A stretch of DNA of 11,009 nt from a bacterium (lineage in GTDB: Bacteria > Hydrothermota > Tepidihabitantia > Tepidihabitantales > Tepidihabitantaceae), in NCBI GenBank assembly GCA_046485285.1, contig JAWOHE010000090.1:1-11009 (forward strand). The letters run 5' to 3'. Both the position numbers and the translations under genes were made by a program. Each line of letters opens with the position of its first letter. The stretch's first letter is position 1. The notes beneath the pieces are model-generated. The model saw only the letters and a program-made list of their open reading frames with translations, made no database searches and was not told the DNA's origin. Below are positions 1 through 11,009 of this stretch, piece after piece.

Positions 1-206
1 CTGGCGTTGCACCCGATGATGTACCCTCGGTCGCGGGTCTGCTCAACCGTGTAGCAGTACGAACTGCCCCACGGCCAGACCCAAAGGCGCTCGAACGTTA
101 CCTGGGCCAGACTGCACGTGGCCAGCGAGACGACCAGAACGGCTACCGTCCGGACTCCAGGTATCAGGGCGCGGGCTCCACGCCCGTGCGCTGGTTGACA
201 CTCCAC
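1..206 (-). CDS. Secreted repeat/beta-propeller-like protein, N-terminal part (runs off the window edge)
   Basis: Not in the ORF track; manual translation from GTG at 206 gives MECQPAHGRGARALIPGVRTVAVLVVSLATCSLA-QVTFERLWVWPWGSSYCYTVEQTRDRGYIIGCNA. It has a signal-peptide-like hydrophobic stretch ending S-L-A, and a motif resembling 'TFERxY...SVQQTxDGGYII' of secreted repeat proteins. An in-frame TAA just upstream limits the start. Confidence 0.7.
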   Translation of the reverse strand, partial: MECQPAHGRGARALIPGVRTVAVLVVSLATCSLAQVTFERLWVWPWGSSYCYTVEQTRDRGYIIGCNA

Positions 207-242
207 GCAGTCATTTTATAGCATTGCTGCCCTCGGTGTCAA
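195..242. promoter_or_regulatory. Overlapping opposite-facing sigma70-type promoters
   Basis: - strand: TTGACA (242-237) with TATAAA (220-215) or TAAAAT (218-213). + strand: TTGACA (195-200) with TAGCAT (219-224). Confidence 0.55.
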
Positions 243-462
243 GCAGGGTGTCCCACCGCGGGAGAACGGTGACAAAGATGTTGACACCACCGCGTTCCTG
301 CAGTCTCGGATCAGGCAATGGGAATTCCCCGCCATTGGCCCGAGGCCTCCGGCCCGGCTAACCGAATGGCCCCGGCCGGCCGGACCGCCTCACGACCACC
401 GCCTGACGCAGAATTCTGGATGTGGAGTTTGAGTAACTACTAACGGTTCATAATCGCCAGGT

Positions 463-486
463 ATCCGGCTAAACACTTAGCTGGAT
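463..486. other. Inverted repeat/hairpin ATCCGGCTAA-ACAC-TTAGCTGGAT
   Basis: 10-bp arms with 9/10 Watson-Crick pairs plus one G-T, and a 4-nt loop. It lies just upstream of the 12-bp array. Confidence 0.6.
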
Positions 487-519
487 TGCTCTTAGGATGT
501 ATCCGGATTTCCCCCCTCC

Positions 520-735
520 CCTATCCCCCCGGTGACCCCCCGGGTTATCGGACCGGTAACCCGGAGCGTCACCCGGCCGGTCACTCTCCGGGTCATCCGG
601 CGTATCATCCGGCGCATCATCCGGCGTATCATCCGGCCGGCAATCGAGCCATTCACCGGCCCGGCAAACCGCCCGCTCACCCGCCCGGTCACCGGGTCGG
701 TCACTGCCCGAGTCATCGGCCGGGTCAACCGGGGA
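520..735 (+). repeat. Degenerate tandem array, 18 x 12 bp, consensus approx. GTCAYCCGSCSG
   Basis: Units read in phase without indels: cctatccccccg, gtgaccccccgg, gttatcggaccg, gtaacccggagc, gtcacccggccg, gtcactctccgg, gtcatccggcgt, atcatccggcgc, atcatccggcgt, atcatccggccg, gcaatcgagcca, ttcaccggcccg, gcaaaccgcccg, ctcacccgcccg, gtcaccgggtcg, gtcactgcccga, gtcatcggccgg, gtcaaccgggga. Position 4 is A in every unit and position 6 is always a pyrimidine. Confidence 0.92.
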
Positions 736-978
736 ATGCGGCTCCGGGTGCCGGAAAACGACGGTCAGGCCTGCCGCGCAACTCTCCGCAAAGAATCCGG
801 TTGGCACGGTACAGCCGCGTCCGGTCAGGTCGAAGATGAAGTTCAGGCGGAAGATCGGGGCTCCGAGAGGATATAACTATATGAGGGACCCCGGCTGAAC
901 CAGCCCGCTTGTGGTGAGCCGGAGCCCTGGAGTCCGATAATGTCCGCAGAATGCGGGAAGACCCGCAAAGGAGACGCT

Positions 979-1389
979 ATGTCCGCATATCCTGTCCCAC
1001 CGCCCGACGGCGCGACCCGCTGGGCCAAGTACCGCCTGCGCTTCGAGCGCCGGGCCGACGGCAGACTGCCGGAAGGCAGTTCCGAGAAGATGGCCGGGCT
1101 GATGACACAGCCGGCCCTGACTGCCCGGGTCCAGGCCTCGATGGACGGCCTGCACGCGGTCGAGGCCGACACCCGGGCGGTGCTCTGCACCACGGGAGTG
1201 CCGCCGATGCTGTTTGTCTTCTACCTCGACTACGCCCGGGAGCTCTGGAAGCTGACCAACCGGGTCAGCGGCGACTCGGCGGTCGGCGAAGCCGCGGCCC
1301 TGGCCGCCAAGTGGGTCGCCCGGAGCCTGTCAATCGAAATCCTGCGCCGGGTTGCCTACGAAGTGTTCAGTATCCGGCTGGCGGACTGA
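979..1389 (+). CDS. Hypothetical protein, putative SIRV2/rudivirus-type (Adnaviria) major capsid protein homolog
   Basis: ATG at 979 follows AAGGAG (968-973), giving 136 aa (the ORF track starts at 940). The motifs RWAKY...AVLCTTGV...YLDYARELWKLTNRVSGDSAVGEAAALAAKW parallel recalled SIRV2 MCP motifs RYAKW...AVLTQYGI...YQGFGLKVARALNRIGSGPALVNMINGLKGYY. The CDS itself is well supported; the homology is by eye. Confidence 0.7.
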   Translation: MSAYPVPPPDGATRWAKYRLRFERRADGRLPEGSSEKMAGLMTQPALTARVQASMDGLHAVEADTRAVLCTTGVPPMLFVFYLDYARELWKLTNRVSGDSAVGEAAALAAKWVARSLSIEILRRVAYEVFSIRLAD

Positions 1390-1417
1390 CGGCCGGGGCG
1401 CAGCTCATCCGGGCAGA

Positions 1418-1444
1418 GGGTCGAGGGGTCAAGGGGTCGAGGGG
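1418..1444 (+). repeat. 8-bp tandem repeat (GGGTCRAG) x3.4, G-quadruplex-capable
   Basis: gggtcgag gggtcaag gggtcgag ggg gives four G-tracts separated by 4-nt loops. Confidence 0.8.
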
Positions 1445-1453
1445 CAAACTGCG

Positions 1454-1474
1454 AAGGTCGTGATTCAGCGGTAG
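1454..1474 (+). repeat. 21-bp direct repeat, left copy (AAGGTCGTGATTCAGCGGTAG)
   Basis: Identical to 2030-2050. Confidence 0.95.
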
Positions 1475-1501
1475 GCCGGCAGTCTGACCGGAACGAAACG
1501 G

Positions 1502-1744
1502 TTACAGCCGGTCCAGTAGCTTGGTCTTGGATACGCCGGTCCAGATGCTGACCCGGCTCAGGATGTCGTTCAGCGTACCCTTGGCCAGGGTCTTGTGTGC
1601 CGGGACCGTGATGCGGTGGACCCCGGCCTCGGAAACCCTCTGAAGCCGGACGTGGCTGCCGCGCTGCCGGACCACCGAGTAGCCGAGACTCTGCAGCAGC
1701 TTGACAAGCGAGTCGCCGCTAGTTGGCGGCAGACGGGGCGGCAC
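1502..1744 (-). CDS. hicA: Type II toxin-antitoxin HicA family toxin (mRNA interferase)
   Basis: 80 aa with the pattern LVKLLQSLGY-VVRQRGSHVRL...ITVPAH..LAKGTL..IL, including the catalytic GSH motif. Confidence 0.93.
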   Translation of the reverse strand: MPPRLPPTSGDSLVKLLQSLGYSVVRQRGSHVRLQRVSEAGVHRITVPAHKTLAKGTLNDILSRVSIWTGVSKTKLLDRL

Positions 1745-1943
1745 TCGTGACCTCGGTTTCGGTCAGGAACAGGATGGACAGCGGCTTGCCCGCCTTCAGT
1801 TCATCTTCGTAGTGACAGGCAACGGCTTCGCGGACTTCAACCAGTAGACCATCCAGCGTGTCGCTGCACGTGAAGATGTCCCCACCAACCCCACGGGCGC
1901 ACCATTGCTCGCCATCGGAGTAGACTTCTACCTTGACCACCAT
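1719..1943 (-). CDS. hicB: HicB-like antitoxin, short form without an obvious DNA-binding domain
   Basis: 74 aa and acidic, with the WCARG...IFTCSDTLDGL..EVREAV.CHY pattern of the HicB N-terminal domain. It overlaps the hicA start. Confidence 0.85.
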   Translation of the reverse strand: MVVKVEVYSDGEQWCARGVGGDIFTCSDTLDGLLVEVREAVACHYEDELKAGKPLSILFLTETEVTSAAPSAAN

Positions 1944-1948
1944 ATCTC

Positions 1949-1976
1949 ATTATCGCCGCCGGGCCCGACCGGTCAA
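1949..1976 (-). promoter_or_regulatory. Putative hicBA promoter (leaderless)
   Basis: TTGACC (1976-1971), 16-nt spacer, GATAAT (1954-1949). The ATG follows 5 nt later with no Shine-Dalgarno sequence. Confidence 0.6.
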
Positions 1977-2029
1977 GTCGGTGTTGCACTCCAGGGCAGG
2001 GAGCGGCCCTTCACCGCGGTCGTAGTGCC

Positions 2030-2050
2030 AAGGTCGTGATTCAGCGGTAG
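2030..2050 (+). repeat. 21-bp direct repeat, right copy
   Basis: Identical to 1454-1474; the two copies are 576 bp apart. Confidence 0.95.
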
Positions 2051-2079
2051 CCGCGGCCGGCGCGGTTCAACGCCGGGCG

Positions 2080-2784
2080 TCAGGCGGCCGCGACTACGAC
2101 CACGAAGCTCGCGCCCGGGACGTAGCCATCACGCGGCTCCTCGGCCCGGTCACATTCCCCGGGTCCGAGAAACAGCGTCGAAACCGTCCGCTCGATGCGA
2201 TACCCGGCCTGCTCGAACTCCGCGACCACCTCCGGGTGAGTGGCGAACCACGCCCTGCTGAACAACGGGTGGCCTTCCCGTCCTTTCGCGACGTAGTCTC
2301 TCCCCCACGCGCCGTCCCGGTCGAGAAACGCGTTGACAACCCGGCCGCCGGGCCTGAGTATCCGGCGGCACTCGCGAAGGACCGCCTGCCGGTCACTGAG
2401 AAACGCCCAGGTCGTGAGCAGGAAGACGGTACCGAAGCTCCCTGCCTTGTACGCCGTCTCCTCGCCCTCGCCCCAGAGCACGTCGATGCCCCGGGACCGG
2501 GCGAGCTTCAGCAGTCCCTCCGACGGGTCAACGCCCTGCGGGATGCCGAGCGCCTGCGCGAACCGGCCGGTGCCGACCCCGATTTCCAGCCAGGGCTTCT
2601 CCAGCCCGGGCAGGAGCGGCCGGAGCGCCGCGAGCTCGGTCTCGAACGCGAACCGGCCCTTGCCGTCGTACCAGCCGTCGTACTTCGCGGCCAGCGCGTC
2701 GAAAGGCGACCCCGGGGACATGACCGGCTTTCGGTCCTCCGAAACCCGGATCGTGTCCCCGGCTCTCCGGTCACGCCCGCTCAT
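2080..2784 (-). CDS. Class I SAM-dependent methyltransferase
   Basis: FD..A.KYD.WY, motif I LEIGVGTGRFA, GVDPS, ECRRILRPGG. The start is uncertain (ATG 2784 overlapping the upstream stop, or ATG 2721). Confidence 0.9.
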   Translation of the reverse strand: MSGRDRRAGDTIRVSEDRKPVMSPGSPFDALAAKYDGWYDGKGRFAFETELAALRPLLPGLEKPWLEIGVGTGRFAQALGIPQGVDPSEGLLKLARSRGIDVLWGEGEETAYKAGSFGTVFLLTTWAFLSDRQAVLRECRRILRPGGRVVNAFLDRDGAWGRDYVAKGREGHPLFSRAWFATHPEVVAEFEQAGYRIERTVSTLFLGPGECDRAEEPRDGYVPGASFVVVVAAA

Positions 2785-3367
2785 CGTCTTCCAGCTCCCT
2801 TTCGATCCGCCTGCGCCAGTAGCCGGAGTACAGCGCACCGGCCGGGTTGTGAGCCAGCAACCGGTCCTTGACGACGAAGGTGGTGACCGGCGCGGCGCTG
2901 TGCTGCGTGAAGGTGATGTCGTGGCCGATGCACAGCCCGACGATGATGTTGAGGTCGGTCCTGGCCTTGTTCAGGGCTAGTGCCTGGCCGACCGGGTTGC
3001 ACATCGCCTCGACCCGCTCGGCCTTGATCTTGTCCAGCCCGAACCGTTCCTTCTCGACCCCGCCGACCTTGCAGCAGACCGACTCGACCTCGAACCGCTT
3101 CGCGAGCAGGCCGGCCAGCACCCGGGCCTCGTCGGCAAGGCCGATACAGAAGGCGATGCCGAGCCGGCGATAGCCCATCTCCCGGCAGAAGCGGGCGAGC
3201 TCCTCGAGCCGGCAAAGCTGCATGTAGTGGCGCCCTTCGAGCCGGGTGGCGACCCGGGTCATCGCCAGCACCGTCGGGTCCGCGCAACGCGCGGCCGACT
3301 CCTCGGCCAGGCCGAAGCAATCCCTGCCGCCGTAGCAGCGCTTGTCGCCACAGTCCGCGCAGTTCAC
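2771..3367 (-). CDS. DUF1847 domain Cys-rich putative metal-binding protein
   Basis: RLEEL..F...MGY.RLGIAFCIGL, CCKVGG, CNPVGQA..LN...TDLNIIVGLCIGHD, PVTTFVVKDR.LAHNP. The GTG start at 3367 forms a GTGA overlap with the upstream stop (alternative ATG at 3379). Confidence 0.9.
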   Translation of the reverse strand: MNCADCGDKRCYGGRDCFGLAEESAARCADPTVLAMTRVATRLEGRHYMQLCRLEELARFCREMGYRRLGIAFCIGLADEARVLAGLLAKRFEVESVCCKVGGVEKERFGLDKIKAERVEAMCNPVGQALALNKARTDLNIIVGLCIGHDITFTQHSAAPVTTFVVKDRLLAHNPAGALYSGYWRRRIERELEDDERA

Positions 3368-4092
3368 CGCGCCGCCCATTCAGCGCTCCAGCCGCAGCCG
3401 ACGTTCTCGCACCGCTCGCCCCACTCCTCCTCGAACACCGCCCGCGCCGCCTCGCCCGTGCAGTGGGCCGGCCCGACCCGGCGCACTCCGAGTGCTTCGA
3501 GTTCGGCGCTCGCCGCCCGGGCCTGCCCTGGCCCGGACTCGCGCAGGTGAAACCCGCCGACGACCAGCGCCGGCGCGAGCCCGAACTGCTCGCTGACTGC
3601 CCGACACATTGCCGCCACGCCCGGGTGCGCGCAGCCGGTGGCGACCACCGGCCCGGCCGCGGTTGCGATGACCAGCGCCTGCTCGGGCGGGTCGCCGGCA
3701 ATCTCACCCGTGGTCCGGATGCCGGGCACGAGCTCAGCCGGCCCGGCCACCCGCACCGGTTCGGCGCCCAGGGCCCTGACCCGGGCCGCGAGACTCTCCG
3801 AGGCCGAAGCCGGCAGCCAGCAGCGGCCGCACCGCCGGCCCAGCGCCGCCTCGAGCCCGCCGTTGTGGTCCCAGTGGTCGTGGGATATCACCACCCGGTC
3901 GAAACCGGTCAATCCGAACCCGAGCGCGGCGAGGTTGGCCGCGAGTACCGCCGGCTTCGCCCCGGTATCGAACAGCACCGTGTCCGCCCCGCGCATCACC
4001 ACGCAGGCAAATCCCCAGTCCGGCTCGAGTCCCTCGACCAGCGTCCGGTTATCATAGACCACAACCAGTCTGAACTTCGCGTCGTCGGTCAT
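3364..4092 (-). CDS. MBL-fold metallo-hydrolase (COG1237-like)
   Basis: VVYDN, WGFAC, LFDTG, SHDHWDHNGG (HxHxDH), TGCAHPG, GGFHL, PAHCTG. ATG at 4092 has a GGAGG RBS. The longer N-terminus in the ORF track overlaps other genes. Confidence 0.92.
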   Translation of the reverse strand: MTDDAKFRLVVVYDNRTLVEGLEPDWGFACVVMRGADTVLFDTGAKPAVLAANLAALGFGLTGFDRVVISHDHWDHNGGLEAALGRRCGRCWLPASASESLAARVRALGAEPVRVAGPAELVPGIRTTGEIAGDPPEQALVIATAAGPVVATGCAHPGVAAMCRAVSEQFGLAPALVVGGFHLRESGPGQARAASAELEALGVRRVGPAHCTGEAARAVFEEEWGERCENVGCGWSAEWAAR

Positions 4093-4136
4093 CGCGCCTC
4101 CTCCGGGTGGCGCCGCCAGCAGCGCCAGCATTACGG

Positions 4137-4484
4137 CTAGAATACCAGCACCTCCCAGCCGTCGGCAAGGTACCGGCCGACCGCCGGGTGGCCGTCCATC
4201 TCGCCGCAGACCCTGATGCCCTGCTCGGTCGCCGCCTGCAGGACCCCGAACTTCGTCGCGCAGGCCCTGCAGACGCAGTCGAACAGGCCCTCGTTCAGGG
4301 TCCGGCGGTAGAGGGCGTGAAACGGCTTGGTCTCGTTGCGCATCACCGAGGCGTGCTTCGTCGCCTCGCCCTCGAGCACTATCTTCACCTCCCAACCCCG
4401 GTCGCGCATCTCGAGCGCGTTGAGCATCACGTGGGAGAAACAGCCCGGGTCCGGGCTGAACGCGAACAATGCCAGCTTCCTCAT
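4137..4484 (-). CDS. DsrE/DsrF-like protein
   Basis: 115 aa from ATG 4484 (ATGA overlap with the upstream stop). Motifs CF.HV.LNALEM...G.EVKIVLEGEAT, CVCRACA and GHP fit the small DsrE-family sulfur-relay-like proteins. Confidence 0.75.
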   Translation of the reverse strand: MRKLALFAFSPDPGCFSHVMLNALEMRDRGWEVKIVLEGEATKHASVMRNETKPFHALYRRTLNEGLFDCVCRACATKFGVLQAATEQGIRVCGEMDGHPAVGRYLADGWEVLVF

Positions 4485-4930
4485 CCTGCCTCCTTGTCCC
4501 TGGCCTGGTTGACCGCTTCGACCAGCGTGCGCGCGGCCAGCAGCGCGCAATGCCGGCTCTCCTCGGGCAGCCCGCCCAGGGCGTCGAGCACCGCCTGCTG
4601 GTCAAGCGCGGCGGCTTCCTCGATCGTCCGACCCCGGGCCAGTATCGTCACCATGCTCCCGCAGACGATGCTCGGGCCGCAGCCGTCGGTCCAGAACGTC
4701 GCCTCGGCAACCGCGCCGCCCTCGACCCGAAGCCATATCTGCATCGTGTCCCCGCACGGCCCGGTGATGCTGGCGTAACCGTCCGGATTCTCGAGCCAGC
4801 CCGCGTGCCGGGGATTCCGCCAGAGCTCGATCACTTTCGGCGAGTAGACACGTGCCGCCTCGCGCAGGATCTCCTCCTGCATCCGGTCGAACTCGTCAGC
4901 CCCGCCGGCTACTTCGTCTCCGCCAGGCAC
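4481..4930 (-). CDS. Iron-sulfur cluster scaffold, IscU/NifU N-terminal family
   Basis: YS.KVIE...NPR..G, GPCGD, DGCG and RHCA supply the three scaffold cysteines. The start is uncertain (4948, 4930 or 4882). Confidence 0.9.
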   Translation of the reverse strand: MPGGDEVAGGADEFDRMQEEILREAARVYSPKVIELWRNPRHAGWLENPDGYASITGPCGDTMQIWLRVEGGAVAEATFWTDGCGPSIVCGSMVTILARGRTIEEAAALDQQAVLDALGGLPEESRHCALLAARTLVEAVNQARDKEAG

Positions 4931-5790
4931 TCCGCCACCTTTCGCCACGCGGCCTCGATCGCCGACCGCGCCGGCGAAGACTCGCCTTCAACCACGGTCC
5001 GGCCCGCGACGACCGCGCGCGTTACCGCCTCGTCGTAGGGCACCCTGCCGACGACCTCGACGCCATTCTCCCGGCACCAGTCCTCGAGCGCCCGGGCGTT
5101 GCCCGGGTTGATGTCGAACCGGTTGACGAGGCACCCGGCCCGGATCCCGAACCGCCCCGCGACCTCGGCCACCCGCTTGAGGTCGTGGATGCCCGACAGG
5201 CTGGGTTCGGCAACGGCCAGCACCATCTCCGCGCCGGTTATCGCGGCGATGACCGGGCAGCCGATGCCCGGCGGGCCGTCGGCAATCACGTACCGGGCGC
5301 CGCGGTCCGCGGCAATCGCGGCCGCCCGCTTCCGGACCGCGGTCACGAGCTTGCCCGAGTTCTCCTCCGCCGGGCCGAGCCGGGCGTGGACCATCATCCC
5401 GCACCGCACCCGCGACACGAACCACTCGCCGTTGACCGCCGGGGTCATCCGGATTGCGCCCGCCGGGCAGGCGCGGGCACAGAACCCGCAACCCTCGCAC
5501 GCGACCGGGTCGATGTCGAAGGACTCCGTGACCGCGTCGAACCGACAGACCTCGCGGCATCGGCCGCAATCGGTGCAGGGTCCGGGGTCGCGCACCGCGA
5601 TACTGCCGCCGCTGAACTCGTGCCGCTCGAGCACCTCGGGCTGGAACAAAAGGTGCAGGTCGGCCGCGTCGACGTCGCAATCGGCCAGCACGCAATCGCC
5701 CGCCAGCACCGCGAACGACGCCGACACGACGGTCTTGCCGGTCCCGCCCTTGCCGCTGACGACCGTGAGCCGGCGCGCCGGCGCGGTCAT
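4909..5790 (-). CDS. MinD-superfamily P-loop ATPase with inserted 2x[4Fe-4S] ferredoxin domain (COG1149-type), copy 2
   Basis: SGKGGTGKT, DCDVDAADLH, CTDCGRCREVC, CEGCGFCARACP, ENSGKLV, DGPPGIGCPV. ATG 5790 forms an ATGA overlap. Confidence 0.93.
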   Translation of the reverse strand: MTAPARRLTVVSGKGGTGKTVVSASFAVLAGDCVLADCDVDAADLHLLFQPEVLERHEFSGGSIAVRDPGPCTDCGRCREVCRFDAVTESFDIDPVACEGCGFCARACPAGAIRMTPAVNGEWFVSRVRCGMMVHARLGPAEENSGKLVTAVRKRAAAIAADRGARYVIADGPPGIGCPVIAAITGAEMVLAVAEPSLSGIHDLKRVAEVAGRFGIRAGCLVNRFDINPGNARALEDWCRENGVEVVGRVPYDEAVTRAVVAGRTVVEGESSPARSAIEAAWRKVAECLAETK

Positions 5791-6617
5791 GAGGCGAGCT
5801 CCCGGACGCGCTGCCAGAGCTCGCCGAACGCGGCCCGGTACCCGGGCAGGGCCTCGACCAGCGACATGCCCCGGGAGTAGGCCTCGGCGATGCGCCGGTC
5901 GTGCGGAATCCGCATCAGGATCGGGATGCCCTCGGCGGAACACCACTGCTCGGTCTTGTCGTCGCCGATGTCGGCCCGGTTCAGGACCACGCCGAACCGG
6001 ATGTCCAGCCGGCGCAGGGTCTCGACCGCAAGCGTGAGGTCGTGCAGGCCGAAGGGCGTCGGCTCGGTCACGAGCAGGCAGAAGTCGCTGCCGAGCACCG
6101 ACTGCACCACCGGGCACGACGTGCCCGGTGGTGCATCGAGGATTGCGCCCCCGTCGGTGCTGATCTCACGCTTGACGGCGCGGATGACCGGGACCGCCAT
6201 CGGCTCGCCGATGTTCAGCCGGCCCTGGACGAAACCGGTACTGCCGCCGGCGCCGGTCTCGACGACGCCGATCGGGATTTCCTTCTCGCTGATTGCCTTT
6301 TCCGGGCAGACCCACGCGCACAGACCGCAGGAATGGCACAACTCGGGGAAGACCAGCACCCGGCCGGGCAGGACCGCCAGCGCGTGGTAGGCGCAGGCCC
6401 GCGAGCACTCGTGGCAGAGCGTGCACTTCCCGGGGTCGACCTCGGGCACCAGCTTGTTCACCACTGCCCGCCCGGTTATCGCCGGCTTCAGGAAGATGTG
6501 GCCGTTGGGCTCCTCGACGTCGCAGTCGAGATACTGGCTGCCGGTGACCAGCGCCAGGCTGACCGCGACCGTCGTCTTGCCGGTTCCGCCCTTGCCGCTG
6601 GCGACCGCGACGACCAC
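5787..6617 (-). CDS. MinD-superfamily P-loop ATPase with inserted ferredoxin domain (COG1149-type), copy 1
   Basis: SGKGGTGKTT, DCDVEEPNGHIF, CTLCHECSRAC, CHSCGLCAWVCP, DAPPGTSCPV, VTEPTPFGLHDL. Confidence 0.93.
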   Translation of the reverse strand: MVVAVASGKGGTGKTTVAVSLALVTGSQYLDCDVEEPNGHIFLKPAITGRAVVNKLVPEVDPGKCTLCHECSRACAYHALAVLPGRVLVFPELCHSCGLCAWVCPEKAISEKEIPIGVVETGAGGSTGFVQGRLNIGEPMAVPVIRAVKREISTDGGAILDAPPGTSCPVVQSVLGSDFCLLVTEPTPFGLHDLTLAVETLRRLDIRFGVVLNRADIGDDKTEQWCSAEGIPILMRIPHDRRIAEAYSRGMSLVEALPGYRAAFGELWQRVRELAS

Positions 6618-6623
6618 GCCCGC

Positions 6624-6857
6624 TCAGTCCCCGATTCGGCAGGCCCCGTCGGCACAGGGCGGCGCACCGCAGGGCTCCGACCGTCCGCAACAGGTTGACC
6701 CGCGCTCCCCGCCCATCCGCACCCCGGAATGGGCCGACAGCTTGCGCTCCATCCGCGCGCCGCAGTCCGGGCAGAGACATTCGGCGTCGGCCTCCGATAC
6801 CTTGCGCAGGTCCTCGACCTCGCGGCCGCACTTGCAGCGGTACTCATAGATCGGCAT
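6624..6857 (-). CDS. FmdB-family zinc-ribbon protein with Cys-rich tail
   Basis: MPIYEYRCKCG...CPDCG..MERKLS signature. ATG 6857 forms a TGATG overlap with the upstream stop. The tail is CCGRSEPCGAPPCADGAC. Confidence 0.88.
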   Translation of the reverse strand: MPIYEYRCKCGREVEDLRKVSEADAECLCPDCGARMERKLSAHSGVRMGGERGSTCCGRSEPCGAPPCADGACRIGD

Positions 6858-7069
6858 CAGCTCGCCCTTGCCATCAGGCTTCCACATTTCGGGCACTTCA
6901 CGTTGCTGCATGGAACACCGCGTTGATGAGGTGCCTTTGCACCACAGGCCGGGCAGACACACTGCCCGCCTGTTCCGGCGCCAATTCCGCGGCCCAGCGC
7001 GCCACCGCCCATTCCCCGGCCGGTCCTCGGTCCCTGGCCTCTTGGGCCGGTTCCGTCTCTTCCAGGCAT
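6857..7069 (-). CDS. Small Gly-rich DUF5320-like protein with Cys-rich zinc-finger-like C-terminus
   Basis: AGGAGG RBS before ATG 7069. N-terminus MPGRDGTGPRGQGPRTGRGMG; C-terminus CVCPACG...HQRGVPC...CPKCG. Confidence 0.82.
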   Translation of the reverse strand: MPGRDGTGPRGQGPRTGRGMGGGALGRGIGAGTGGQCVCPACGAKAPHQRGVPCSNVKCPKCGSLMARAS

Positions 7070-7083
7070 GATTCCTCCTTGCA

Positions 7084-7449
7084 TCAGCAAGAGTGCTGAT
7101 GAGTACCGTCACCTCTTGAATTATGGTCGCAGGTTGAACTGCCCGCGGTCAGGTTGCCTGCCGCGTACTGCTCCAGGACCGCCGCAACTGGCCCTGATAT
7201 CCCCATGCACATCTCGATGTTCTGCTCGGCAAAGAGCGCCTGGGCGCGCGGCCCCGCCCCGCCGCAGATTATCACCTTCGCGCCCTTCTCGGCCAGGAAC
7301 CTGGGCAGGAAGCCCGGCTCGTGCCCGGGGTTTGGAACCAAGTCAGTCTTCACCACCCTGCCGTCCTCGATCTCGGCCAGTGTGTACTCGGAACAGCGGC
7401 CGAAGTGGGCCGATACCATTCCGTTGTCGGTCGCAACCGCAACTTTCAC
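7084..7449 (-). CDS. NifB/NifX (dinitrogenase FeMo-co biosynthesis) family protein
   Basis: KVAVAT...VSAHFGRC, PNPGH, IICGGAGPRA, and a His-containing tail. Confidence 0.9.
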   Translation of the reverse strand: MKVAVATDNGMVSAHFGRCSEYTLAEIEDGRVVKTDLVPNPGHEPGFLPRFLAEKGAKVIICGGAGPRAQALFAEQNIEMCMGISGPVAAVLEQYAAGNLTAGSSTCDHNSRGDGTHQHSC

Positions 7450-8264
7450 TTTGCCTCCGATTCGATGACTCGCTCGACCACTTCGAGAAGGACCTTGCTC
7501 GCCGGCGAATCCGGGTGGGCGCTGACGAGCGGTAGACCCTCGTCGCCCGACCCGACCATCGCCGGGTCAATCGGCACCTTGCCCAGCAGCGGCACAAGCA
7601 TCTCGCGCGCCATCGCGCCGCCGCCACCGGACTTGAACAGCTCGATCTCCCTGCCGCAGTGCGGGCATGTGAGCCCGCTCATGTTCTCGACCACACCGAG
7701 CACCTTGAGCTTCAGCATCTCGGCGAACTTCACCGCCCGCCGGGTGTCCATCAGCGCGACCTCCTGCGGCGTGGTCACGACCAGCGCCGCGGTTGCCGGG
7801 ATGAGCTGGGCGACGGTCAGCGGCTCGTCGCCGGTGCCGGGCGGCGAGTCGATTACCAGCCAGTCGAGGTCGCCCCAGTCGACGTCGCCGAGGAACTGCA
7901 TTATCACCCGCATCTTCATCGGCCCGCGCCAGACCACCGGCAGGTCCTTCCCCTCAAGCAGATAGGCCATCGAGACCAGCTTGATGCCGTGGGCCGCGTC
8001 GACCGGCCTGATCTTCTCGCCCGGGGTCATCCCGAGCGACTCGCCCTCGGCGCCCAGCATCTTCGCGACGTTCGGGCCGTGGATGTCGACGTCGAGCATC
8101 CCGACCCGGCGACCCTTGAGCGCGAGCCCGACCGCGACGTTGACCGCGACCGTCGATTTGCCTACCCCGCCCTTGCCGCTGAACACCAGCAGGCGGTTGC
8201 GGATTCGGCCGAGCGTGTCGTCGATCTTCGCCTGGTCCTTCGGGTCAATCCCGGGCGCGGACAT
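7446..8264 (-). CDS. mrp: Mrp/ApbC/NBP35 Fe-S cluster carrier ATPase
   Basis: SGKGGVGKST, DVDIHGPN, VVWRGPMK, WGDLDWLVIDSPPGTGDE, VTTPQ, ENMS..CPHC. Start at 8264 or 8267. Confidence 0.95.
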   Translation of the reverse strand: MSAPGIDPKDQAKIDDTLGRIRNRLLVFSGKGGVGKSTVAVNVAVGLALKGRRVGMLDVDIHGPNVAKMLGAEGESLGMTPGEKIRPVDAAHGIKLVSMAYLLEGKDLPVVWRGPMKMRVIMQFLGDVDWGDLDWLVIDSPPGTGDEPLTVAQLIPATAALVVTTPQEVALMDTRRAVKFAEMLKLKVLGVVENMSGLTCPHCGREIELFKSGGGGAMAREMLVPLLGKVPIDPAMVGSGDEGLPLVSAHPDSPASKVLLEVVERVIESEAK

Positions 8265-8638
8265 CACCGCCCTCCCATCCCGTGGTGCGCGGGCCCTGTC
8301 GGCCCGTCCGCGCTGCGGAGTTCGCCACGGTTCAGCGCCGCGACCGCCTCGGCCACCGTCCCGGCCGCGCCCGTGTACACCGGGACGACGGCCGCGTGCA
8401 GCGTCGCGAACGCCTTCGGACCGCAGTTGCCGGTCACGACCGCGCCAACGCCGCGGTCGGCCAGCATCTGCGCGACCTGGACCCCGACGCCGCTGCCCGA
8501 CTCGGCCGCGGTGTTGGGAACTGCCTCGCTCGCCATCGTCTCCGTGTCAATGAACTGGAAGTAAGCGCACCGGCCGAACCGCTCGTCGACGGCCGCGTCG
8601 AGACCCGGGCCGACGGCACTAACGGCTACCTTCATCAT
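8264..8638 (-). CDS. NifB/NifX family protein, orange-protein (ORP)-like
   Basis: KVAVSA.G..LDA.VDERFGRC.YF, G.GVQVAQ, VTGNCGPKAF..L, ending HHGMGG. Confidence 0.9.
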   Translation of the reverse strand: MMKVAVSAVGPGLDAAVDERFGRCAYFQFIDTETMASEAVPNTAAESGSGVGVQVAQMLADRGVGAVVTGNCGPKAFATLHAAVVPVYTGAAGTVAEAVAALNRGELRSADGPTGPAHHGMGGR

Positions 8639-9044
8639 CTCCTCCTGTGTCCTGCGCGTTCACCGACTGGCCGCACCGCGGGCAATCGGACGCGCTGTCT
8701 TCGGGCATCTCTTCCCATTCGAAGCCGCAGTCGCGGCAGCGAATGCCGGCCAGTTGCTGCACCCCGGCGCCGCGTTCGAACACCAGCGCCTTGCCGTTGA
8801 GCAGTGCGTCCGCGACCTTGCGCCGGGCGGCTGACAGTATCCGGCCAAATGTCTGCCGGGAGACCTTCATGCTCTCGGCCCCGTCCTCCTGGTATCCGCC
8901 TTCAAGGTCGGCGAGCCGCAGCGCCTCGACCTCGTCGAGGGTCAGCACGACCGTCGCAAGCGACCGCATCGGCACGCCCCGGGGCTTGAACGACATGCTG
9001 GCCGGCCGGCCCAGCACCCAGCGACACCGCCTGGGCCGAGGCAT
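8619..9044 (-). CDS. DUF134 putative HTH DNA-binding protein with C-terminal zinc ribbon
   Basis: MPRPRRCR, FKP.G.P, LTLDEVEALRLADLEG..QE..A..M.VSRQTF.RIL..AR.KVADAL.NGKAL, then CRDCGFEW...CPRCG. Confidence 0.93.
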   Translation of the reverse strand: MPRPRRCRWVLGRPASMSFKPRGVPMRSLATVVLTLDEVEALRLADLEGGYQEDGAESMKVSRQTFGRILSAARRKVADALLNGKALVFERGAGVQQLAGIRCRDCGFEWEEMPEDSASDCPRCGQSVNAQDTGGDDEGSR

Positions 9045-9056
9045 CAGCCAGCCAAT

Positions 9057-9084
9057 CCTATAATGAGCATATGCTCATTATAGG
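9057..9084. promoter_or_regulatory. Perfect 28-bp palindrome, putative operator
   Basis: CCTATAATGAGCAT|ATGCTCATTATAGG, 12 bp upstream of the DUF134 start. Confidence 0.88.
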
Positions 9085-9104
9085 CCGAGGCTCCCGACTG
9101 TCAA
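9077..9104 (-). promoter_or_regulatory. Consensus sigma70 promoter of the DUF134 operon
   Basis: TTGACA (9104-9099), 16-nt spacer, TATAAT (9082-9077). Confidence 0.85.
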
Positions 9105-9130
9105 ACCTGCGCTTCCGGCGAGGCGCTGAG

Positions 9131-9158
9131 TTGACATTCGTCCGCCTTGACTTACACT
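9131..9158 (+). promoter_or_regulatory. Putative arsR promoter
   Basis: TTGACA (9131-9136), 16-nt spacer, TACACT (9153-9158). Confidence 0.7.
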
Positions 9159-9164
9159 CAGACC

Positions 9165-9584
9165 GTGTTCGGACGTGGCCGCGGTCGCCATCACCGGGGC
9201 GGTGGTGCCCGGATGTTCCGTCTGCTGGGCACGGAAACCCGTCACGACATTATCGAAATACTCCGAGCCGGACCCCAGCCGGTCAACGAGATTGCCCGGC
9301 GGCTCGGCATAACCCAGCCCGCGACATCGCAACACCTCGCCGTCCTGCGCGAAGCCGGCTTCGTCACCGACCGCCGCCAGGGCCAGCAAGTCTTCTACGC
9401 CTTGGAGCCCGCCCCCCTCGCGCGCTACCAGCTCGGCTCCGCAGCCCTTGGCGTCAGGCTGTCGACCCGGTCCAGCGCCGAGGCCCTGGCCCAGTACCGG
9501 GACTTCCTGCGCCGGGAACTGGAACGCGTCGAACGCGAAATCACCGGTCGCGGGGAAGATGACGGACAAGACAAAGAAGCTTGA
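9165..9584 (+). CDS. ArsR/SmtB family transcriptional regulator with C-terminal coiled coil
   Basis: FRLLG.ETR..II..L..GP..VNEIARRLGITQPATSQHLAVLREAGFV...RQGQ.VFY.L. The TTG at 9147 lies inside the promoter, so GTG 9165 (leaderless) or ATG 9213 is more likely. Confidence 0.92.
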   Translation: MFGRGRGRHHRGGGARMFRLLGTETRHDIIEILRAGPQPVNEIARRLGITQPATSQHLAVLREAGFVTDRRQGQQVFYALEPAPLARYQLGSAALGVRLSTRSSAEALAQYRDFLRRELERVEREITGRGEDDGQDKEA

Positions 9585-9627
9585 CGGCAACCCCCTTTTC
9601 CTTATTATATAGGCAGATGCTTATATA
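9581..9627 (+). promoter_or_regulatory. Promoter plus ArsR-type inverted-repeat operator upstream of DUF5320
   Basis: TTGACG (9581-9586), 16-nt spacer, TATTAT (9603-9608). The inverted repeat TATATAGGCA-GA-TGCTTATATA (9606-9627, 9/10 match) has the AT-rich n-2-n layout typical of ArsR/SmtB sites. Confidence 0.72.
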
Positions 9628-9660
9628 CGCATATTACTGCATAACCGAAAGGAGTTCGAA

Positions 9661-9999
9661 ATGCCTCGTGGAGACAGGACCGGACCGATGGGACTCGGGC
9701 CGATGAGCGGCCGGGGTCTCGGCCACTGCGCCGGCTTCGGCCAGCCCGGCTTCGTGAGCGGCGGCTGGGGTGGCGGAATGGGACGCGGCCGCGGGATGGG
9801 CTGGGGTCGCGGGATGGGCTGGGGTCGCGCTGCCTGGGGCATCACGGCCGTGCCTCCGACTGCAGCGCCGGGCTACTGGCCACGCCAGTTCCCGACCCAG
9901 TCCGAAGCCCGTAAGGATCTCGAGACTTACCGCGACCAGCTCCGCCGTGAACTGGAGGGCGTCGAGCAGTCCCTGACCGAGGACAAACCAGGTAACTGA
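9661..9999 (+). CDS. DUF5320 domain protein
   Basis: AAGGAG RBS. MPRGDRTGPMGLGPMSGRGLGHCAG, Gly/Arg-rich GRGMGW repeats, and a C-terminal coiled coil. Confidence 0.9.
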   Translation: MPRGDRTGPMGLGPMSGRGLGHCAGFGQPGFVSGGWGGGMGRGRGMGWGRGMGWGRAAWGITAVPPTAAPGYWPRQFPTQSEARKDLETYRDQLRRELEGVEQSLTEDKPGN

Positions 10000-10013
10000 C
10001 CAGGCCGACTCCC

Positions 10014-10041
10014 GGGGCGGCCCGGAGTACCGGGCCGCCCC
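10014..10041 (+). terminator. GC-rich hairpin, probable terminator or stabiliser
   Basis: GGGGCGGCCCGG-AGTA-CCGGGCCGCCCC is a perfect 12-bp stem just after the DUF5320 stop. There is no U-tract. Confidence 0.6.
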
Positions 10042-10058
10042 TGCTCCTCCCCGCCCGC

Positions 10059-10087
10059 TTGACTTCCTGCCCGCTCTCGGCTAGATT
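10059..10087 (+). promoter_or_regulatory. Putative tRNA promoter
   Basis: TTGACT (10059-10064), 17-nt spacer, TAGATT (10082-10087), 8 nt before the tRNA. Confidence 0.6.
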
Positions 10088-10095
10088 CTATTCAC

Positions 10096-10169
10096 GCGCC
10101 CGTAGCTCAGTTGGATAGAGCGTCAGACTCCGGATCTGAAGGCCACGCGTTCAAATCGCGTCGGGCGCT
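10096..10169 (+). tRNA. tRNA-Arg(CCG)
   Basis: Acceptor stem GCGCCCG/CGGGCGC, D arm GCTC-AGTTGGATA-GAGC, anticodon arm TCAGA-CTCCGGA-TCTGA (CCG at 10130-10132), T arm ACGCG-TTCAAAT-CGCGT. CCA is not encoded. Confidence 0.97.
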
Positions 10170-10177
10170 TTGCGGGA

Positions 10178-10260
10178 AAGGGTTCAAGGGTCAAGGTGAG
10201 CAGGCCGGTCCGGTCACCTGCGCCTTCGTCCCTTCAGTCCTCTGTCCCTCTGTCCCTTTC
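10178..10260. repeat. Short intergenic degenerate 7-8-bp repeats forming an imperfect inverted repeat
   Basis: GGGTTCAAGGGTCAAGG on the left, and ccttcgtc ccttcagt cctctgtc cctctgtc on the right. It resembles 1418-1444. Confidence 0.5.
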
Positions 10261-10271
10261 TCTCGGAGCTT

Positions 10272-10790
10272 ATGGATTTCTATGATGTCGTCCGCAAGCG
10301 ATTGAGCGTCCGCGCATACCGGCCGGACCCGGTCCCCGAGGACGCACTCGCCCGCATCCTCGAAGCCGGGCGGCTCGCGCCCTCGGCCAAGAACCTCCAG
10401 CCCTGGAAGTTCGTCATCGTCACCGACCCGCAACAGCGCGAGCTGCTCGTCCCGGCCTGCCGGGGCCAGAAGTTCATCGCCGAGGCACCGGTCGTCATCT
10501 GTGGCTGCGCGGTCGAATCCGAGGCCTGGGGCGGGATGGGCGGCTACTGGAGCGCCGAGGCGGTCGATGTGACCATCGCGCTCGAGCACATGATTCTCGC
10601 CGCGGCCGCGGAAGGCCTCGGTACCTGCTGGATAGGAGCGTTCGTCGAGAACGAGGTCCGCAAGGTCCTCGGTATTCCCGAGGGAGTGAAACCGATTGCC
10701 CTCACCCCGCTCGGCTACCCGGCCCGGGAGGCAAAGCCCCGGGACCGAAAGTCGCTCTCCGAAATCACCTGCCGCGACCGGTTCAGCTGA
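10272..10790 (+). CDS. Nitroreductase family protein
   Basis: R.SVRAY, ILEAGRLAPSAKNLQPWKF, LAAAAEGLGTCWIGAF, LGYP. GGAG RBS. Confidence 0.95.
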   Translation: MDFYDVVRKRLSVRAYRPDPVPEDALARILEAGRLAPSAKNLQPWKFVIVTDPQQRELLVPACRGQKFIAEAPVVICGCAVESEAWGGMGGYWSAEAVDVTIALEHMILAAAAEGLGTCWIGAFVENEVRKVLGIPEGVKPIALTPLGYPAREAKPRDRKSLSEITCRDRFS

Positions 10791-11009
10791 TACCGTCCCG
10801 CCGGTCGCGCGAGCGGACCGGGAAGTGTGCATTAATTCTGTTGAAGCCGAGTCTTGTATCTTCATGAATATCAGCGGGTTGGGGCGGTTTTTGCGTACAA
10901 TTCGCGTGTATGGCCATTTTACACGCGAGATCTTCATGTTGTCGCGCTGCTGTTTACCGTTTTGGCGAGCGCAGAAGACGGTGCACTAAGTGCGGACGGA
11001 CCTGGTCGG

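Follow-up and report, generated by a model that had tools for sequence, protein, structure and literature searches.

Organisation of the locus

The window, that is, the whole stretch of 11,009 nucleotides that was analysed, carries near its start a gene for a capsid-like protein preceded by an array of 12-bp units. The following features were distinguished:

508–528, + strand: conserved C-rich leader TTTCCCCCCTCCCCTATCCCC, which opens the array; its second half is unit 1
520–735, no strand assigned: array of 18 × 12 bp, consensus GTCAyCCGGCCG
736–741, + strand: conserved array-end motif RTGCGG (here ATGCGG)
773–799, + strand: spacer segment GCCGCGCAACTCTCCGCAAAGAATCCG, kept in four array-plus-gene copies of this genome (C24, C13, C6 and C7)
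871–906, + strand: ATATAACTATATGAGGGACC with a short hairpin, between the array and the gene; promoter- or 5′-UTR-like
944–973, + strand: two small hairpins, CCGCA-GAA-TGCGG and GCGGG-AAGA-CCCGC, then the Shine–Dalgarno sequence AAGGAG, as read from the sequence
979–1389, + strand: gene for a 136-aa homologue of the SIRV2-type major capsid protein (MCP), with a basic N-terminal arm and a C-terminal four-helix bundle

The gene at 979–1389 is a real open reading frame, with a GC3 of 0.85 and AAGGAG located 6 nt before the ATG. Its neighbours in the window are HicAB, DUF1847, Fe-S/NifX-like and nitroreductase genes; HicA/HicB follow it directly and are encoded on the other strand.

The leader pattern TTTMCCCCCTCCCCYAYCCCC, with at most one mismatch, has 37 matches in this genome, about 23–26 in genome G004 and 3 in G002, and no matches in the 38 other genomes searched. 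In 14 of 16 loci the leader and RTGCGG are separated by a multiple of 12, ranging from 60 to 264 bp, with a spacing of 228 in six loci spanning four unit families. In the alignment of copies C24, C13, C6 and C7, a 1-nt indel lies directly before 773–799, so that this part of the spacer has no common reading frame. The segment 871–906, which we read as a possible promoter-like element, has a near-identical counterpart, ATATAACTAAGTGAGGGACC, in front of a family gene of a different genus (L165, genome G059) and also in C6 and C7. Among sequencing runs, no RNA run was found to contain the sequence, and the DNA runs contained at most 12% of its words. The hairpin and Shine–Dalgarno region at 944–973 is conserved in C13, C6 and C7, with a similar form in C98.

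Structure and phase of the array

The initial annotation had described 18 contiguous 12-bp units with an invariant A and a pyrimidine, and this was confirmed: in the register starting at 520, A occupies unit position 4 in 18/18 units and C or T occupies position 6 in 18/18. The self-identity of the array is 0.62 at lag 12 and likewise 0.62 at lag 24, the remaining lags from 3 to 23 giving 0.18–0.34. In 2000 dinucleotide-preserving shuffles the identity at lag 12 was 0.297 ± 0.032 with a maximum of 0.41, which corresponds to z = 10.3 for the native array.

A set of 17 related arrays (6 in this genome and 11 in G004) gave the profile G-T-c-A-y-C / s-g-s-C-s-g, in agreement with the annotated AT-richer first half and GC-rich second half of the unit. 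From leader to RTGCGG the array length is exactly 216 bp in 17/17 of them; their divergence reaches ~34%, yet no indels were found, and the indel-free character claimed for the window array holds. Because they are paralogous copies from this genome and G004, these window-type arrays represent few independent events. The lack of any 1–11-bp indel over up to 34% divergence points to a constraint on phase.

Tandem Repeats Finder reported only a weak array (553–704, period 12, 66% matches, score 43), so the earlier description of the phase as kept more strongly than the sequence is a fair one. Since this program barely detects the window array and misses degenerate ones, a lag-identity scan was chosen in its place for array detection.

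At the level of DNA structure, a G-quadruplex was considered, as runs of G5 recur every 12 nt in the GTTACT and ACCGTA arrays, but it was rejected as a general explanation because the window-type and g10 arrays have no G runs. GC blocks such as CCGGCCGG or CCCCGGGG, located between T-N-A steps, may be A-philic.

The capsid-like protein and its family

The AlphaFold2 (AF2) model of the 979–1389 product has a pLDDT of 76; residues 45–130 are confident and the N-terminal 30 residues have low confidence. The predicted helices (11–22, 34–42, 45–72, 76–95, 99–113 and 119–130) form an N-terminal arm followed by a C-terminal four-helix bundle. Comparison of the model using VIA-align gave Z values of 13.4 (3f2e), 12.5 (6wq0), 12.3 (3fbz) and 11.9 (3fbl) to rudivirus and lipothrixvirus MCPs, with an rmsd of 1.3 over 77 residues for 3f2e and of 2.3 over 105 residues for the full-length SSRV1 MCP (Z 12.5). 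The top six rows are all MCPs of archaeal filamentous viruses, unrelated chains reaching Z ≤ 8, and the top six Foldseek matches are the same set.

Taken alone, the window protein has no match to PF12193 at E ≤ 1 and no Pfam match, and phmmer found nothing among the PDB sequences; a profile search was needed for this reason. The family profile A2 matched the PDB sequences 6wq0 (3.2e-8), 3j9x (7.7e-8), 5w7g_B (1.3e-5) and 3fbz (2.2e-4), the E-values for the SSRV1 and SIRV2 MCPs being 3e-8 and 8e-8. The alignment to these two proteins covers residues 4–113, including the N-terminal RYAKWQAKF arm. Among the 80 aligned family members, 43 match PF12193 (Sulf_coat_C) at E ≤ 0.01, with a best value of 1.4e-6, and 3 match PF21660 (MCP_C); member L071:1453–1860 exceeds the PF12193 cut-off of 25.2 bits with a score of 26.4. 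The bacterial family shares homology with the SIRV2-type MCP in both sequence and fold, and the label "capsid-like" given to the gene at first sight was appropriate. The membership of the window protein itself rests on the predicted fold and the family-level profiles, not on its own Pfam match.

Members of the family occur in 65 of the 66 genomes of the order, with 1–53 matches in each. A word-based protein search, which returned 10 close relatives only, badly understates its size, and no ESM Atlas match reached 0.9. Many family genes follow a sigma-70-like gene, and genes with sigma-70 r2/r4 domains are frequent neighbours. No virus genes appeared in the flanks inspected around family loci.

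Linkage of arrays to the family across the order

The co-occurrence of arrays with homologues of the capsid-like gene, a check proposed along with the initial annotation, was assessed in 120 loci centred on family members, comprising 163 kb of upstream and 177 kb of downstream sequence. At lag 12, 23 regions were found in 19 of the 120 loci, all of them upstream, with none downstream and none overlapping the gene. Lags 8–11, 13 and 15–18 gave no regions anywhere in these loci, and lags 7 and 14 gave a few, mostly downstream. The arrays lie 70–810 bp upstream of the gene and consist of 12–38 units; in the other 101 sampled loci, among them L185, L086, L129 and L096 of the array clades, no array was detectable at the threshold used.

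Arrays were found upstream of family genes in at least three genera (g1, g10 and g14), and their unit sequences are unrelated. The arrays of g10, g14 and g15 have neither leader nor unit sequence in common with g1. Often only one to three positions per unit are conserved across an array; the phase is nonetheless held over 12–38 units. The expected association was thus found, at period 12 and upstream only. No conserved partner gene beyond the array was found in the other genera, where the flanking genes share nothing, and the only constant partner of the arrays across genera is the capsid-like gene.

Placing the 17 array-linked genes on a tree of 109 family members takes 7 label changes. With labels shuffled within genera, 15.7 changes were required on average and at least 12, none of 1000 shuffles reaching 7; the array-linked genes form their own clades. 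In this genome, all five family genes for which the N-terminus and upstream sequence are available have an array of the same orientation upstream, in two unit classes, whereas the chance of an array per 1-kb stretch is ~0.03.

Dispersed arrays in genus g1

The genome under study (2.34 Mb) contains 54 arrays, which behave like a dispersed repeat family. Their length changes by whole units (60–264 bp); some copies have decayed, one (C65) is a head-to-head palindrome, and some arrays are interrupted by IS256-like insertions. The placement of an array beside the capsid-like gene, as first noted for the window, recurs in 19 of the 120 loci; in this genus most arrays adjoin XRE-type HTH genes and not family genes. 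The recurrent layout in this genome is an XRE gene (HTH_31), ~100 nt containing TTGACC-N17-TAACAT, the leader and the array; by our reading, TTGACC-N17-TAACAT may be a promoter-like site. Many of the HTH genes are pseudogenes. A correspondence between the HTH variant and the unit family of the array was considered and rejected: the HTH N-termini hardly differ between arrays whose units belong to different families, and the majority of the copies carry frameshifts.

Proposed function of the array

The MCP dimer of SIRV2 covers 12 bp of A-form DNA. The initial annotation had given this ratio for the SIRV2-type proteins, and it is stated as well for the related virus PFV2, whose asymmetric unit consists of an MCP dimer and 12 bp of A-DNA (PMC7189273). 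The agreement between the array period and the coat-protein dimer footprint suggests a built-in loading site. We assign a probability of roughly 0.45 to the reading that the array serves in cis to load or position the capsid-like protein, which would coat DNA.

The function of such an array would reside in its strict 12-bp phase and not in its sequence, and the array would act in cis as a site that nucleates or positions a filament. The adjacent protein, probably together with its paralogues acting in trans, would assemble on this site as dimers held in register, ~18 of them on the window array and 12–38 elsewhere, forming a short nucleoprotein filament beside the gene's own promoter-like element. 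Because the filament would adjoin this element, autoregulation or local silencing would be the most economical role, in the manner of the ParR/parC and TubR/tubC arrays, which repress their operons; a role similar to that of a packaging signal is also conceivable. We infer that the protein binds DNA, that it binds the array, that it does so in the 12-bp register and that the outcome is regulatory. The proposal of a loading system in the initial annotation stands in part: the MCP homology, the footprint, the linkage and the lack of coding selection (see below) argue for it, and the presence of arrays in only 19 of 120 loci, and in this genome mostly beside XRE-type HTH genes, argues against it. 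Viral MCPs of the SIRV2 class are regarded as sequence-independent DNA coaters, and for this reason a sequence-phased site is not predicted from the homologues.

Alternative explanations

As 12 nt equal four codons, a coding or RNA-level role is still conceivable. The array might encode a small tetrapeptide-repeat protein (a hydrophobic residue, Thr/Ser/Asn and two free residues) acting as a partner of the capsid-like protein: the period is a multiple of three, the window array leaves three or four frames open, VTRP/VIRR can be read in the frame 532–876 and VTGR on the opposite strand at 492–728, a similar L-[T/S/N] pattern is readable in L105 and L106, and unit positions 1, 4, 7 and 10 are the most conserved, which is what second codon positions would show in two of the frames. 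However, when six frames were inspected in 10, then 37 and then 17 arrays and pN/pS was computed per frame, no frame qualified as a coding repeat. Over the 17 arrays pN/pS was 0.89 (+f1) and 1.01 (−f2) in the candidate frames, 0.55 (+f0) and 1.90 (−f0), with no frame below 0.55 and +f0 closed by TAG in C33; codon-level selection, which the initial annotation had asked about as evidence of an ordinary coding repeat, was not seen. In none of the frames do the arrays compared share a start codon or ribosome-binding site; they have no 3-, 6- or 9-nt indels, and they contain the rare codons GTT, ACT and GTA in a genome with a GC3 of about 0.9. GC3 in the GTTACT and ACCGTA arrays is 0.42–0.6 versus 0.85–0.95 in genes, the value of about 0.8 in window-type arrays being uninformative alone. 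The invariant base of L122 falls on the third codon position in the sole same-strand open frame, none of the six frames is free of stops in arrays L087, L106 and L140, four array ORFs scanned against Pfam and NCBIfam gave nothing meaningful, and the peptide pattern arises automatically from the T-N-A motif in the DNA. Judged by these properties of its sequence, the array is non-coding in character, and we hold the repeat protein to be decidedly improbable. It appears less probable still, and indeed very unlikely, that the array is transcribed into a structured non-coding RNA or a long 5′ leader, such as a sponge that offers a protein repeated sites. The GTNAC/CCSGG-type units are dyad-symmetric and could form serial hairpins, and the C-rich leader could pair with the G-rich end, but the arrays in other genera have no dyad symmetry, the promoter-like element lies downstream and not upstream of the array, and a search of window positions 1–2100 against Rfam at E ≤ 1 returned only one chance-level match inside the gene.

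The behaviour of the arrays in g1 is also what would be expected of selfish BOX/MITE-type modular intergenic repeats, devoid of host function and piling up in long non-coding upstream regions. Conserved end modules, a variable unit number and many copies (37 leader matches and 54 arrays in 2.34 Mb, 23 counted in G004, none in two congeners) coincide here with changes by whole units, decayed and palindromic copies and IS256-like insertions. This combination occurs in genus g1 only, and descent from a single sequence family does not extend to the other genera, which have no common leader or unit. The same period, position and gene clade combined with unrelated sequence are therefore unlike one mobile family; in addition, degenerate arrays hold their phase with no 1–11-bp indel, and no arrays occur downstream of genes or elsewhere in the 340 kb of flanks. 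Repeats of this kind are, in our estimate, an improbable explanation. It is unlikely, too, but deserves somewhat more weight, that the array is a cis-regulatory or architectural element read by another factor (XRE-type HTH or sigma-related) or through intrinsic DNA structure, with the capsid-like gene as the regulated target. The conserved unit of XRE gene, promoter-like site, leader and array in this genome, the frequent sigma-70 r2/r4 neighbours of family members and the promoter-like element downstream of the arrays are consistent with such a factor. Against it, the capsid-like gene is the sole partner that stays constant across genera, the HTH N-termini show no sign of a specificity matching the unit families, the majority of the HTH copies are broken, and such a factor would leave unexplained why every genus has a period of exactly 12.

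Comparison with known systems

If the array serves as a loading site for the capsid-like protein, its closest counterpart would be the nucleocapsid of Adnaviria (SIRV2, SSRV1, AFV1 and PFV2). The protein is homologous to the MCPs of these viruses in sequence and fold, including the N-terminal arm, and the array period equals the published 12-bp asymmetric unit (PMC7189273). Unlike in Adnaviria, the gene lies in the bacterial chromosome among housekeeping genes, with no other virus genes seen. To our knowledge, viruses of Adnaviria do not use a sequence-phased site. More tentatively, the modules may be a cellular counterpart, ancestral or domesticated, of the Adnaviria nucleocapsid, in which a capsid homologue would polymerise on a sequence-phased chromosomal "origin of assembly" to give an A-form-like coated rod of 150–450 bp.

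The locus also resembles ParR/parC of plasmid R1 and TubR/tubC of type III systems in having a short direct-repeat array upstream of the gene of a small candidate DNA-binding protein, beside a promoter. The tubC repeats are direct, are always found upstream of tubR and repress the operon when bound (PMC6009700). Unlike the ribbon–helix–helix or winged-helix proteins of these systems, the protein here is an MCP-type four-helix bundle, and the module has no partition NTPase (ParM, TubZ or ParA); the ParA-like matches at 5787–6617 and 7446–8267 are of the NUBPL/Fe-S type and lie 4.4 kb away. The array units are much less alike, in many cases conserving a single base in each 12 bp, and the locus is chromosomal and multicopy, unlike the centromeres of plasmids and prophages.

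In the origin of assembly of tobacco mosaic virus RNA, the periodicity corresponds to the footprint of one coat-protein unit, and nucleation takes place in register. By analogy, the array may likewise match a nucleic-acid periodicity to a coat-protein footprint; the viral origin differs in being RNA, in having 3 nt for each subunit and in consisting of one hairpin site in the virus genome. BOX-type intergenic repeats have the structure boxA-(boxB)n-boxC with a boxB unit of about 45 bp. Like them, the g1 arrays have conserved modules at the 5′ and 3′ ends that enclose a variable number of tandem units, and they are dispersed in tens of copies. They differ from BOX in the 12-bp unit, in unit families that vary while phase and length stay, and in the recurrence of the same architecture in other genera with unrelated sequence, tied to one gene clade.

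Significance

According to a 2024 review (PMC10848233), the MCP of Adnaviria is unique and the realm is unconnected to bacterial viruses. A search of the main texts of open papers found no report of bacterial or cellular homologues of this protein. A multicopy bacterial family homologous over the full length would offer a concrete, testable cellular counterpart for the origin of the capsid.

The arrays predict that the coating of A-form DNA by one dimer per 12 bp is applied to chromosomal DNA, with phase rather than sequence as the guide. Should binding fail, they would remain an unusual class of strictly phased, clade-linked repeats needing another explanation. If the proposed function is true, the array would be the first known case of a dsDNA signal that carries the footprint of a coat protein in its periodicity, and the modules would represent a new mode of local nucleoprotein building in bacteria and a natural substrate for studies of A-form filament nucleation. 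The family would then give a capsid fold that has been regarded as confined to archaeal viruses its first branch outside viruses, in bacteria, and may mark a host-side origin of the capsid or a relic of unknown bacterial filamentous dsDNA elements.

Organization of the 12-bp Array

The features of the window considered here are listed below.

508–528: leader, a C-rich segment opening the array
520–735: array of 12-bp units
736–741: array-end motif RTGCGG
871–906: ATATAACTA..TGAGGGACC element and hairpin
979–1389 (+): capsid-like gene
1405–1476: G-rich dispersed repeat, about 72 nt, just 3′ of the capsid-like gene, containing GGGTCGAG ×3.4
1502–1744 (−): HicA toxin (PF07927, E 1e-14)
1719–1943 (−): small upstream ORF overlapping HicA, HicB-like (weak match, E 0.1)
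2713–2763: dispersed repeat, about 50 nt
9763–9829: 18-bp tandem repeat, 3.7 copies, within the DUF5320 gene 9661–9999

Read in register from position 520, the array consists of 18 contiguous units, and all 18 have A at position 4 and a pyrimidine at position 6. Lags 12 and 24 both give a self-identity of 0.62, all other lags from 3 to 23 one of 0.18–0.34; against a lag-12 null of 0.297 ± 0.032 (maximum 0.41 in 2000 dinucleotide-preserving shuffles), the lag-12 value corresponds to z = 10.3. Tandem Repeats Finder detects the array weakly, at 553–704 (66% matches, score 43). Given strong lag-12 identity with so weak a tandem repeat, phase carries more of the signal than sequence does, as the initial annotation had proposed together with the unit count and the two fixed positions, all of which were reproduced. 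Its claim of no indels also holds for the 17 window-type arrays (6 in this genome, 11 in congener G004), each 216 bp long and indel-free.

Four open frames run through the window array, an automatic consequence of the unit being stop-free. Across the 17 window-type arrays, pN/pS was 0.89 in frame +f1 (unit read as VTRP), 1.01 in −f2 (VTGR), 0.55 in +f0, which a TAG closes in contig C33, and 1.90 in −f0; no start codon is conserved across arrays in any frame. Read as coding sequence, the GTTACT and ACCGTA arrays would contain the codons GTT, ACT and GTA and have a GC3 of 0.42–0.6, vs 0.85–0.95 in the genes of the genome. A 1-nt indel just 3′ of the array sets the copies on C24 (the window) and C13 apart from those on C6 and C7, while the DNA on either side is conserved. 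Because of the pN/pS values, the lack of a conserved start, the codon usage and this indel, we conclude that the arrays are non-coding; the codon-level selection that would speak against a loading site was not detected.

Capsid-like Gene and Its Family

The 136-aa product of the gene, searched alone, has no Pfam, NCBIfam or PDB sequence match, and a word-based protein search with it returned only 10 relatives. Its AlphaFold model (pLDDT 76; residues 45–130 confident) retrieved archaeal filamentous-virus capsid proteins as the top six Foldseek matches (SIRV2 3j9x, AFV1 3fbz, SSRV1 6wq0 and others), with weak E-values. A stronger comparison, an all-against-all structural search with the model, gave Z-scores of 13.4 for 3f2e (1.3 Å over 77 residues), 12.5 for 6wq0 (2.3 Å over 105 residues), 12.3 for 3fbz, 11.9 for 3fbl, 9.3 for 5w7g and 8.2 for 6d5f, with unrelated chains at 8.0 or less. 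A family member of another genus scores 26.4 bits against PF12193 (Sulfolobus virus coat protein C-terminal; cut-off 25.2), which is matched by 43 of 80 aligned members (E ≤ 0.01), and a second coat model, PF21660, is matched by 3. The family profile matches the capsid sequences of SSRV1 (E 3.2e-8) and SIRV2 (E 7.7e-8) over nearly full length, N-terminal arm included. At the level of sequence, this settles the homology of the family to the archaeal filamentous-virus major capsid protein (MCP) and bears out the earlier designation "capsid-like".

The family is present in 65 of the 66 genomes of the order (1–53 matches per genome, about 630 in total) and in 1644 representative clusters of a global protein library (E ≤ 1e-3); its genomic context is chromosomal. 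Its neighbours in the window are HicA/HicB, DUF1847, Fe-S/NifX-like and nitroreductase genes. A HicA and HicB-like pair also lies behind the orthologous array-plus-gene copy on G004:C112, and a HicA is found near the C13 copy. Elsewhere, the family gene is often 3′ of a sigma-70 r2/r4 gene and sometimes forms a tandem paralogue pair. Adjacent pairs of distant paralogues, each pair split between different deep clades of the family tree, occur at loci L070–L072, where a sigma-70 region-4 protein gene immediately precedes them, and at L097, L100, L112, L138 and L178. They recall the two-MCP heterodimers of lipothrixviruses.

In a 2024 review the adnavirian capsid protein is called unique, and its realm unconnected to bacterial viruses (PMC10848233). 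The capsid-like protein is a new bacterial branch of this known capsid family. No description of bacterial or cellular homologues of SIRV2 or Adnaviria MCP, or of a bacterial PF12193 family, was found in the literature searched; Pfam may already hold such members.

Co-occurrence of Arrays with Family Genes

Family members formed the centres of 120 sampled loci (40, the window included, plus 80), which supplied 163 kb of upstream and 177 kb of downstream sequence. These were scanned with a fixed rule: 120-bp window, lag identity at least 0.5 and at least 0.15 above other lags.

Regions found in the lag scan
Lag 12: 23 upstream (19 loci), 0 downstream, 0 overlapping
Lags 8–11, 13, 15–18: 0 upstream, downstream or in the gene
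Lag 7: 4 upstream, 9 downstream, 3 overlapping
Lag 14: 2 upstream, 4 downstream, 1 overlapping
Lag 6: 2 upstream, 3 downstream

The expectation that homologues carry upstream 12-bp arrays was thus borne out in position, exclusively upstream, but in 19/120 loci only. A slightly different lag rule gave 18 array loci among the same 120; the nineteenth is, we think, L105 (genus g15), where an array of about 20 CTGA-phased units can be made out by eye upstream of the family gene. Arrays of the array-linked loci lie 71–811 bp upstream of the gene and comprise 12–38 units. Unit sequences are unrelated among g1 (the genus of this genome), g10 and g14, often with just one to three conserved positions per unit; for instance, L122 has T at position 9 in 29/33 units, L147 has G there in 25/28, and L087 has C at position 10 in 27/29.

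A maximum-likelihood tree was built from 109 proteins (110 gene matches passing length, start and stop filters, minus one duplicate), with 17 array-linked genes labelled; the short gene of L099 and L105 were left unlabelled. The labels require 7 changes on it, whereas within-genus shuffles averaged 15.7 and never went below 12 (0/1000 reached 7). Twelve of the 13 g10 array genes and the g14 one fall within one clade, separate from about 45 g10 genes that have no array.

In this genome, the family genes with the N-terminus kept and upstream sequence available, five in number, are all preceded by an array in their own orientation, with window-type units on C24, C13, C6 and C7 and GTTACT-type units on C98; a sixth family gene (C96) has an inverted array. 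A random 1-kb stretch of the genome touches an array with a chance of about 0.03. As C24, C13, C6 and C7 are paralogous copies of one composite, the five cases represent two or three independent events.

Short 7-bp tandem arrays were also observed at L075, L081, L083 and other g10 loci, as inverted pairs round GC-rich hairpins (for example, GTTACGG ×5 ... TGTCAGC ×8), mostly downstream of capsid-like genes.

Array Family within the Genus

The source genome (2.34 Mb, 102 contigs, 88% complete) contains 37 leader matches at ≤1 mismatch. At the same tolerance, congener G002 has 3, 23 were counted in G004 (26 places listed), and none was found in the two other congeners or in 36 searched genomes of other genera. 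Behind each leader come 12-bp units belonging to one of four families, then the RTGCGG end.

Unit families
GTCAyCCGGCCG (window type)
GTTACTCCGGGG
ACCGTAGGGGGT
GCCGCTCCCGGG

The leader-to-RTGCGG distance is a multiple of 12 in 14/16 loci and exactly 228 bp in six, which span four unit families. Independently of the leader, 54 lag-12 regions were found, making up 0.65% of the genome. In most copies an XRE-type gene (HTH_31, E 3e-8) lies left of the leader on the opposite strand, and the repeated unit includes its first ~250 nt (N-terminal coding part) and promoter region. The gene is apparently intact only in C4 and C19, and the window copy lacks it.

Several other elements accompany the arrays. 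A putative IS256-like element (end GTTGCGTGCCATAATGTCTGC) lies in or right beside 12-bp arrays in five or more places (C94, C7 at about 26100, C95, C96, C98), where many contigs end. On C65 (3394–3470), two leaders stand head-to-head 56 bp apart and make up a nearly perfect palindrome of 76 nt, flanked on both sides by XRE-type genes; recombination between two arrays probably produced it. Arrays of GCCGCT type, up to 528 bp long, begin with a second entry module, GAGCTTTGACGGCAGGGGGGGATATCCCCGGG, have no C-rich leader and end in GGGGATGCGGGGGGGGATAGGGG (C11, C40, C43, C48, C56, C88, C89). On C44, an ORF reading like an IS200/RAYT-type tyrosine transposase lies beside a truncated array, about 320–853 nt from the leader on the opposite strand. 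Genes convergent with many arrays (right flank of C55, C86, C101, C35) end 60–150 nt from the array end, and their C-termini read like T9SS sorting tails.

As for the other window repeats, copies of 1405–1476 are many in G002 and G004 (85–92%) and few in G001 and G003. The 2713–2763 repeat has dozens of 84–97% copies in all four congeners, the leader-less two included. The repeat in the DUF5320 gene is an ordinary coding repeat of the GWGRGM type.

Possible Function of the Array

In SIRV2, each MCP dimer covers 12 bp. The asymmetric unit of PFV2 is described as a capsid-protein heterodimer with 12 bp of A-form DNA, with similar coverage in SIRV2 and AFV1 (PMC7189273). Strict phase, near-free sequence, clade linkage and the same 12-bp footprint make a positioning or nucleation track for the clade's capsid-like protein the simplest reading, which we hold tentatively (probability about 0.45). 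Units would have been kept long enough to diverge beyond recognition while their phase was held, as on a track for a DNA-coating protein. The recurrent core of the units is T-N-A, TCA or TGAC, and its flexible pyrimidine–purine steps could plausibly form a deformability code, as in nucleosome positioning. The pairing of a capsid-like protein with a footprint-phased DNA array was not found described in the literature searched.

Against a loading site stand the 101 of 120 family loci without an array at the scan threshold, the absence of a family gene beside most arrays of this genome, and the viral capsid proteins of this class, which are regarded as coating DNA irrespective of its sequence. 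The g1 arrays, moreover, behave as a dispersed repeat family, which would suit a selfish modular repeat, itself a quite improbable explanation. A binding site for another factor is unlikely: no common flanking genes were found beyond the arrays in other genera, which makes a third partner less likely and also leaves the function without context. That the array encodes a pattern-only repeat peptide is less probable again, the pN/pS, start-codon and codon-usage evidence all being contrary; a structured RNA is very improbable.

For the track reading, autoregulation would be the economical role: between array and gene, in the window as in another genus, lies the conserved element (871–906 in the window) that is the gene's likely promoter, with the array shortly before it. 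A filament formed on the array would then regulate its own capsid-like gene. The same role is described for tubC/TubR, where a bound upstream site mediates autoregulation (PMC6009700), and the array and its capsid-like protein may act likewise.
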